This document shows, piece by piece, positions 1 through 64,000 of a stretch of 64,000 nucleotides of DNA (position 1 is the first letter of the stretch; every line of letters starts with the position of its first letter). A program made the position numbers and the translations under genes. The notes beneath the pieces are model-generated. The model did no database searches, was not told the origin of the DNA, and worked only from the letters and a program-made list of their open reading frames with translations. This DNA is from SAR202 cluster bacterium (GTDB lineage: Bacteria > Chloroflexota > Dehalococcoidia > Lucifugimonadales > VXLM01). The stretch spans positions 5,945 to 69,944 of the forward strand of contig JAKUTR010000007.1 in assembly GCA_022448725.1 (NCBI GenBank). The letters are read 5' to 3'.

Positions 1-1453
1 GGGGGTCAGAGGTAGACCCTGAGTTACCAACGATGCTTATTGAAACGACTGGGAGACTACGTTCTTTGATATAGAGTACGTTTAGGCCGTTTGAGAGGAC
101 CTCGCGGGCTGGCACTGGTGGTGAGAATGACTTATCCGGCTTCCCGGGAGGGGTGATAGTTCTATCTAGCTTCACATGAGACCCAACGGTCACTTCTTTT
201 TCTGGAAGTACGGTCAGTCTCACCCGGTTGCCACCGAGGCGGTTTGCAACCTGTTTGATGTCATCTGGGGTAATGGCGCGGTAACGTTCGATATCTGAAT
301 TTATATTGCCCGGATCACTGGTGAAAATATTAAACAGGTTTAGTTGATCAGCCCGGCCTCCAAAACCACCAATGCGTTCGAGACTACGTACGTCGTCACT
401 TTCGAAGTGATTGAGGGCCCGTCCCAATTCCCGTTCACTTGGAGGAGTGGCCCTAAGCAGATTTAGTTCGGAGTCGGCTATTTCCTGAAGTTCATCAAGG
501 CTTTGGCCAGGGTTGCCAGTAATTTGAATTATGAATTCGCCGGCGATTTCCCGAGTGTAGTGAGCAACCATCACATCTCGCGCTATCTGCCGGGTGTAAA
601 CGAGTTCTCGGTACAGACGAGAGGTTTTCCCGTCTCCCAGTATTGATGCCATAAGGTCAAGCGCGGCCTCGTCTGGCCCAAACATGGGGCCAGTTGGCCA
701 TACAAGAGATAATCGCGGCAACTGGATCTTGTCTCGCATGTCGAGGCGCGACTCACCTACTAGGGGAGAGTGCATTTGTTTGACACGATCAATGGTTGGG
801 CCGGGAGGTAAGCTCCCGAAGTACCTCTCAATCTGCTCAATCGTATCCTCAACGTCTATGTCGCCTGCGATCGCCAGGCTTGCATTGTTAGGGGAATAGT
901 ATTTGTTAAAGAAATCCTTAACGTCATCGAGTTCGGCTGCTGTCAGGTCTTCTTGAGACCCAATAATTGGCCAACTGTAGGGGTGTGGGCTTGGGAAAAC
1001 GGCCGATTCCAGCGCAAGGTGAGACTTGCCATATGGCCGATTCTCGTAGCTCTGGCGGCGCTCATTCTTTACGACATCTCGCTGCAAGTCTAGACGGTTC
1101 TGGTCGAGTGCTTCGAGTAAGAAACCCATTCGGTCTGACTCCAGCCAGAGCACCATCTCTAGATGATTCGCTGGAACGGTGGTCCAGTAGTTCGTCCGAT
1201 CATGGGTGGTTGATCCGTTGATACTCGCACCAACCTTTTCTAGAGGCTCGAAGAAATCAGCATTGTGGTTCTTAGAGCCTTCAAACATTATGTGCTCAAA
1301 AAGGTGTGCAAACCCTGTGCGACCTTGGTCCTCATCTTTTGACCCGACGTGGTACCAGAGATTTACGGCTATGATTGGAAGGGTGTCGTCCTGGTGGAGG
1401 ATGACTTGGAGCCCGTTGGTTAAGGTATATTTCTCAAAATCGATAGATAGCAT
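1..1453 (-). CDS. M16 family zinc peptidase (insulinase/PqqL-like), partial, runs off the left edge
   Basis: Not in the ORF track, probably because it has no stop inside the window. Manual translation from ATG at 1453 gives MLSIDFEKYTLTNGLQVILHQDDTLPIIAVNLWYHVGSKDEDQGRTGFAHLFEHIMFEGS, with the inverted zinc motif HxxEH (HLFEH). Confidence 0.9.
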   Translation of the reverse strand, partial: MLSIDFEKYTLTNGLQVILHQDDTLPIIAVNLWYHVGSKDEDQGRTGFAHLFEHIMFEGSKNHNADFFEPLEKVGASINGSTTHDRTNYWTTVPANHLEMVLWLESDRMGFLLEALDQNRLDLQRDVVKNERRQSYENRPYGKSHLALESAVFPSPHPYSWPIIGSQEDLTAAELDDVKDFFNKYYSPNNASLAIAGDIDVEDTIEQIERYFGSLPPGPTIDRVKQMHSPLVGESRLDMRDKIQLPRLSLVWPTGPMFGPDEAALDLMASILGDGKTSRLYRELVYTRQIARDVMVAHYTREIAGEFIIQITGNPGQSLDELQEIADSELNLLRATPPSERELGRALNHFESDDVRSLERIGGFGGRADQLNLFNIFTSDPGNINSDIERYRAITPDDIKQVANRLGGNRVRLTVLPEKEVTVGSHVKLDRTITPPGKPDKSFSPPVPAREVLSNGLNVLYIKERSLPVVSISIVGNSGSTSDP

Positions 1454-1627
1454 CAAAAAACTCCGACTGCAAGACTTGTGTATGCTCAGCTATTATAAGG
1501 TGCTAATGGACTCAACAAGAGAAAGCCTGAGCTTTTACGGTAAGTTTACTATTGGGGAAGTAGGGAGGCGATGGCACATGCTATCGGTGATCCTTTGACT
1601 AAAGTGAAAGAAGCGATATTTTTACAG

Positions 1628-2929
1628 ATGAAAACATTTACATTGATAGCTTTTCTCGTCGGTATTGCTTTATCGAGCACGGCGTGCGGAGACTCCGATT
1701 CTCAAGAACCGACTGCAACACCTAGACCGACAAGAGTTGCCCGACCAACGCCTACCCTCGAGGCATTACCCACTGTTAGTTCTCAGGATTCTCTATCCAA
1801 GGCTGGTACTGCTACCACAGAGGGGATGCCGACTCCTATTCCAGCCGTTGGTCAGCCCGCCTTTGAAACCCTGGTAGGTCAGGCGGCACCGGAGTTGGTT
1901 GGCATTAGCAACTGGATTAACACTAGCCCATTCACTTTGAAAGATTTTCTTGGCAAAGTTGTACTAATTGATTTTTGGACATACACATGTGTCAACTGCA
2001 TCCGCACATTACCTATTCTTAAGGAGTGGGATGATAAATATTCGACCAGTGGGTTAGTTGTCATTGGTCTTCATTCACCTGAGTTTGAATTCGAAAAAGA
2101 TGCAGCAAATGTTGAAAAAGCGGTCGCCGATTTCGGAATAACATATCCAAACCTGCAGGATAATCAGATGGCTACTTGGAAGGCGTACCGGAATCAGGCT
2201 TGGCCAGCTAAATACCTGATTGATAAAGACGGGATCATTAGGTACTCCCACTTCGGTGAAGGGGCATACGATGAGACGGAGGATGAGATACGCCGATTGC
2301 TCAAGGAGGCGGGAGTCGATGTTGGTCTAATCGAAGATGGGGATATCATTGGAGGGACCTACCACAAAGGAGCCTTTGTGGAAGACCCTGAGCTCCAGCT
2401 AACCCGGGAGTTATACACTGGTTTGGAAAGAAACTTCACGGGGCTACAGTTTGAAGGATTGCCCTATGTTTTACATCGGGAATATTTTGAGAATCCTGAC
2501 AGTGACGTGCTCTATGTGGATGAGGCGAGTGAACACCTAAACCAGTTCATCTACCTGGAAGGCCTCTGGCACAACCATCTCGAGAGCCTGCAACATGCCC
2601 GGAAGACAGAGAATTATGAAGACTACATACTGGTTAACTTTCGAGCATCGGAAGTGAATGTAGTCCTCACTGTTCAGGAAAATGCCGAGCCCTACGAGGT
2701 GCGAGTTCTAGTTGATGATGCTCCCGTGGCGCGGCAGTTTGCTGGTGCTGATATTCGTTACGATGAACAGGAGAATAGTTTCATGCTGGTTGATCAGGAC
2801 CGAATGTACGCGGTCTTGAGCTTTCCTGAATTCGAGGGTCATGAGCTTAAGTTAAGTTCTAACTCAGACAGTTTCTCAGTCTTTGCCTACACCTTTGGGG
2901 CCTATACTGAACTTCATGATATCCCGTGA
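1628..2929 (+). CDS. Thioredoxin-fold redoxin lipoprotein, DipZ C-terminal-like
   Basis: Signal peptide with lipobox (LSSTA-C), P/T-rich linker, DFWTYTCVNCIRT CxxC motif, HSPEFEFEK, WPAKYLID, C-terminal 'FAYTFG' typical of DipZ soluble domains. Start moved to ATG 1628. Confidence 0.8.
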   Translation: MKTFTLIAFLVGIALSSTACGDSDSQEPTATPRPTRVARPTPTLEALPTVSSQDSLSKAGTATTEGMPTPIPAVGQPAFETLVGQAAPELVGISNWINTSPFTLKDFLGKVVLIDFWTYTCVNCIRTLPILKEWDDKYSTSGLVVIGLHSPEFEFEKDAANVEKAVADFGITYPNLQDNQMATWKAYRNQAWPAKYLIDKDGIIRYSHFGEGAYDETEDEIRRLLKEAGVDVGLIEDGDIIGGTYHKGAFVEDPELQLTRELYTGLERNFTGLQFEGLPYVLHREYFENPDSDVLYVDEASEHLNQFIYLEGLWHNHLESLQHARKTENYEDYILVNFRASEVNVVLTVQENAEPYEVRVLVDDAPVARQFAGADIRYDEQENSFMLVDQDRMYAVLSFPEFEGHELKLSSNSDSFSVFAYTFGAYTELHDIP

Positions 2930-3000
2930 CGGCAAATTTGATGATCCACCCTTAATACTCTCGCGGGGGTATGATGGGAAACTCTTTTTGGGGGGCTGAT

Positions 3001-3849
3001 ATGGTGCGCGAATCCCTGCGGTTTTTAGTGGTAATGGCACATCCCCACGATTTCACTCACGTAGCTGGAACTTGCGGTATCCATACGCGCCTTGGTGATG
3101 CAGTCACTTGGGTTGGGATGACAGCTGGACGGATGACCCATAACGAAAGGCTTGCAGACGAGCTCATGAAGCCTCTTGAGGAACAGGACCCGGCCATCGT
3201 TAATCAGTCTGAGGATGACTACGCGGCAGAGAAGACAGTGGAACTAAGGAAGGTAGCTGCTCTATTTGGTGTGGAGGATGTTCGGGTTCTGAAATATACA
3301 GACAAGCCTTATGTAGTGGAGCGCCAACGCGAATCTGTCGACGAAATCAGGGACATTATCCTTGAGATCAGGCCCCATATTATCTTCACGCAGAGCCCAT
3401 TTATTCGAGGGCCCCATGATCTCAAGACAGTAGCAAATAATGATCATACCGAAACAGGAGTAGCAGTCATGGAAGCCAAGCTATTGGCTCAGTTGCCCCG
3501 CCAAGGACAAAGAGTTGCCCCGTATACAACACCCATGACCTATTTCCCTGGTGTTTACTTCGATCAGGGTCAGTGGGACTTTACGGTTGATGTAACAGAC
3601 TTCTTTGAGGCGCGAGTCGAGGCTGAGGCCTTATATAGATCTCAGGGCCATACGCCAGAGTACGCTCGGCGTAGGGTCGAACTAACTCTTGGAAACGCCG
3701 GAATGTTTGCGGGAGTACCATACGCGGAAGGGTTTGTACAAGAGTCCGCACAAGTAGTGTCCCAGATCACCCTCAGCGACTATACTCTCAAGAAGGGTAC
3801 CCAAACCCGTGAAGATCAGATTAATCAAGTTGGTGGTCAAAGATCTTAA
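3001..3849 (+). CDS. PIG-L/LmbE family deacetylase-like protein
   Basis: LVVMAHPHD metal motif variant, 'IRPHIIFT', xDH, 'VDVTDFFEARVEAEALYRSQ', 'YAEGF'. Start ATG 3001 follows a G-rich RBS. Confidence 0.75.
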   Translation: MVRESLRFLVVMAHPHDFTHVAGTCGIHTRLGDAVTWVGMTAGRMTHNERLADELMKPLEEQDPAIVNQSEDDYAAEKTVELRKVAALFGVEDVRVLKYTDKPYVVERQRESVDEIRDIILEIRPHIIFTQSPFIRGPHDLKTVANNDHTETGVAVMEAKLLAQLPRQGQRVAPYTTPMTYFPGVYFDQGQWDFTVDVTDFFEARVEAEALYRSQGHTPEYARRRVELTLGNAGMFAGVPYAEGFVQESAQVVSQITLSDYTLKKGTQTREDQINQVGGQRS

Positions 3850-3925
3850 CGTCTCCCTCCGTGGTCCTCGCGTGTTCCTGTACAATGTTTGTTAATAACG
3901 TCCTTTTGTTCCGTAAAAAAACCTC

Positions 3926-5584
3926 ATGAATGACACACCGCTACGCGTTATCCCTCTCGGAGGCCTCGGGGAGATTGGCCGAAACATGATGGCCCTGGAG
4001 TACGGCAATGATATTGTCGTTATTGACGCAGGGGTTATGTTCCCTGAAGAAGGTATGCTAGGGATCGACTTTGTAATTCCTGACATCACCTATCTTGTGG
4101 AGAACGTTGATCGAGTCAAAGCGATCCTAATTACGCATGGCCATGAGGATCATATTGGTGCCCTTCCCTATGTTTTGCAGGAACTTGATGTACCTGTATA
4201 TGCTTCGCGTCTGACACACGGCCTGATCACGGTAAAATTGCGTGAGCACAAGCTGCTTGCAGACTCGCGGCTTAACGTTATTGAGCCCCACGAGCCATTT
4301 AGTATAGGCAAACTCAAAGTTGAATTCTTCCGAGTCTGCCACTCTATACCCGATGCTATGGGTGTTGCCATTCGAACGCCGCTTGGTACGGTTATCCATA
4401 CAGGGGATTTCAAGATTGACCATACTCCAGTAGATGGCAAGTCTACTGATTTCACATCCCTTGCACGGATTGTCGATGAAGGAGCACTGTTACTGTGCTC
4501 TGACTCCACGTATGCCGAAGTTGAGGGGTATACACTCTCTGAGCAGTTGGTTGGGGAGACACTGGACAGGGTTATTGGCGATGCTGACGGTCGAGTGATG
4601 GTCGCGACCTTCGCGTCATTAATTTCAAGAATGCAACAAGTGATTGATGCAGCAGTGAAGTACGACAGGAAAGTCACGGTGGTTGGTCGTAGCATGGTTA
4701 ATAATGTGAAGATGGCTCGAAACATGGGCTATCTGCAGGTGCCAGACGACGTCATTATTCCGATGGTCGAAGCGCGCCGACTTGCTGACCACAACGTTCT
4801 AATTCTTGCAACCGGGGCTCAAGGTGAACCTACCTCAGCATTGGTACGAATAGCTAACGGCGATCATCAAGACGTGGAAATTGTCGAAGGCGATACAGTG
4901 ATAATCTCAGCCTCCCCTATTCCTGGTAATGAGACTCTTGTCTCCCGGACCATTGACAATCTCCTGAGACAAGGCGCTAAAGTACTCTACAGTCGTATAG
5001 CCATGGTGCACGTTCACGGTCACGCAAGCCGAGAAGAGTTAAAATTGATGCTTGGCCTGGTGAAGCCGAAGTTTTTTGTTCCGATACACGGAGAGTTTCG
5101 CCATCTAATGGCACACGCCGCTATCGCAGAGTCTACGGGGGTAGAGAGGCAGAACATTTTCGTGCTTGAGGATGGCGATGTGTTAGCCCTTGAGGAGGAG
5201 CGAGGAGAGGTTGTGGATGACGTACCCGCGGGGTACGTGTATGTTGATGGCAACCGGCGTTGGGGTACGGAGAGTACCGTATTAGACGAACGGCGAAGGC
5301 TTTCACGTGACGGAGTAGTGATACTGACGGTTACTATGGACCGCGCCTCTGGTGAACTACTCAAGACGCCAGAACTGACATCACGCGGATTTGTGGACAC
5401 ACTGGAAACAGATGAGATTTTTGAGAAAGCTTCCGATGTAGTCCAAAAAGCACTGGAAAAGAAAGCCAGAAAAGATGCAGAATGGGGGCAAGTGGAAATT
5501 GAGGTGCGCCGGGAAGTTGCTCGGTACTTACATGATGAGACCGGTATTAGGCCATTAATCTTAACGCAGATTGAACTTATATAG
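3926..5584 (+). CDS. rnj: Ribonuclease J
   Basis: IPLGGLGEIGRNM, THGHEDHIG, HSIPD, TGDFK, GAQGEP, HVHGHA, PIHGE motifs; 552 aa. Confidence 0.95.
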   Translation: MNDTPLRVIPLGGLGEIGRNMMALEYGNDIVVIDAGVMFPEEGMLGIDFVIPDITYLVENVDRVKAILITHGHEDHIGALPYVLQELDVPVYASRLTHGLITVKLREHKLLADSRLNVIEPHEPFSIGKLKVEFFRVCHSIPDAMGVAIRTPLGTVIHTGDFKIDHTPVDGKSTDFTSLARIVDEGALLLCSDSTYAEVEGYTLSEQLVGETLDRVIGDADGRVMVATFASLISRMQQVIDAAVKYDRKVTVVGRSMVNNVKMARNMGYLQVPDDVIIPMVEARRLADHNVLILATGAQGEPTSALVRIANGDHQDVEIVEGDTVIISASPIPGNETLVSRTIDNLLRQGAKVLYSRIAMVHVHGHASREELKLMLGLVKPKFFVPIHGEFRHLMAHAAIAESTGVERQNIFVLEDGDVLALEEERGEVVDDVPAGYVYVDGNRRWGTESTVLDERRRLSRDGVVILTVTMDRASGELLKTPELTSRGFVDTLETDEIFEKASDVVQKALEKKARKDAEWGQVEIEVRREVARYLHDETGIRPLILTQIELI

Positions 5585-5591
5585 GATCGTC

Positions 5592-6314
5592 ATGTCATCG
5601 ATACGTAGTCGGTTCTCAAGTTGGCAACCCCAGTCCCAGGAAGGTTTCACCCTCATTGAGTTGGTGGTGGTCATAGCGATTCTGGGAATATTGGTTGCCA
5701 TTGCAGTGCCGGTTATCTCTGGTTATCTAAGTACCTCAAAGCAGCAAGCCTATATCGCCGATCAGAAAATGATTCAGGTGGCGGTGGATGGGTATTTTGC
5801 CAGCCCCGATAACCCTCGTTATCAAGGTAAGCGTCAATATCCTACCGTTGCCAATCTAAATGCAGGCATAGTTAATGCTTTGCACGACCTTGTAGTTTTT
5901 GGTAGTACGGAGCCTATTGAGATCACTGGTACCACCTCGACGAATCCAATGGGAGGAACTGGGGGAGGCTTTCCGATATGGCTTGATCGGGATGGGGATG
6001 GAACGCGACGGAATTCCGATGCCGAGCCGCTATATTTACCAGACGCGAATGTTGAGGCAGAGGATCAATGGAAGGCTGAATTCGTGACCCTTTCCAGTGG
6101 GAGAATCTACGTCATTGATACGAGGGACTACTTAATCGCTTTCGATGAACTTGTGACAGCCGGATTATTAGAAGAAACCCCGAAATCAGCTTCTGCGGAT
6201 CATGGGGGAACGGGTAGTTATTCATGGTTTGTGGATACTGAAGGTAAAGTCCGTAGTCTCTATTTCTTCTACCCAACGCTAGAAAACCAAGGCTACCAGA
6301 ACGTATTCCCGTAG
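5592..6314 (+). CDS. Type IV pilin / type II secretion pseudopilin-like protein
   Basis: Prepilin peptidase site QEG|FTLIELVVVIAILGILVAIAVP with Glu at +5. Start ATG 5592. Confidence 0.85.
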   Translation: MSSIRSRFSSWQPQSQEGFTLIELVVVIAILGILVAIAVPVISGYLSTSKQQAYIADQKMIQVAVDGYFASPDNPRYQGKRQYPTVANLNAGIVNALHDLVVFGSTEPIEITGTTSTNPMGGTGGGFPIWLDRDGDGTRRNSDAEPLYLPDANVEAEDQWKAEFVTLSSGRIYVIDTRDYLIAFDELVTAGLLEETPKSASADHGGTGSYSWFVDTEGKVRSLYFFYPTLENQGYQNVFP

Positions 6315-6405
6315 TCGTAGCTCTGGTTCATCTCACCCGGGCGATGCTTGTACCCCCTTGATTGCAAGGGTATGATTCCGCTGATACTTCCCTGAAAGGG
6401 TGTGT

Positions 6406-7980
6406 ATGGATATCTCCCGTAAGAACCGTCTTATCATTAGCAACGATGACGGCTGGATTATGTCTAACATGACCGGTCCTGTAACTCCGGAAACCATCGC
6501 AAGCATGATGGTGGAGACTTACCCTGGGTCCCCCATAGGTGGCGTCTCTTGGTGTGTTGGCAATAGCGAGACATTCGAGTTTGAGACTGAGGTTGGAGAG
6601 CGATCCGGGGACGGGTACGAGCATTTTGAGACGATTCGTGAGGCATGGATGTACAAGAACTTGCTGAGCCTTATCGAGTCGTCGGGCGGACCACTTACTG
6701 AGATTAATCGCCAGTTCAGCAACGTGGGAATCGACATCTTCCCGTCAATGCGAATGAATAGTCATTACGATGTTGGCTATGGGTCTCCCGGTCACGGTAA
6801 ATTTCGAAGAGAACATAGTGACTGGCTGATTGGTAGGCCGTACGAAGAGATCCCGTTCCCTACTCTTGAGCACGCCATAGCTCGTGGAGTCGATTATAAG
6901 TATCCAGGGGTACGGGAACATATTTTGGGGGTTATATTCGAGCTAATTGATAAGTTCGATGTCGCTGGTATCGAACTAGATTACTTTCGGCACCCGGCTT
7001 TTTTTCGTGTTGAAGAAGCTTACTCAAATCGGTACTTAATGACTGACTTCATTCGTCTTGTCCGCAAGCGACTCGACGAGGTTGGTAACCAACGTGGTAA
7101 ACACCTTGACCTACTCGTTAGAGTCCCATCATCACTGTATGACGCTCAGCGAATAGGATTGGACGTTGGCGAATGGATAAAAGAGGACCTCGTTGACATC
7201 GTTGCTGCTGGCGGTGGATTCATGCCGTTTGATCAGCCGATTCGAGAGTTTGTGGAGATTGCTGAAGGCACAAATTGTCTTATTTACGGGAGTCTTGAAG
7301 CGCTTCGGTGGACACTTGATGAGGAAGTACTTTACGCGGCTGCTTCCCGGTTTTGGGAGGCTGGTGTCGATGGGTTTTACCTATTTAACTATTTCAATAC
7401 TCCTAGAGAATGGAAGACCAGAGTGTTGGGTAACATGGTTGACAGGGACAAGTTGAAACGCCTCAACAAACAGTACGAACTCGACCACAGTGATCGTATT
7501 GCAAGTAAGCATGCCCATGTGGGGGCATTTAGGTATGCGGAACCGTGGGCCTCGTTACCAGTTTTTATTGAAGAGACTCAACCCGGTGGCGGCGTTGCCT
7601 TAACCCTTGACATCGGAGATGACGTTGAGGGAGCCAAAAAGGAAGGGAGCCTCGAGGGATGTAAGCTGAGTCTTGGATTCGTTGGTATTGCTGAGGATGA
7701 CGAACTTGACGTGAAACTAAATGGGAAGGATGTGCCGCAGGAGCCCTCTGAAGTATCGGAGAACGGGTGGCGGTACACGGCATTTGACGGACAGGTTTAC
7801 CACACCACGATGTCAACACGGGCGGTTGAAGGGAAGTTGATCACCTTTGATGTGACTGAGGTGCCCATTTTAAAGGGAAGGAATGAAATTCTTCTGCGGT
7901 TCACAAAGGGAGAGTCACCACACTTCAAACCTGTAACTCTAGCTGAAGCTCGACTAAACATCGCATATAAGCAGGATTGA
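6406..7980 (+). CDS. Glycoside hydrolase-like TIM-barrel protein (GHL10/DUF187-like) with C-terminal beta-sandwich
   Basis: N-terminal IISNDDG, 'SMRMN', 'DYKYPGVREH', 'AGIELDYFRHP', 'GVDGFYLFNY', C-terminal 'VKLNG...LKGRNEI'. Confidence 0.6.
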   Translation: MDISRKNRLIISNDDGWIMSNMTGPVTPETIASMMVETYPGSPIGGVSWCVGNSETFEFETEVGERSGDGYEHFETIREAWMYKNLLSLIESSGGPLTEINRQFSNVGIDIFPSMRMNSHYDVGYGSPGHGKFRREHSDWLIGRPYEEIPFPTLEHAIARGVDYKYPGVREHILGVIFELIDKFDVAGIELDYFRHPAFFRVEEAYSNRYLMTDFIRLVRKRLDEVGNQRGKHLDLLVRVPSSLYDAQRIGLDVGEWIKEDLVDIVAAGGGFMPFDQPIREFVEIAEGTNCLIYGSLEALRWTLDEEVLYAAASRFWEAGVDGFYLFNYFNTPREWKTRVLGNMVDRDKLKRLNKQYELDHSDRIASKHAHVGAFRYAEPWASLPVFIEETQPGGGVALTLDIGDDVEGAKKEGSLEGCKLSLGFVGIAEDDELDVKLNGKDVPQEPSEVSENGWRYTAFDGQVYHTTMSTRAVEGKLITFDVTEVPILKGRNEILLRFTKGESPHFKPVTLAEARLNIAYKQD

Positions 7981-8096
7981 CTAGATAACGCAGTGGACAA
8001 GCTATGTTGATCAAAGTTTGTGTTGGAGATACAGATAGGGTTGTGCGCGATCGTATGATATAAGGGGCGCCAGAGCCCGATGCTTAGGAGGATGCC

Positions 8097-9137
8097 ATGC
8101 CGAAACCGTACGCGTTACTCAGGGCGGGATTCCCTTACTTAAAAACCGTTGGCGTGAAGGGTATGATTGATGATCCGCTTGACGTTGCTTTTGGAGAGGA
8201 AGGACGTGTCTATGTACTTGGCAACGGTCCTATCCAAATCACCAATATAGATCATGAAAACCTTGGAACTATTGGAGGTCGGGCGAAAGCAGTCGACTTT
8301 CAGGCTAATGGTGATGTTGTCACCGTCGACGAGGGAGATCTTTTCATGCCGGCACAGATCATCATAGATGCCCAGGAGAGACTGTATGTGTCCGACGAAG
8401 CCTGCCACACCATTAGCGTTTTTGATAAGGACGGAACCTTCGCAAGCCGCTGGGGTGATTTTGGTAGCGGAGATGGACAGTTGCGGCGACCCTCGGGCTT
8501 AGCGTTCGACCCTAATGAGAATATCTATGTGGTCGACACGATGAACCATCGAGTTCAGAAATTCACAAAGGATGGCACCTTTCTTACTAATTGGGGACGG
8601 CAGGGGGTTGGCGAAGGTGAGTTTGACATGCCTTGGGGAGTAGCAGTCGATGGTGACGGCGATGTGTACGTAAGTGATTGGAGAAATGACCGGGTGCAGA
8701 AATTCTCTGCTGACGGCGATTTTTTATTCGCATTTGGCGAGACAGGGACTGAGAAAGGCCAGTTTGTGCGACCTGCTGGTATTGATGTTGACGTTGACTT
8801 TGACATCTATGTCTGCGATTGGGGAAATAACCGGATTCAGTTGTTCTCCCCAGAGGGTAAATACGTTCAACAATTTACAGGAGATGCAACACTATCAAAA
8901 CCTGCTCTAGAAGCGATGCGCACGCGTTTACGTACCGTCCGGCTTCGGACGATGGCCGATCTTGAGATAGAGAAGATGTTTCGCGGTCCGAGGTCAGTGC
9001 GAGTTAACGGAGAAGGACTGATGTATGTTCCGGACTATGAGTCCTACCGGTTGCAGGTATATCAGAAAGAAGCTTATCAGTTAGAGCCACATCAACTTGC
9101 ACCAGAGTTAAAAGCCCCTTCGTTACAGCCAAACTAA
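8097..9137 (+). CDS. NHL-repeat beta-propeller protein
   Basis: Repeated 'P.G.A.D...IYV.D..N.RVQKF..DG.F...WG..G...G.F' units; strong RBS AGGAGG; no signal peptide. Confidence 0.9.
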   Translation: MPKPYALLRAGFPYLKTVGVKGMIDDPLDVAFGEEGRVYVLGNGPIQITNIDHENLGTIGGRAKAVDFQANGDVVTVDEGDLFMPAQIIIDAQERLYVSDEACHTISVFDKDGTFASRWGDFGSGDGQLRRPSGLAFDPNENIYVVDTMNHRVQKFTKDGTFLTNWGRQGVGEGEFDMPWGVAVDGDGDVYVSDWRNDRVQKFSADGDFLFAFGETGTEKGQFVRPAGIDVDVDFDIYVCDWGNNRIQLFSPEGKYVQQFTGDATLSKPALEAMRTRLRTVRLRTMADLEIEKMFRGPRSVRVNGEGLMYVPDYESYRLQVYQKEAYQLEPHQLAPELKAPSLQPN

Positions 9138-9175
9138 CTTTGAATACTATTTGAGGTTAATTTGTCCAGCATCGG

Positions 9176-9538
9176 TTAGTCGACCAATACCAGGCTATGG
9201 TCGAGCAAGATCAGGTACGGTTCTCCGAACTGATCCTCGTTTTCTAGGTCCCACCCGCTACTGCCTTCAGGCTTTAGACGAATCCCCCAGTCGTCACCGT
9301 AGATTAGGTGGGCTCTTGCTTGGCCAGAATCAGATACGGGGGCGTAAGTGGCGGGGACAGGGGTTCCTTCACCTGTGCTGCTCCAGCCAGTTACCTCATA
9401 CACGCCGTGTGGGTGGTCGGGTTCCTCAAGTCGAACCCTCTTGATCGTGATCGGCTCAGCCTGTGGTTCGTACACCTGCATCGGCATGTAGTCGCAATTT
9501 TCGTTACCTTCGACTTCGATATAGATGTAATCAGGCAT
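9176..9538 (-). CDS. Hypothetical acidic protein (120 aa)
   Basis: Fills the gap downstream of fabI on the same strand; protein-like composition. Confidence 0.65.
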   Translation of the reverse strand: MPDYIYIEVEGNENCDYMPMQVYEPQAEPITIKRVRLEEPDHPHGVYEVTGWSSTGEGTPVPATYAPVSDSGQARAHLIYGDDWGIRLKPEGSSGWDLENEDQFGEPYLILLDHSLVLVD

Positions 9539-9598
9539 TTACGATTCCCGTTATACAGTGGATGTTATCCCATCCTCAGAGTAGTCAAGGGGAGGTTG

Positions 9599-10375
9599 TT
9601 AGATGCCCATGATGTTATAACCGGCATCGACATGTACGATCTCGCCTGTGATTCCACTAGCTAGATCACTGGAGAGAAACAAGGCTGCTTTGGCTACTTC
9701 ATCTGTGGTTATATTGCGTTTCATTGCCGAGCGCTCAGCGGCAACTTTTTTCATATCACGATATTGACTTATGGCGCGGGAAGATAAGGTGTCGAGCGGT
9801 CCTGCAGAAATGGCGTTAACACGTATGCCTTGTGGCCCCACATCAGATGCAAGTTGTCGCACGGCATTCTCAAGGGCCGCCTTTGCTGTTCCCATAACGT
9901 TGTAGCCAGGGAATACGCGTTCAGACGCCTGGAAGGTCATGGCAATAACGCTGCCGCCATCGGTCATCAATGGGGCTGCGTATCTAACTACTGGGATGAG
10001 AGAGTATGCACTGATGTCTAGCGCAAGTGTAAACCCCTCGCGGTCAGTTTTCATGTACTCGCCGCCGAGATCTTCTCGGTTGGCGAATGCGATACTGTGG
10101 ACGATAGTGTCAAGCTTGCCAAACGACGTCTCCAATTGCTGGTACGTCGCCTCAACGTTCTTATCATCACTAACATCGCACTCAATCAATACTGTGTCAT
10201 CATCCCAATCAGAAACGAGTTTCTCAACAACGCCTCGAACCCGTTCATTCTGGTAAGCGATCGCTAGCTTAACCCCTGCGTCATGCAAAATATTGGCGAT
10301 AGCCCACGCGATACTTCTATGATTAGCGACGCCAAAAACAATCCCCGTCTTGCCACTTAACTCAACTGGATACAT
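9599..10375 (-). CDS. fabI: Enoyl-[ACP] reductase FabI
   Basis: GVANHRSIAWAIA, VHSIAFA, YNVMGTAKAALE (YxxxxxxK), RVNAISAGP, VDAG. Start at ATG 10375 after GGAGG. Confidence 0.93.
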   Translation of the reverse strand: MYPVELSGKTGIVFGVANHRSIAWAIANILHDAGVKLAIAYQNERVRGVVEKLVSDWDDDTVLIECDVSDDKNVEATYQQLETSFGKLDTIVHSIAFANREDLGGEYMKTDREGFTLALDISAYSLIPVVRYAAPLMTDGGSVIAMTFQASERVFPGYNVMGTAKAALENAVRQLASDVGPQGIRVNAISAGPLDTLSSRAISQYRDMKKVAAERSAMKRNITTDEVAKAALFLSSDLASGITGEIVHVDAGYNIMGI

Positions 10376-10643
10376 TTCAGCCTCCACGATGGGACTACCC
10401 GCATTGTAGGGCTGCTTGTGTTGTAGGTAAAGGAAGGGATTTGAAAGATAGAATTCATCTATAGATCTGGCAGCCGCCTATTTCATGGAAACAGCCTAGG
10501 AAAGTGGCTGGAACGACATGAAGGTACTTTTGGGCTTGATGGAACCCCTATTACCCTTGCAAGGTCGCTCTCGTAAGTTGATAGTGGTCACCCTTGCATA
10601 TAACTCGCAGATAGATGCGAAGTCGAATCAGGAAGGAAGAACG

Positions 10644-10937
10644 ATGAAGTCGAAGAGCACGGCAACGAAATCGAAAAAACGTATGGTAGAGCATCTCGAA
10701 GTTCTTAGGGACTACGCGACCCTGGCCATAGGAAACAACCAGATACTGAATTCTAAAGATCAGTCTGATAAAGATGAGCGGATGGCCGAATTTCTTACTA
10801 TAGGCAAAAGCTTAAAGATGGACTACAAGGACCTGGTAGCTCAGGTCTTAGACGGAACGCTAAGTAGCAAGAGACCTGAGTGTGGTTGCCCGACTTGCCA
10901 GAGTCGCGTGGATAAGGATCAACGGTCTATTAAGTGA
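10644..10937 (+). CDS. Small hypothetical protein with C-terminal CxCxxC motif
   Basis: RBS GGAAGGAAG before ATG 10644; Lys-rich N-terminus; ECGCPTC near the C-terminus. Confidence 0.6.
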   Translation: MKSKSTATKSKKRMVEHLEVLRDYATLAIGNNQILNSKDQSDKDERMAEFLTIGKSLKMDYKDLVAQVLDGTLSSKRPECGCPTCQSRVDKDQRSIK

Positions 10938-10988
10938 CCCTTCGGGTGTACCGTTTACCTCTATTTGAGGAACGGTTATGACAGTCCA

Positions 10989-11372
10989 CTACGTGCTAGC
11001 CTGCCACCTGCCCTCGCTAGCTTCAGCTTCTTGCTCACCTGGCCATGGTGGCATGGTGACAATGAGGACTGTTAGAGGTGAATCGCCTGTGTTACGGAAC
11101 TGAAAGCTTGTGCTGGTTGGGATTGTAAGTGAGGAACCTGCTGTCATTTTCGATATATCTTCTACGAGCCCGATCTTTCGCCATATCTCACCTCTCCCTT
11201 CTAGTACATACCATATCTCCTCAACAGTCCGATGCTTGACCGGAGAGGAAACTTTTCCGCTTTGCAGCGTTGCGTGCACCATACTTCCACGCAAAGTTTG
11301 GGAAAGGAGGCGGATCTCAGAGCCATCTGGTGCAAGGAGATCATAGTCCTGACTAAGGTTCCGGATTTGCAT
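10989..11372 (-). CDS. Cupin domain protein
   Basis: HRTVEEIWYVLEGRG and 'IPTSTSFQFRNTG' cupin motifs, MPPWPG. RBS AGGAGG before ATG 11372. Confidence 0.85.
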   Translation of the reverse strand: MQIRNLSQDYDLLAPDGSEIRLLSQTLRGSMVHATLQSGKVSSPVKHRTVEEIWYVLEGRGEIWRKIGLVEDISKMTAGSSLTIPTSTSFQFRNTGDSPLTVLIVTMPPWPGEQEAEASEGRWQAST

Positions 11373-11483
11373 AATCACCTCCTTTTCGTAGGTTCGCGCA
11401 CGTCCTACTTTTCGTCAACCTGTACCCTCCCTTGTCGCAGGGGATATGTTCATAGGAAAATTAAGGCCCTTTGAGGAGGCAAG

Positions 11484-12608
11484 ATGTACCGGGTTGGAAT
11501 TATCGGGCTAGGCCCAGTTGCAATTAGGAAGAGTCAAAGTGAAGGGCTACCCGCCTTTCAAGGAAAGCCTGCATCGGACGATATCATTCAAGCAGGCATT
11601 GATCCATCGTCGCCAGCTACGGTTCTTGGCGATCCTGTTTTAGTTTCTCACGCGGCTTCCCTCGCGAAAATCTCTGAGATCCAAGTCGTAGCAGTCTGCG
11701 ACGTTAGTGCTGCACGAATCAAGCGCTTTTTTCACAATTGGAGTGACATTTGGCCAGGCACACGTTCATACACAGATTACTCTGAGATGATGAGAAGAGA
11801 GGAGCTGGATTTAATTGCTGTCTGCACCCCCGAGCACTTGCATGTAGAACCGGTTGTAGCTGCAGCTGAAAGTGGTGTTAAGGGAATTTTATGCGAGAAG
11901 CCCATAGCGACGAGTCTTGAGGATGCTGATCGTATGATTAAAGCATGTGACAACAATAATGTTGTGCTGAATATTGAGTACACCCGTCGGTGGAGCCCAC
12001 TTTTCCTGACGGTGCGACAAGTTTTGAGATCTGGGGCAATCGGGAATGTCACATCGATATCTGGAGCATTTGGAGGCGCTCAAGCTTGGATGTTCCGTAG
12101 CGGGTCACACCTCTTGGATGCTATGTGTTTCTTCTCGGAATCAGATCCCGAGATAGCGTCTGCACACCTAGAACATGGTTACGATGACTGGGATAGATAC
12201 CGTGGTTCTGGGGGAGGGAATCTAACTGAGCGCGATCCCGGAGCGACTGGGTACGTCGTATTTAAAAACGGTGTGCGATGCTTCTACACGTGTATCAATA
12301 GCTCTCCAGATTTTTACCGCGAGTTCCTTATCGTTGGGAACGAGGGCTACATTTCCTTCCCTTTCAACGGAGAGATAGGAACTTTGCATACTAGGTCGAC
12401 TGTTGACCCGTCAATGGCTAGTAGTAGTGTCATTCAGCCAGAATCTTACCGAACACGAGCGATTGAGGCAGCCTATCGCGAGTTGATCGAAAACATCTCG
12501 TCCGGTACAAAAAGCGTTTCACCGGCTCAAGAATCTAGGAAGTCAGTTGCGATCATGATGGCTTTCCTCAAGTCGCATAAAGAACAAGGCAGGCTAGTGA
12601 AGGTATGA
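11484..12608 (+). CDS. Gfo/Idh/MocA family NAD(P)-dependent oxidoreductase
   Basis: VGIIGLG Rossmann start, 'CTPEHLH', 'ILCEKPIA', 'GSHLLD'. Confidence 0.88.
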   Translation: MYRVGIIGLGPVAIRKSQSEGLPAFQGKPASDDIIQAGIDPSSPATVLGDPVLVSHAASLAKISEIQVVAVCDVSAARIKRFFHNWSDIWPGTRSYTDYSEMMRREELDLIAVCTPEHLHVEPVVAAAESGVKGILCEKPIATSLEDADRMIKACDNNNVVLNIEYTRRWSPLFLTVRQVLRSGAIGNVTSISGAFGGAQAWMFRSGSHLLDAMCFFSESDPEIASAHLEHGYDDWDRYRGSGGGNLTERDPGATGYVVFKNGVRCFYTCINSSPDFYREFLIVGNEGYISFPFNGEIGTLHTRSTVDPSMASSSVIQPESYRTRAIEAAYRELIENISSGTKSVSPAQESRKSVAIMMAFLKSHKEQGRLVKV

Positions 12609-12700
12609 ATGAGGCGTAGTTACTCGTAAGAACCGACTCAACGAGAAGAGTCGTTTGCCGATTAGATTGGGCGTTTTTCTGACTTACTTCCTTTCGAAAC

Positions 12701-13675
12701 CTAGTACTCCCTTATTAACAGGAACTCTACAATCTGTGAGATTTCGTGTTTGGTAGTGGGAGCGATATCGGCGTTATCAATAGCTTCCATAGCCATTGAG
12801 CCGTGTTCTTGTAATAGGTTCTCCGCGTACTCTTGACTACCAGCAGTGGCCATAATGTCTAGTACATCCACCACATCCTGTCCGGAAATCTCGTTTTTGG
12901 CGTAGATGGATTTCAATTGGTGCTGTTGAGTTCCCTTTGATTGGGCCATTGCATGAACAATTGGGAGGGAATTCTTCTTTCTCCGGATATCTGATCCTAC
13001 TGGCTTGCCCGTTTTTTTCTCTTCTCCCCAAGTACCTAACATATCGTCTCGTATCTGGAAAACATACCCAAGAGAGCGACCGAAATTTTGGAAAGCCTTG
13101 ATACGCACAGTATCTTTCGTGCCAATAACCGCACCGATGTTCACTGAACATCTAATTAAGGCTCCTGTTTTTCGAGAGATCATGTCGAGGTACTCAGCCA
13201 GCTCGGTATCGCTGTGGCCTTCATACGCAACGTCAAGGTACTGTCCTTCGATCATCGATAGGTATGATTCGGTCAATAGATGAACCACTTTAGTTGCAAC
13301 GGTGTAATCTAGGCCTTGCTTATCCAGGTTCCACAAAGCTTGGTCGGCCACTGCACGAAGAAGATTGCCTGCAACGAGTGCTTTTGGTTTGCCCCAAATA
13401 GACCATACTGTCGGCCGACCCCATCGCACCTCGTCTTGGTCCTGAATATCATCATGGACTAAGGAAAAGTTGTGGATGAACTCTACAGAGACTGCCCCCG
13501 GGATTGCGAGGGCGGGATCTCCGCCTACTGCTTCGCACGTCAGAAGACAGAGAGTGGGTCGTAACGCCTTCCCGGTCCTCGAAGCAATAGGTTTTGCATC
13601 TACGTCTACCCAACCCATGTTGTAGCGTAGGACGTCGTAGGCTATACCTTCGCGGTGGTATAGGTGTGAGCGCAT
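12701..13675 (-). CDS. Polyprenyl diphosphate synthase, probably short-chain GGPP synthase (IdsA-type)
   Basis: GKALRP, first Asp-rich motif FSLVHDDIQD with Phe at -5 (chain-length determinant), KTGAL, FQIRDD. The true start is probably upstream (see findings). Confidence 0.9.
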   Translation of the reverse strand: MRSHLYHREGIAYDVLRYNMGWVDVDAKPIASRTGKALRPTLCLLTCEAVGGDPALAIPGAVSVEFIHNFSLVHDDIQDQDEVRWGRPTVWSIWGKPKALVAGNLLRAVADQALWNLDKQGLDYTVATKVVHLLTESYLSMIEGQYLDVAYEGHSDTELAEYLDMISRKTGALIRCSVNIGAVIGTKDTVRIKAFQNFGRSLGYVFQIRDDMLGTWGEEKKTGKPVGSDIRRKKNSLPIVHAMAQSKGTQQHQLKSIYAKNEISGQDVVDVLDIMATAGSQEYAENLLQEHGSMAMEAIDNADIAPTTKHEISQIVEFLLIREY

Positions 13676-13883
13676 TGCAGCGTTCAGGCTTTCTCTATAC
13701 TTTTCGAATGCTGTTGGGAGGCTTATGGTAGTAGTCGTACGTATTTGAGAACCGCCCTTTCTGTCCTCATTGAGCTATCAATTTCACCCGTGTCCGATCC
13801 TCCATTAGCCCCTTTATACAGGCACGAAACGTATCTGTGGAAGATGCTAGCAATACGATCTGTGTTGTGTCAATATGGGCAAC

Positions 13884-13907
13884 CGCAAGTGAAATTTTTC
13901 ACTTGCG
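13884..13907. promoter_or_regulatory. Perfect palindromic operator upstream of nuoA, with Rex/CRP-like core
   Basis: CGCAAGTGAAA-TT-TTTCACTTGCG, 11-bp arms; core GTGAA-N4-TTCAC; overlaps the predicted -35 box. Confidence 0.7.
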
Positions 13908-13931
13908 TAGGTATACCCCCTATGCTATATT
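13903..13931 (+). promoter_or_regulatory. Sigma70-type promoter of the nuo operon
   Basis: TTGCGT (13903-13908), 17 bp spacer, TATATT (13926-13931) with extended TG. Confidence 0.65.
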
Positions 13932-13937
13932 CCGGCC

Positions 13938-14390
13938 ATGGGTGGAGAAGCGGCTGTTCTCGATGACTATTTTCGACACTATGGTCTCGTGGCGATCTTT
14001 ACGGCCGTGGCCGTGGCCGTCCCGGTGGGGATGTTACTGGTGTCTTGGGCGGCTTCATTGAATGTTGATAAACTCACCTTAGGCGGGTTCGGGTCTTTCG
14101 TTCGCGTCCGTCCCTCAAAGCCAGATGATGTGAAAATGAGTATCTACGAGTGTGGTTTCGAGACGCTCTCAGGTACGTGGCATCGGTTTAACTTTCGATT
14201 TTACTCATTCGCCTTGATATTTGTCGTATTTGATGTCGAGGTTGTGTTCCTCTTTCCATGGGCTGCTAGTTTCGGAATACTGTCGACCCAATTTGGAATA
14301 TTTGTGCTGGCGGAGATGGGGCTTTTCATCGCGATATTGGTTGTAGGGTGGTTGTATGCATGGCGCAAAGGTGCCTTGGAGTGGGCTTAA
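13938..14390 (+). CDS. nuoA: NADH-quinone oxidoreductase subunit A
   Basis: KMSIYECGFE, FNFRFYSFALIFVVFDVEVVFLFPWA, YAWRKGALEW. Confidence 0.95.
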   Translation: MGGEAAVLDDYFRHYGLVAIFTAVAVAVPVGMLLVSWAASLNVDKLTLGGFGSFVRVRPSKPDDVKMSIYECGFETLSGTWHRFNFRFYSFALIFVVFDVEVVFLFPWAASFGILSTQFGIFVLAEMGLFIAILVVGWLYAWRKGALEWA

Positions 14391-15026
14391 ATGACGTTTG
14401 ACGATCTGGATTTGCCGGGAAGTTCGATACCCCTATTCAGTAAGACTGGAGATCTTGACCGTCAAGAAGGCGACTATGTCAATTTCCTTAAGTCTAATAA
14501 CACTGAACCCATCGCTGAGCCGCTGATAGAGGTTCCTGATGATCTCAAGAGAAATCTCGCAGTGACTTCTCTTGACGCCTTGGTCAACTGGGGTCGAAAG
14601 TCGGCCGTTTGGCCTTTGTCGTTTGGGCTAGCGTGCTGCGCTTTTGAAATGATGGCGAGTGCGATGTCTCGGTTTGACATATCTCGTTTCGGTATGGAGG
14701 TGTTTAGGGCGTCACCCCGCCAGGCTGATTTGATGATTGTTGCAGGTACCGTCACTTGGAAGATGGCACCTGCCATAGAGCGAGTCTACAAACAGATGGC
14801 TGAACCTAGGTGGGTAATCTCGATGGGTGTTTGCGCGACGAGCGGTGGGCCCTACTATGAGTCTTACAGCGTTGTACCGGGTGTGAACCACATAGTGCCA
14901 GTTGATGTATACGTCCCAGGCTGTCCACCCCGTCCGGACGCACTACTGTATGGGATCATGCAACTCCACGAGAAGATTAAACGATACTCTGTTCTGGGGG
15001 ATGAGATCAGGAACCCAGCGGGATGA
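14391..15026 (+). CDS. nuoB: NADH-quinone oxidoreductase subunit B
   Basis: [42 protein letters not shown] (N2 ligands). Confidence 0.97.
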
Positions 15027-15466
15027 CGAAGCTATTTGTTGGTACTGAGCTAGCCAAGGTTATTGAGCTCAACCATCCAGACTCGATCGCTGATCACAGT
15101 GATGCTGCTGCTATTATCCACCCTGGGCAAATTCACGAAGTTCTGGCTTTTCTCAAACAAGCTGAAGATCTGGACTTTCAGGTCCTAAGCGCCCTGACGG
15201 CAGTCGACTACATTGAATACTTCGAAGTCATTTACCATCTACTTTCGATGCGCCGAAACACTCGTTGTGTGATTAAGGCCCGCCTGCCAGGCAGGGAGGA
15301 ATTGACGATCCCTTCCGTTACTGATCTGTGGAGAGGCGCTGAACTGCAGGAGCGTGAGATTTGGGATCTAATGGGCATAAAGTTTGAGGACCATCCAAAT
15401 ATGAAAAGGATACTTTTGTGGGAAGGTTTTCCAGGACACCCACTCCGTAAGGATTTCATAAGGTAG
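15023..15466 (+). CDS. nuoC: NADH-quinone oxidoreductase subunit C
   Basis: [35 protein letters not shown]. Confidence 0.95.
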
Positions 15467-15487
15467 GAAGACGCACCAATCACTAAA

Positions 15488-16591
15488 ATGGCAATCAAGA
15501 CTGAACCAATCACTATAAACATGGGCCCACAACACCCGAGCACGCACGGTGTGTTCCGGCTTCGAGTTACCTTCGATGGGGAGGTGGTGGTGGATGTTGA
15601 ACCAGTTTTTGGATACCTCCATCGGGGTACTGAGAAGCTTGCTGAGGAGCGGACTTATGTCCAGATCGTCACGTTAACCGATCGATTGGATTATACGGCG
15701 AGTATGTCGAACAATTTGGCTTATGTCCGGTCTGTTGAAAAGCTAGGAGGTATCGAGGTTCCGGAACGAGCCCAGTACTTGCGTGTTATATGCGCAGAAT
15801 TGCAGAGAATTGCGAGTCACTTTGTTTCTATAGGGTTCATGTTGCAAGAGTTAGGTGCGTTTGGTACCCCGCTGATGTACTGTTTTCGTGAACGTGAGCG
15901 GATTCTCGATCTTTTTGAAATGTTATGCGGTGCGCGGATTACCTTGAGTTATATGCGTCCAGGAGGCTTGATTCAGGACGCACCTGAAGATTTTTGGCCA
16001 GCCCTAGGCATCCTCATGGAAAGCATGCCTGAATACATTGACGATCTTGAAGGACTGGTCACATCGAATGAAATCGTGTTAGCACGCACCCGCGATGTGG
16101 GGATTATTTCACCGGAACTTGCAGTCAATGGTTCCGTCACGGGTCCCATGCTACGTGCTAGTGGTGTGCAATGGGATCTTCGAAAAGCAAACCCGTACGA
16201 AGTTTACGACCGGTTGGAGTTCGATGTTCCAATCGGCTACCAAGGTGATACTTACGATCGGTATTTGGTACGTGTTCAAGAAATGCGTGAAAGCGTACGG
16301 ATCATTGAACAATGTATTAAGCAAATTCCTGGAGGGGCGATTCAGTCAGAGGCACCGTTCTTTGTACGCCCGCCTGTTGGGGACGTATACGATGCGATTG
16401 AGGCGCCCAAGGGGGAACTGGGGTTCTACCTGGTTAGCGATGGGGGTATATCGCCGTACAGGTGCAAGATCCGCGCTCCGTCCTTTATCAACTTAACCGT
16501 GTTGAGGGATATGCTGGTTGGTTGGAAGCTAGCAGATCTGGTTGTTATATTCGGTAGTACAGACGTAGTTTTAGGAGAGGTCGACAGGTAG
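15488..16591 (+). CDS. nuoD: NADH-quinone oxidoreductase subunit D
   Basis: NMGPQHPSTHGVFRL, GYLHRGTEK, DRLDY, EAPKGELG, GEVDR; no NiFe CxxC motifs. Confidence 0.97.
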   Translation: MAIKTEPITINMGPQHPSTHGVFRLRVTFDGEVVVDVEPVFGYLHRGTEKLAEERTYVQIVTLTDRLDYTASMSNNLAYVRSVEKLGGIEVPERAQYLRVICAELQRIASHFVSIGFMLQELGAFGTPLMYCFRERERILDLFEMLCGARITLSYMRPGGLIQDAPEDFWPALGILMESMPEYIDDLEGLVTSNEIVLARTRDVGIISPELAVNGSVTGPMLRASGVQWDLRKANPYEVYDRLEFDVPIGYQGDTYDRYLVRVQEMRESVRIIEQCIKQIPGGAIQSEAPFFVRPPVGDVYDAIEAPKGELGFYLVSDGGISPYRCKIRAPSFINLTVLRDMLVGWKLADLVVIFGSTDVVLGEVDR

Positions 16592-16606
16592 GCCCTAATA
16601 ACTATT

Positions 16607-17794
16607 ATGAGTTTTGATCAATTATACGATCTTCTTGACAGATTCGTGCCAGAATCAATCGACTGGATGGTCTTCACTGTCACCGCATTGATTCTTTCGC
16701 TAGCTGTGATAAACGCGATGGTGCTTTGCACAGCGCTATATACTTGGTTCGAGCGTCGTATGTTGGGACGATTCCAGTCACGTATCGGCCCTAACCGCTG
16801 GGGGCCATTCGGTTTGCTTCAACCGATTGCCGATGTAATCAAGCTACTAGTCAAAGAAGATGTAATACCTGTTGTCGCTGACAGGGCCGTTTTCACTTTA
16901 GCGCCAGTTGTTCTCTTGGTCCCGGCTCTAATGGTGTTTATTGTGATTCCCTTCGGAGAGCAGAGCTTTTTGGGGAAACTCAATGTTGGTGTCCTATTTA
17001 TTCTGGGCGTCACAGGAGTTAACACGCTTGCAATCATTATGGGCGGCTGGGCGTCCCGAAATAAGTACGCTCTGTTTGGGGCTATGCGTGGTGCTGCTAT
17101 GCTCATCAGCTATGAAGTACCAATGGCACTCAGCTTGATAGGGGTCATCATACTTGCCGGTTCGATTTCACTGGTTGATATAGTCAGCAGTCAGGGCATT
17201 TTCTATATTCTTGTTCAACCGCTAGCGTTCCTTGTTTTCATGGCTGCAGCCTCGGCTGAAATGAGCAGGGCACCCTTTGACATGATTGAGTCCGAGTCTG
17301 AGCTTGGAGCTGGCTACCATACTGAGTACAGTGGTATAAAGTATGCGATTTTTCAACTAGCTGAGTTTATGGCACCACTCGTCACTGCCGCTGTCGCAAC
17401 GGTCGTTTTCCTTGGTGGAACCAAAGGGATCGACCCGATTCCCGGGCAGGTGTGGTTTTTGTTGAAAGCGTTTTCGGTAGTTTTCGTGTTGCTTTGGGTT
17501 CGAGCAACGTGGCCACGTCTGCGAGTCGACCAGATAATGGGATTTGCGTGGAAAGGGCTGTTCCCATTATCGGTCATTAATTTCTTTGTGGTCGCGGTTG
17601 AGTTGTTTGTTCTCCAGGAGCCTGACGGAACGATAACCAACCAGTCGATGATGATTATGACTGGGATAAACTGGGTTGTGATGGTGGTTTCAATTGTTTT
17701 AATCGCAACAGTGCTGGGGCAGGGCAAACTGCAACACAAGTTGCCTCCACAGCCCTCGTCGCTTGCCAATATGGCCGCATCGGAAGGAGATTAG
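16607..17794 (+). CDS. nuoH: NADH-quinone oxidoreductase subunit H
   Basis: ERR..GRFQSRIGPNRWGPFGLLQPIAD, ISYE, RAPFD..ESESEL..GY.TEYSG, PRLRVDQ. Confidence 0.96.
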   Translation: MSFDQLYDLLDRFVPESIDWMVFTVTALILSLAVINAMVLCTALYTWFERRMLGRFQSRIGPNRWGPFGLLQPIADVIKLLVKEDVIPVVADRAVFTLAPVVLLVPALMVFIVIPFGEQSFLGKLNVGVLFILGVTGVNTLAIIMGGWASRNKYALFGAMRGAAMLISYEVPMALSLIGVIILAGSISLVDIVSSQGIFYILVQPLAFLVFMAAASAEMSRAPFDMIESESELGAGYHTEYSGIKYAIFQLAEFMAPLVTAAVATVVFLGGTKGIDPIPGQVWFLLKAFSVVFVLLWVRATWPRLRVDQIMGFAWKGLFPLSVINFFVVAVELFVLQEPDGTITNQSMMIMTGINWVVMVVSIVLIATVLGQGKLQHKLPPQPSSLANMAASEGD

Positions 17795-17797
17795 AAA

Positions 17798-18466
17798 GTG
17801 TATGGACTAGGGATGGTTAGAGGTATGGGGGTGACCTTCAAAAATCTAGTATTGCCTAGTCGTCAGTTCGCCGTACAATACCCCAACCGTAAGATCAGTT
17901 TGTTTGAGCTCGCTAAAGAAAACGATACTGACGTCGTAAGTTTTGCTATCAACAACCCTGTACAGGCTATAAAAGCCCTCGCAGGTTTTGTGGAAGTACC
18001 GGTAAGACTTCCTCAACACTCAAGATTCCGAGGCGAAGAATTCACATGGTATGAGCAACGGTGCACGGGCTGTGCTAGCTGTGCCAAGTTCTGCCCACTT
18101 GGAATTATTAAGATAGTTACTGACACGAGCGGTAAGTACGAACAAGATGGAGGCAAATACGATATCGAGGTTTTCGATATCGACATAGGTCGCTGCATGT
18201 TCTGTGGACTCTGTGTTCAGGCATGTCCGTATGATGCACTCCACATGGGCAGTGGTTTTGAGGAAGGCGTTTACAGACGTGATGATCTCGTAATCGACGT
18301 GGAACGTCTCAAGGCTGCTCCTAAGAAGCCCAGTACCTGGTATCGGCCACAGATTGAATCACAAAACTTTGATCCCCAAAGTGACGATATGCGAGAGTAT
18401 CTCGATGTGGGTCGCCACGAGCGCCCAAGCCAGGATCAACAGGTTGACAGGTGGGCGAAGCGTTGA
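17798..18466 (+). CDS. nuoI: NADH-quinone oxidoreductase subunit I
   Basis: Two CxxCxxCxxxCP ferredoxin motifs (CTGCASCAKFCP; CMFCGLCVQACP); QYP...RFRG; GTG start. Confidence 0.93.
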   Translation: MYGLGMVRGMGVTFKNLVLPSRQFAVQYPNRKISLFELAKENDTDVVSFAINNPVQAIKALAGFVEVPVRLPQHSRFRGEEFTWYEQRCTGCASCAKFCPLGIIKIVTDTSGKYEQDGGKYDIEVFDIDIGRCMFCGLCVQACPYDALHMGSGFEEGVYRRDDLVIDVERLKAAPKKPSTWYRPQIESQNFDPQSDDMREYLDVGRHERPSQDQQVDRWAKR

Positions 18467-19038
18467 ATCTAGGAAGTGGCACAGAATCAACGATCGTATT
18501 GGATATCGCCTTTTGGGTGATTTCAGTATCTACTATCATAGCTGGGCTAGCGGTGGTGTTTATGAAGGACGTGTTCCGCGCAGCCCTATTCCTCGTAGTG
18601 GCTTTCCTTGGCACAGCAGGTTTGTTTGTGCTCTTACGTGCAGAGTTTCTAGCCGTGGTACAGGTGATTATCTACGTTGGGGCTATCTCAGTATTAATTC
18701 TGTTCGCCATTTTGATGACACGGGATACTGAACAGGGTAGCCCTTCCAACCGCCTTCGGTACCCGGCCGGAGGAGTCGCATTACTGTTCATGGGGGCTGC
18801 CATATTTGTCTCTTTCAATAGTGACTGGGTGTTACTCACGGAATTTCTTCAAGGTGGAGTCGGAGAAACACCGGGTTTATCTGAAGCAACAGTTGCAAAG
18901 GTTAACGAGGTTTATGCTGATACTGTTCCGGTAATTGCGAGTCTACTTCTAAGAGACTACGTGCTTGCCTTTGAGGTCGTATCAGTATTGCTGCTGGCGG
19001 CTGTTATAGGCGCACTGGCTTTGGTTAGGGAGCGCTAG
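18451..19038 (+). CDS. nuoJ: NADH-quinone oxidoreductase subunit J
   Basis: AEFLAVVQVIIYVGAISVLILFAIL, YVLAFEVVSVLLLAAVIGA. Exact start uncertain. Confidence 0.92.
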   Translation: MGEALNLGSGTESTIVLDIAFWVISVSTIIAGLAVVFMKDVFRAALFLVVAFLGTAGLFVLLRAEFLAVVQVIIYVGAISVLILFAILMTRDTEQGSPSNRLRYPAGGVALLFMGAAIFVSFNSDWVLLTEFLQGGVGETPGLSEATVAKVNEVYADTVPVIASLLLRDYVLAFEVVSVLLLAAVIGALALVRER

Positions 19039-19039
19039 T

Positions 19040-19393
19040 ATGAGTCTCGAGAATTTTCTGTTAGTTGGGGCAATTCTTTTCTCCATTGGGATGTATGGAG
19101 CTATTTCTAGAAGAAGTGCCGTGGTCGTTCTCATGAGCCTTGAATTGATGTTCACGGCAGTCAATATCACAGCTGTTGCTTTGTCGCGCTACGTTTTGCC
19201 TGCAGGGCTGATATTCGATCCATCGACAACCAGCGATTTAGTCACTCGTTCACTGCTAACAGGCCACGTATTCGCGATCTTCATAATCACTGTTGGGGCG
19301 GCTGAGGTGGCCCTTGGAGTAGCGATTGTCATTATGCTCTATAGGAACCGCGAGACAGTATTTGTCACAGATGCCAACCAGATGAGGCACTAA
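19040..19393 (+). CDS. nuoK: NADH-quinone oxidoreductase subunit K
   Basis: LFSIGMYG, LMSLELM, GAAEVALGVAI. Confidence 0.94.
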   Translation: MSLENFLLVGAILFSIGMYGAISRRSAVVVLMSLELMFTAVNITAVALSRYVLPAGLIFDPSTTSDLVTRSLLTGHVFAIFIITVGAAEVALGVAIVIMLYRNRETVFVTDANQMRH

Positions 19394-19397
19394 AGAT

Positions 19398-19592
19398 ATG
19401 TACACTGATTATCGAGAGGCTCCCAACCTAGTCATCGCTGAGATGTGGAAGAATGTTTTGGAAGGCGAAGGTCTACCTACGAAAATTCTCCCGAAAGGAG
19501 ACATCCGCTCTTGGGGGGAGCGCGTTCCTTTCCGGGTAATGGTCCCTCGGGGACGTGAACATGTTGCAGACGAGATTTTGAGGAAGCTGTAG
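19398..19592 (+). CDS. Small DUF2007-like (putative signal-transducing, PII-like fold) protein inside the nuo operon
   Basis: 64 aa with pattern 'N...AE..K..LE.EG......V.V......A.EIL'. Starts 4 bp after the nuoK stop; its TAG overlaps the nuoL GTG. Confidence 0.7.
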   Translation: MYTDYREAPNLVIAEMWKNVLEGEGLPTKILPKGDIRSWGERVPFRVMVPRGREHVADEILRKL

Positions 19593-21586
19593 TGACCGAC
19601 TTCATACCGAACTTTTGGCAACAGATTGAAGAACCACAGGCGTGGCTCATATTCCTATTTCCGCTTGGGGCGTTCCTCGTAAACAGTCTCATCATCAGGC
19701 CGTTCTTCAATCAGTATTCGAAGTTATCAGGTTGGATAACCGTTGTATCCCTTACAGCATCGTTCGTTCTTTCGGTCTACGCAGTTGGTAGCGTGGCAGC
19801 AAACGATGGCAGGTCAATCGGTTGGGCAAGTCATGAATGGGTTGAAGTCGCGAATTTTAAAATGACCGTCGGTATCATGATGAACTCTCTGACCGCGTTG
19901 ATGCTTCTCGTGGTAACGGGGGTGAGCCTGTTAGTTCAGATCTACTCCATGGGATACATGAAGGGGGATTCTGGATACTCTCGATACTTCGCTTACATGT
20001 CCCTGTTCACTGCTTCGATGGTTGGTCTTGTAATGTCTTCAAATATCGTCCAATTGTTCGTTTTCTGGGAACTGGTAGGGCTATGTTCCTTTCTGCTGAT
20101 TGGTTTCTGGTTCCATAAGCCCTCTGCTGCTGCGGCGGCAAAGAAAGCATTCCTTGTTACACGTGTGGGGGACTTTGGGTTTTTACTTGGGATTCTGTAC
20201 CTCTTTTCACAGGGCGATTCATTCACGGCCAATAATCTCAACCCGCTTGAGATTCGGGATATCGAGAAGGCTATCGGTTTAGGTACCGTTATCTCATCCA
20301 GCGTGGCTGGCTGGATCGCGCTCGGATTTTTCCTAGGTGCGATGGGGAAATCAGGGCAATTCCCCCTCCACACCTGGCTTCCCGACGCAATGGAAGGACC
20401 GACACCAGTTAGTTCGTTAATCCACGCAGCTACCATGGTAGCTGCTGGAGTTTTCCTGGTGGCACGCTTCTTCCCTCTTTTCGAGGCCTCTCCGGTGGCT
20501 CTGGACACGGTAGCAATCATTGGGGGAGTTACAGTGGTCTTTGCCGCTAGCATGGGCCTTGTTATGAATGACATAAAGCGTGTGCTCGCCTATTCCACGG
20601 TCAGCCAGCTCGGATATATGATGCTTGCTATTGGCGTAGGTGCGCCAGGTGTGGCCATTTTCCATCTATTTACGCATGCATTTTTCAAGTGTCTATTGTT
20701 CCAGGGGGCGGGTAGTGTAAGTCATGCAGTAGGTGGAACATTCGACATGAGGTACATGGGTGGACTCAGAAGAGTCATGCCTTGGACATATGCAACATTC
20801 CTAATAGGTAGCCTAAGCTTGGCAGGGATATTCCCGCTTGCCGGTTTTTGGAGCAAGGACGAGATTCTTGCGTCAGCGCAAGGTCAAGCCGGCTTTATTC
20901 CGCAGGCTGTGTTCGGACTTGCCCTAATTGCAGTTACCATGACGGCGTTTTACATGTTCCGTGTGCTATTCATGACATTTGAAGGGGACTACAAGGGGGG
21001 AGCTGATGCAGACCCTGATGTAGAGTCTCATGCTCCTTCTAATACCCCTCACGAGTCAGCTTGGTCCATGCTCGGGCCTATGGTAATTTTGGCGTTGTTG
21101 GCTATCTTCGCTGGGTTCGTGGCAAATCCAATCGTCAACTTAGGAGCTATTCCAGAGCACTGGTTGGTACACGACTTCCTGCACGAGAGTGCTGCTAAGT
21201 TTAATCTTGGTATCGCTGCCATCTCTACGTTTGCAGCGATACTGGGAATTTTACTCGCCTACCTTATGTATGTGAGCAAGACTATCTCAGCCCAAACGGT
21301 TGTGTCTTCCGTCCGGCCGATACATACCGTGCTGTCACGGAAATACTATTTCGATGAATTATACGAAGACTTACTGACTACTAGAGTCTTCTATCGTGGT
21401 CTGGCTGGAGCTCTTGACTGGTTTGATCGATGTGTCGTTGATGGTCTAGTACGAGTAATCGACAACTTTGGACGGAACATCGGACGGTTGATCGGGCAGG
21501 CTCAAACGGGCCAAGTACAGAGTTACGGTGCCGTTTTATCCGGTGGAGTTTTAGTGATTCTCGGCGTTTTGTTGTTCCTTAAGTAA
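19592..21586 (+). CDS. nuoL: NADH-quinone oxidoreductase subunit L
   Basis: FWELVGLCSFLLIGFW, GKSGQFPLHTWLPDAMEGPTPVSSLIHAATMV, HLFTHAFFK, QTGQVQSY. Confidence 0.97.
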   Translation: MTDFIPNFWQQIEEPQAWLIFLFPLGAFLVNSLIIRPFFNQYSKLSGWITVVSLTASFVLSVYAVGSVAANDGRSIGWASHEWVEVANFKMTVGIMMNSLTALMLLVVTGVSLLVQIYSMGYMKGDSGYSRYFAYMSLFTASMVGLVMSSNIVQLFVFWELVGLCSFLLIGFWFHKPSAAAAAKKAFLVTRVGDFGFLLGILYLFSQGDSFTANNLNPLEIRDIEKAIGLGTVISSSVAGWIALGFFLGAMGKSGQFPLHTWLPDAMEGPTPVSSLIHAATMVAAGVFLVARFFPLFEASPVALDTVAIIGGVTVVFAASMGLVMNDIKRVLAYSTVSQLGYMMLAIGVGAPGVAIFHLFTHAFFKCLLFQGAGSVSHAVGGTFDMRYMGGLRRVMPWTYATFLIGSLSLAGIFPLAGFWSKDEILASAQGQAGFIPQAVFGLALIAVTMTAFYMFRVLFMTFEGDYKGGADADPDVESHAPSNTPHESAWSMLGPMVILALLAIFAGFVANPIVNLGAIPEHWLVHDFLHESAAKFNLGIAAISTFAAILGILLAYLMYVSKTISAQTVVSSVRPIHTVLSRKYYFDELYEDLLTTRVFYRGLAGALDWFDRCVVDGLVRVIDNFGRNIGRLIGQAQTGQVQSYGAVLSGGVLVILGVLLFLK

Positions 21587-21603
21587 CGCTCGAAGGGAGG
21601 ACT

Positions 21604-23133
21604 GTGGAGTTCGAAGGTAATGGCTTACTAACGTTGGTAGTGTTCCTGCCGTTGGCAGGGGCATTGGGAATCGCGCTGTTTATAAAGCGTGACAAGCAAG
21701 TACGTTACATCGCGGGGGCTGTAGCGTTAGCTGAGTTGATTCTTAGCGTGATGGTCTTTACCACGTATGATCTCAGCAAAGGTGGGCTGCAACTCGTTGA
21801 CCGTACATCTCAATGGATTCCTATAGAGTCATTCAAAGTAGAGTACTACCTTGGTGTTGATGGTCTCAGTACTCCTCTTGTCTTGTTGACAGGATTACTC
21901 GGATTTGCTGCTGTATACGCGTCTTGGAGTATCAAGACCCGAGTTCGTGAGTACTTCGTATGGCTTCTCGTTCTTCAGACAGCTGTTATGGGAGTGTTTA
22001 CATCTCTTGACTTCATTCTCTTTTTCCTGATGTGGGAACTAGAGATGATACCGATGTTCTTCCTAATATCGATTTGGGGGAGTGGAAGACGCGAATATTC
22101 TGCAATGAAGTTTTTGATATTTACCTTCCTGGGCAGCGCTTTCATGCTTGTTGGGATACTGGCTCTCTTCTATTCCACGGGCACCTTCGATATGATCCTC
22201 CTCCCCGATGCGATCGCGCAGACGGAATTAATTGCTCCCGCAGGGATCATCTTTGGCCTGATATTCACAGCCTTTGCTGTGAAACTCCCTGTTTGGCCCG
22301 TACACACCTGGTTACCAGATGCCCACACTGATGCACCCACAGCTGTAAGCATCATGCTTGCTGGGGTACTTTTAAAGATGGGTGGGTACGGAATGATCCG
22401 TGTCTCGGCAGGTATGTTTCCAGAAGTCATTGTTGATGCAGCTATCGTTCTGGCTGCTCTCGGTGTGGTTAATGTTATCTACGGAGCGATAATTACCATT
22501 CGCCAAACCGATCTAAAGCGTCTTGTCGCCTACAGCAGCATCAGCCACATGGGCTATGTGCTCATTGGAATCTCTTCTGTGGCGGGTGTCGGTGGGCTTG
22601 TATCGCCAACTGGACTGACTGGCGCAGCAATGCAGATGTTTACGCACGGTACCATTACAGGGTTGATGTTTTTGGTGGTCGGTCTGACCTATGAAAAAGT
22701 TCATACAAGAAGCATACCCGAGCTTGGAGGGCTCTCGGCTCGGATGCCAGTGATAGCAGTAGCGTTTCTAATCGCAGGGCTTGCATCTCTTGGTTTACCT
22801 GGTACAAGTGGGTTTGTTTCAGAGATTCTGATCTTCTTGGGTGCTTTCCCGGTCTATGGTTGGTTTACTGGGGTCGCGGTTTTCGGAGTGGTGCTTACGG
22901 CCGGGTACATTCTTTGGATGGCGCAGCGGACGATGTTTGGTCCCACGATTGACAGGTTTAGCAATGTGCGAGATGCCTCTCGTATGGAGATGGTACCTCT
23001 TGCGGTATTGATTGGTTCCATAATTCTGGTTGGTATCTACCCATCGTTTGTCAGTGATATGTTCAGGGACGGTGTTGCGGGGATCGTGGCGGATATCCAG
23101 CGCTCAGGCGCATTAGCAATGGTGCTGCCATGA
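21604..23133 (+). CDS. nuoM: NADH-quinone oxidoreductase subunit M
   Basis: LGVDGLS, WELEMIPMFFLI, KLPVWPVHTWLPDAH, KRLVAYSSISHMG, LPGTSGFVSE. Confidence 0.97.
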   Translation: MEFEGNGLLTLVVFLPLAGALGIALFIKRDKQVRYIAGAVALAELILSVMVFTTYDLSKGGLQLVDRTSQWIPIESFKVEYYLGVDGLSTPLVLLTGLLGFAAVYASWSIKTRVREYFVWLLVLQTAVMGVFTSLDFILFFLMWELEMIPMFFLISIWGSGRREYSAMKFLIFTFLGSAFMLVGILALFYSTGTFDMILLPDAIAQTELIAPAGIIFGLIFTAFAVKLPVWPVHTWLPDAHTDAPTAVSIMLAGVLLKMGGYGMIRVSAGMFPEVIVDAAIVLAALGVVNVIYGAIITIRQTDLKRLVAYSSISHMGYVLIGISSVAGVGGLVSPTGLTGAAMQMFTHGTITGLMFLVVGLTYEKVHTRSIPELGGLSARMPVIAVAFLIAGLASLGLPGTSGFVSEILIFLGAFPVYGWFTGVAVFGVVLTAGYILWMAQRTMFGPTIDRFSNVRDASRMEMVPLAVLIGSIILVGIYPSFVSDMFRDGVAGIVADIQRSGALAMVLP

Positions 23134-24635
23134 CGATGCACGACATCTATCTACTTTCTCCCGAACTGAGCTTAGCTGGACTCGCTACCCTTGTCTTGCT
23201 AGTTGACTTAATTGTCAAAAGAAAGAGTTACCTGTTTGTTCTCACAATCGTTGGTTTAGCTGTCCCGCTTGGCTTCACTTTAGCCTTGCTGGGTAGTCTT
23301 GATGGTGCATCTATGATGGAGAACGAAGGCGTACTAAGAGATACGTTGGTCGTAGATAAATTCGGGTTATTTTTTAAGCTCTTACTTATTAGTGCTGTCG
23401 CGATTGTAAGTTTACTATCCATAGATTACGTAAAACGGTTTGAGCAATTCCAGTCCGAGTTCTTAGTTCTCCTCATGTACTCCGCTACTGGGATGATGCT
23501 CATGGCTTCAACCAAGGAGTTGATTACCATTTACATTGCCCTTGAGTTATCTGCTCTTCCCGTGGCAGCGTTAGCTGCTTTCATGCGGGACGGGCGCTCA
23601 GCGGAAAGTGGGCTGAAGTTCCTCATCCTTAGTGGAATCAGCTCAGCGCTTCTCCTTTATGGGATGGTCTTGGTTTTTGGTCTTACTGGGTCAACCCAAC
23701 TTGATGACATAGCGGAACGTATAGCAACCCTTGCTATATACACTGACCAGCCGTTTGGCAGTTACGCCCTTCTAATGGGTGTCGTGCTGATGGTAGCGGG
23801 ATTTGGTTTTAAGATTACCGCCTTCCCTTTCCAAATGTGGGCACCTGATGTTTACGAAGGAGCGCCAACACCTGTAACAGCATTCCTGTCCGTTGCTAGT
23901 AAGGCAGCGGGGTTTGCTGTGATTCTCCGAGTGTTTTATAGCGCGTTCGGGATTGAGGAACTAAGTATTGAATGGAGTGCTATTTTTGCAGTTCTTGCTG
24001 CTCTTTCGATGACAATTGGCAACTTGGTTGCAATTGCCCAGCGGAGTATGAAGCGGCTACTTGCGTACAGTACCATTGCTCACGCCGGGTACATAATGGT
24101 TGGATTAGCTGCTGTTTCTACACGAGCTGGTAGCGGAGACTCAAGTCTCGGGATCTCAGCGGTGCTGTTCTATCTTAGTGGTTATGCAGCGATGAATCTC
24201 GCGGTGTTTTCAGCTGTTATAGCTATCTCAAATCGTATTAACAGTGACGCGATTAGTGATTTTGCAGGAATGGCCCGGCGGGCCCCCTACCTGTCTGCGG
24301 TTTTAGCTTTCGGCATTGTCTCCCTAACTGGGATTCCGCCCACGGTTGGTTTTATCGCGAAAGTCTACGTATTCGGAGCGGCTGTAGACGCTGGATTAGA
24401 ATGGCTCGTCATAATAGGTGTTCTGAATAGTGTAATCGCTGCGTACTACTACTTGCGCGTAATCAAGTTGATGTATCTTTCCGAGCCACCCTCAACAGAT
24501 TCCATAGAGTCTGGGATCCCTTTGCGCTTGGCGATGCTAGTTACTAGCGCAGGCGTACTATTATTCGGGTTATACCCGACGGGCCTCCTGAATTTTGTTA
24601 AATCGGCAGCCCAGGCGCTTTTATCTACGTCCTAA
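23130..24635 (+). CDS. nuoN: NADH-quinone oxidoreductase subunit N
   Basis: FKI...PFQMWAPDVYEGAPTPV, KRLLAYSTIAHAGY, GIPPTVGFIAK, YYYLR. Confidence 0.97.
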   Translation: MTMHDIYLLSPELSLAGLATLVLLVDLIVKRKSYLFVLTIVGLAVPLGFTLALLGSLDGASMMENEGVLRDTLVVDKFGLFFKLLLISAVAIVSLLSIDYVKRFEQFQSEFLVLLMYSATGMMLMASTKELITIYIALELSALPVAALAAFMRDGRSAESGLKFLILSGISSALLLYGMVLVFGLTGSTQLDDIAERIATLAIYTDQPFGSYALLMGVVLMVAGFGFKITAFPFQMWAPDVYEGAPTPVTAFLSVASKAAGFAVILRVFYSAFGIEELSIEWSAIFAVLAALSMTIGNLVAIAQRSMKRLLAYSTIAHAGYIMVGLAAVSTRAGSGDSSLGISAVLFYLSGYAAMNLAVFSAVIAISNRINSDAISDFAGMARRAPYLSAVLAFGIVSLTGIPPTVGFIAKVYVFGAAVDAGLEWLVIIGVLNSVIAAYYYLRVIKLMYLSEPPSTDSIESGIPLRLAMLVTSAGVLLFGLYPTGLLNFVKSAAQALLSTS

Positions 24636-24683
24636 TATTGGGATCGACGTGAGCCCAAGCCGAATCTCGGCTACACTAGAAGG

Positions 24684-25550
24684 ATGGGCAATAATTCTCT
24701 AATAGGATTCATCCATAACCCGTTGGTGCCGAAAGCTGCGAGTTTGGTCAAATCGCTTATTCAGGAACTGGGTATCGCGGATCGCAGTTGGGTTAGCCAG
24801 CCGATGAAAATGCAAGTCGATGATGAGACGCTTGATTCGACTTCATTGATAGTCACTGCAGGAGGCGATGGAACCATTATCCGTGTAGTCGATAAAGTTG
24901 CCCCTCACGGAGTACCGATTTTAGGTATTAACATGGGCCGCGTTGGGTTTATGTCGGAGCTTAGCATAGAGCGTGCGGCTGAACGGCTACCCTGGTATAT
25001 AGACGGCAATGCACGAGTGGAAGAGCGGTTGATGTTAGAGGCGAATGCCAAGCTGGGCACTAGCAGTGATACGCATGTTGTTGCCCACGGGTTGAACGAG
25101 ATCATAGTTCGCGGTGCGCTGCCTCATCTTCTTGATATCGATGTAACTATTGACGGCGCTCGGTTGGGCACTTACAGGGCAGATGGGGTTATCGTGTCTA
25201 CACCAACGGGAAGTACTGGATATGCGCTTTCGGCTGGTGGCCCTGTGCTGCAACCGGAAGCAAAGGTTATGTTAATTCAGCCTTTGGCGGCTCACATTAG
25301 TATGCAGACAGCTGTTGTCGTTCCTGATGATTCAACTATTGAACTGGAGGTAGTAAACGACGATGAAGCTGTAATCAGTGTTGATAACCTCACCAATGCA
25401 ACCTTACGCCGAGGTGATAAAGTCATGCTTAAGAGAAGTCCCTACGTTGGCAGGTTTCTTAGGTCTAACCCACCATCAACTTTTTATTCGGATTTGACAT
25501 CACGATTAGGCATTCAGCAACGGACAACCCATCATGGTCACGATGATTAA
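24684..25550 (+). CDS. nadK: NAD kinase
   Basis: GGDGT, GINMGRVGF, LNE, ADGVIVSTPTGSTGYALSAGGP. Confidence 0.95.
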   Translation: MGNNSLIGFIHNPLVPKAASLVKSLIQELGIADRSWVSQPMKMQVDDETLDSTSLIVTAGGDGTIIRVVDKVAPHGVPILGINMGRVGFMSELSIERAAERLPWYIDGNARVEERLMLEANAKLGTSSDTHVVAHGLNEIIVRGALPHLLDIDVTIDGARLGTYRADGVIVSTPTGSTGYALSAGGPVLQPEAKVMLIQPLAAHISMQTAVVVPDDSTIELEVVNDDEAVISVDNLTNATLRRGDKVMLKRSPYVGRFLRSNPPSTFYSDLTSRLGIQQRTTHHGHDD

Positions 25551-26075
25551 ATGAACGTCGAGAGGCAGATCAGTACTCAGAGGGTCTTTAGTGGAAATAT
25601 CGTTGGCCTAAGGTTAGACACAATCGAGTTACCCAACGGTAGGCAGGCTACTCGTGAGGTAGTGGAACACCATGGTGCTGTTGTTGTTCTACCAATAGAT
25701 ATGGACGGGAATGTGCTCCTCGTAAGGCAGTATAGATACCCTGTAAAAGAGATGGTTCTCGAAGCTCCTGCTGGAGGTATTGAACCAGGTGAGTTACCGG
25801 AGCATGCGGCTGTTCGGGAGTTGGGTGAGGAAGTTGGAGTATACCCAAAGACGATTGAGCAAGTTGGCCATTTCTGGTCAGCCCCTGGTTACTGTACAGA
25901 GGTCCTGTACGCTTTCGTAGCTCGGGATTTGGTGCCGAGTCCGCTGGAGCCTGATGAAGATGAGGACATTGAGATCGAGAAACACCCAGTTAGCAACCTC
26001 CGGGCAATGATCCGATCGGGTGACATTCAAGATGCGAAAACAATCTCCGTAATCCAGATGGCTGAGATTGCTTGA
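25551..26075 (+). CDS. NUDIX hydrolase, ADP-ribose pyrophosphatase-like
   Basis: Nudix box GGIEPGELPEHAAVRELGEEVG; REVVEH; DAKT. Confidence 0.88.
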   Translation: MNVERQISTQRVFSGNIVGLRLDTIELPNGRQATREVVEHHGAVVVLPIDMDGNVLLVRQYRYPVKEMVLEAPAGGIEPGELPEHAAVRELGEEVGVYPKTIEQVGHFWSAPGYCTEVLYAFVARDLVPSPLEPDEDEDIEIEKHPVSNLRAMIRSGDIQDAKTISVIQMAEIA

Positions 26076-26283
26076 ATCTTCCCAAGTCCATACCAGGTAA
26101 TCGCAGCGTCCATGTTTACTGACAAAGGATAGTAGTGGGCATGAGATACGTTGCCCAGTACAAGGATCTCGTTGCTTTAGTTTTTCAGATTTCAGCTATT
26201 GGTTATGGCTTATGTACTTTTTGGAAATCTATTTTTGGCGGGTAGATATACTTAGGTTTACCTGTACAGGCACTTGGCGGTCC

Positions 26284-27843
26284 TCAAATAGAATCAAAGA
26301 AGGTTAAATTAGCTCCATGGTTTTCCATTGCGTCTACAGTGTCACCCCGGAATCGGACTTGGATGTCACGTGTTAGGTGACCCATCGTAAGTTCCTCCAA
26401 TGGCATCTCAAAGGCAAGCGTAATCGGCTGGTTTACAGGAGGCGTTGCGAAGAACAGGTAACCGTTGCTCCTTATAGGGTATTCTTCGGTTCCTTTGATA
26501 ACCAAGCTGTCAAGGTTGACCCAAGGGGGAATACGAACGAAAAGGGGACCCGGCTGTTTTAGTACGATGGTGAGCGCGGGGTTCGTGTAGGGGGATTTCA
26601 CCACTAGGTTCTCAGTCTCGTGGTCGAATAGGAGATTCACCCAGTGGCCAGCAGTATCGGTTCGCACGCCCTCTCGCAGCACTTCACATAAAGAGCCTAC
26701 AGTTCCACCCACGACGTCGGTGTTGAAACGCATCCACTTTTGTTCGAGTGGTTCGTGGCCGAATGGAGCGGGAAAGCCCCAGGACCCTTGCACTCGCCTG
26801 GCTACGTTGTGGAGAGTATCAAGTTCCTCAGGATTGTTAGGTGTTTCAATCCAGGAGATGTCGCGTAGCTGTGATGGCAGAAGATGACAACGGAGCATTC
26901 TTTCAGCGTCATGAAAGTACTCGGTGTACCCCCAGCGGCCTAGGATCAGAGCCGTTTCGATTATATCGCCAGTGTTGTTCATCTCACCTTCGTCTGGCTT
27001 GTTGCTGTCGAGTGCTGACGACTCTCTAGACCACCCAACCTCGTCACGCATATCCCATAGCCCGTTGTCATAAAATGCCTTTACTCGATCCATTAGCGAT
27101 GAGTCCGAGGTTAGATCGGCAAGTTGGGCGAGAGAAGACATAGTGCAAGTAATCGAGTGTGCGTGGGTGCCGAAGCGATCTTGGTCATTCCCGCCGTGCT
27201 GGGTGTAGTAATCGCCTATAGCTTCTTCTTTTAATATGAGTGCCAGTGCTAGAGCAGGACCATATCCCGTTACGCGGTAGTACTTAACCAGCGGGCCTAT
27301 AGTTCGAGCGACGCCGGAGATATATGAACTTTCCTTTGTGCTCACAACACCGGTTTTGTCTATGGCCTTATAGTCCCAGTCCCGTTGAGGAACCCAGTAT
27401 TTAAAGATGGTGTCAATACTCGCCTCGGCGATCTCTTGGGCTCGGGAGGAGCCACGGTATTTCACCAGAGCCGTGAGTGCGTGGAAGCCCTCCCGGATAT
27501 GATGTGGCACGAAGATAGTGGGTGTGTCATATTCGCCGTCGTTCCCACGTTCGAGTGGTAGAGCAAGCGGCCCACTGTACGAGAGATAGGTTGCTGTCTC
27601 GTGTTTAGAGACGCTTTCTTCATCGATCTTGATACCAGCGACATCTTCCGCATTGAGTAGAGCATTCAGATGCCGGCCTGGGACGTGGCTTTCAAGTGGC
27701 ATGCCAAGATATGCATCCGGTTTTACCGCCACGCGAAAATAGGGAGTGCCATCAGTTGGGTCGAACATACTACACATCGCGTTCGAGGCGAGTTCTATCG
27801 CGTCCAATATATTAGTAGTATTGACGTCAGACAGACGTGTCAC
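26284..27843 (-). CDS. GH127-like (alpha/alpha)6-barrel protein
   Basis: 'YF.DAER.L..HLLPSQ', 'WVNLL', 'LFVRIPPW' resemble beta-L-arabinofuranosidase-family architecture; the catalytic Cys motifs are not evident. Confidence 0.55.
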   Translation of the reverse strand: MTRLSDVNTTNILDAIELASNAMCSMFDPTDGTPYFRVAVKPDAYLGMPLESHVPGRHLNALLNAEDVAGIKIDEESVSKHETATYLSYSGPLALPLERGNDGEYDTPTIFVPHHIREGFHALTALVKYRGSSRAQEIAEASIDTIFKYWVPQRDWDYKAIDKTGVVSTKESSYISGVARTIGPLVKYYRVTGYGPALALALILKEEAIGDYYTQHGGNDQDRFGTHAHSITCTMSSLAQLADLTSDSSLMDRVKAFYDNGLWDMRDEVGWSRESSALDSNKPDEGEMNNTGDIIETALILGRWGYTEYFHDAERMLRCHLLPSQLRDISWIETPNNPEELDTLHNVARRVQGSWGFPAPFGHEPLEQKWMRFNTDVVGGTVGSLCEVLREGVRTDTAGHWVNLLFDHETENLVVKSPYTNPALTIVLKQPGPLFVRIPPWVNLDSLVIKGTEEYPIRSNGYLFFATPPVNQPITLAFEMPLEELTMGHLTRDIQVRFRGDTVDAMENHGANLTFFDSI

Positions 27844-27852
27844 ACGCGCCCC

Positions 27853-28767
27853 CTATTCCGATTTACTTTCCGTTGTCCCTGCTGCTTCGACGTATTCTAG
27901 TTTCACTTTTGCAGCTACAGTGCCGATGAAATGGTAGCCCACCGATACTTCACCAACCATCGTTAGTAAGCTGAGGCCATCCCAGCGTGGTACGCCAAAA
28001 TCTGCCTCCATCCAGAGAATCAAGTCAGAATACGCTTGCCGCAGCGATCGTTCCATGGGTAATCCGGTGGCGACACACATGATCTCGCTGGCGGAACGTA
28101 TACGAGGTCGTTCAATGGTTTTACCTTTCATTACATCTATGGTCATCACCACAGTCGCGGGCATCTCCATAGCGGTACCGCAGAGTTCGCCGTCACCCTG
28201 GATGGCGTGGGCATCACCTAGATGTAGTAGCGCTCCCTCGATGTAGACAGGGAGGTACACTGTGTTGCCTTCGGTCACTTCCTTTATGTCCATGTTCCCG
28301 CCGTAGTCTCCAGCAGGACTTGTTGTGGGAGAACCAAGTGCTTGAGCGCAGCCAATTGTGCCAATCATAGGGCGGTATGGGAGTGACACTTTCGGGCTCC
28401 ACCACACCTTACCGTCCCGTACGGGGGCGATGCGTGTATTGACAGGGATATCAAGGCCCAGAAATTCTCCCATGCCACGACGGCCCCAAGTCATGTCGTT
28501 GGCTGCTTGGCCAATGCTCGCCTCGATCTTTTCAATGTGCACGGCCAGAGTGTCTCCTGGCTCAGCACCGTCAACCCGTATGGGCCCTGACTGAGGGTTG
28601 CCCTGTGGTTTTCGCACCAAGTCACGTTTGTCGCCGTCAGTGCGGACTAGTCCATTGAAGGTGTCCTCAGTATCGACCCGAATGCGATCACCTGAGGATA
28701 TAGTAGTAGCAGGCGGGTTGAATCTACTTATCTCGTAGTATAAGTCGCCTAAAGGAAGTTTTTTCAT
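27853..28767 (-). CDS. Acetamidase/formamidase family protein
   Basis: GNPQSGPIRVDGAEPGDTLAVHI, PMIGTIG, GGNMD, LGDAHAIQGDGE. Confidence 0.92.
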   Translation of the reverse strand: MKKLPLGDLYYEISRFNPPATTISSGDRIRVDTEDTFNGLVRTDGDKRDLVRKPQGNPQSGPIRVDGAEPGDTLAVHIEKIEASIGQAANDMTWGRRGMGEFLGLDIPVNTRIAPVRDGKVWWSPKVSLPYRPMIGTIGCAQALGSPTTSPAGDYGGNMDIKEVTEGNTVYLPVYIEGALLHLGDAHAIQGDGELCGTAMEMPATVVMTIDVMKGKTIERPRIRSASEIMCVATGLPMERSLRQAYSDLILWMEADFGVPRWDGLSLLTMVGEVSVGYHFIGTVAAKVKLEYVEAAGTTESKSE

Positions 28768-28891
28768 TTTAGCCTCGAGAGGTGTATCAACGTATCTAGA
28801 TCAGCAACTATCTCTAAACCTTGCCGAACCTATGCAAGTTTAATGAACAATATTGCAAATATTTCAAGATGTCTCTCTTTCCAGACCGGAT

Positions 28892-30004
28892 TCACAATTG
28901 ATCTGGTTTAACCGTTGCGGATCGTAGCGTCTGCCGAGCTAACCGATCAGGGTCTGGCTCCGGGAGCATACACTCTAGCGGCTCGAACATAAGCCTGTCG
29001 TTTAGTTCCAGGGGAGGGTCGCTTAGGTCTTGGGTATAGAACCTTGACGAAGGAAAGAGATCACCGGGATAGGTGAAGTTTGGCAGAGTCGCTACCTCCA
29101 CGCAGATAGCACCCCCCAGGGCGCTTTCTAGCATTCCTCCTACCCAAACTGGTACGCCAGCATCGCGGCACATGTCGTGCACTCGGACCACATTCGTCAG
29201 CCCACCGATTCTTCCAGGCTTTATGTTGATGTACTTGCAGGCACCAACCTTGAGCGCAGTCTCAGCTGCTTTAACGCTCACGATCGTTTCGTCAAGGCAG
29301 ATAGGAGTTTGAATCTGCTTTGCTAATTCAGCATGGTCAAGTACGTCAGCGTAGTGCAGGGGTTGCTCGATGAAAGCAAGACCCATGTCATCAATAGCCT
29401 TGAAGAAGCTCAAATCATCGAGGGTATATCCAGAGTTGCAATCGATATGGAAAGTCATTTTGGGGAATGTGGAGGTCACTGCTTGCAGCATATCAAGGTC
29501 CCAGCCAGGAGCAGTCTTCAGCTTCACTCGGGGGAATCCTGTATCAACAGCCTTCTGGATGTTTCCAAGGAGCATGTCGATCGAATCCTGAATCCCAAAA
29601 TCAGCACCGGCAGCGACCTCACGCGTCTCACCGCCTAGCAATTGATGTAATGGTGTCCCAGTGATGCTGCTTTGAAGGGTCCACCAGCATATTTCTACTG
29701 CAGCCTTTGCGAAACTGTTTCCCTTGAAAACGTTTAGTTGGTCATTCAAATCTTGGGCGGTTTCGTATTCGCGCCCGACAATATGTGGGCCGAATACTTC
29801 TGTAACATGGTAGAAAACGGTGCCCGCACTCTCGGGAAGGTAGGTAGGTGCGAAGAATGGCGTCGACTCTGACCAAGCGGTGTATTCCCCGCTCGTGGCC
29901 CTTACTAAAACACTATGTATATCGTAGTCTTCTCCGTATGCAGTACGCCACGGGTAGATTAGAGGCATCTTCACGTAGTAAACGTCGAGTTTTTCGATTC
30001 TCAC
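28892..30004 (-). CDS. o-succinylbenzoate synthase / N-acylamino acid racemase (NSAR subfamily, enolase superfamily)
   Basis: KLK, IDCN, IEQP, CLDE, NIKPGR, GGMLES, PGD motifs; GTG start. Confidence 0.88.
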   Translation of the reverse strand: MRIEKLDVYYVKMPLIYPWRTAYGEDYDIHSVLVRATSGEYTAWSESTPFFAPTYLPESAGTVFYHVTEVFGPHIVGREYETAQDLNDQLNVFKGNSFAKAAVEICWWTLQSSITGTPLHQLLGGETREVAAGADFGIQDSIDMLLGNIQKAVDTGFPRVKLKTAPGWDLDMLQAVTSTFPKMTFHIDCNSGYTLDDLSFFKAIDDMGLAFIEQPLHYADVLDHAELAKQIQTPICLDETIVSVKAAETALKVGACKYINIKPGRIGGLTNVVRVHDMCRDAGVPVWVGGMLESALGGAICVEVATLPNFTYPGDLFPSSRFYTQDLSDPPLELNDRLMFEPLECMLPEPDPDRLARQTLRSATVKPDQL

Positions 30005-30025
30005 AACATCCCCCGATCCAAGTTC

Positions 30026-30865
30026 TTAGTGTTTAATGCCGTCCGGAATGCCGTACTGACGCTCCAGATTGTTACCTGGCACTGGCCAACCTTGCCCGCC
30101 AATAGTTCCGAACTTATCGTGTTTACCGCTTAACCACATGAACTGCTCTGCGGCATCGTAACTGTCTCGGAATTGCTGCCTGAAGGTTGGTACTTCCCAG
30201 TCCTCATCGCGCCATTCGATCTTCTCTGGGTCGAAGTCGGGATGACTCGTCCAGGTTTTCTCCGGGGCTGTTCGTCTCCAATAGTTATATTTGAGGTTAT
30301 TCCGAACAGCTGCAGCCGTGGACTTTCCGCGCCGGTGCCAAATGTTATAGGCAGTAATCAAGATTGAACCGGCTGGAGACTCTGCTAATTGAGCTCCTCT
30401 TATGCTTCCGTAGTGCCCCATGAACGTCGAGAGGGAGAAGAGGTGGTGTGAGCCCGGCAGCAGTTCAGTTGGTCCCATCTCTGCGGGAGTGTCCTGCGGG
30501 TAGTAAAAGACCTGTAGATAGTTGACAGGAGGTCCCCATTTTGATCCGCCATCGCGGTGCCATTCTTGCGCCGGTTGTGGGCAGTGGACTTTGTGACTGC
30601 TCATGAGGATGGGAAGACCAAAGTCTCTGCCTAGTAAACATCGCACTGCACCAGCCACCTCGGGATGGCAGATCACGTTCTCAACAAACCAGTCCTCGTG
30701 AAGGATATGGCTGGGTTCCGCCCCTTCCCAGTCTTCCATGAACTTCAGGGCCCGCTGGTTAATTTCGTCGGGTACAACTCCTGGGAATGAAAGGAAGCCA
30801 TTTTGGCAGAATTTCAGTACCCCGAAATCGTCTAGTGTTGGTTCGCAGTCGTAAGTTGGTTGCAT
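30026..30865 (-). CDS. Phytanoyl-CoA dioxygenase (PhyH) family Fe(II)/2OG oxygenase
   Basis: WHRDG (HxD), YYPQD, GPTELLPGSH, distal WHRRG, conserved R (VRN). Confidence 0.85.
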   Translation of the reverse strand: MQPTYDCEPTLDDFGVLKFCQNGFLSFPGVVPDEINQRALKFMEDWEGAEPSHILHEDWFVENVICHPEVAGAVRCLLGRDFGLPILMSSHKVHCPQPAQEWHRDGGSKWGPPVNYLQVFYYPQDTPAEMGPTELLPGSHHLFSLSTFMGHYGSIRGAQLAESPAGSILITAYNIWHRRGKSTAAAVRNNLKYNYWRRTAPEKTWTSHPDFDPEKIEWRDEDWEVPTFRQQFRDSYDAAEQFMWLSGKHDKFGTIGGQGWPVPGNNLERQYGIPDGIKH

Positions 30866-30869
30866 CTGC

Positions 30870-31226
30870 TTACCTTATGCGTTCTAGTATGAACTCGCAC
30901 GCTAACCCATATGAGCGAGACTCGTCCATAATTAGGGTTTGGTCAGGGAACCGGATGATGCGCCAGCCATCGTTGATGGCCTCCAATACGGTCTGGTAGG
31001 GCCACTCATCAGGGTTTCGCGATCCGTCAGATATCACACCATCCTCTACTATTTTAAATCCGTGTATCTCGTAGTCTAGGGCGGTTGATCGTGACTGTAC
31101 GTACAAAAGATCCTGCTTAAGCAGCCGGGACTTAGAAATCCCTCGGAGTCTACTTTCCGTAAGTGTGCCAGCACGCAATTCCTCAATGCATTGCGCCAGA
31201 TTGGATTCTAAGCTGTTAGCATCCAC
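30870..31226 (-). CDS. Hypothetical protein (118 aa) coupled to the PhyH gene
   Basis: Stop lies 4 bp before the PhyH start; motif-like 'WPYQTVLEAINDGWRIIRFP...EFILER'. Confidence 0.7.
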   Translation of the reverse strand: MDANSLESNLAQCIEELRAGTLTESRLRGISKSRLLKQDLLYVQSRSTALDYEIHGFKIVEDGVISDGSRNPDEWPYQTVLEAINDGWRIIRFPDQTLIMDESRSYGLACEFILERIR

Positions 31227-31424
31227 TCATCTGCCCCCTTATTCACAGTACTGGTTATATACCCAAGCTGCTGCGATTCTACCTTACAAACCAAAGGGCT
31301 GGCGAGAGAAATAAACAACTTTCGGGTTTGACTTTAATCCTGCGAACTGATAAGTATCACAGGTCGTAGAATAATTGTGGTGTGGAATCTAGTTTCCGTG
31401 CTTCATAATCAATAGGAGAAGCTA

Positions 31425-33887
31425 ATGACTAAAAAGTTAGCATCAACAGGGATACTTTCCGTAATATTAGTGTCAGCAGCCGTTATGGCGGCAGTGGCGT
31501 GCGGCGCAGCCGAGGAGCCTGCAGCTCCATTACCTGCAGCGGCGGCAGCACCAGCTGCAGCTGCTCCGGCGATTGATTACACTACAGAAGTAACTACAGC
31601 AGCCCCTCAAGCCCAGCAGGCACCTGCTGCAGCTGCTCCGGCACGGGCGGCGGCACAGCCAGCAGCCCCTCAGGCACCAGCCGGCACAGGCGCACGATCT
31701 ACTGTGGGGGGTGGCGCTACAGGTGTTGACCCGACCGCAGCTACAGCGGCGTTTAAGTACGTCGCACCGGTGGTAGCACCGGGCGATTACCCCGATCATA
31801 ACTGGGATGGTCCTGTCCCAACCAAGTTTAACGAGTCCCCGATGTCAGCGGCACTCGTAAAGGCTGGAACGCTTCCTCCAGTGGAAGAACGACTCCCCAT
31901 CCCTGAGGACGTCTGGGTACTCGCTCCGTACGACGAAATTGGTCAATACGGCGGGACTATGCGAATTACTAGTTCCCAGCTAAAGACACTAGATCACTTG
32001 GCTACAACCAGCCTGGTTAATGGCGACCCTAGAGGCAATAGTGAGCCTCGTATTATCAAGGCCTATGAGGTCAGTGACGACGGACGTAAGTATACTTTTA
32101 CGAACCGACGAGGCGCTCACTGGTCTGACGGATACCCTTGGACGATGGAGGATGTCAGGTTCGCAATGGAAGACCTGATGTTCAACGCAGGGGATGTCAA
32201 CCCAGCCTCACGCATACCTGGTGAACTCAAGTCTCAAATCACTGGTAACGTGGCTAAGTTCAACGTAGTTGACGATGTGACGTGGACGGTTACTTTTGAT
32301 GACCCTTACTATGACCTCGCGAGTTCGCGGCATATGTGGGGATCCTCGAAGACTCGTGGTTGCCCGAAATGCTACTATGCGCCAGCGCATATTTATAAGA
32401 GGTACCACGTTGATTACAACCCGGAAGAAAACGCCGCTCTCATGGAGAAGTATGGCGTCGATAGTCCCAAGAACCTTTTTAACAAGATCAAAAATGTTCG
32501 TTCCGGTCCTGGCCTTGACTGGAGGCAGACAGGCCCTCAGCCGAGCGTAGCTGACCCGAACTACATCTACAAGGGTGAGCCGTATGCGGCAGCAATGTCT
32601 GAGTTGCTCCAGACGCACTGTTGTGAAGGTGGCCGTGGGGCAACCCGAAACCATTTCTTCATTGGTGTGGATCCGGAAGGCAACCAGCTCCCCTACATGG
32701 ACGGCCAAGAGTTAATTAGGGTGGAGAACCGTGACGTCGGTGTCTTCCGTGCAATGAACGGCGAAAATGACTACTTCGGTGGTGACATGGTATTGAGTGA
32801 GATGCCGCTGTATATCTCTAACATGGACAAGGGTGACTACAGCGTAATGATCTTCCGATCCCCTGCAGGAACCGACTCAGCGACCGTCATTAACCAGGAA
32901 TATATCGAAGATCCTGAGATCGGCGCTCTGATGCGAACGAAAGACTTCCGCAAGGCTCTTTCTCTTGGTATCGACCGTGATATTTTGAATGAGGTCGTAG
33001 CTAGTGGTATTGGAACCCCTCAGCAGTGGGTCCCGCACCCGAGTACTCCGTACTACCCAGGAGCTGACTACGCTAACCTTGACACCACACAGGACATACC
33101 TGCTGCCAAGGCCTTGCTTGCAAAGATGGGATACTCGGATGCTGATGGCGATGGATGGCTCGATCGTAAGGATGGCACTGGGCCTCTGAAGATTAAGTTC
33201 TACACCAACAACCGGCTTACCTGGCCTCACGTCCAAATAATGGCATCACATTGGGAGAAGTTGGGTATCAAATGGGATCTGGATTATTCCAGTACGAGTA
33301 AGAAGATGAACATTGCGAATCCTACGCTCTACCTAGATCAGCACTATTCGCTCTACTCCATGAACCAATGGACGGTTACTTGGACCAGGGCGTTTGCAGG
33401 CACCGGTGGTGCTCCAGTGGGTGCTGCTATGGGTGGGTACTTCCAGTCCTTTGGTGAGGGTGGAATGGCCCCAACCGGAGGGGACGCTGCATACACAGAT
33501 GCGTATGGGACACAGGCTAGTGCTAACAACTACCCGGCTGACATATCCGGTAATGTTAAGGAAATGCAGGATATCTGGCGTACTGGTATTCAAACTGGCG
33601 CAACCTATGATCCCAAGCGTGTTGAGATGGGCAAGAAGTGGTGGAGGATAGGCGCCGAGGAGAAGTACAATATCGGTGCTCTTGCTTACATGGGGATCTT
33701 CCGGGGCATGACAAAGAAGCGAAATAATGTACGGAACGTCCCGAAGAACCACGTAGCGCTAGAGGGTAAAGGAGTATTAGGGCTCTACTATTTTGAGGAT
33801 GGTCTGGACAATATGACTAATCCGGGCAACCGTTCGAAGAAATATAAGAGTGTCCACTTCCTAGACCCTGAGTACTGGACCAACTAG
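31425..33887 (+). CDS. ABC transporter substrate-binding lipoprotein, family 5 (peptide/nickel-type)
   Basis: Lipobox AVA-C, Ala/Pro linker, 'GTLPPVEERLP', 'IGQYGGT', 'WSDGYPWTMEDV.F', 'VDPEGNQLPYMD', 'FRKALSLGIDR'; RBS AGGAG. Confidence 0.9.
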   Translation: MTKKLASTGILSVILVSAAVMAAVACGAAEEPAAPLPAAAAAPAAAAPAIDYTTEVTTAAPQAQQAPAAAAPARAAAQPAAPQAPAGTGARSTVGGGATGVDPTAATAAFKYVAPVVAPGDYPDHNWDGPVPTKFNESPMSAALVKAGTLPPVEERLPIPEDVWVLAPYDEIGQYGGTMRITSSQLKTLDHLATTSLVNGDPRGNSEPRIIKAYEVSDDGRKYTFTNRRGAHWSDGYPWTMEDVRFAMEDLMFNAGDVNPASRIPGELKSQITGNVAKFNVVDDVTWTVTFDDPYYDLASSRHMWGSSKTRGCPKCYYAPAHIYKRYHVDYNPEENAALMEKYGVDSPKNLFNKIKNVRSGPGLDWRQTGPQPSVADPNYIYKGEPYAAAMSELLQTHCCEGGRGATRNHFFIGVDPEGNQLPYMDGQELIRVENRDVGVFRAMNGENDYFGGDMVLSEMPLYISNMDKGDYSVMIFRSPAGTDSATVINQEYIEDPEIGALMRTKDFRKALSLGIDRDILNEVVASGIGTPQQWVPHPSTPYYPGADYANLDTTQDIPAAKALLAKMGYSDADGDGWLDRKDGTGPLKIKFYTNNRLTWPHVQIMASHWEKLGIKWDLDYSSTSKKMNIANPTLYLDQHYSLYSMNQWTVTWTRAFAGTGGAPVGAAMGGYFQSFGEGGMAPTGGDAAYTDAYGTQASANNYPADISGNVKEMQDIWRTGIQTGATYDPKRVEMGKKWWRIGAEEKYNIGALAYMGIFRGMTKKRNNVRNVPKNHVALEGKGVLGLYYFEDGLDNMTNPGNRSKKYKSVHFLDPEYWTN
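31500..31750 (+). repeat. Low-complexity Ala/Pro/Gln-rich linker with imperfect GCAGC/CCAGC repeats
   Basis: Encodes AAEEPAAPLPAAAAAPAAAAP...APQAQQAPAAAAPARAAAQPAAPQAP; locally GC-rich. Confidence 0.6.
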
Positions 33888-33910
33888 TAGCAAGAAAGAA
33901 GCTATTCTAG

Positions 33911-33952
33911 AAAGGGGCCCGGTAGAAACTTCTACCGGGCCCCTTCTCTTTT
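33911..33952. terminator. Rho-independent terminator, probably bidirectional
   Basis: AAGGGGCCCGGTAGAA / TTCTACCGGGCCCCTT inverted repeat followed by CTCTTTT, between convergent genes. Confidence 0.85.
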
Positions 33953-33960
33953 GCAACGGC

Positions 33961-34686
33961 CTAATTGGCGCTCAGTTTAGCGGCACTAAAAGCTTCTTCA
34001 GCTGCATCAAGAATTAGGTCATCGATACGGATGTTTATAGTGGCGTCCTCCGCCATCTGTTTTCCCGCTCGATTAACAGCGTCGCGGACGGTTTTTTGAA
34101 ATTCTTGGACCTTTGGATGTGTTGGTTGACCAGGAAGGCCAAACGACTGCGCAATATCCTGCGCACCGGAGTTAAAGAGGTCAATTCCATCAACTGAGAG
34201 GATACCATCGATCTCATCCAGGACAGCCACGTCTTCTAGCTGCGCTATCACGAGGATCTGCGAATTAGTGTGAGCCATGTACTCCGTCGTGGACTCATTC
34301 CTACCATAATATGAGCCTCGGCCCGAGCCCAGGCTACGGTGCCCCTCAGGGACGTATCTACACGCATCAGCAAGTTGTTTTGCTTTGGCCTGGCTGGAGA
34401 TATGTGGTCCCATGATCCCCATGATGCCACGATCGAGGAACCGAAGAATCGTAGGTGCTTGGATGTCAGGTACTCGTGCAAGCGGGGTCAGGCCTACGGA
34501 GTCAGCAACCATGCAAAGGTCATCAATCAAATCAACGGTGAAAGGTCCATGTTCAGCATCAAATAGTACGAAGTCAAACCCAACTGTTCCCAGCATCTCG
34601 ACCAGAGAGGTCGAGGGGACCTTCATGGTTATGCCGATGGGTGTGTTCCCAGAATTGAGTTTACTTACCACCTTGTTTATTCGCAT
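33961..34686 (-). CDS. HpcH/HpaI family aldolase
   Basis: GFDFVLFDAEHG, ARVP, GIMGPHI, RY.PEGHRS, IAQLE, SGAQD. ATG 34686 follows AGGAGG. Confidence 0.88.
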   Translation of the reverse strand: MRINKVVSKLNSGNTPIGITMKVPSTSLVEMLGTVGFDFVLFDAEHGPFTVDLIDDLCMVADSVGLTPLARVPDIQAPTILRFLDRGIMGIMGPHISSQAKAKQLADACRYVPEGHRSLGSGRGSYYGRNESTTEYMAHTNSQILVIAQLEDVAVLDEIDGILSVDGIDLFNSGAQDIAQSFGLPGQPTHPKVQEFQKTVRDAVNRAGKQMAEDATINIRIDDLILDAAEEAFSAAKLSAN

Positions 34687-34798
34687 ATAGCCTCCTTTAT
34701 CAGAGGGCATTGTATGCGAGTGATCTAGTGGCACTCAACAGGCTGATGCGGTAGCGTCAGAGCGTTGGGAAGAAGTTTGGCGCTGTTCTCCGAAGATT

Positions 34799-35098
34799 TT
34801 AGTTCTTTCGGAGCCCGTTCAAGATGATCAGGACGATAACGATGAAGAGCGCCCCCAGGATTGGAAGAGTCTGCCTTGTGTCCAATGTCCCTGTGTCACT
34901 CAGGGACGTGGAGCCGGGGGGAGTTTCAGGGGCTGTTTCTCTATTCTTGCTGCTTTGACCCACACCGCCCATACGAAAGACGCGTGTCTCACATATCGAA
35001 CAGATCCCGACCGATGCTGGACGCCCCGTCTTCGTAGTCGTCGGTGTGACGTCAAGCAACTCCCGTCGCTCGTTGCACTTTACGCAGTACGCCTCCAT
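34799..35098 (-). CDS. DUF5679-type zinc-ribbon protein with C-terminal transmembrane helix
   Basis: MEAYCVKC...GRPA..GICSICET.VFRMG, S/T/P linker, hydrophobic tail ILGALFIVIVLIILN followed by RKN. Confidence 0.75.
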   Translation of the reverse strand: MEAYCVKCNERRELLDVTPTTTKTGRPASVGICSICETRVFRMGGVGQSSKNRETAPETPPGSTSLSDTGTLDTRQTLPILGALFIVIVLIILNGLRKN

Positions 35099-35152
35099 GG
35101 GCTGATCTCCAAACCTGCTTTCACTAACAGATAGCTAAGGTGTAACGGCCTT

Positions 35153-36193
35153 TCAGTTTAGCTTCCCCTCACGGTGGGCGGTAATGTAGTTCATCGAGAA
35201 ATCATCTCGTCCTTCAAGCACATCCATCGCAAATTTTACAGGCTCAGACTCTTTGTCTAGTGCAAAAACTCTACTGAGTTTTGTTGCAATTGGGTCAAGG
35301 ATGCCTGCGTCGATGCCTGCGTCAATTGCTAGATGTATGAATGTATCGTTTAACAGGCGTCGATTGGGCATTCCGAATGAAACGTTACTAAGCCCCATAC
35401 CAATATGGATGTCGTTACCGTACTGCTCGCGAATCATGCGAACGGCGTCAAAGTAATGGTTACCGTACTGAGGGTCGACCGATATCGGGAAGATAATACC
35501 ATCTACATAGATGTCGTCGTCTGGGATATCTCGTGATCGTACAGTCTCCATAATTGTGCCAAGATTCTCTAGACGTTCATCGGCATCTTGTGGCATTCCG
35601 TCTGCGCTTGTACACATCAAAATCATCTTAGCATTGTGCTCCACGACCATATCAAGCGCATCCATTCGTTCGGCGGCTACGGAGTTGATCATTGGTCGAC
35701 CGGCACGTCCGTCATACGCTTCTAAGCCCGCTACGACTATGTCTGAGTTTGAGGAGTCGATGCTCGGAGGTATCGGAGAAACCTCCTGTACGGTATCAAC
35801 AGCAAAACGTATACAGGCCTTTTGGATTTCGAGGTTGTAGTGTACTTCGTCAGCATTGATATCAAGGTACTTCGATCCTGCCTTAACTTGGCGTCTTACC
35901 TCATGGCGTATATACGCTTTGGCCTCCTCACGTTCGTCAGGATCGTCACTAATGCCTTTTCGCATAGCTATCAAGAAGTGTTTGATTTGGTTTTGTTGGT
36001 ACGGTTGTGTCTCCTTGTACCAATCGGGCACTGTAAGTAAGCGGTCTTCGCCATCATCGCCCTTGAAAGGAACAACCTCAGTGCCATCATCCAATGTGGT
36101 TGCACGCCGGCCGTTACGTAGGAGAACCCGGGTGGCATGAATGTTTTCACCCACGATTGTGAACTGTTCCGGTGACGTGATAGCTCTGGGCAT
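35153..36193 (-). CDS. Methyltetrahydrofolate:corrinoid methyltransferase (AcsE-like pterin-binding domain)
   Basis: IVGENIH, QVKAG..YLDIN, SIDS, MINSV, YVD, GLSNVSFGMPNR..LN..F, GILDP. Confidence 0.85.
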   Translation of the reverse strand: MPRAITSPEQFTIVGENIHATRVLLRNGRRATTLDDGTEVVPFKGDDGEDRLLTVPDWYKETQPYQQNQIKHFLIAMRKGISDDPDEREEAKAYIRHEVRRQVKAGSKYLDINADEVHYNLEIQKACIRFAVDTVQEVSPIPPSIDSSNSDIVVAGLEAYDGRAGRPMINSVAAERMDALDMVVEHNAKMILMCTSADGMPQDADERLENLGTIMETVRSRDIPDDDIYVDGIIFPISVDPQYGNHYFDAVRMIREQYGNDIHIGMGLSNVSFGMPNRRLLNDTFIHLAIDAGIDAGILDPIATKLSRVFALDKESEPVKFAMDVLEGRDDFSMNYITAHREGKLN

Positions 36194-36238
36194 CTGGTTT
36201 TATCCTCAGGGGGTATTTAGTGTCTATTAATTATTGGA

Positions 36239-37279
36239 TTAGTTGACGCTGTGCATTGCGTGCCAATCCTTAACAGATTTTGGTATTTCCAGTAGGTTCT
36301 CAAGCTTGGTGGCAAGCGGGATTGCGCACTCTGGCGCAATCATATCTACACCAGCGTCCATTGCACGAAAGACCTCTTCCCGTACCTCCTCTGGCCCCTT
36401 TGAATAAAGGGTTACGGGGTTATTAATATTCCCGACCAATGCGATGCGGCCGTCGACTATATCCATCGACTCTTGAGGATCGTTTTTGGAGTCGAAGTGG
36501 AAGGCTGCCATATTGCTACGGGCGATTCCATCCATTCTGTCGGTGGTCTTCCCGCAGATGTGTAGAATCAACGGAACGGGCAGCCGTTCGACCATCTCTT
36601 GGTGTATTTCCAGTAGGAACTTATCGTAGTAGGCCCCGCTAACTAGATCACCTGTAGCATGATCCGGGAAGGTCAGGACGTCCGCGCCTGCGTCAATCTG
36701 CGCCTCTCCAAACAGGACCGATATTTCTTTGAGTTTATGCAGTGTGCGAAGCGTCTCGTCCGGATCATCAATAGACATTAGTAAGAAACGCTCTACGCCA
36801 AACACGTGATAAGCGAGGGTCCACGGGCCCATAGTTTTTCCTATTAGTGCTACTTCATCGCCGAATTCTGCTTTTAGCATCTGGATAGACCGGGTAATCG
36901 CCACATTGTCTTGGTGTTCGAGGAAGCCTGGAGGGATATGAACGTCATCTGGACCGTTCCATATCGGATTGGTCATTCTAACCGTTGGCCAATTGTCCTT
37001 TTCCTCCCATTGCATTTCACAACCGAGGGCCGAAGATTCTTGAATAATAGAGAAGTAGGGCATGATCGAATCAAAACCAAGCTCGGTATATCCTGTTGCA
37101 GCAAGCCTAGCGTTTAACTCTGGATCGCGGTTTGCCGCAGGGAAGGGAGAGTCAACCATATCCATCAGTTCTACTGTTGCCACATTTGTGGGATTCGCGA
37201 TGGGTGTTCTATCCACGGGTTTGAGCGCAAGCGCATTTAAAACCCGCTCTTTTGGTGTCATGCTCTCGACGATTGCCAA
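36239..37279 (-). CDS. MtaA/CmuA family methyltransferase (UroD fold), paralog 1
   Basis: MT..ER...AL...VDR.P start, GPWTL, Zn ligands LHICG and APEC, LVGNIN. Confidence 0.87.
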   Translation of the reverse strand: MAIVESMTPKERVLNALALKPVDRTPIANPTNVATVELMDMVDSPFPAANRDPELNARLAATGYTELGFDSIMPYFSIIQESSALGCEMQWEEKDNWPTVRMTNPIWNGPDDVHIPPGFLEHQDNVAITRSIQMLKAEFGDEVALIGKTMGPWTLAYHVFGVERFLLMSIDDPDETLRTLHKLKEISVLFGEAQIDAGADVLTFPDHATGDLVSGAYYDKFLLEIHQEMVERLPVPLILHICGKTTDRMDGIARSNMAAFHFDSKNDPQESMDIVDGRIALVGNINNPVTLYSKGPEEVREEVFRAMDAGVDMIAPECAIPLATKLENLLEIPKSVKDWHAMHSVN

Positions 37280-37291
37280 AATCTCCTCCTT

Positions 37292-38341
37292 CTAAACAGT
37301 ACTTCGGTCCTCGGTGTACCAATCGTGTACCGCACGTGGAATCTCAAGGACATTGTCGAGTTTCGCGGATAATGGTACCGCACATTCAGGCGCAATCATA
37401 TTGACTCCGGCATCCATACAGGCGAAAACCTCACGGCGGACGTCTGCAGGTGTTCCCGCGAAGATAGTGTTCGGATTGTTGATATTCCCTACCAGTGCAA
37501 TACGGCCATCGACAATTTGCATCGCCTCTGCAGGGTCGTTCTTGGAGTCGAAGTGGAAGGCGGCCATATCATTCTGTGCAATATAGCCGAGCCTGTCGAT
37601 TGTTCTACCACAGATGTGCAGAATCAAAGGTACCTTTAGTCGGTCGGCCATCTCTTGGTGTATCTCTAAAAGGAACTTACGATAGTATTCACCACCTACG
37701 AGGTCGCCGGTGGCATGGTCAGGGAAAGTCAATGCATCAGCGCCGGCGTCGATTTGCGCGTTCCCGTGGAGCACCGATACCTCCTTGAGTTTGTGTAGAC
37801 AACGGAGAGTTAAATCTGGGTCATCGATACTCATTAGCAGCCAGTTCTCGACCCCGAAGGTGTGATATCCAAGAGTCCACGGGCCCATGGTTTTTCCAAT
37901 CACGGCACATTCCTTACCCAAATCGCGTTTCAATATGAGTGTTGAGTCAATGATGCACTTGACGTCCGGGTGCTCTAAAAAGTTGTTTGGTATTCGAATG
38001 TCTTTGAGTGATTTCCATATGGGGTTTCCCATCCGAACCGTGGGCCAGTTGTCCTTTTGCTCCCACTGTATTTCGCAACCGAGTGCAGATGACTCCTGAA
38101 TGATCGTTGCGTGGTGGTAGGTTGAATCAAAGCCTAGTTCAAGGTAACCAGTTGCAGCCAGCCGGGCATTCAGGTCCGCGTCTCTGCATGCGTCCGGGAA
38201 AGGTGAGTTCATCAAATCCATCATATCCACTGTGAAAACACTGGTAGGGTTGCAGAGTGGAGTTCGGTCGACTGGTCTCCCGTTAAGGGCATTAAGCACT
38301 CGCTCGCGTGAGGTCATTGTCTCAATCATAGGAGATTCCAA
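37292..38341 (-). CDS. MtaA/CmuA family methyltransferase (UroD fold), paralog 2
   Basis: Same motifs (VDRTP, GPWTL, LHICG, APEC); colinear with paralog 1. Confidence 0.87.
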   Translation of the reverse strand: MESPMIETMTSRERVLNALNGRPVDRTPLCNPTSVFTVDMMDLMNSPFPDACRDADLNARLAATGYLELGFDSTYHHATIIQESSALGCEIQWEQKDNWPTVRMGNPIWKSLKDIRIPNNFLEHPDVKCIIDSTLILKRDLGKECAVIGKTMGPWTLGYHTFGVENWLLMSIDDPDLTLRCLHKLKEVSVLHGNAQIDAGADALTFPDHATGDLVGGEYYRKFLLEIHQEMADRLKVPLILHICGRTIDRLGYIAQNDMAAFHFDSKNDPAEAMQIVDGRIALVGNINNPNTIFAGTPADVRREVFACMDAGVNMIAPECAVPLSAKLDNVLEIPRAVHDWYTEDRSTV

Positions 38342-38441
38342 TTAATGTATAGAACGTAAGATATTTTAAGGTCGCTCAATCGATACTTGATGGATTTAAG
38401 TAGGTTTGCTCTGAGGCGTAGCTACATAATCCACTCTAGGT

Positions 38442-39125
38442 CTATGTTTGTGAGAAGCCCAGAGTTCCGGTCGTCATCTGTCCACGCATGTCCTCGGCGT
38501 CGAGCATCTCCGCTGTGCCAGTTACATTGCGGGCATACGGAAGGGTGAGTCTGACTAGGCCATCACGGCGTCCTCCGTGTGTGAACGCAACGTGGCTGTC
38601 ACTTACGCGTTCCATATCCCCATATCGAACAAAGCCTTGTAAACAAGCTCGGATTCTTACAGCAGGATTTTTGTAGTCACCCTCAGCGGTGACTCGGTAC
38701 GCCCAGCGGTCATTGTCATTCTCTGGTTCTACGATGAGTTGTAGTGGGGAACGTAAGTCCTTGATCTCGATGCGGCCAGAGGGATGTTTTGTACCGTACG
38801 GTTTCTCAACAGCCTGGCGCAGAAGAAAGCGTAGAGGCCGACCGTACGTCTCATTATCAGGAAAACGGGCCTGATTTTTCGTATCTAGCATGGGAACCAT
38901 GTCACCTAGTTCGACAAGTTGATCACGAATCTGCTCTAGGCGTTTCTCGGTGCCCGGCTTTTGGCTGAAACTCCATACGGTGAATACCTCATTCTTCAAG
39001 TAGAGCCCTACGGTGATCTCTTCAAAGTTAGGATCCATCGAAATAAGTTCCATGCAAGTACCGTATTTTTCTAGTGCTTCTTGTACCTGCCCACCTTTGC
39101 CCAGTCCTTGATTTGCTGTGTTCAT
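38442..39125 (-). CDS. Uncharacterised protein (227 aa) in the methyltransferase cluster
   Basis: RBS AAGGAG before ATG 39125; directly downstream of the homocysteine methyltransferase; no recognised family. Confidence 0.8.
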   Translation of the reverse strand: MNTANQGLGKGGQVQEALEKYGTCMELISMDPNFEEITVGLYLKNEVFTVWSFSQKPGTEKRLEQIRDQLVELGDMVPMLDTKNQARFPDNETYGRPLRFLLRQAVEKPYGTKHPSGRIEIKDLRSPLQLIVEPENDNDRWAYRVTAEGDYKNPAVRIRACLQGFVRYGDMERVSDSHVAFTHGGRRDGLVRLTLPYARNVTGTAEMLDAEDMRGQMTTGTLGFSQT

Positions 39126-39147
39126 AGTATGTTTCTCCTTGTCCGCC

Positions 39148-40044
39148 TCACCCTTTTTTTCTAATAAGTTCAGAGAGTGCATTGATGTGTGTAGGAGTAG
39201 TGCCACAGCAGCCTCCTACGATGTTGATCCCAATGTCAATTAATTTCTGGAATCCCTGGGCCATGAATTTGGGGCTTTCTGGATATACGATCTGTCCTTT
39301 TCGAATTTCTGGAATCCCTGCATTTGAGTGTATGAGCAGATATCCAGGGTCAACATCCCGTAGCTCCCTTGCCAAGATCACCATGTCGTCTATACCGCTT
39401 CCACAGTTGGCACCCACAACATCTGCGCCAGCTGCCCGGAGCTTCTTAGTAGCGTCTTCAGGAGAGTTTCCCATCATAGTGAACCACCCACGGGGTCCTC
39501 TCGTAAACATCATCGTACTTATCACGACGAGGTTTGTGTACTCTTTCGCAGCCTTGATGGCAAGAGATGCTTCCTCAACCGATATCATAGTCTCGATATC
39601 AATGGAGTCTACCCCGCCTGCTTCAAGGGCTGTGACTTGTTCGACAAAAGCTTCATACACTTCACTGTCTGGGGTGGTGCCCGAATTACTCTCCAAGAGC
39701 TCGCCTGTTGGGCCGATTGAGCCTGCTACGAATTGCCCGCTACTAGACTGGCTACGTGCGTGCTGGGCTCCAAGTATGTTCAATTCGGCAACGCGATCCC
39801 CATACCCGTACTTTTTTAGCATAAAGCTAGTGCCGCCAAAGGTATTAGTCAACACCATGTCAGCACCTGCAAAGAAGTACTCCCTAGCCATGGCTTGGAT
39901 GACTTCAGGATTAGCTGAGTTCATCTCCTCCGGGCAGCCGCCCGGTTCTAGCCCGTGAGACTGTAAGTAGGTCCCTGTGGCTCCATCCGATATAAGGACA
40001 TCTCCGGCAGCGAGTTGCTGACGGAGGTTATTTGCAAGGGTCAT
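39148..40044 (-). CDS. Stand-alone homocysteine S-methyltransferase (MetH N-terminal/Bmt-like domain)
   Basis: DGATGT, GAD...TNTFG, AGSIGPTG, IETM, Zn ligands GANC and GGCCGTTP, SNAG.P. Confidence 0.92.
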   Translation of the reverse strand: MTLANNLRQQLAAGDVLISDGATGTYLQSHGLEPGGCPEEMNSANPEVIQAMAREYFFAGADMVLTNTFGGTSFMLKKYGYGDRVAELNILGAQHARSQSSSGQFVAGSIGPTGELLESNSGTTPDSEVYEAFVEQVTALEAGGVDSIDIETMISVEEASLAIKAAKEYTNLVVISTMMFTRGPRGWFTMMGNSPEDATKKLRAAGADVVGANCGSGIDDMVILARELRDVDPGYLLIHSNAGIPEIRKGQIVYPESPKFMAQGFQKLIDIGINIVGGCCGTTPTHINALSELIRKKG

Positions 40045-40384
40045 TCGTTGTTAACCAGTTATCAATCGCTCCGGGGTTTGGGTCGCGTAGTCCTGTCTTA
40101 TGAAGATCTCGGATGCGATTCACAAAATCTTGGGGCATGCCATTGTTGTAACGTGTAGTCACTGCACTTGCCGCTTCCTCGGACGTACACTCCATTTCGA
40201 TAAAGTCCCCCCAATTCCATGCCATAAGGTAATCATCCGAGTGCGCACTCCCGTCAAACATAGAGACTGCGTCGACGCCTTGCTGGAATCGCTCGTCTAG
40301 CTGTTTGGAAATTTGCCCTGATTCATCTTCAGCTTGAACCTGCACAGGAATTTCCTTCCAGTACATAACTCGTACCCTTGCCAT
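40028..40384 (-). CDS. 'Virulence factor' (PF13769-like) small protein
   Basis: 'MYWKEIPVQV.A......L.ERFQ..VD..SM......DDYL..W' pattern; overlaps the next gene by 17 bp. ATG 40384. Confidence 0.75.
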   Translation of the reverse strand: MARVRVMYWKEIPVQVQAEDESGQISKQLDERFQQGVDAVSMFDGSAHSDDYLMAWNWGDFIEMECTSEEAASAVTTRYNNGMPQDFVNRIRDLHKTGLRDPNPGAIDNWLTTNDPCK

Positions 40385-40480
40385 CTGTTCCAACCCCCCA
40401 AGTTCGGTGATTATTATATCGGTGTGACAGGCATAGAGCGAACGTTAATTCATAGATTCTCAAGTTCAGGGTGAGCGTCT

Positions 40481-42415
40481 TTAGACGTATTTGTCCAACC
40501 AAGAGAGTACCCTTGTAAAGTAAGCGATACGCATTTGGGGGGGACCAGACTTTCGGAAGGTATGGGATGAGTTAGGGAAGCGGACAAACTCTACTTCCTT
40601 CCCCAGCCGCTTGAGCGCCACGAAATATTGCTCGCTTTGCTCAATAGGACATCGGAAGTCATCCTCGCCGTGAAGTAGAAGTACGGGGGTATCAACATTC
40701 GGGGCGTAGGTGATCGGGGAATGGTATAGGAACTTATCACGCGCCTCAGTATAAATCCCGCCCCAGTTGAGTTCGCCGAAACTGGTACCGATGTCGGAAG
40801 TCCCATACATGCTATGTAGATTTGCGCACATAGCGCCAACTAGAGCAGCCTTAAACCTGGTGTCGTGTCCGATAATCCAACTGCTCATGAATCCCCCGTA
40901 GCTAAAACCATGCACGGCTAGCCTATCCGGGTTCACGTAAGGTTGTTCACTTAGTTTGTCTACTGCGGCAATTATGTCGAGAAAATCTTCACCACCCCAG
41001 TCTCCTAATACCGACTTTGTAAACTCTGGACCATAAGTGGATGAACCACGGGGATTCACTGCAAGGACGATGTAACCTGCTGAAGTGATAACTTGTTGAA
41101 TGGGATCAAAATTATCTGCAAATCGCCCGTTTGGTCCTCCGTGTATGTCAAGAACCATGGGGTACCGCTTTGAAGAGTCGAACTCTGGCGGGAACAGGAC
41201 CCGCGATTCGATCTCCAGTCCGCTGCGCTTGAGCACAAACTTTTCCAACTTGGCCGGCCTATGGGCTGCAAGGTATTCACTGTTATCGGAGGCAATAACT
41301 GTGCGATTGCCGGATTCGAGTTCGATGTGGCATATGTCTGCATAGGCCGTGGGGGACTGCTCGATCACTATGGCACTTTGCGCAGTTGCTTCGATAGTAA
41401 GCGAATCATACTGGACGCTGCCCCCGATGATGGTTTTGTCGACCTCAGTTTCGGGATTGAGTTTTCTGACGTAGTACTGGCCCCATCGTGCACCAATGTA
41501 AAAGAGACTGTCGGTTCTCCAGTTTAGGCCACCCTCACGAACTGGGGTATATTCTCCATTTGTTACCTGGCGAGCTTGCGATCCTGGCTCTAGGATGTAC
41601 ATCCACGCTGAACGAGGATCCCACATCTCGGGATCGTGGCAACCCATACTTGCTAATTTAGTTGAGTCTGGGGACCAGGCAATCGACCAGACGTACGGGA
41701 GTCCCCCTGACCAGTCCTCCGGTTCTCCACCCAATGGGTTCACTACAAAGGCCGCTTCATGATTCGTATAGTCACGTTCAGCCAAGGCATCAGAAATATA
41801 GGCGATACGGGTCCCGTCTGGAGCCCAGCGGGGGGAAATAGCGTCTCCTTCACCGGTGGTAATTTGTCGGATCTCCCCAGTAGACACATCAATTGTAAAC
41901 AACTGTCTGAAGGCATTACCGATCCAACCTCGGAAGTCGTGACGATAACGTATGCGGTTTACGACCCGCACATCCGTGCTGTCATCTTCATCAACCTCAG
42001 CTATGAATGCGAGCTTGTCCGAGTCTGGTGACCAGTCAAATTGCGGGCCACTCTCTAGGTTATCGACGAGTCCATTTTCAAGCTGGGTCAGTTGCTTGGC
42101 TGGGCCACCTGACACCGAAACAATCCACAGTTGTTTGTGACCGTTTTCAGCCTTGCGCGCGAAGGCAATAGTTCGCCCATCAGGGGAGAAGACAGCAGTC
42201 GAGTCGCTGGGGCCGCTGGTGAGCTCTGTAAATTCTGTGAACTGACCAGTGGCAGACCTTTGTGAAATCATGAGCATGGATATCGTTTCCATGGTTCCAC
42301 GCCTGATGGTTTGTTTCGTTATGATGAGTGTGTTGCCGTCAGGCGCAAGCGAAGCCGCAGACGACCCCGTCATCTCAAAGATGTGATCAGAGGTAATTGG
42401 TTTCGTTGTTGCCAT
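40481..42415 (-). CDS. S9 family peptidase (acylaminoacyl/prolyl oligopeptidase)
   Basis: PD40-like WSPD repeats, IHGGP, NPRGS, GFSYGG nucleophile, LHGEDDFRCP, C-terminal His. Confidence 0.93.
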   Translation of the reverse strand: MATTKPITSDHIFEMTGSSAASLAPDGNTLIITKQTIRRGTMETISMLMISQRSATGQFTEFTELTSGPSDSTAVFSPDGRTIAFARKAENGHKQLWIVSVSGGPAKQLTQLENGLVDNLESGPQFDWSPDSDKLAFIAEVDEDDSTDVRVVNRIRYRHDFRGWIGNAFRQLFTIDVSTGEIRQITTGEGDAISPRWAPDGTRIAYISDALAERDYTNHEAAFVVNPLGGEPEDWSGGLPYVWSIAWSPDSTKLASMGCHDPEMWDPRSAWMYILEPGSQARQVTNGEYTPVREGGLNWRTDSLFYIGARWGQYYVRKLNPETEVDKTIIGGSVQYDSLTIEATAQSAIVIEQSPTAYADICHIELESGNRTVIASDNSEYLAAHRPAKLEKFVLKRSGLEIESRVLFPPEFDSSKRYPMVLDIHGGPNGRFADNFDPIQQVITSAGYIVLAVNPRGSSTYGPEFTKSVLGDWGGEDFLDIIAAVDKLSEQPYVNPDRLAVHGFSYGGFMSSWIIGHDTRFKAALVGAMCANLHSMYGTSDIGTSFGELNWGGIYTEARDKFLYHSPITYAPNVDTPVLLLHGEDDFRCPIEQSEQYFVALKRLGKEVEFVRFPNSSHTFRKSGPPQMRIAYFTRVLSWLDKYV

Positions 42416-42418
42416 CGG

Positions 42419-43333
42419 TTACAAACTCGCGATCATCTGTTGCAAGTTATCCATGTTCTTTTGCATTGCTGCAACCCTACCCTGTGGGTGCTCGAAGTGA
42501 GTTGCCAGAGACAGCACCACATCACTATTCGCTTCTCCCAGATTATGCAGGATGTCTTGCCAGGGTACATCTCCTTCGCCAAAGGGTACGTAATCGAAGT
42601 CGATAATCGCTCCGTCGTTAACCCGCAGGTCTTTTATGTGAATCGAGTCGACGTAAGGCTGAACGTTGCTAAAGCCTGCTGTCGCTACATCGGGCTCGCC
42701 ACAGTTGTAATTGTCGGCGGGTCCCCACATAACCTTTAGACGATCGGAACCTACTCGATCGGCTAGTTCACGGAAGTGTAGGGTCGTGTTCGTGTAGTTC
42801 CAGGGCATCATGGCCAGCGAGACATTAACGTCGTATCGATCTGCTTGTTCGACAACGAGCTTGAAAGCTTGGACTAACTTCCCCATTTCAACTTCCGAGA
42901 TAATCCCTCCTTGGGTTGCCCAACGCATTGGCCATGTCGGCTTATCTGCAGTGTATTCTCCAGGCCATGCGAACGTATAGGCTGCCACAGTATCTGTCCC
43001 CATTCGCTTGGCCAACTCCATCGATCGAATCAGATGACTGAACTCCTCCTTGAAGGTTGGATGTTCCCCAATCGAGCCAGCGGACACTTCGACCAGGTCG
43101 ATAAATTTGAATGGAGAGCCAGCGCTGAGTTGCATCATTTTCACGTCATACTTTGCGTACAACTCGGCAATCTTGTCAGCCTCAGCGTCACTCATCTGCC
43201 CCACATGCCCGCCCTCATCGAGGTTCGTGAACCAAGGGTAGTCTGCCCCCAATTCCTTGGCTGTTGCAAGTGCATCGTCTAGCGGTAGACGTAATTCGTT
43301 AACGTACATCCCAATCTTGAATTCGTATGGCAT
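42419..43333 (-). CDS. Sugar phosphate isomerase/epimerase (xylose isomerase-like TIM barrel)
   Basis: IHIKD, VPFGEGDVPW; barrel-length helical/strand pattern. Confidence 0.75.
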   Translation of the reverse strand: MPYEFKIGMYVNELRLPLDDALATAKELGADYPWFTNLDEGGHVGQMSDAEADKIAELYAKYDVKMMQLSAGSPFKFIDLVEVSAGSIGEHPTFKEEFSHLIRSMELAKRMGTDTVAAYTFAWPGEYTADKPTWPMRWATQGGIISEVEMGKLVQAFKLVVEQADRYDVNVSLAMMPWNYTNTTLHFRELADRVGSDRLKVMWGPADNYNCGEPDVATAGFSNVQPYVDSIHIKDLRVNDGAIIDFDYVPFGEGDVPWQDILHNLGEANSDVVLSLATHFEHPQGRVAAMQKNMDNLQQMIASL

Positions 43334-43477
43334 GGGAACCTTTCTATATAGGCTTTCAGCATTGATCCGAACACTAAGGGGCAGTCTAGCTTAGACGACA
43401 TATAGCCGCAATCCGATTCGACCAAGAGACTTGGTACATATAGAATGGGCGTCCGAATCTGGGGTAGGAGAGACACA

Positions 43478-44254
43478 ATGACTTGGCAAGAGAACCCGTT
43501 ACAACTCAAGAAAGATTGGGATGAGAATGGATATGCCGTGGTAAGAAACTTCATGAGCGTTGAAGAGGTTGGGGAGCTTCGCGCCGAAATCGAGAGGTAC
43601 ATAGCTGAAATAGTACCGGAGGTACCCGAATACGAAGTTATGTACGAAGATAAGGCGAAACCTGAGACCCTCAAGCGCCTTGGGCACATGTCTAAGTATG
43701 ACGACTACTTTGCTAACCTGGTTCAAACCGGAAGGTTCGTAGAATTAGCAGGAACCTTACTTGGTGGCGAAGCCATCCCACAGTACTGCCAGCTTTTCAA
43801 CAAGCCCGCACGTGTTGGAATTCAAACGCCGCCTCATCAGGATGCTTACTATATTCCGCTAGAGCCTAATGAGGCATTGACAATGTGGCTAGCTCTAAAT
43901 GATGTGGATGAGGAGAACGGCTGCCTACGCTACGTACCTGGCGCGCATAGGAAAGGCATCCGGCCACATCAAGCTAGCAATGTCTTTGGATTCTCACAGG
44001 GTATTAGTGATTTTGGAGAAGCAGAGCGTGCGGCTGAAGTAGCTTGCCCCGCAGCAGTTGGTGACGTGGTAATCCATCACTGGTCGATGGTGCATCGGGC
44101 CGATCCTAACACTAGCGACCGCGAGCGGTGGGGTCTCGGTTCGGTGTTCTACCGTGCCGATGCTAAGACTGATGAGGAACGCCAAGAAGCTCGCGCTCGT
44201 GAACTCGAAAAAACGCGGGAGAGATGGGAAGCGCAGGGTAAGTCTGGACGCTGA
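43478..44254 (+). CDS. Phytanoyl-CoA dioxygenase (PhyH) family protein
   Basis: FNKP, TPPHQD, MWLAL, ENGCLRYVPGAH, VHRA.PN.S..ER. ATG 43478 follows AGGAG. Confidence 0.9.
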   Translation: MTWQENPLQLKKDWDENGYAVVRNFMSVEEVGELRAEIERYIAEIVPEVPEYEVMYEDKAKPETLKRLGHMSKYDDYFANLVQTGRFVELAGTLLGGEAIPQYCQLFNKPARVGIQTPPHQDAYYIPLEPNEALTMWLALNDVDEENGCLRYVPGAHRKGIRPHQASNVFGFSQGISDFGEAERAAEVACPAAVGDVVIHHWSMVHRADPNTSDRERWGLGSVFYRADAKTDEERQEARARELEKTRERWEAQGKSGR

Positions 44255-44294
44255 CCCTCTGAGGATAGCTATACTTCGTGTGTGGCAGCCACGC

Positions 44295-45683
44295 TTATTG
44301 GTCTGATCCTAAAAGAGTAGGGCTGGTTGAGTCCGGGCTTCGATACCTACACATTTGCGGCAGTAGAATCCACATGCCTGCAGCAAATAGCAGCAGTCCC
44401 CCAGCCGAGATAGCACTCGCGATCTGAACCCCCAGTATTTGGGCAATTGTACCTACAGTAAGTGCTCCTATCGGCATGGCAACATGAGTGGCTGTTGCTA
44501 GTGAGGTTACCCGTCCCCTTAGTTCGTCGGGGACGATAGTCTGAACGGCAACCGTCACGATAGTCCAATAAACAACCATAACGGAGCTGTACGGGAGAAG
44601 TATTGCGATTGCGATAACAAGACTATCGGTTCTTGAGAAAGCGAAAAGGCCAATGGCCATCCCAATCATTGTAATTAGGGTGATAGGTCCTTTGGCACGT
44701 AGATCCCCGATCGATGCAAGGACCAGAGTGCCTAGAGTCATTCCTGCGCCGAGAGTAGATATCAGCAACCCAAGAACCTGTGGCCCTCCGCTAAACACAT
44801 CGGATGCATATACGGGCATTAGCCCCATGTTGGTTGGAGTAATAAAGAGGAGCGGCGCCACGGGCATGATTGTGAACCCGAAGAGGGGTTTATTAGCCCA
44901 TAGGTATCGACCCGCTTGGACTATATCAGAGTACGCTGATTTGGGGTCAACGGCTCGGCGCTGCCGGGGAGGGGTTTTTACGGCGAACCCGGCAAGAGTG
45001 CCCAGCAGAATACATACCCCAGCTATTGCAGTGGACCAGCCGGGCCCAATCACTGCAATGAGTACCCCAGTTGTTATCGGAATGAACAATCTTGTGGAGC
45101 TGTCTGCAAAGCTCAACAAGGCGAAAGCGTTAACCAATTTTTGGCGAGGAACTACAGTCGAGGCGACTGAACTAAGTGCTGGCCCGTACATAGTTCCGAC
45201 TGCACCGTTTACGAGTGAGAAGGTGAAAATCACCCAAGTGTGAACCAAATCTAGGATGACAAACAAGCTAAAAGTTATAGCAATTACTCCCTGCATGCCC
45301 AGAGAAAAAATCATAAGCTTCCGTCGGTCCCACGCATCTGTGAGCACACCTGCGATGGGTCCCAAAATTACAGGGGGAGCTGCTTGTAGACCGATTGCCA
45401 TTGCTGTCAGGAAGGGCGAGTTCGTCACCTCGAAAGTGAGCCAGCCTAGGATGACTTGGAGCGCCCACATCCCAATTACATGTGAGCAAATAACGATCCA
45501 CACGAACCGAAAACTACGGAACTGAAGAGACTCGAGGGTTCTCACTCGGAAGAAGAGTGATGTTTGGGTTCCCCGAGATTCTTGCCCTTGCTGCGGTACG
45601 GCGTCACCGCCTAGGAGGGACCCGACTTCCTGGGCGCGGCTATGGGAACTTGAGCCTGATCTAGCTTCACTCATATGATGCAT
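44295..45683 (-). CDS. MFS transporter
   Basis: About 12 hydrophobic segments, motif A 'G.LTDAWDRRKLM', 'VPDELRGRV'. Exact start uncertain. Confidence 0.9.
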   Translation of the reverse strand: MHHMSEARSGSSSHSRAQEVGSLLGGDAVPQQGQESRGTQTSLFFRVRTLESLQFRSFRFVWIVICSHVIGMWALQVILGWLTFEVTNSPFLTAMAIGLQAAPPVILGPIAGVLTDAWDRRKLMIFSLGMQGVIAITFSLFVILDLVHTWVIFTFSLVNGAVGTMYGPALSSVASTVVPRQKLVNAFALLSFADSSTRLFIPITTGVLIAVIGPGWSTAIAGVCILLGTLAGFAVKTPPRQRRAVDPKSAYSDIVQAGRYLWANKPLFGFTIMPVAPLLFITPTNMGLMPVYASDVFSGGPQVLGLLISTLGAGMTLGTLVLASIGDLRAKGPITLITMIGMAIGLFAFSRTDSLVIAIAILLPYSSVMVVYWTIVTVAVQTIVPDELRGRVTSLATATHVAMPIGALTVGTIAQILGVQIASAISAGGLLLFAAGMWILLPQMCRYRSPDSTSPTLLGSDQ

Positions 45684-45934
45684 CCTATTATGCTAACTAC
45701 CGACGTTGCGGTGAGCCTGGTCCTTGCATCAATAAGTGATAGCGAGAGGAGCGCGGCACACTCATTTTACATGATAAATAATTCATGAAACAAGATACTT
45801 TGAGAGTATTTTCTTTTGCTGAACCTGAGCAAGCGGTTAGAGTTAGCGTCCCAGTTTGCGTCTTAGGCTCTCACATGCGAAAGTTAAAGGATGTACTAAG
45901 CCAGAGTAGCTTCACATCATAAAGGGAGGGAACG

Positions 45935-47506
45935 ATGAACCGCCCACGACTGATTTACTACAACGATGCCCATCACTTCCATGCTAAGCGCCTAGAGCCG
46001 CCAGCAAGTATTCATATGCTGGAGTGGCCGGTAAATGAGATTGCGGGAACGGGGGTTGACCTTCTTGCACTTGGCCTTGGCTACGGAGATGTTTACTTCC
46101 ATCAGAGCAAAGTAGGACGAGTTGTAGGGCAACAGAAAGAGGTGTGGGATAACTACATTGACTGGCGCATAATGCGAATGGTCCAAGAAGCTGCTGCCAA
46201 GGGAACAGACCAACTTCGCGAGGTTATACGGAGGGGGCACGAGACAGGCATAAAGGTGTTTCCGAGTATTAAGCTACAAGATGGTTCGGTTCCCTATGGT
46301 GAACGTTGCGGTAAGCTCAAGTGGGAGCGAGGCCAGGAAGTCTGTATCGGTGAGGAAGGCCGGGCTGAGTGGTCCTACGATTACGCTAACGCAGAAGTGC
46401 GTGATTACAAGCTCGCTTTGATTCGTGAAGTGCTTGAGGACTATCGAGCTGATGGTATAGAGCTTGACTACTTGTTCGGGAACGTTTACTTCAAGGAGGC
46501 AGAGGTCCAACAAGGGATGAAGATCATGGCTGATTTCGTCTCTGAGGTCAGGGAACTCGCAACACAGATCGGCCAGAAGCAAGATCGGGAAGTTGGTGTA
46601 ATGGCGCGAGTTGGACTGCTTCGCGATGAGAATATGGAACAAGGCTTAGATGTACAGCAGTGGCTCAAGGATGGGGCGCTTGACCACGTTGTTGGACAGG
46701 ATCCGTACGTGCTGAGTGAGACTAGCGTCCAGCAATCTTGGATGCCAGAGGCGGCTAACGCAGTTGGAGTAGGAGCTTACTACCGCCCACCACGACGTGT
46801 TTATGATGAGCGGGTAGGTCTCCCAAGTATCGAGATGTACCGTGCTTTGAACCAGATGCTGATCTCTGATGGATGGGCGGGCCAGTACCACGGGTATCTC
46901 CTGTGGCCATTTGACAATCGGGAATACCAGATCCTCCGTGAACTCGCTCATCCTGAAGTACATGTTCGTAGCCGAAAGCGTTATATAACTCAGCCCAAGG
47001 AGGGAGTGGAAGGCCAACCTACAACGACCCCTCACCGCCAATGCCCAGTTCAACTTGTGGAGGGCGAGACCGCTAAGGTTAACCTTCTGATAGCTGACGA
47101 TGTTGATGCTGCGAAGTCTGATGGGGAGATGCGAAAGCCAGTTTTAACTCTAAGGTTCTCATATTTCTGTATTGAGGATGAGTACGAAATACGCTTCAAT
47201 GGCCAAGTGTTACCGATTGAGGAGTTCGAAATCACAGATGAACGTGGTTTGGAGATGCGTCTTCGTCTAGCAGGTAGTATGAGTGTTCAGGCACCGCTTG
47301 GTATGTCAGCCCACTGGTTCCGATGTAAGCTCCCAATAGACTTGGTTAGGCAGGGCGACAACCTGATTGAGGTCGCAATGGGTAAACTCGATCCTAAGGC
47401 GGGGTTCACCCGCAGCATAAATGGGGCTGAGGTCCTTATGCGATATAGGGATATGGAGCGACCTGAGGGCTTTGATGTAGATCGGATTGCCCCCTTGTCT
47501 GCCTAG
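45935..47506 (+). CDS. Glycoside hydrolase-like TIM-barrel protein (paralog of 6406..7980)
   Basis: RLIYYNDA, 'DYANAEVRDY', 'ADGIELDY', 'ARV', C-terminal 'IRFNG...VRQGDNLIEV'; RBS GGGAGG. Confidence 0.6.
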   Translation: MNRPRLIYYNDAHHFHAKRLEPPASIHMLEWPVNEIAGTGVDLLALGLGYGDVYFHQSKVGRVVGQQKEVWDNYIDWRIMRMVQEAAAKGTDQLREVIRRGHETGIKVFPSIKLQDGSVPYGERCGKLKWERGQEVCIGEEGRAEWSYDYANAEVRDYKLALIREVLEDYRADGIELDYLFGNVYFKEAEVQQGMKIMADFVSEVRELATQIGQKQDREVGVMARVGLLRDENMEQGLDVQQWLKDGALDHVVGQDPYVLSETSVQQSWMPEAANAVGVGAYYRPPRRVYDERVGLPSIEMYRALNQMLISDGWAGQYHGYLLWPFDNREYQILRELAHPEVHVRSRKRYITQPKEGVEGQPTTTPHRQCPVQLVEGETAKVNLLIADDVDAAKSDGEMRKPVLTLRFSYFCIEDEYEIRFNGQVLPIEEFEITDERGLEMRLRLAGSMSVQAPLGMSAHWFRCKLPIDLVRQGDNLIEVAMGKLDPKAGFTRSINGAEVLMRYRDMERPEGFDVDRIAPLSA

Positions 47507-47724
47507 GAGGCTTTGAATACAGATTAGGTTAAACTTTTTGCAGTGGTTAACAGCTTCCCCCCAGTGGGGTGTGGCGTTGTTGACCTGCAGCAGGTTTGCT
47601 ATACTGACCCGCACTTGTTTAGCTACGTAATTCAGTACTTGGACTTTGTGACAATTAACTTGGATGCCAAGTGGCTTACGACATACAGTACCGGTGACAA
47701 TACTGGTAGGGAAAGGAGTCGAAA

Positions 47725-48606
47725 TTGAAGTGGATTGATTATGCACGTCCACAGACGGTTGCAGAGGCCGTCCAGCTTCTCACTGAAAGAGGGGATGGTG
47801 CACGCGCTATGGCGGGTGGTACCGACCTGATAGTTCAGCTGAGAGTTGGGCGACGTCAGCCTGACCACGTTGTGGACGTTAAACATATCCCGGATCTCAA
47901 CGAGGTAAACACAAGTGGTGGCGGTGTCACGTTAGGAGCTGCTGTTCCTTGCCACATCATCTATAACAACGATGCGATTAAAGATGCCTTCCCGGCGCTT
48001 GTGGACTCCGCATCAATTATAGGAGGGACGCAGATTCAGGGTAGGGCTTCAATTGGAGGCAATCTTTGCAATGCTGCCCCAAGTGCGGATGCTATTCCTA
48101 CACTAATTGCTCTTGGTGCCACTGCTAATGTGTCTGGCTCGACTGGCGAAAGATCGGTCGCCATAGAAGATTTTTGTACTGGACCGGGGCAGAATGTTCT
48201 CGGTGCCGATGAGCTTCTAACGTCAATTAGTATCCCTGCACAGGGCGCGAACTCGGGAGCTCGATACCAACGGTTTATTCCGCGCAATGAAATGGACATA
48301 GCTGTGGTTGGTGTAGGTGCCAGCGTTACCCTTAATAACGGTAGTTTCGAGTCCGTTCGTGTCTCGCTTGCTTCTGTAGCACCGACCCCGCTTTTTGTTA
48401 CCGAGATAAATGATGAACTAGCAGGGAAAGACGTTACCGACGAAAATATTGCGAAGGCAGGTGAGATTGCAAAGGACGCCGCAAAGCCAATCAGCGACAT
48501 GCGTGGCACGGCTGACTACCGTAGACATCTATGTGATGTCATGACCCGGCGCGTTCTTAGTGACGCTATTACCCGAGCACGAGGAGGTAACGTAGATGCC
48601 CACTAA
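47725..48606 (+). CDS. Xanthine dehydrogenase/CoxM-like FAD-binding subunit
   Basis: AGGTDL, IGG.QIQGRASIGGN.CNA.P.AD, PISD.RG...YR; TTG start after AAGGAG. Confidence 0.92.
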   Translation: MKWIDYARPQTVAEAVQLLTERGDGARAMAGGTDLIVQLRVGRRQPDHVVDVKHIPDLNEVNTSGGGVTLGAAVPCHIIYNNDAIKDAFPALVDSASIIGGTQIQGRASIGGNLCNAAPSADAIPTLIALGATANVSGSTGERSVAIEDFCTGPGQNVLGADELLTSISIPAQGANSGARYQRFIPRNEMDIAVVGVGASVTLNNGSFESVRVSLASVAPTPLFVTEINDELAGKDVTDENIAKAGEIAKDAAKPISDMRGTADYRRHLCDVMTRRVLSDAITRARGGNVDAH

Positions 48607-49072
48607 ATCATACGTTCAAACAAACATTAACGGCGAGAGCGTTGAGTTCCTAGCTGAGCCCCGCCAAAGTCTTCTTGAGGTTCTTCGTGACACCCTGCAA
48701 CTCACCGGTGCTAAGGAAGGTTGCAACGATGGTAACTGTGGAGCCTGTACGGTCAAGATGGATGGGAGGATTGTCTGCTCCTGTCTGGTCTTCGGCGTGG
48801 AGGCTGAAGGAGCTGACATTGAGACCATAGAAGGGATGGCTAGTCCAGAGGGATTGCATCCTCTTCAGACGGCGTTTTTGGAAAATGCTGCGCTTCAGTG
48901 TGGCATTTGTACTCCGGGTTTTCTTATGGCATCCAAGGCGTTGCTTGATCACAACCCGAATCCAACTGAAGGACAGATTCGTTGGTGGTTGGCAAATAAC
49001 CTTTGCCGCTGTACCGGTTACGACAAGATCGTACGAGCGGTAATGGATGCGGCACAGAAGATGCAGGCCTAA
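48596..49072 (+). CDS. Xanthine dehydrogenase/CoxS-like 2Fe-2S subunit
   Basis: GCNDGNCGACTV, SCL, QCGICTPG, NLCRCTGY. Confidence 0.95.
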   Translation: MPTKSYVQTNINGESVEFLAEPRQSLLEVLRDTLQLTGAKEGCNDGNCGACTVKMDGRIVCSCLVFGVEAEGADIETIEGMASPEGLHPLQTAFLENAALQCGICTPGFLMASKALLDHNPNPTEGQIRWWLANNLCRCTGYDKIVRAVMDAAQKMQA

Positions 49073-49096
49073 GCAGCATACATAGGAGGTACCCCT

Positions 49097-51415
49097 ATGA
49101 CGACGACACGCGAACCAAACAAGGTTTTGTCTCAGATTGAATACGATGTCATCGGCACGCGGCCGATCCGGCCTGATGGGGCGGACAAGGTTACTGGTAG
49201 GGCCAAATATAGTGCAGACTTCACTATCTCAGGTGCGATATATGGCAAACTGGTTCGTTCACCACATGCGCACGCGAGGATCATCTCAATCGATACCAGC
49301 AAGGCCGAAGCACACCCTTCAGTTAAAGCTGTAGTGACGGGGGAAGATCTGCCCAAGACTGTAATAGGAGCAGACGGTGATCGTCCCAAAACTAGTGGCG
49401 AGATTGCTGCTGATCTGAAATATCTCAGGCACCAAATCATGGCTACTGAGAAGGTTGTATTTGGAAACCAGCCAGTGGCAGCTGTGGCCGCAGCCACAGC
49501 TCACGATGCCGAAGAGGCAGCCAAATTGGTTGAAGTCAAATATGAGATTTTGCCGTCAGTGACGGAAGTTCGAGCAGCAATGGAAGACGATGCGCCTGTG
49601 CTTCACGATGATATTGAAATGACAGAGTTTGGTGAGAAAACAGGACGAAAAGGTAACATCGCTGACCACTTTCAAAACAAGATTGGTGATCCTCAAAAAG
49701 GTTTTGAGCAGGCGGATGTCATAGTCGAGCGTGAATTTAATACAGCGACGGTTCATCAGGGATATATAGAGCCTCATAGCTGCACTGTTCACTGGCGTGA
49801 CGACGATAGAATTTTCATTTGGAATAGCTGCCAGGGTCCATTCAATATCAGAGATGCCACCGCTGAAGTCCTTGGAGTTCCTCTGACAAACGTTAAGTTG
49901 ACACCCCAAGAAATTGGAGGCGGTTTTGGCGGTAAGTTTGAGCCCTACGGGGAACCAGTGCTTGCACTACTTTCTAAGAAGGCTGGTGCTCCAGTTAAGA
50001 TGTGGATGACACGTACAGAGGATCTTGAGGCAACCGGTCCATCCCCGGGTTCGTATGTGCGAGTCAAGATGGGAGCCACTAAAGACGGTAAGATCGTAGC
50101 TGGAGAGGCCGAGTTGGCCTTTGAGGCTGGGGCTTATCCAGGATCTGTGGTTGAGGCTGGTGGAGAGTGTGTATTTGCTCCTTACGATATTCCAAACGCT
50201 GTAGTTGATGGATATGACGTAGTCGTCAATAAATCGAAGATGGCAGCCTACCGAGCACCGGGAGCAACCAATGCTGAATTTGCTTCTGAGACTGTGGTAG
50301 ATGAGCTTGCGCAGAAACTTGATATCGACCCGATAGAGTTCCGGCTGATGAACGCAGCCAAGGAAGGAACACGAAAAGTAGACGGTACCTCTTTCCCGCG
50401 GATAGGCCTTGTCGAAGTGCTTGAGGCTCTCAAGGACCATGATCACTGGAAGAGTCCGATTGAAGGCGATAATGTGGCTCGAGGGTTCGCCTGTGCTTAT
50501 TGGATGAACGCTGGCTTACAGTCAGCGGTGAACTTAGCTGTTAATTCAGATGGCAGAGTGAGTCTGACCGAAGGTTCTCCAGACATTGGGGGGTCTCGTG
50601 CATCTATCTCCATGCAGGCGGCAGAGATCCTGGGCATTCCATCCGAGGATATTCTCCCATCTGTGGTGGATACTGACTCAATTGGGTTTACCTTTGGCAC
50701 CGGTGGTAGCCGCACGACGTTCGCGACCGGGTATGCAGCAATTGAGGCCGCCAAAGATGTAAAGCAGCAGATGATTGAACGAGCCGCACTGATATGGGGG
50801 GTTGCCCCTGAATCAGTGCAGATGGACAAGGGCAATATTCATGCTGGTAACGGCGCTGAGTTAAAGATGACGTTTAAAGAATTAGCCGCGGAAATGAACG
50901 ATACTGGTGGTGCAATAACAGGCCGTGGTTCTGTTAACCCTTCAGGTGTTGGGGCTGCCTTTGCTGGACTCATCGTTGATATCCATGCTGATCCTGAAAC
51001 CGGTAAGGTTCAGATTCTTCGGGCGACTATTGCACAGGATGCAGGTAAAGCTATCCATCCAAGTTATGTTGAAGGACAGTTGCAGGGTGGTACAGCTCAA
51101 GGTATTGGATGGGGTCTGAATGAGGAATACTTCATGAGTGACGAAGGCCGCATGGCCAATAGTAGCTTCCTCGATTATAGGATGCCAACCGCACTTGACT
51201 TGCCGATGATCGATACAGTGATTGTAGAGGTAGCAAACCCAGGTCACCCGTTTGGTGTGCGTGGTGTGGGTGAGGTTAACATCGCACCGCCCCCTGCTGC
51301 TATTGCGAACGCTCTGAGTAGGAGTTTGGGAGTACGGATGGAGCGGCTGCCGATGAATCCTAATACCGTGATGGAGACCATGTGGGCAAACAATGGGAGT
51401 AGCAACGGATCGTAG
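49097..51415 (+). CDS. Xanthine dehydrogenase family molybdopterin-binding subunit
   Basis: DKVTGRAKY, RSPHAHARI, GGGFGGK, AYRAPG loop, GGSR, GQLQGG, GVGE. Confidence 0.93.
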   Translation: MTTTREPNKVLSQIEYDVIGTRPIRPDGADKVTGRAKYSADFTISGAIYGKLVRSPHAHARIISIDTSKAEAHPSVKAVVTGEDLPKTVIGADGDRPKTSGEIAADLKYLRHQIMATEKVVFGNQPVAAVAAATAHDAEEAAKLVEVKYEILPSVTEVRAAMEDDAPVLHDDIEMTEFGEKTGRKGNIADHFQNKIGDPQKGFEQADVIVEREFNTATVHQGYIEPHSCTVHWRDDDRIFIWNSCQGPFNIRDATAEVLGVPLTNVKLTPQEIGGGFGGKFEPYGEPVLALLSKKAGAPVKMWMTRTEDLEATGPSPGSYVRVKMGATKDGKIVAGEAELAFEAGAYPGSVVEAGGECVFAPYDIPNAVVDGYDVVVNKSKMAAYRAPGATNAEFASETVVDELAQKLDIDPIEFRLMNAAKEGTRKVDGTSFPRIGLVEVLEALKDHDHWKSPIEGDNVARGFACAYWMNAGLQSAVNLAVNSDGRVSLTEGSPDIGGSRASISMQAAEILGIPSEDILPSVVDTDSIGFTFGTGGSRTTFATGYAAIEAAKDVKQQMIERAALIWGVAPESVQMDKGNIHAGNGAELKMTFKELAAEMNDTGGAITGRGSVNPSGVGAAFAGLIVDIHADPETGKVQILRATIAQDAGKAIHPSYVEGQLQGGTAQGIGWGLNEEYFMSDEGRMANSSFLDYRMPTALDLPMIDTVIVEVANPGHPFGVRGVGEVNIAPPPAAIANALSRSLGVRMERLPMNPNTVMETMWANNGSSNGS

Positions 51416-51439
51416 GTCTGCACAATAGCTTAATATGCT

Positions 51440-51491
51440 AGAAATAAAACAGCCACCCTCTTGTTATTGAAAGGGTGGCTGTTTTATTTCT
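51440..51491. terminator. Bidirectional rho-independent terminator
   Basis: 20-bp perfect inverted repeat AGAAATAAAACAGCCACCCT / AGGGTGGCTGTTTTATTTCT with a 12-nt loop, between convergent genes. Confidence 0.88.
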
Positions 51492-51561
51492 GTAGCCTTA
51501 TTCTGGAAGATTGAAAACCAACTTGGTCTATTGACACTATTCTTTGTCTCACTGGCCAGGG

Positions 51562-52815
51562 TCAGTTCAAAACACTCAGCACGTTCTCAAACGGGGTTTC
51601 TAATTGCTCGCTCTTTCCTAGATCCCGTACGACAGCCTTTCCTTTTGCAACTTCCTCTTCACCGATAATAACGGCATGAGTAGCCCGGATGGAAGCAGCG
51701 TACCGCAACTGACTTTTTAGCCCCCTGGACGGGCCAAGGATAGCGGGAATGCCAGCTCGTCTCAGATCGGAGGTTAGTTTCAACGCTGTTTCCTTGCCTA
51801 CGCCCAAGTGGGCAATAAGAACCTTCTTAGGCTGAGGTGGTCCCTCAATTCCTCCGCGATTTACACTTTCTTCAATTAGGCGCTCAATACCCATAGCAAA
51901 CCCGATGCCAGCAGTAGACTTACCACCGAGTTCTTCGATTAGGCCATTGTATCGACCGCCGGCCAGGATGGTACTTTGACGCCGATTGGACGAAGGCACA
52001 AACTCAAAGACTGTGTGCGTGTAGTAGTCAAAGCCTCGTACTAGAGTGTGGGTAACTTCGTACGAGATCCCTAGGTTATCAAGATGGGCCAGTAGACTCT
52101 CCCAGTGAGTTTTTGATTCGTTCGATAGGTAGTCAATGCTCTTAGGGGCATCGGCCAACAGCGGTTGGATCGCGTCATCTTTAGAGTCCAGAATACGTAA
52201 AGTATTTGTTTCCAACCGGCGCTGGTCGTCTGGAGAGAGCATTTTAAGGTGGGGCGTAAAGTAGCCTCGTAGTGCCTCAAGGTAATTAGGGCGAGACTCT
52301 TTATCACCAATCGAGTTAAGTAAGAGAGACACGTCTGTTACTCCGAACTCCCTAAGCGTACTCCAGGCGAGATCGATCACTTCAGCGTCTATTGCGGAAT
52401 CCGCATCCCCAAACGCTTCAACCCCAAATTGCCAGAATTCTCGGAAACGACCAGCCTGTGGTCGTTCGTACCGATACATAGGCATGTAATAGTAGAGGCG
52501 GACGGGTTGAGGAAGGTTGTGCATGCCATGTTCCAAATATGCTCGACATACCCCAGCCGTACCTTCAGGACGTAGGGTTATTAGATCCCCACCCCGATCC
52601 TTGAAGGTGTATGTTTCTTTTTCAACAATGTCGGTTATCTCGCCTACCCCGCGTATGAAGAGGTTAGCGTGTTCGAAAGTAGGGATTTCAATGCGATCGT
52701 AGCCGAAGCGCATGGCAAGTTCCTCGCATCTTTGTTGTGCCAGCCTGCGAAGCGGCTGTGCGTCAGGCAGAATATCGCTCGTACCTCGAGGCGCTTGGAA
52801 TTGCTGTGGGCTCAT
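51562..52815 (-). CDS. hisS: Histidine--tRNA ligase
   Basis: PRGT.D, LRPEGTA, RYERPQAGRFREF.QFGVE, LVRGFDYY, GGRY.GL, GFAMGIERL. Confidence 0.97.
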   Translation of the reverse strand: MSPQQFQAPRGTSDILPDAQPLRRLAQQRCEELAMRFGYDRIEIPTFEHANLFIRGVGEITDIVEKETYTFKDRGGDLITLRPEGTAGVCRAYLEHGMHNLPQPVRLYYYMPMYRYERPQAGRFREFWQFGVEAFGDADSAIDAEVIDLAWSTLREFGVTDVSLLLNSIGDKESRPNYLEALRGYFTPHLKMLSPDDQRRLETNTLRILDSKDDAIQPLLADAPKSIDYLSNESKTHWESLLAHLDNLGISYEVTHTLVRGFDYYTHTVFEFVPSSNRRQSTILAGGRYNGLIEELGGKSTAGIGFAMGIERLIEESVNRGGIEGPPQPKKVLIAHLGVGKETALKLTSDLRRAGIPAILGPSRGLKSQLRYAASIRATHAVIIGEEEVAKGKAVVRDLGKSEQLETPFENVLSVLN

Positions 52816-52935
52816 GGAATTCAGTCTACCGTTTTTACGTCAGCTGAAGAATGGTTTCATTTCGAAGAGTATCAGAGAAAACTATGCGAGTAATTGTTGC
52901 AGATCCTCTCTACTAAAAGGGACATGGAATTGAAA

Positions 52936-54585
52936 CTAGTAACCAGTACCCTGATATTTTGAGAAATCGAACCCAGCTTTCACCTTACAATCTAGAAGCG
53001 CAGGTTGGCCAGTCTTGGTCTTTTTGACAGCACGTTCAAGTGCACCTACGAACTCGTCAGGCATGGTAACAACTTCACTATGCGCCCCCAAGCCCTCCGC
53101 AACCTTAGCGTAGTCACCAGTGTGAGCAAGGCTATCCATTTTCTCAGCGGTATAGGGCTGATGTGTCTTCTCGATAGCCATAATCTGGTTGTTGAAAACG
53201 ATGGTGAGTATCCCGATTTTGTTACGGGCCGCGGTTTCGATGTCCATACCGACCATGCCGATTGCGGCATCGCCCATAATGTTGATACACAACTTGTCAG
53301 GTTCAGCCAGCTTCGCCCCCATGATAGCACCGAGTCCAAATCCTAGTTGAGTAGATTTTCCCCAGCCGAGGTAGGTTCGTGGAGCCACGCATTTCCACAT
53401 TGGGACGACCTGGTCACGGGGACTGCCTGCGTCGTGAGTAACAATGGTGTTAGCAGGGTCAACGTTATCGTACAGATCATGGATGATGCGGTACTGGTTT
53501 ATGGGCACTTCGTCTGACTCAAGCTGCGGCATCCAGTCAGCCAGCCACTCTTGTCGTAGCCGCAGCACTTCTGGAGCAACATCGCGAGTAGCCTTATGGC
53601 CGATACCTTCTGTCTGATGTTTAATTTCTTCGATAAGTGATTGGAGCACTAACTTTGCATCTCCTACAAGAGAGAGATCACTTTGGTAGTCCTTATTGAT
53701 ATCAGATGAATCGTTAGTGGAATGGATGATAGTCGGAGAGTCTGGTACAGCTATCCCATAGGTAGTGCGGGTTAAGCTTGTGCCAATAGCAAAGATGACG
53801 TCGGCTACAGACATGAAATATGCGTTTTGTTTGGTATGTGATACGGCAGAGGCCCCAAGGGCCAGGGGGTGATCCTCGGGGAAGGCACTCTTACCCGGCA
53901 GCGTAGTGGATACAGGAGCTTGCAGTAATTCCGCTATTTCCTGTAGTTCATCCCATGCTTCAGCGTATAGGCATCCTTGACCGGCGTGGATCATTGGTCG
54001 TTCAGCTGCCAGAAGCACCTTTGCGATCCTAGTTACTTCCACAGAATCTGGGGCAGTTTTATTGCCTGTAGCGGGTGTGTATTCAAGCTCGCCTGGGTAC
54101 TCAGTCGTCCAAATGTTACGAGGCGTTTCTAACAGTACTGGGCCCCCTTTTCCGGTGCGCAAGTGATAGAAACCTCGTCTCATCAACTCAGGAATACGCT
54201 CAACCATGTTGAACTTAGCACGCCACTTAGTGACGTGAGCGTAGTTGTCGTATGGGCTGAAATTAGGGCTGATGAACTCCTTTTCCTGGGGTTCACCACC
54301 TGGCAATAGCATGATCGGAGTATTGTCAGAGAATGCCTGAGCAGCTCCTGGGAAGGAGTTTTCACTGCCTGGTCCCTGCTGCATAGCGAAAACGCCAATG
54401 CGCTTGCCGTTAGTTATACGGCTAAAGCCATCTGCTATCGCCATCCCAACGCGTTCTTGACGACAAATGATCGGCCGGATACCCGCTTTTGCAGCGGCGT
54501 CCACCATCGGTTGCGCAGGGTACACAGCTAGGAACTCGGTACCTTCCTTCTTCAAAATCGTTGCGATAAGATCAGCGCCTTGCAT
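52936..54585 (-). CDS. Thiamine pyrophosphate-requiring enzyme (acetolactate synthase-like superfamily)
   Basis: RQERVG..IADG, GPG.EN, TPP motif GDAA...NN; no ilvH small subunit nearby. Confidence 0.88.
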   Translation of the reverse strand: MQGADLIATILKKEGTEFLAVYPAQPMVDAAAKAGIRPIICRQERVGMAIADGFSRITNGKRIGVFAMQQGPGSENSFPGAAQAFSDNTPIMLLPGGEPQEKEFISPNFSPYDNYAHVTKWRAKFNMVERIPELMRRGFYHLRTGKGGPVLLETPRNIWTTEYPGELEYTPATGNKTAPDSVEVTRIAKVLLAAERPMIHAGQGCLYAEAWDELQEIAELLQAPVSTTLPGKSAFPEDHPLALGASAVSHTKQNAYFMSVADVIFAIGTSLTRTTYGIAVPDSPTIIHSTNDSSDINKDYQSDLSLVGDAKLVLQSLIEEIKHQTEGIGHKATRDVAPEVLRLRQEWLADWMPQLESDEVPINQYRIIHDLYDNVDPANTIVTHDAGSPRDQVVPMWKCVAPRTYLGWGKSTQLGFGLGAIMGAKLAEPDKLCINIMGDAAIGMVGMDIETAARNKIGILTIVFNNQIMAIEKTHQPYTAEKMDSLAHTGDYAKVAEGLGAHSEVVTMPDEFVGALERAVKKTKTGQPALLDCKVKAGFDFSKYQGTGY

Positions 54586-54633
54586 ACAAAATCTCCTGAT
54601 GAGTAGTACTAAAGGGAAGAGATGCCTAGTAAG

Positions 54634-55371
54634 CTACCGCTTTTTAGCTTGCTCTCTTGTCCATTCTTCTCGATATACCTTCACGTCTGCCCAGGTAAGG
54701 TTTGCGCGTTTGAAGACCTTAACGTAGTCCTGTTCCTTTTCCCTGATCTCACGCGCCTTATTAAGGACGACAGAGGGGTCCATCTCTCGTGGAATCTTAG
54801 TGATTCCATCCCGGTCGCAGGCCAAAAGGTCACCCGGATTAATAAGCAATTCTCCAACGACGATCGGCTCTCCCTCCCGAATTAGGTTGAAGACTCCGTG
54901 ACCAGGCACGAGTCCTCGACCCCAGGCTGGAATACCAACAGCTTCTATGCCGGCAATGTCGCGCACAGAACCGTCAACTACTATCCCTGTGCAGCCAAGA
55001 AACTTGTGAGTTGCTGCCATCCCATCCCCAAGGCTTGCGCCTCGACCAGATCGAGTGTCAACGTCCTTTATGACGCCTACCAGAGGACCTTCGGCTTTGT
55101 CCATTGCATCGTAGTATTCGTCCCAGGGAATTTTTGGAGAATCTGGATCGATAGCCGTCACCTCAGCCGTCACAGCATAGCCGATCGCCATGCCAAGGCT
55201 GGGGAGTAGACTTTTAATAGATGAATCGGTGTAGTTGACGGGGATGCCCCCCTTACCTTCTAGCTCGGTGCCGCCTTGGGACGCACCCATACTCTCAATT
55301 ACAGCGTTGAAAAGAGTAGCCGAGTCAAACTCTTGTAAACTTCTGAGTGTATCTAGGCAGGCATTCGGCAT
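54634..55371 (-). CDS. RraA family protein / HMG-CHA aldolase-like
   Basis: GYAVT, GDGMA, VVDGSVRDI, INPGDLL..DRDG. Confidence 0.85.
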   Translation of the reverse strand: MPNACLDTLRSLQEFDSATLFNAVIESMGASQGGTELEGKGGIPVNYTDSSIKSLLPSLGMAIGYAVTAEVTAIDPDSPKIPWDEYYDAMDKAEGPLVGVIKDVDTRSGRGASLGDGMAATHKFLGCTGIVVDGSVRDIAGIEAVGIPAWGRGLVPGHGVFNLIREGEPIVVGELLINPGDLLACDRDGITKIPREMDPSVVLNKAREIREKEQDYVKVFKRANLTWADVKVYREEWTREQAKKR

Positions 55372-55514
55372 TAGAAACTCCTCTTTGTATGTCAGGCCTT
55401 ATCGGACCAGCGCGCATTATACCGGTTTCCCGTGCCCTATCCCAATCCTGCAACAGGGGCGTCAATTTATAAAACACCCGTCAACGGAGGTGGGTACAAT
55501 TATTGATGTCAGTA

Positions 55515-55958
55515 CTAGATAACGGCATTAGGTAGTGCATCTTCCAAGGCGGACCAAGAGAGGAGTGCACACTTGATACGAACAGGGTACTCTCGGACCC
55601 CCTTAAGTTGAGGCAGATCTTCCATAGTCTTGAGAGCCTCATCGTCTGGGTCTGCACCTCGCATCATCGATTCAAAGCTTTTGGCTAATCTTCGAATCTC
55701 AAGAGTACTCTTCCCAACAATTGCTTCGGAAAGCATGGAAGTTGTTGCTTGGTTGATGGAACAGCCGATGGCTTGTGCACCTACTTGGTCCAAGCGATCT
55801 TTTGTAAAGATGAGTTGTAGGTTTACCTCGTCTCCACAAAATGGGTTGATGGCGTGAGCCGCAGATCCTGGATTATCAATGACTTCTCGGTTGCGGGGAG
55901 TCCGACGATGGTCAAGGATCGCATCTCGATAAAGATCGTCGAGGCTATTAAGATCCAT
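55515..55958 (-). CDS. sufU: SUF system SufU protein, copy 1
   Basis: LY...ILDH...PRN, NPFCGD, GCSINQA, RIKCA.L.W; overlaps the end of sufS. Confidence 0.92.
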   Translation of the reverse strand: MDLNSLDDLYRDAILDHRRTPRNREVIDNPGSAAHAINPFCGDEVNLQLIFTKDRLDQVGAQAIGCSINQATTSMLSEAIVGKSTLEIRRLAKSFESMMRGADPDDEALKTMEDLPQLKGVREYPVRIKCALLSWSALEDALPNAVI

Positions 55959-57210
55959 TCCTAAAATACCTTAACGCGCCGTTTATAGCCTCAATGAGAC
56001 AGTCGATCTCAGCCTCAGTATTGTAGACATAGAGGGAGGCTCGCGCTGTCGCAGGAACTCCCAATTTACCCATCAGCGGCATGGTGCAATGATGACCAGT
56101 TCGGATTGCGATGCCTTGGCGGTCAAGATAGGTTCCGAGATCATGGGGGTGCAGATTCTCGTTATGGAAGGAGATTATGCCTCCCCGGAGCTCTACAGAA
56201 CGCGGCCCAAAGACTGTAAATTCTTTGATCTGGCTGAATCGCTCTAGCGCGTATTCGGTGAGAGATTCCTCATGTTTACGTACGTTGTCCATGCCAAGAT
56301 TGTTAAGGTAGTCAGTTGCGACCCCAAATGCGATAGCGTCAGCGATGTTAGGCGTGCCCGCTTCAAAGCGCATTGGTAAATCAGCCCATGAAGCTTTCTC
56401 ATAGGTGACTTGAAGTACCATCTCACCACCGGTTAGTAAGGGTTCCATCTCATCAAGAATTTCACGCTTTGTGTACAGCGCTCCGATACCAGTTGGGCCC
56501 ATCATCTTGTGACCCGAAAAGGCGAAGAAGTCAGCCCCTAGGTCTTGAACGTTGACGGGCATGTGTGGGGCACTCTGTGCTCCGTCCACAAGTATCTTGG
56601 CTCCGTGGGCGTGAGCAGCCTGAGCCAACTCTTCTACAGGGTTGATCGTTCCGAGCGAATTGGAAGCTTGGGTGACGGCTACTAATTTTGTGCGCTTACT
56701 GATCACTGAGTCGACAGCAGTGAGATCAAGAGTCCCTTCATCCGTCATCGGGAGAAATCGAAGTTTTGCACCCTTGGCTATGGCTAGCTCTTGCCACGGC
56801 ACAAGGTTACTGTGGTGTTCCATGGGAGTTGTTACGATCTCGTCACCTTCATGGACATGAGCCCTGGCCCATGTGTGGGCCACTAGGTTAAGGGATTCTG
56901 TGGCGTTGCGTGTCCAGATGATGCATTCGTCAGTCTCTGCCCCAACGAATTTGGCAACCTTGGTGCGTGCAGCTTCCATCGCATCAGTTGCTTCCATGCT
57001 GAGACTGTGAACGCCGCGATGGACATTTGCGTTATAGTTTTCGTAGTAGTCTACGAGAGATTCGATGACGCTACGCGGTTTCTGGGAGGTTGCTGCGTTG
57101 TCGAGGTATACCAAGGGTTTCCCGTACACCATGCGATTCAGTATGGGGAAGTCTTCCCGGATGCGTGCTACGTCCAGGGACGGTTGTGCTGATGCTGCTT
57201 GTGTTGCCAT
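55948..57210 (-). CDS. sufS: Cysteine desulfurase SufS
   Basis: YLDNAATSQKP, NVHRG, EHHSN, DGAQ, FSGHK, EAGTP, RTGHHC. ATG 57210 lies just after the Rrf2 stop. Confidence 0.96.
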   Translation of the reverse strand: MATQAASAQPSLDVARIREDFPILNRMVYGKPLVYLDNAATSQKPRSVIESLVDYYENYNANVHRGVHSLSMEATDAMEAARTKVAKFVGAETDECIIWTRNATESLNLVAHTWARAHVHEGDEIVTTPMEHHSNLVPWQELAIAKGAKLRFLPMTDEGTLDLTAVDSVISKRTKLVAVTQASNSLGTINPVEELAQAAHAHGAKILVDGAQSAPHMPVNVQDLGADFFAFSGHKMMGPTGIGALYTKREILDEMEPLLTGGEMVLQVTYEKASWADLPMRFEAGTPNIADAIAFGVATDYLNNLGMDNVRKHEESLTEYALERFSQIKEFTVFGPRSVELRGGIISFHNENLHPHDLGTYLDRQGIAIRTGHHCTMPLMGKLGVPATARASLYVYNTEAEIDCLIEAINGALRYFRNGS

Positions 57211-57211
57211 T

Positions 57212-57646
57212 CTAAACTGCGATAGCCTCCCGCTCATTTACCTTCGCGCGTTCGACTAGGTCAGCTATAGTGGTGGAGTTTAGAACCCCCCACATCGCCT
57301 GCTCCACCTCTTGCCAGACCCCACGCTGGCCACATTTAGGTGAACACACACAGTTGCTAGCATTGTCTAAACAACTCACTAGGGAGATCGGGGTCCCGAG
57401 TGTGCTCATCACAGCACCCATAGTAATTTCATCTGGACTCTTGGCGAGTTCGTGCCCTCCGGTCGGGCCGCGCTGTGCCCTCGTTATGCCGTTACGCTGC
57501 AGCGTGTGTAGAACTCGAGCGAGATACTGCTCGGGGATACTCTGGCGACCTGCGATCTCAGATGCCCGTACAGCACCTTTATTCGAGTGCTCTGCGAGGT
57601 CGACAAGAGCTCTAACACCGTAATCTACTTGTACCGGGACGTGCAT
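57212..57646 (-). CDS. Rrf2 family (IscR-like) transcriptional regulator
   Basis: YGVRAL..LA, wHTH 'IA.RQ.IP..YL', RGP.GG..LA, Cys cluster CLDNASNCVCSPKC. Confidence 0.9.
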   Translation of the reverse strand: MHVPVQVDYGVRALVDLAEHSNKGAVRASEIAGRQSIPEQYLARVLHTLQRNGITRAQRGPTGGHELAKSPDEITMGAVMSTLGTPISLVSCLDNASNCVCSPKCGQRGVWQEVEQAMWGVLNSTTIADLVERAKVNEREAIAV

Positions 57647-57714
57647 TTAGAACCTCCCAACTCTAGCTATCAATTTGGACCTTGGTCCTCATCGAGATAA
57701 TCTGTGGTCCTGTT

Positions 57715-58164
57715 TCATTCAGTGGAGACTGTGTCTTCATCCTCCAGTGCACCCTTGAGTGCGTGCCAAGACAGAGTTGCGCATTTGATCCGTGTTGGGA
57801 AAGCTCTCACTCCCGCAAGCACCACAAGGTCACCGAGTGATGCATCATCCTCATACGCATTTCCAGTCTGTGTCACAAGTTCATGAAATTTGGAAAAAAC
57901 AGTCTTTGCGTCAGTGATTGTCAATCCTTTTACCGCCTCTGTCATCATTGACGCGGATGCCTTTGAGATACTGCAGCCCGCTGCTTCGAATGACACGTCC
58001 GTGATAATTTCTTCTGCGATACTTGCGTACACAGTGATCGTGTCACCGCAGAATGGGTTAAACCCGTGAGATGAACAGGTCGGTGTCTCCATCTTATGGA
58101 AATTGCGTGGCTTCCAATTGTGGTCCATTACAATTTCCTGATACAGATCCTGTAAATCGGTCAT
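57715..58164 (-). CDS. sufU: SUF system SufU protein, copy 2
   Basis: LYQE.VMDH...PRN, NPFCGD, GCSISKAS, RIKCATL.W; ATGA overlap with the sufD stop. Confidence 0.92.
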   Translation of the reverse strand: MTDLQDLYQEIVMDHNWKPRNFHKMETPTCSSHGFNPFCGDTITVYASIAEEIITDVSFEAAGCSISKASASMMTEAVKGLTITDAKTVFSKFHELVTQTGNAYEDDASLGDLVVLAGVRAFPTRIKCATLSWHALKGALEDEDTVSTE

Positions 58165-59495
58165 ATTGACACGCTCTTCTTACGACCGAGTGGATTCAGC
58201 GAGTGAGTCTCGGATGAAAAGAGACCTTCAAGGTGATCATGGAGGATATCGAGGTCTACGCGGTCAATAATCTCAGTCGCATAGCCCTGAATAAGTAAAC
58301 GACGTGCCGTCTCTCTACTGAGCCCTCGGCTCTGCATATAGTAAATAGCCTCATCGGCAATCGCGCCGGCGGTTGCTCCATGCGCCGCTTGGATATCATC
58401 AGCATATATCTCTAGCATTGGCTTGGTATTGATGCGTGCGCCATCAGACAGTAGGAGATTCTGATCCTTCTGTGTAGCGACTGTCTTTTGAGCATTTGGG
58501 TGAACTATGACACCACCGCTGAAGACAGCCCGAGATTGGCCATCAAGTATGCCTTTAAAGTAAAGGTCGCTAACCGTGTGTGGCTGTAGGTGTTCTATGT
58601 TGATATGGTTATCAATGTGTTCCGTTCCGTTTGTGAAGTACAGTCCACCGAGGGCGCACGATGCGCCTGGTGCATTTAGCATAACGTGAACTTCGTTCCT
58701 TGCAATACGCGCTCCATGAGCAAACGCTGTAGATCTGAAGGAACTGTCCCTATCTTGCTGAACACCGATAACTCCCACGTGGAAGGCATTTGAGGACTCC
58801 ATCAGGTACCGGTAGTGGTCCATTTTGGATCCTGGTTCTAATACGATCTCTGAGACAGCATTTGTGAAGTATTCATTCGAGGTTAGAGTGACATAACTCT
58901 CGAGCAAAGTTAATTCCGTGTTTGCTCCTACAATGACGAGAGTTCTTGGATGAGTAACAATACGCTCAGAGTGTTCAGTCGTCACAAAAACGACGTGCAC
59001 TGGCCCAATAGAATTGCTATTAGCTGGTATGTTTACAAGAGCGCCATTCTGGAGGAAGGCAGTGTTTAGGGCTGTGAATCCTCCACTCTCATGATTGAGG
59101 ATAGTCCCAATGCGAGGCTCATTAGTCAGGTCATCGGGTATGCCGGACACTCTAACACCGTCTAAACGTGGTGACGAGAGACTCTCAACGTAAAAACCGT
59201 CGACGAATACCAGAGTTGCCCAGTCGTCATGCATAGGGACCAAGCCCCTGAGGTCGGGTTTAGTCAGTGTTGAGGACGGTGTCGGCGACGTGAAAGCAGT
59301 TCTGGCAATTGGAGTTATGTTTGTGTGTTTCCATTTCTCGTTATCGCGGGTCTGTACAGGGAAGCCATGGTGCTCGAAGCTGGTCATGCCCTTTGCTCGC
59401 AAAGTGTAAAGAGCATCATGGCTTGTTGATGACCTCAACAGAGCTTCATGGTCGTTTTTATATTGACCATATTGCTGGACCGGTTGTGTTGTCAT
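58161..59495 (-). CDS. sufD: Fe-S cluster assembly protein SufD
   Basis: EKWKHT, FVDG, NLLLS..A.INTKP.LEIYADD..A.HGAT, YMQSRG. Confidence 0.93.
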   Translation of the reverse strand: MTTQPVQQYGQYKNDHEALLRSSTSHDALYTLRAKGMTSFEHHGFPVQTRDNEKWKHTNITPIARTAFTSPTPSSTLTKPDLRGLVPMHDDWATLVFVDGFYVESLSSPRLDGVRVSGIPDDLTNEPRIGTILNHESGGFTALNTAFLQNGALVNIPANSNSIGPVHVVFVTTEHSERIVTHPRTLVIVGANTELTLLESYVTLTSNEYFTNAVSEIVLEPGSKMDHYRYLMESSNAFHVGVIGVQQDRDSSFRSTAFAHGARIARNEVHVMLNAPGASCALGGLYFTNGTEHIDNHINIEHLQPHTVSDLYFKGILDGQSRAVFSGGVIVHPNAQKTVATQKDQNLLLSDGARINTKPMLEIYADDIQAAHGATAGAIADEAIYYMQSRGLSRETARRLLIQGYATEIIDRVDLDILHDHLEGLFSSETHSLNPLGRKKSVSI

Positions 59496-59651
59496 GAATT
59501 CACTGATACCCAACACTTTCGGAATTAGTGCAGATGCTTACGTCGGAATGTTTTAATAGCGAAGTGGAGTTCTTTGTTGGACAGTCCTGCAGACACTCTA
59601 AGGAAGTACCTACTCGGTGTAATTCCATGCCTCTTTTAAGGCAGATCACGA

Positions 59652-60413
59652 TTATGAGTTTCCCCGGTTTGCGGGTTCGATAAGTCCCTTGTAGCCTTTC
59701 GCCTCTAGTTCCTCTGATAACTCGCTCCCACCCTGGCGAACGATTTGCCCGTCTACTAGGACGTGAACGTAATCCGGATTTATATAACTTAAAATTCTCT
59801 GGTAATGGGTGACGAGAATAAACGCTCTATCTGAACTTCGCATCCCGTTGATACCAGTGGCAATTGTCCGGAGTGCGTCAATGTCCAGTCCCGAGTCGGT
59901 CTCGTCGAGAAGTGCGAGCTTAGGTTCGAGGATGGCAAGCTGCAGCATCTCGTTACGTTTCTTCTCTCCTCCGGAGAATCCCTCGTTAACATTCCGCCGA
60001 GACAGGTCAGGATCCATGCCAATATCCACTACTTTTGCTCGGTAAAGCGTATCGAACTCGCGGGCGGTGAGTTCTTCCTGTCCTCGTCGATTTCGCAGGG
60101 CGTCGAGAGCCGCTTTTATGAACTGGCGGTTACGTACGCCAGGCAACTCCACAGGGTATTGCATGGCGAGGAAGATCCCTGAAAGAGCACGGTCGTCAGG
60201 TGTTGTATCTACCAGATCCTGTCCTTCATAGTTGATCTTGCCCCCTGTGACTTCGTAGCCGGGCCTACCAGCAATGACGTTCGCAAGAGTACTCTTACCA
60301 CTGCCGTTGGGGCCCATGATGGCGTGCACTTCGCCAGCATTTACCCTAAGGTCGATACCCTTGAGGATTTTGGTGCCTTCAACCGAAGCATGAAGTTGTT
60401 CTATCTCTAGCAT
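59652..60413 (-). CDS. sufC: Fe-S cluster assembly ATPase SufC
   Basis: GPNGSGKS, QYPVE, VNEGFSGGEKKRNE, LDETDSGLDID, THYQR. Confidence 0.97.
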   Translation of the reverse strand: MLEIEQLHASVEGTKILKGIDLRVNAGEVHAIMGPNGSGKSTLANVIAGRPGYEVTGGKINYEGQDLVDTTPDDRALSGIFLAMQYPVELPGVRNRQFIKAALDALRNRRGQEELTAREFDTLYRAKVVDIGMDPDLSRRNVNEGFSGGEKKRNEMLQLAILEPKLALLDETDSGLDIDALRTIATGINGMRSSDRAFILVTHYQRILSYINPDYVHVLVDGQIVRQGGSELSEELEAKGYKGLIEPANRGNS

Positions 60414-60416
60414 TTT

Positions 60417-61919
60417 CTATCCGACTGCTCCTTCAAGGCTAACCCGTAACAACTGCTGAGCCTCCATTGCGAACTCGAAAGGTAGCTCTTGAAAAATCCC
60501 CCTACAAAACCCGTTAATAATCATGTAATGAGCTTCTTCCTCGTTGAGACCACGTTGCTGGGCATAGAACAATTGGTCATCACTGACTTTCGAAGTCGAT
60601 GCTTCATGTTCCATTTTCGCTGTGGGATTTCGCACATCTATGTAAGGAACTGTATGTGCACCACACTCGTCTCCAACGAGTAGTGAATCGCACTGTGTGA
60701 AGTTGGTTGCACCTGTCGCAGACGGCATGATTTGTACGAGCCCACGGTAGGTACTTTGTCCTTTCCCGGCAGAGATGCCTTTCGCCACGATGGTGCTCTT
60801 TGTGTTTTTGCCAATGTGCGTCATCTTTGTGCCCGTGTCAGCCTGCTGATAATTGTTGACTAATGCAACCGAATAAAACTCTCCGGTTGAATTATCACCT
60901 TGGAGGATAACGCTTGGATACTTCCACGTGATGGCTGAGCCTGTCTCGACCTGAGTCCATGAGATCTTTGCATCGTTGGAGGCCTTACCACGCTTTGTAA
61001 CGAAGTTATAAACGCCACCTTCACCATTCTTGTCACCTGGATACCAGTTTTGTAGCGTCGAGTATTTTATTTCTGCTCCATCAAGAGCAACCAATTCAAC
61101 GACTGCGGCGTGAAGTTGGTGGGTCTTGCGGAGAGGAGCGGTGCAGCCTTCGAGGTAGCTAACGTAAGAACCCTCGTCGGCAATTATCAGTGTCCGCTCG
61201 AACTGCCCTGTGTCCAGGGCGTTGATACGGAAGTAAGTCATCAACTCAATTGGGCATCTTACTCCCGGAGGTACATATACGAATGACCCATCAGAGAAGA
61301 CAGCCGAGTTCAGCGTAGCGAAAAAATTGTCGCTGTAGGGGACGACGGAGCCAAGATATTTCTGCACCAGTTCCGGATGATTATGAACCGCTTCCGTCAT
61401 AGAGCAGAAAATAACCCCCGCCTTTTCGAGTTGATCTTGGTATGTTGTGGCGACCGACACACTATCAAAGACGGCATCAACCGCAACACCCGCAAGCTGA
61501 GCTTGCTCTTGCAATGGTATGCCTAGCTTGCTAAAGGTTTCTAAAAGTTCCGGATCTACCTCGTCTAGACTCTTCGGCGAATCATTGTCTGATTTAGGAG
61601 CAGCGTAGTAGTAAATGTCTTGGTAATCGATAGGAGTGTAGTCAATCTTGGCCCAGGAGGGTTCCTTGAAATCTTGCTTGACCCAGTGGCGATAAGCCTT
61701 TAATCGCCAGTCCAAGAGCCACTCCGGCTCATCTTTTTTCTCTGAAATCAGACGGACGATTTGCTCACTAATACCCTTTGGAGCGAAGTCCGAATCAATA
61801 TCTGTAACGAAACCATACTTGTAGTCATTGTCGAGGGATGAAGTTCGAGAAATTACGCGCGAATTGGTCAAAGTTAGTTCCCTTGCAACGACATGGCCCT
61901 CAACGGGCTTTGTTGCCAC
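60417..61919 (-). CDS. sufB: Fe-S cluster assembly protein SufB
   Basis: [41 protein letters not shown]. The true start may be TTG 61871, which has AAGGGA upstream. Confidence 0.97.
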
Positions 61920-61930
61920 TGCTATCGGCT

Positions 61931-61955
61931 ATTGTTGATCATATCAGTCATGAAA
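61931..61955 (-). promoter_or_regulatory. Putative IscR/Rrf2-type operator
   Basis: Minus strand TTTCATGACTGATATGATCAACAAT resembles the IscR type-1 consensus ATASYYGACTRWWWYAGTCRRSTAT and lies over the predicted +1. Confidence 0.5.
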
Positions 61956-61956
61956 T

Positions 61957-61985
61957 AGTTTAAGGTTGCTAGGCGGGCCAGTCAA
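61957..61985 (-). promoter_or_regulatory. Sigma70-type promoter of the suf operon
   Basis: Minus strand TTGACT (61985-61980), 17 bp spacer, TAAACT (61962-61957). Confidence 0.7.
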
Positions 61986-62098
61986 TATATTGTCGATTTG
62001 GTTATTTATTTCTGGCGGGAGGGTAATAAAAACCCCTCTTGGTTCGGAGGATTTCGATTCAACTAATGCGTCGTGAAGCACAACCAATCGTCAAATTG

Positions 62099-63025
62099 TC
62101 ATGAATCATCACGTAAGGCTCGGCCAGTGAGCCTGAGGAAGAGGTCCTCAAGGTTTGCCGGGCGCCAATTCCCGCTATGTCCGTTTGTTATGGAGTTGAC
62201 TGCGTCGAAATTATCCGTAGTGTCGTATATGGATACAGAATTGCCATTATCTTCAAACTCGACATTATTATTTCGGAGCGAGTTCACGATCGTTGATTTT
62301 TCATTGTGAGGTGGGTGGATCTCCATGACTCGATTGCCCACATACTCCATGACCAGTTCACTAGGAGTACCCTGGACTAAAATGTTCCCGTGGTCTATGA
62401 CGACAAGGCGGTCACATAAGTACGCTGCCTCTTCCATGTAGTGAGTAGTTAGAAGAGTTGTAATTCCCTCGTTTTTCAGCACAGCTAGTTTGTCCCATAC
62501 AGAGTGTCGGCTCTGTGGGTCCAATCCTGTTGTTGGTTCATCAAGTACAAGTATTTTGGGCTTGTTAAGTAGTGCACGTGCGATCAGGAGACGCCTTCGC
62601 ATACCACCAGATAGTTCGTCGGGTGTATTTTTTATTTTGTGACTTAGGTGTACGAAGTCCAATACCTCGTCGATTCGATGCATCGCTTCCGAGCGTGGGA
62701 TATTGAAGTAACGGGAATGCGCGTAGAGATTTTGGTGAACGGTGAGGTCGGGGTCTAGAGTATCGGACTGCGAAACAACTCCCAGCATATTTTTTATTTC
62801 CCGGGGGCTGTGCTGGACGCTGAGGCCGTGGACTGAAAGCTCACCTTCCGTCACAGGTGACATACATGTGATCATCCGCATGGTAGTTGTCTTGCCCGCA
62901 CCGTTAGGGCCAAGGAATCCAAAGCATTCACCTTCCATGATGTTCAGGTGGATACCATCGACGGCAGTGAGATCCTTGTACCGTTTAACTAGGCTGCGTG
63001 CTGATATGACGGGAGTCTGTTCCAA
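62099..63025 (-). CDS. ABC-2 type exporter ATP-binding protein (NodI-like)
   Basis: GPNGAGKTT, LSGGMRRRL, LDEPTTGLD, TTHYMEEA, LEDLFLRLTG. Confidence 0.92.
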   Translation of the reverse strand: MEQTPVISARSLVKRYKDLTAVDGIHLNIMEGECFGFLGPNGAGKTTTMRMITCMSPVTEGELSVHGLSVQHSPREIKNMLGVVSQSDTLDPDLTVHQNLYAHSRYFNIPRSEAMHRIDEVLDFVHLSHKIKNTPDELSGGMRRRLLIARALLNKPKILVLDEPTTGLDPQSRHSVWDKLAVLKNEGITTLLTTHYMEEAAYLCDRLVVIDHGNILVQGTPSELVMEYVGNRVMEIHPPHNEKSTIVNSLRNNNVEFEDNGNSVSIYDTTDNFDAVNSITNGHSGNWRPANLEDLFLRLTGRALRDDS

Positions 63026-63112
63026 GGGAGTGGTGAGCCTCTAGGGTAGTCGAACCTGACTAGCTTATGCGACAGCTACGCAATTTAGAAGTATTGTCCA
63101 CATGGAGTTTTC

Positions 63113-63976
63113 TTAGGTAGCGAAATGTTTCACAAACTCGGTCGGGAATTCGCCAACTTTATCAAGCACGTAAGGAGGGTCAACTTCACCTCGTCTGCCA
63201 GGTGGATAGGCTGCCTCAAACATAAAGTAGCCTTTGTATCCGATGTCCTTGAATGCTGCGAAGACTTCACCCCATTGGAGCGCACCGTCTAGAGGTGAAA
63301 AATGGTCGCGGTCGACCCAGTCATGTAAGTGGAGATGAATTAATCTTTGTCCACACTGAGCCATGGTCTCCCGGGCTCTATCCCGTTTGATGAACGGGTT
63401 CACCTCGTCGTCGTCACGGGTGTGGCCTACATCTACAACCATCCCGAAACGTTCAGAGCCAATCCTGTCAACGAAGCTAGTATATTCTGCAAGGTCCCGC
63501 CCATTTTCTATCGCAAGCTTGATGGAAGTGTTGTCAAGCTGGTCCAGCATCTCAGTGATGCTTCTTTCGCTTGGCTCGTCTGGACGGAAGTGACAGACCA
63601 TTACACCTGCTCCTAGCTCCTCAGATACTCTGGCAGCTTTGACTCCCTGTGCTACGGCTGCTGTGCGGTTATCCTCATCGTCAGAGGTGTAGTTGTATCC
63701 AGGGCTATGAGTTGATACCACCTTAACGCCATTGCGCTCAGTTTCTTTGTGTACGAAGGAAGCAAACTTGTTGTCTTCCACATCTAGGTGTCCGGGGTTG
63801 CCAAGACCACAGATTTCGATATGTTTGATACCTCTTGCGGCTATCATCTCAATATCTTCGGACAGTAATCTTCTATCCCGGGAGAAGACGATTGTGGAAG
63901 TACCAAGTCTTTTCTGAATCTCATCCGCTGTCCAGTTATGCGACGCATTGTTTGGTGTCACCAGTGATCTCCACAA
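63113..63976 (-). CDS. Sugar phosphate isomerase/epimerase (xylose isomerase-like TIM barrel)
   Basis: LAIEN, VDVGH, HLHLHD, DH..P.DG...W, MFE. Start uncertain. Confidence 0.85.
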   Translation of the reverse strand: MWRSLVTPNNASHNWTADEIQKRLGTSTIVFSRDRRLLSEDIEMIAARGIKHIEICGLGNPGHLDVEDNKFASFVHKETERNGVKVVSTHSPGYNYTSDDEDNRTAAVAQGVKAARVSEELGAGVMVCHFRPDEPSERSITEMLDQLDNTSIKLAIENGRDLAEYTSFVDRIGSERFGMVVDVGHTRDDDEVNPFIKRDRARETMAQCGQRLIHLHLHDWVDRDHFSPLDGALQWGEVFAAFKDIGYKGYFMFEAAYPPGRRGEVDPPYVLDKVGEFPTEFVKHFAT

Positions 63977-64000
63977 AGGATTGTTTGTGATGACGAAACG

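Follow-up and report, generated by a model that had tools for sequence, protein, structure and literature searches.

A conserved, uncharacterised gene cluster in a marine Chloroflexota genome joins methionine synthase modules to zinc methyltransferases of the methanogen type and to two proteins without a known fold

Results

A six-gene array on the minus strand

The window analysed here, a stretch of 64,000 nucleotides from a SAR202 cluster bacterium (contig JAKUTR010000007.1), contains six co-directional genes on the minus strand at 35153-40393, in the order A, B, C, D, E, F and with intergenic spacing of -17 to 100 nt (Table 1). For A, the ORF list starts at a TTG at 40393 (121 aa), whereas the ATG at 40384 fits the N-termini of homologues and is kept here. 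A first-pass annotation had described this array and named the domains of its products, and profile searches bore out both the placement and the domain calls: PF13769, PF02574, PF01208/TIGR01463-type for D and E, and PF00809 for F.

Table 1. Genes of the array and their putative products.
Gene	Position	Strand	Product and profile matches
A	40028..40384	-	PF13769 ('Virulence_fact') protein, 118 aa from ATG; PF13769 E 1.1e-14
B	39148..40044	-	MetH-type homocysteine S-methyltransferase, stand-alone, 298 aa; PF02574 E 5e-62
C	38442..39125	-	227 aa, no described family; RGQMTTGTLGF tail
D	37292..38341	-	MtaA/CmuA-family Zn methyltransferase, 349 aa; PF01208 E 1.6e-59, TIGR01463 224.5 bits
E	36239..37279	-	MtaA/CmuA-family Zn methyltransferase, 346 aa; PF01208 E 7.9e-62, TIGR01463 228.7 bits
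F	35153..36193	-	AcsE/MtgA-like pterin methyltransferase, 346 aa; PF00809 E 1.5e-17, PRK07535 200 bits

Homocysteine and pterin methyltransferases

B appears to be an MtgE-like module. It carries both the GANC and GGCC motifs, and its closest solved relative is the homocysteine domain of T. maritima MetH (1q7m, 2.3e-44), with weaker similarity to BHMT (2.7e-17) and to the SMM-type homocysteine methyltransferase (1.4e-9). A probably has an accessory role linked to that of B; in one protein (P0122) a homologue of A is fused N-terminally to PF02574. The predicted structure of A (AF2 pLDDT 93.9) gave no Foldseek match among solved structures at E<=0.001, and the VIA-wide best Z was 2.7.

F, the sole PF00809 match in the source genome, is a likely methyl-corrinoid:tetrahydrofolate methyltransferase of the AcsE/MtgA-like kind. 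Its best solved relatives are 4o0q (5.3e-28) and AcsE (2yci, 1.5e-26), MetH being weaker (1.9e-15), and it has an N-terminal extension of ~90 aa. The title of entry 4o0q is DHPS; we take this protein to be the MtgA of the glycine-betaine pathway of Desulfitobacterium. All five relatives checked have a copy of F, in four of them outside the locus.

D and E are MtaA-family enzymes with a thiol-type zinc site

PF01208 (UroD fold) spans the whole length of both D (residues 10-341) and E (residues 8-338). Both proteins score just below the 235.4-bit cut-off of TIGR01463 (mtaA_cmuA), while for PRK06252 E lies above the 244-bit cut-off (250.6) and D below it (231.1). On the equivalog models the pair scored 206.6 and 223.1 bits for MtaA (NF040654, cut-off 400), 163.5 and 191.9 bits for MtbA (NF041608, cut-off 600) and 57 and 68.4 bits for HemE (TIGR01464, cut-off 302.95). 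Among solved structures the best relative is MtaA (4ay7) at 1.4e-44, against 2.7e-13 for UroD. D and E both carry the motif LHICG...APEC (His-x-Cys...Cys); in the alignment with 4ay7, H240-x-C242 and C318 of E fall on its LHICG and APGC, and these three ligands are invariant in 16/16 aligned sequences, D included. The first-pass assignment of D and E to the MtaA family rather than to true UroD thus held.

According to PMC10418091, the His-Cys-Cys set marks sulfur and selenium methyltransferases within the UroD superfamily, and O-demethylases have carboxylates in place of Cys; PMC13222342 describes CdmB as zinc-less. No zinc site of the O-demethylase type, be it carboxylate-substituted or zinc-less, was found in D or E, whose Cys ligands are both invariant. 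The ligand set therefore favours a sulfur or selenium compound as substrate, and halides and O-methyl donors are disfavoured. Demethylation of methyl sulfides has precedent in the MT2 family, MtsA acting on DMS/MMPA and MtpA on MMPA/MPA (10.1101/548461).

D and E are 70% identical. E is 66-88% identical to its locus counterparts, found in 78/80 loci (the best 80 of 213), and is the orthologue of the relatives' single copy, D being the rarer, divergent paralogue. In five other loci the first-copy paralogue clusters with D (SH-aLRT 97, subject to possible long-branch effects), and these proteins have the motif 'TYHH' in common with it.

C is a predicted binding partner of E

The first-pass annotation had listed C as an unknown protein of 227 aa. 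It indeed gave no Pfam or NCBIfam match at E<=0.01, and all 370 homologues (232 representative clusters) are unnamed or 'hypothetical'. AF2 gives C two alpha/beta domains and a flexible, invariant C-terminal tail (pLDDT 84.5 overall, <50 for tail residues 206-227), and a fold search against solved structures returned no clear match.

Prediction of C together with E yielded an ipSAE of 0.88, compared with 0.00 for the best of 3 controls. The runs agree in at least 88% of contacts, with pLDDT of at least 86 for the partners. The ipSAE mark used was reached by 58/80 solved complexes and 2/110 mismatched pairs, a calibration that is only rough here since our own alignments were used. The model would place tail residues 212-225 of C at H207, C242 and C318-A323 of E, so that C is predicted to bind E with its tail at the zinc site. 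Identity at the interface is 0.91 versus 0.79 elsewhere (75 orthologues), and in 8 homologues lacking C the residues at the periphery of the interface are variable. The model contains neither zinc nor corrinoid, and the tail may therefore merely fill an empty pocket.

The gene set is conserved in other species

C is encoded in 213 species genomes, and we counted neighbours in the best 80 of these 213 loci, all from other species. Within these 80, C is followed by an MtaA-like gene in 78, A is present in 71, B in 70, the corrinoid protein in 64, a RACo activase in 46, F within the locus in 38 and MTHFR in 13. The arrangement A-B-C-MtaA-like-corrinoid-RACo recurs in 7/7 further genomes. Given this synteny in 78/80 loci and 7/7 further genomes, the gene set is far beyond chance association, and the earlier expectation that it forms a unit in relatives was borne out. 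No other gene is as tightly linked to the MtaA-like enzyme as C. Across a phylum sample of 401 genomes, C occurs in 9/10 genomes with an E orthologue (at least 67% identity) and in 0/391 others, and in the tenth genome a contig end cuts the locus. Conservation within the cluster is highest for E and the corrinoid protein (66-88% and 57-89% identity). Hosts are Chloroflexota, Acidobacteriota and Tectimicrobiota, with genomes from sea-water metagenomes.

The nine acidobacterial loci among the best 80 of 213 all have C-MtaA-like-F, eight of them with the corrinoid protein too and none with B. A MetH-sized ORF (1241-1308 aa) was found in 3/4 Acidobacteriota genomes searched, being the sole PF02574 match in 2 of these, while G402, the fourth genome, carries three PF02574 ORFs that are shorter (334-630 aa).

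The source genome is atypical

Among carriers of the cluster the source genome is atypical in that the MtaA gene is duplicated, the corrinoid gene is on another contig and the activase was not found. The first-pass annotation had built its scheme on two MtaA-like enzymes; both genes are present here, but the canonical cluster has one (73/80 loci, best 80 of 213), together with the corrinoid protein and RACo that this locus lacks. The sole cognate corrinoid protein of the genome (262 aa, DLHDIG motif) is encoded on contig C23 among unrelated neighbours, unlinked to the cluster, so its use by the products of A-F would follow from the arrangement in relatives.

Full-length MetH was not found in the source genome: its PF02574 ORFs are 300-335 aa long, and its PF00809 ORF is single. 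A split methionine synthase whose corrinoid protein is common to other methyltransferases is therefore plausible, and the expected parts (separate PF02574, PF00809 and cap plus B12-binding proteins) are all encoded. The genome also encodes two short MetE-like proteins and, besides B, two PF02574 proteins, so B may not be the sole methionine synthase.

The RamA/RACo-like activase and DUF1638 that accompany the split MetH of Phaeobacter and Ruegeria were not found in this genome. In the assembly, which is 95% complete, neither RACo (PF14574) nor DUF1638 (PF07796) had a match, tblastn with a relative's RACo sequence found none, and the MetH activation domain (PF02965) was likewise not found. These absences count against the scheme proposed below and leave corrinoid reactivation in this organism unaccounted for.

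Discussion

The analysis shows which genes are present, their families, the conservation of the zinc ligands, and the synteny and co-occurrence of the set. The interpretation of the first-pass annotation as a whole is partly supported. We propose, with about an even chance of being right, a modular cobalamin methyl-transfer system around one small corrinoid protein, with a sulfur or selenium substrate and outlets to folate and methionine. Its conserved core would be E (here with D) complexed with C, the corrinoid protein, F and, where relatives encode it, an ATP-dependent reductive activase of the RACo type, and it would exchange methyl groups between tetrahydrofolate and a small sulfur (or selenium) compound at the His-Cys-Cys zinc site. 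The acidobacterial loci without B, in a group where 3/4 genomes have a MetH-sized gene, suggest that the core is a substrate:folate corrinoid system and B (with A) an added methionine branch. In Dehalococcoidia and Entotheonella this addition would let the same methyl-corrinoid also yield methionine, and in the source genome B, F and the corrinoid protein from C23 would constitute a split B12-dependent methionine synthase.

The likeliest flow would run from the donor through E/D with C to the corrinoid, and from there to homocysteine (B) or tetrahydrofolate (F), with MMPA, DMSP, DMS, methanethiol or a similar methyl-thioether or sulfonium compound as the probable donor. We infer this direction, as we do the substrate class and the use of one common corrinoid protein. 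Thermodynamically, moving a methyl group from a thioether onto tetrahydrofolate is uphill. This speaks for the reverse direction, except where a sulfonium compound is the donor or the product is drawn off.

It is possible, though we consider it unlikely, that the same machinery runs in reverse, from methyl-tetrahydrofolate through F to the corrinoid, with E/D and C methylating another thiol or selenol acceptor. On this reading the cluster would be a thiol methylase with two outlets, B for homocysteine and E for a further thiol, supplied with methyl-folate by the linked MTHFR (13/80 loci, best 80 of 213). Transfer from methyl-folate to a thiol is the favourable direction, and the nearest characterised relatives, MtaA and MtbA, run this way, MtaA methylating CoM. 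MtpA, too, is described as fastest as a methylcobalamin:MPA methylase, its demethylation of MMPA being termed unfavourable (10.1101/548461); however, MtpA and MtsA both show that demethylase ability exists in the family. The conserved cluster, moreover, encodes no candidate acceptor or downstream use, and the characterised bacterial sets of methyltransferase, corrinoid protein, pterin methyltransferase and activase described in PMC10418091 run from substrate to folate.

A non-sulfur methyl donor for E/D with C, either methyl halides as in CmuA or aryl methyl ethers as in O-demethylases, seems improbable to us. Methyl halides are present in sea water, and TIGR01463 takes in both MtaA and CmuA. 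O-demethylases and haloalkane methyltransferases also belong to the UroD superfamily (PMC13222342), but the invariant His-Cys-Cys set sets D and E apart from the carboxylate-bearing O-demethylases (PMC10418091) and from zinc-less CdmB (PMC13222342). CmuA, furthermore, is fused to a corrinoid-binding domain, a fusion absent from the single-domain D and E, whose corrinoid protein has its own gene.

Slightly less probable still is that E, C and A are auxiliaries of a split methionine synthase that prime, re-methylate or gate oxidised corrinoid, filling the place of DUF1638 or of the MetH activation domain. The source genome, where DUF1638, PF02965 and RACo were all not found, would suit this, as would the high conservation of E and the corrinoid protein, and the split MetH of Phaeobacter needs DUF1638 for a reason that PMC5764234 leaves unexplained. 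Yet the acidobacterial loci have C, E, F, corrinoid protein and RACo without a stand-alone B, and the MetH-sized genes in 3/4 of those genomes indicate that E and C occur where no split MetH requires them; RACo also stands alongside E and C in 46/80 loci (best 80 of 213). A further reading, in which D and E would be genuine uroporphyrinogen decarboxylases lying here by coincidence, can be set aside: PF01208 is named URO-D and no further PF01208 gene lies above cut-off in the source genome, but the hemE score, the closer similarity to MtaA, the MtaA-type zinc ligands and the conserved synteny with a corrinoid protein and activase contradict it.

Returning to the modular corrinoid system, the nearest known counterpart is MtgBCDE of Ruegeria pomeroyi, a split MetH that also acts as a methyltransferase for glycine betaine (PMC12478193). 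The first-pass annotation had seen here a split methyl-transfer hub of unrecognised architecture; the split stands as plausible, but with MtgBCDE the hub is not unprecedented. As in MtgBCDE and the three-part MetH of Phaeobacter inhibens (PMC5764234), the homocysteine, pterin and corrinoid (cap plus B12-binding) proteins are separate, classical MetH is missing, MTHFR is linked in some loci and a RamA/RACo-type activase occurs, here only in relatives. One corrinoid protein would, as in MtgBCDE, serve both methionine synthesis and the substrate methyltransferase. Unlike MtgBCDE, the substrate enzyme is of the MtaA zinc family instead of the MttB-family MtgB, and PF06253 (the MttB superfamily of MtgB) had no match in the source genome. 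Unlike both systems, DUF1638 was not found in the source genome, the conserved PF13769 protein A and the family-less C are added, and the hosts are Chloroflexota, Acidobacteriota and Tectimicrobiota.

With MtaA/MtbA and MtsA/MtpA, D and E have in common the UroD-fold TIM barrel, the His-x-Cys...Cys zinc site and a small MtaC/MtbC-like corrinoid partner. They differ from MtaA and MtbA in falling below the equivalog cut-offs (207-223 vs 400 and 164-192 vs 600 bits), and from methanogen MT2 enzymes in that their genes lie with those for C and for the folate and homocysteine methyltransferases, in a non-methanogenic marine bacterium. The type 1 mlp clusters have, as described in the Kountz & Balskus preprint (PMC10418091), two or three distinct Mlps and no folate methyltransferase, and are found in obligate anaerobes, mostly Firmicutes. 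The present cluster is set apart from that gene content (at least Mlp2 and Mlp3, corrinoid protein, Ram/RACE, folate methyltransferase absent) by its usually single MtaA-like gene accompanied by pterin and homocysteine methyltransferases, A and C. O-demethylase, MtgBCA and CdmBCA systems share with it the combination of substrate methyltransferase, corrinoid protein, AcsE/MtgA-like folate methyltransferase and RACo-type activase; here the zinc ligand set is of the thiol-enzyme type, unlike in O-demethylases and CdmB, and a homocysteine branch and the obligatory-looking partner C are added.

This marine Chloroflexota genome carries a widely conserved yet uncharacterised cluster. It combines pieces of a B12-dependent methionine synthase with zinc methyltransferases like those of methanogens and with A and C, whose folds match no known one, and its probable role is methyl exchange among a sulfur compound, methionine and folate.

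Gene content and family assignment of the cluster

The cluster consists of six closely packed minus-strand genes with intergenic gaps of −17 to 100 nt, which we denote A to F. The gene description and coordinates of the first-pass annotation agree with the ORF positions and family matches found here, and the cluster end that it placed at 40384 corresponds to the ATG of A that agrees with the N-termini of homologues.

Table. Positions of the cluster genes, of neighbouring elements and of related genes on other contigs of the same genome
Feature	Sequence	Position	Strand	Description
A	window	40384/40393..40028	-	PF13769, E 1.1e-14
B	window	40044..39148	-	MetH-type homocysteine methyltransferase; PF02574, E 5e-62
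C	window	39125..38442	-	227 aa; no Pfam or NCBIfam match
D	window	38341..37292	-	MtaA/CmuA-family enzyme; PF01208, E 1.6e-59
E	window	37279..36239	-	MtaA/CmuA-family enzyme, paralogue of D; PF01208, E 7.9e-62
F	window	36193..35153	-	AcsE/MtgA-like pterin methyltransferase; PF00809, E 1.5e-17
DUF5679 protein	window	34799..35098	-	hydrophobic C-terminus
Aldolase	window	33961..34734	-	HpcH/HpaI-type
Palindrome	window	33912..33945		G+C-rich, 15-bp stem
MetE-like genes	contig C3	30619..31590 and 13622..14581	+ and -	PF01717; 362 and 353 aa
Homocysteine methyltransferase paralogue and MTHFR gene	contig C10	33168..34088 and 36362..37264	- and -	second PF02574 paralogue; ~2.3 kb apart

By sequence, D and E are MtaA/CmuA-family enzymes, as had been proposed; the assignment is borne out by family models, solved relatives and zinc ligands, with family-model scores and the PDB match placing the two proteins relative to characterised enzymes in lieu of a tree. 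D and E score 224.5 and 228.7 bits with TIGR01463 (cut-off 235.4) and 231.1 and 250.6 bits with PRK06252 (cut-off 244). The closest solved relative is MtaA (4ay7, 1.4e-44), the best true UroD structure reaching 2.7e-13. The zinc ligands of MtaA align in both proteins (LHICG, APEC) and are invariant in all 16 aligned family members, D included. Uroporphyrinogen decarboxylase was rejected as a function for D and E, which score 57 and 68 bits with the hemE model against a cut-off of 303.

For B, the nearest match is the MetH homocysteine domain (1q7m, 2.3e-44), ahead of BHMT (2.7e-17) and the S-methylmethionine enzymes (1.4e-9). F is nearest to 4o0q (5.3e-28) and AcsE (2yci, 1.5e-26), with the folate domain of MetH more remote.

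An Rfam scan of the whole window returned no family at gathering score, and hence no cobalamin riboswitch. Between 33800 and 40800 we counted 4 promoter-like and 5 terminator-like sites, fewer than the averages of 8.0 and 5.8 in shuffled sequence, and we drew no inference from them. Immediately on the 3' side of F lie genes for a DUF5679 protein and an aldolase; their adjacency to the cluster is not kept in relatives, the aldolase being a same-strand neighbour in one of the best 80 loci. The palindrome beyond them lies where two genes converge, one ending at 33887 (+) and the other at 33961 (−), and is a candidate bidirectional terminator for the minus-strand unit headed by A.

Conservation and gene order in relatives

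A collection of 5.8 billion proteins contained 370 homologues of C, all unnamed or "hypothetical"; where a source is named, the label is Dehalococcoidia, Chloroflexota or SAR202. Scanning one genome per species yielded 213 loci encoding C, of which we kept the best 80 (67 from Chloroflexota, 9 from Acidobacteriota and 4 from Entotheonella/Tectimicrobiota) and determined their gene content by tblastn with the window proteins, counting genes that share one strand and a common order. Among these best 80 loci an MtaA-like gene is present in 78 (the other two loci lie on short contigs), A in 71, B in 70, a corrinoid protein in 64, a RACo-type activase (Fer2, RACo_middle and RACo_C_ter) in 46, F in 38 and MTHFR in 13, and five carry two MtaA-like copies. 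The order A, B, C, MtaA-like gene, corrinoid protein, RACo recurs in seven of seven additional genomes, four of them small genomes from the taxonomic order to which the window belongs. The cluster is thus kept as a unit. An F-like gene occurs in all five relatives examined and lies away from the cluster in four.

The association is also seen in a sample of 401 genomes of the phylum, where C accompanies an orthologue of E (at least 67% identity) in 9 of 10 genomes and occurs in 0 of the 391 others; in the tenth, the MtaA-like gene lies 160 nt from a contig end.

Compared with these loci, the arrangement in the window is a derived form of a canonical operon, since the MtaA gene is duplicated, F follows MtaA, the corrinoid gene is unlinked and the activase was not found. 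E is orthologous to the universal MtaA-like copy and forms a clade with the closest Dehalococcoidia (SH-aLRT 98). D clusters with the first of the two copies in each of the five loci that carry a pair (SH-aLRT 97, in a quick tree that carries a long-branch warning) and has in common with them a TYHH motif.

In many of the Dehalococcoidia loci among the relatives (L013–L092), extra small genes separate C from the MtaA-like gene, ~700–5700 nt past locus position 10650, at a repeated insertion site within an otherwise fixed operon. The inserts, which include DUF4268 (29 of the best 80 loci), DUF433 (32) and DUF5615 (28) genes, look like toxin-antitoxin-type or mobile cassettes.

A probable core corrinoid unit with an added methionine outlet

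All nine acidobacterial loci encode C, an MtaA-like enzyme and F in this order, with a corrinoid gene in eight, RACo in seven and MTHFR in some; B is found in none of the nine. A search with PF02574 recovered a MetH-sized ORF (1241–1308 aa) in three of four of these Acidobacteriota genomes, in two of them as the sole match, and three shorter ORFs (334–630 aa) in the fourth (G402). The two Entotheonella genomes searched combine full-length MetH with B.

A remoter group of MtaA-like genes (42–51% identity to E) is present in 36 further genomes of the 401-genome Chloroflexota sample. A corrinoid protein and a pterin methyltransferase adjoin four of the eight fetched loci of this group, three of these four also having RACo, and A, B and C are in none of the eight. 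Examples of such clusters are L122, L125, L126 and L127.

Judging from gene content, the MtaA-like enzyme (with C), the corrinoid protein, the folate methyltransferase and the activase make up a self-standing unit, and this core has the layout of the classical four-component bacterial corrinoid methyltransferase system. B (with A) would be an added methionine outlet. In one protein, A is fused to PF02574.

Related genes elsewhere in the genome

The genome that contains the window (2.09 Mb in 75 contigs, 95% complete) encodes one methyltransferase-type corrinoid protein (262 aa), which combines a cap domain, a B12-binding domain and a DLHDIG motif; its gene lies on contig C23, flanked by unrelated genes. 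No MttB-family gene was found in this genome, nor any MetH activation domain, DUF1638 or RACo/RamA. Its three PF02574 genes are all short (300–335 aa) and, with the activation domain also not found, we conclude that there is no full-length MetH. A split B12-dependent synthase, comprising B, F and the corrinoid protein, appears to be available, its reactivation factor not having been found in the assembly.

F is the sole PF00809 gene of the genome, and the PF00809 search found no FolP-type dihydropteroate synthase there; five of five relatives have both an F-like and a strong FolP-like match. The missing FolP could reflect folate auxotrophy or an assembly gap.

The genome also has two short MetE-like genes, both on contig C3 and both under every methionine-synthase equivalog cut-off; one adjoins an SsuD-like alkanesulfonate monooxygenase gene and the other an arylsulfatase-like gene. 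On contig C10, a second PF02574 homocysteine methyltransferase paralogue lies near an MTHFR gene; the product of the latter shares 66% identity with the MTHFR that is linked to the cluster in relatives.

The orphan proteins and a predicted complex

The model of C (pLDDT 84.5) has two alpha/beta domains, at residues ~19–110 and 113–201, followed by a tail (206–227) of low model confidence that bears an invariant RGQMTTGTLGF motif. Foldseek returned nothing from the PDB at E<=0.001, the best VIA-wide match (Z 7.1 over 87 residues of one domain) lies inside the tool's stated background, and the ESM Atlas gave no usable match. No fusion of C turned up in longer proteins, a weak negative. Profile searching of 1.84 billion representatives yielded 232 clusters. 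These include a remoter subfamily of ~210 aa, whose tail differs (RGVLxAPSAQ) and which has two F-x-C-G-x-x-H motifs lost from the clade of the window's C; none of its 16 scanned members matches a Pfam family, and a search for it in the phylum sample returned only orthologues of C. For A (pLDDT 93.9), Foldseek likewise gave nothing at E<=0.001 and the best VIA-wide Z was 2.7.

Structure prediction supports the binding of C to E, with ipSAE values of 0.87, 0.88 and 0.88 as compared with 0.00 in all three controls. The runs have at least 88% of contacts in common, with partner pLDDT of at least 86. In the tool's calibration, 58 of 80 solved complexes and 2 of 110 mismatched pairs attain this score mark, a guide that is rough here because our own alignments were used. 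The model, from which zinc and corrinoid are absent, places residues 10–56 and the tail (212–225) of C against residues 36–41, 65–67 and 93–102 and the active-site positions H207, C242 and C318–A323 of E. Among 75 orthologues of E, identity is 91% at interface positions versus 79% elsewhere, and the non-catalytic interface residues L38, D40, P45, E66, K94, N96, W97, T99, M102, Y292 and E327 are invariant. Non-catalytic interface residues are mostly retained in D and variable in eight homologues that lack C.

Proposed function and relation to known systems

Within the UroD superfamily, a His-Cys-Cys site marks the sulfur/selenium branch, the cysteines being replaced in the O-demethylases (PMC10418091). 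The chloromethane enzyme CdmB is described as free of zinc (PMC13222342), and MtsA and MtpA are reported as MT2-family enzymes able to demethylate methyl sulfides (10.1101/548461). Given the invariant His-Cys-Cys site and the MtsA/MtpA precedent, we therefore read E (and D), complexed with C, as a methyltransferase whose specific substrate is a small sulfur or selenium compound; the sequence points to this class rather than to an exact compound. E/D with C would exchange methyl groups between the substrate and the corrinoid protein, F between the corrinoid protein and tetrahydrofolate, and B between the corrinoid protein and homocysteine.

The same logic as in the core with its B outlet is found in MtgBCD plus MtgE of Ruegeria pomeroyi (PMC12478193) and in the three-part MetH of Phaeobacter (PMC5764234). 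The cluster differs in defining features from its nearest published counterparts, which are MtgBCDE (2025) and, in anaerobes, the type 1 mlp clusters (2023 preprint). In the literature searched, which did not extend to subscription journals and supplements, we found no description of the cluster, nothing on PF13769, no paper on coenzyme M methyltransferase in SAR202, Dehalococcoidia, sponge symbionts or Entotheonella, and, on MtaA, corrinoids or methylcobamide in SAR202, just a freshwater-Chloroflexi preprint that is silent on MtaA.

The main rival explanation is the opposite flow, in which methyl-folate would methylate a second thiol, and this is the thermodynamically easier direction. The analogy with MtgBCDE and the four-component demethylase systems makes us favour a flow from a methylated sulfur donor to methionine and folate.

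To our knowledge, no gene is known for corrinoid-dependent methyl-sulfur turnover outside anaerobes. We tentatively raise the possibility, which we consider rather doubtful as a whole, that this cluster encodes the corrinoid-dependent demethylase for methyl-sulfur compounds that has been missing from oxic marine bacteria. Its MtaA-type zinc enzyme would need the new-fold protein C as a partner for activity and would pass methyl groups from DMSP, MMPA, DMS or methanethiol via one corrinoid protein to homocysteine and folate, so that organosulfur compounds would supply the cells with methionine and C1 units. The RGQMTTGTLGF tail of C would extend to the zinc site, where its methionine side chain, CH3-S-CH2-CH2 as in MMPA and methionine, may be a built-in substrate mimic or gate.

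Occurrence and significance

At least 213 species-level genomes contain the cluster; they belong to Chloroflexota (mostly Dehalococcoidia, a few of them labelled SAR202), Acidobacteriota and Tectimicrobiota/Entotheonella. At least half of the sampled words of the 5.35-kb stretch that spans the cluster in the window were found in 16 DNA runs from marine plankton, sea water or marine metagenomes, belonging to at least seven named studies (the study name is absent for four runs). In contigs from four metatranscriptome runs of three studies, A, B/C, D/E and F are represented by short stretches only, at 90–100% identity. Such contigs are silent on level, strand and single transcript, may include DNA carry-over and give no meaning to uncovered parts; they are compatible with transcription of the cluster.

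If the proposed function of the cluster is borne out, the principle of methionine synthase as a methyl hub, recent for glycine betaine in Proteobacteria, would reach a second enzyme class, directed at sulfur or selenium, in other abundant marine phyla, and would imply an added B12 demand for the host lineages. It would give a concrete, testable role to two orphan families, PF13769 and the unnamed family of C with its 232 representative clusters, and corrinoid-dependent methyl-sulfur turnover outside anaerobes would gain a candidate system.
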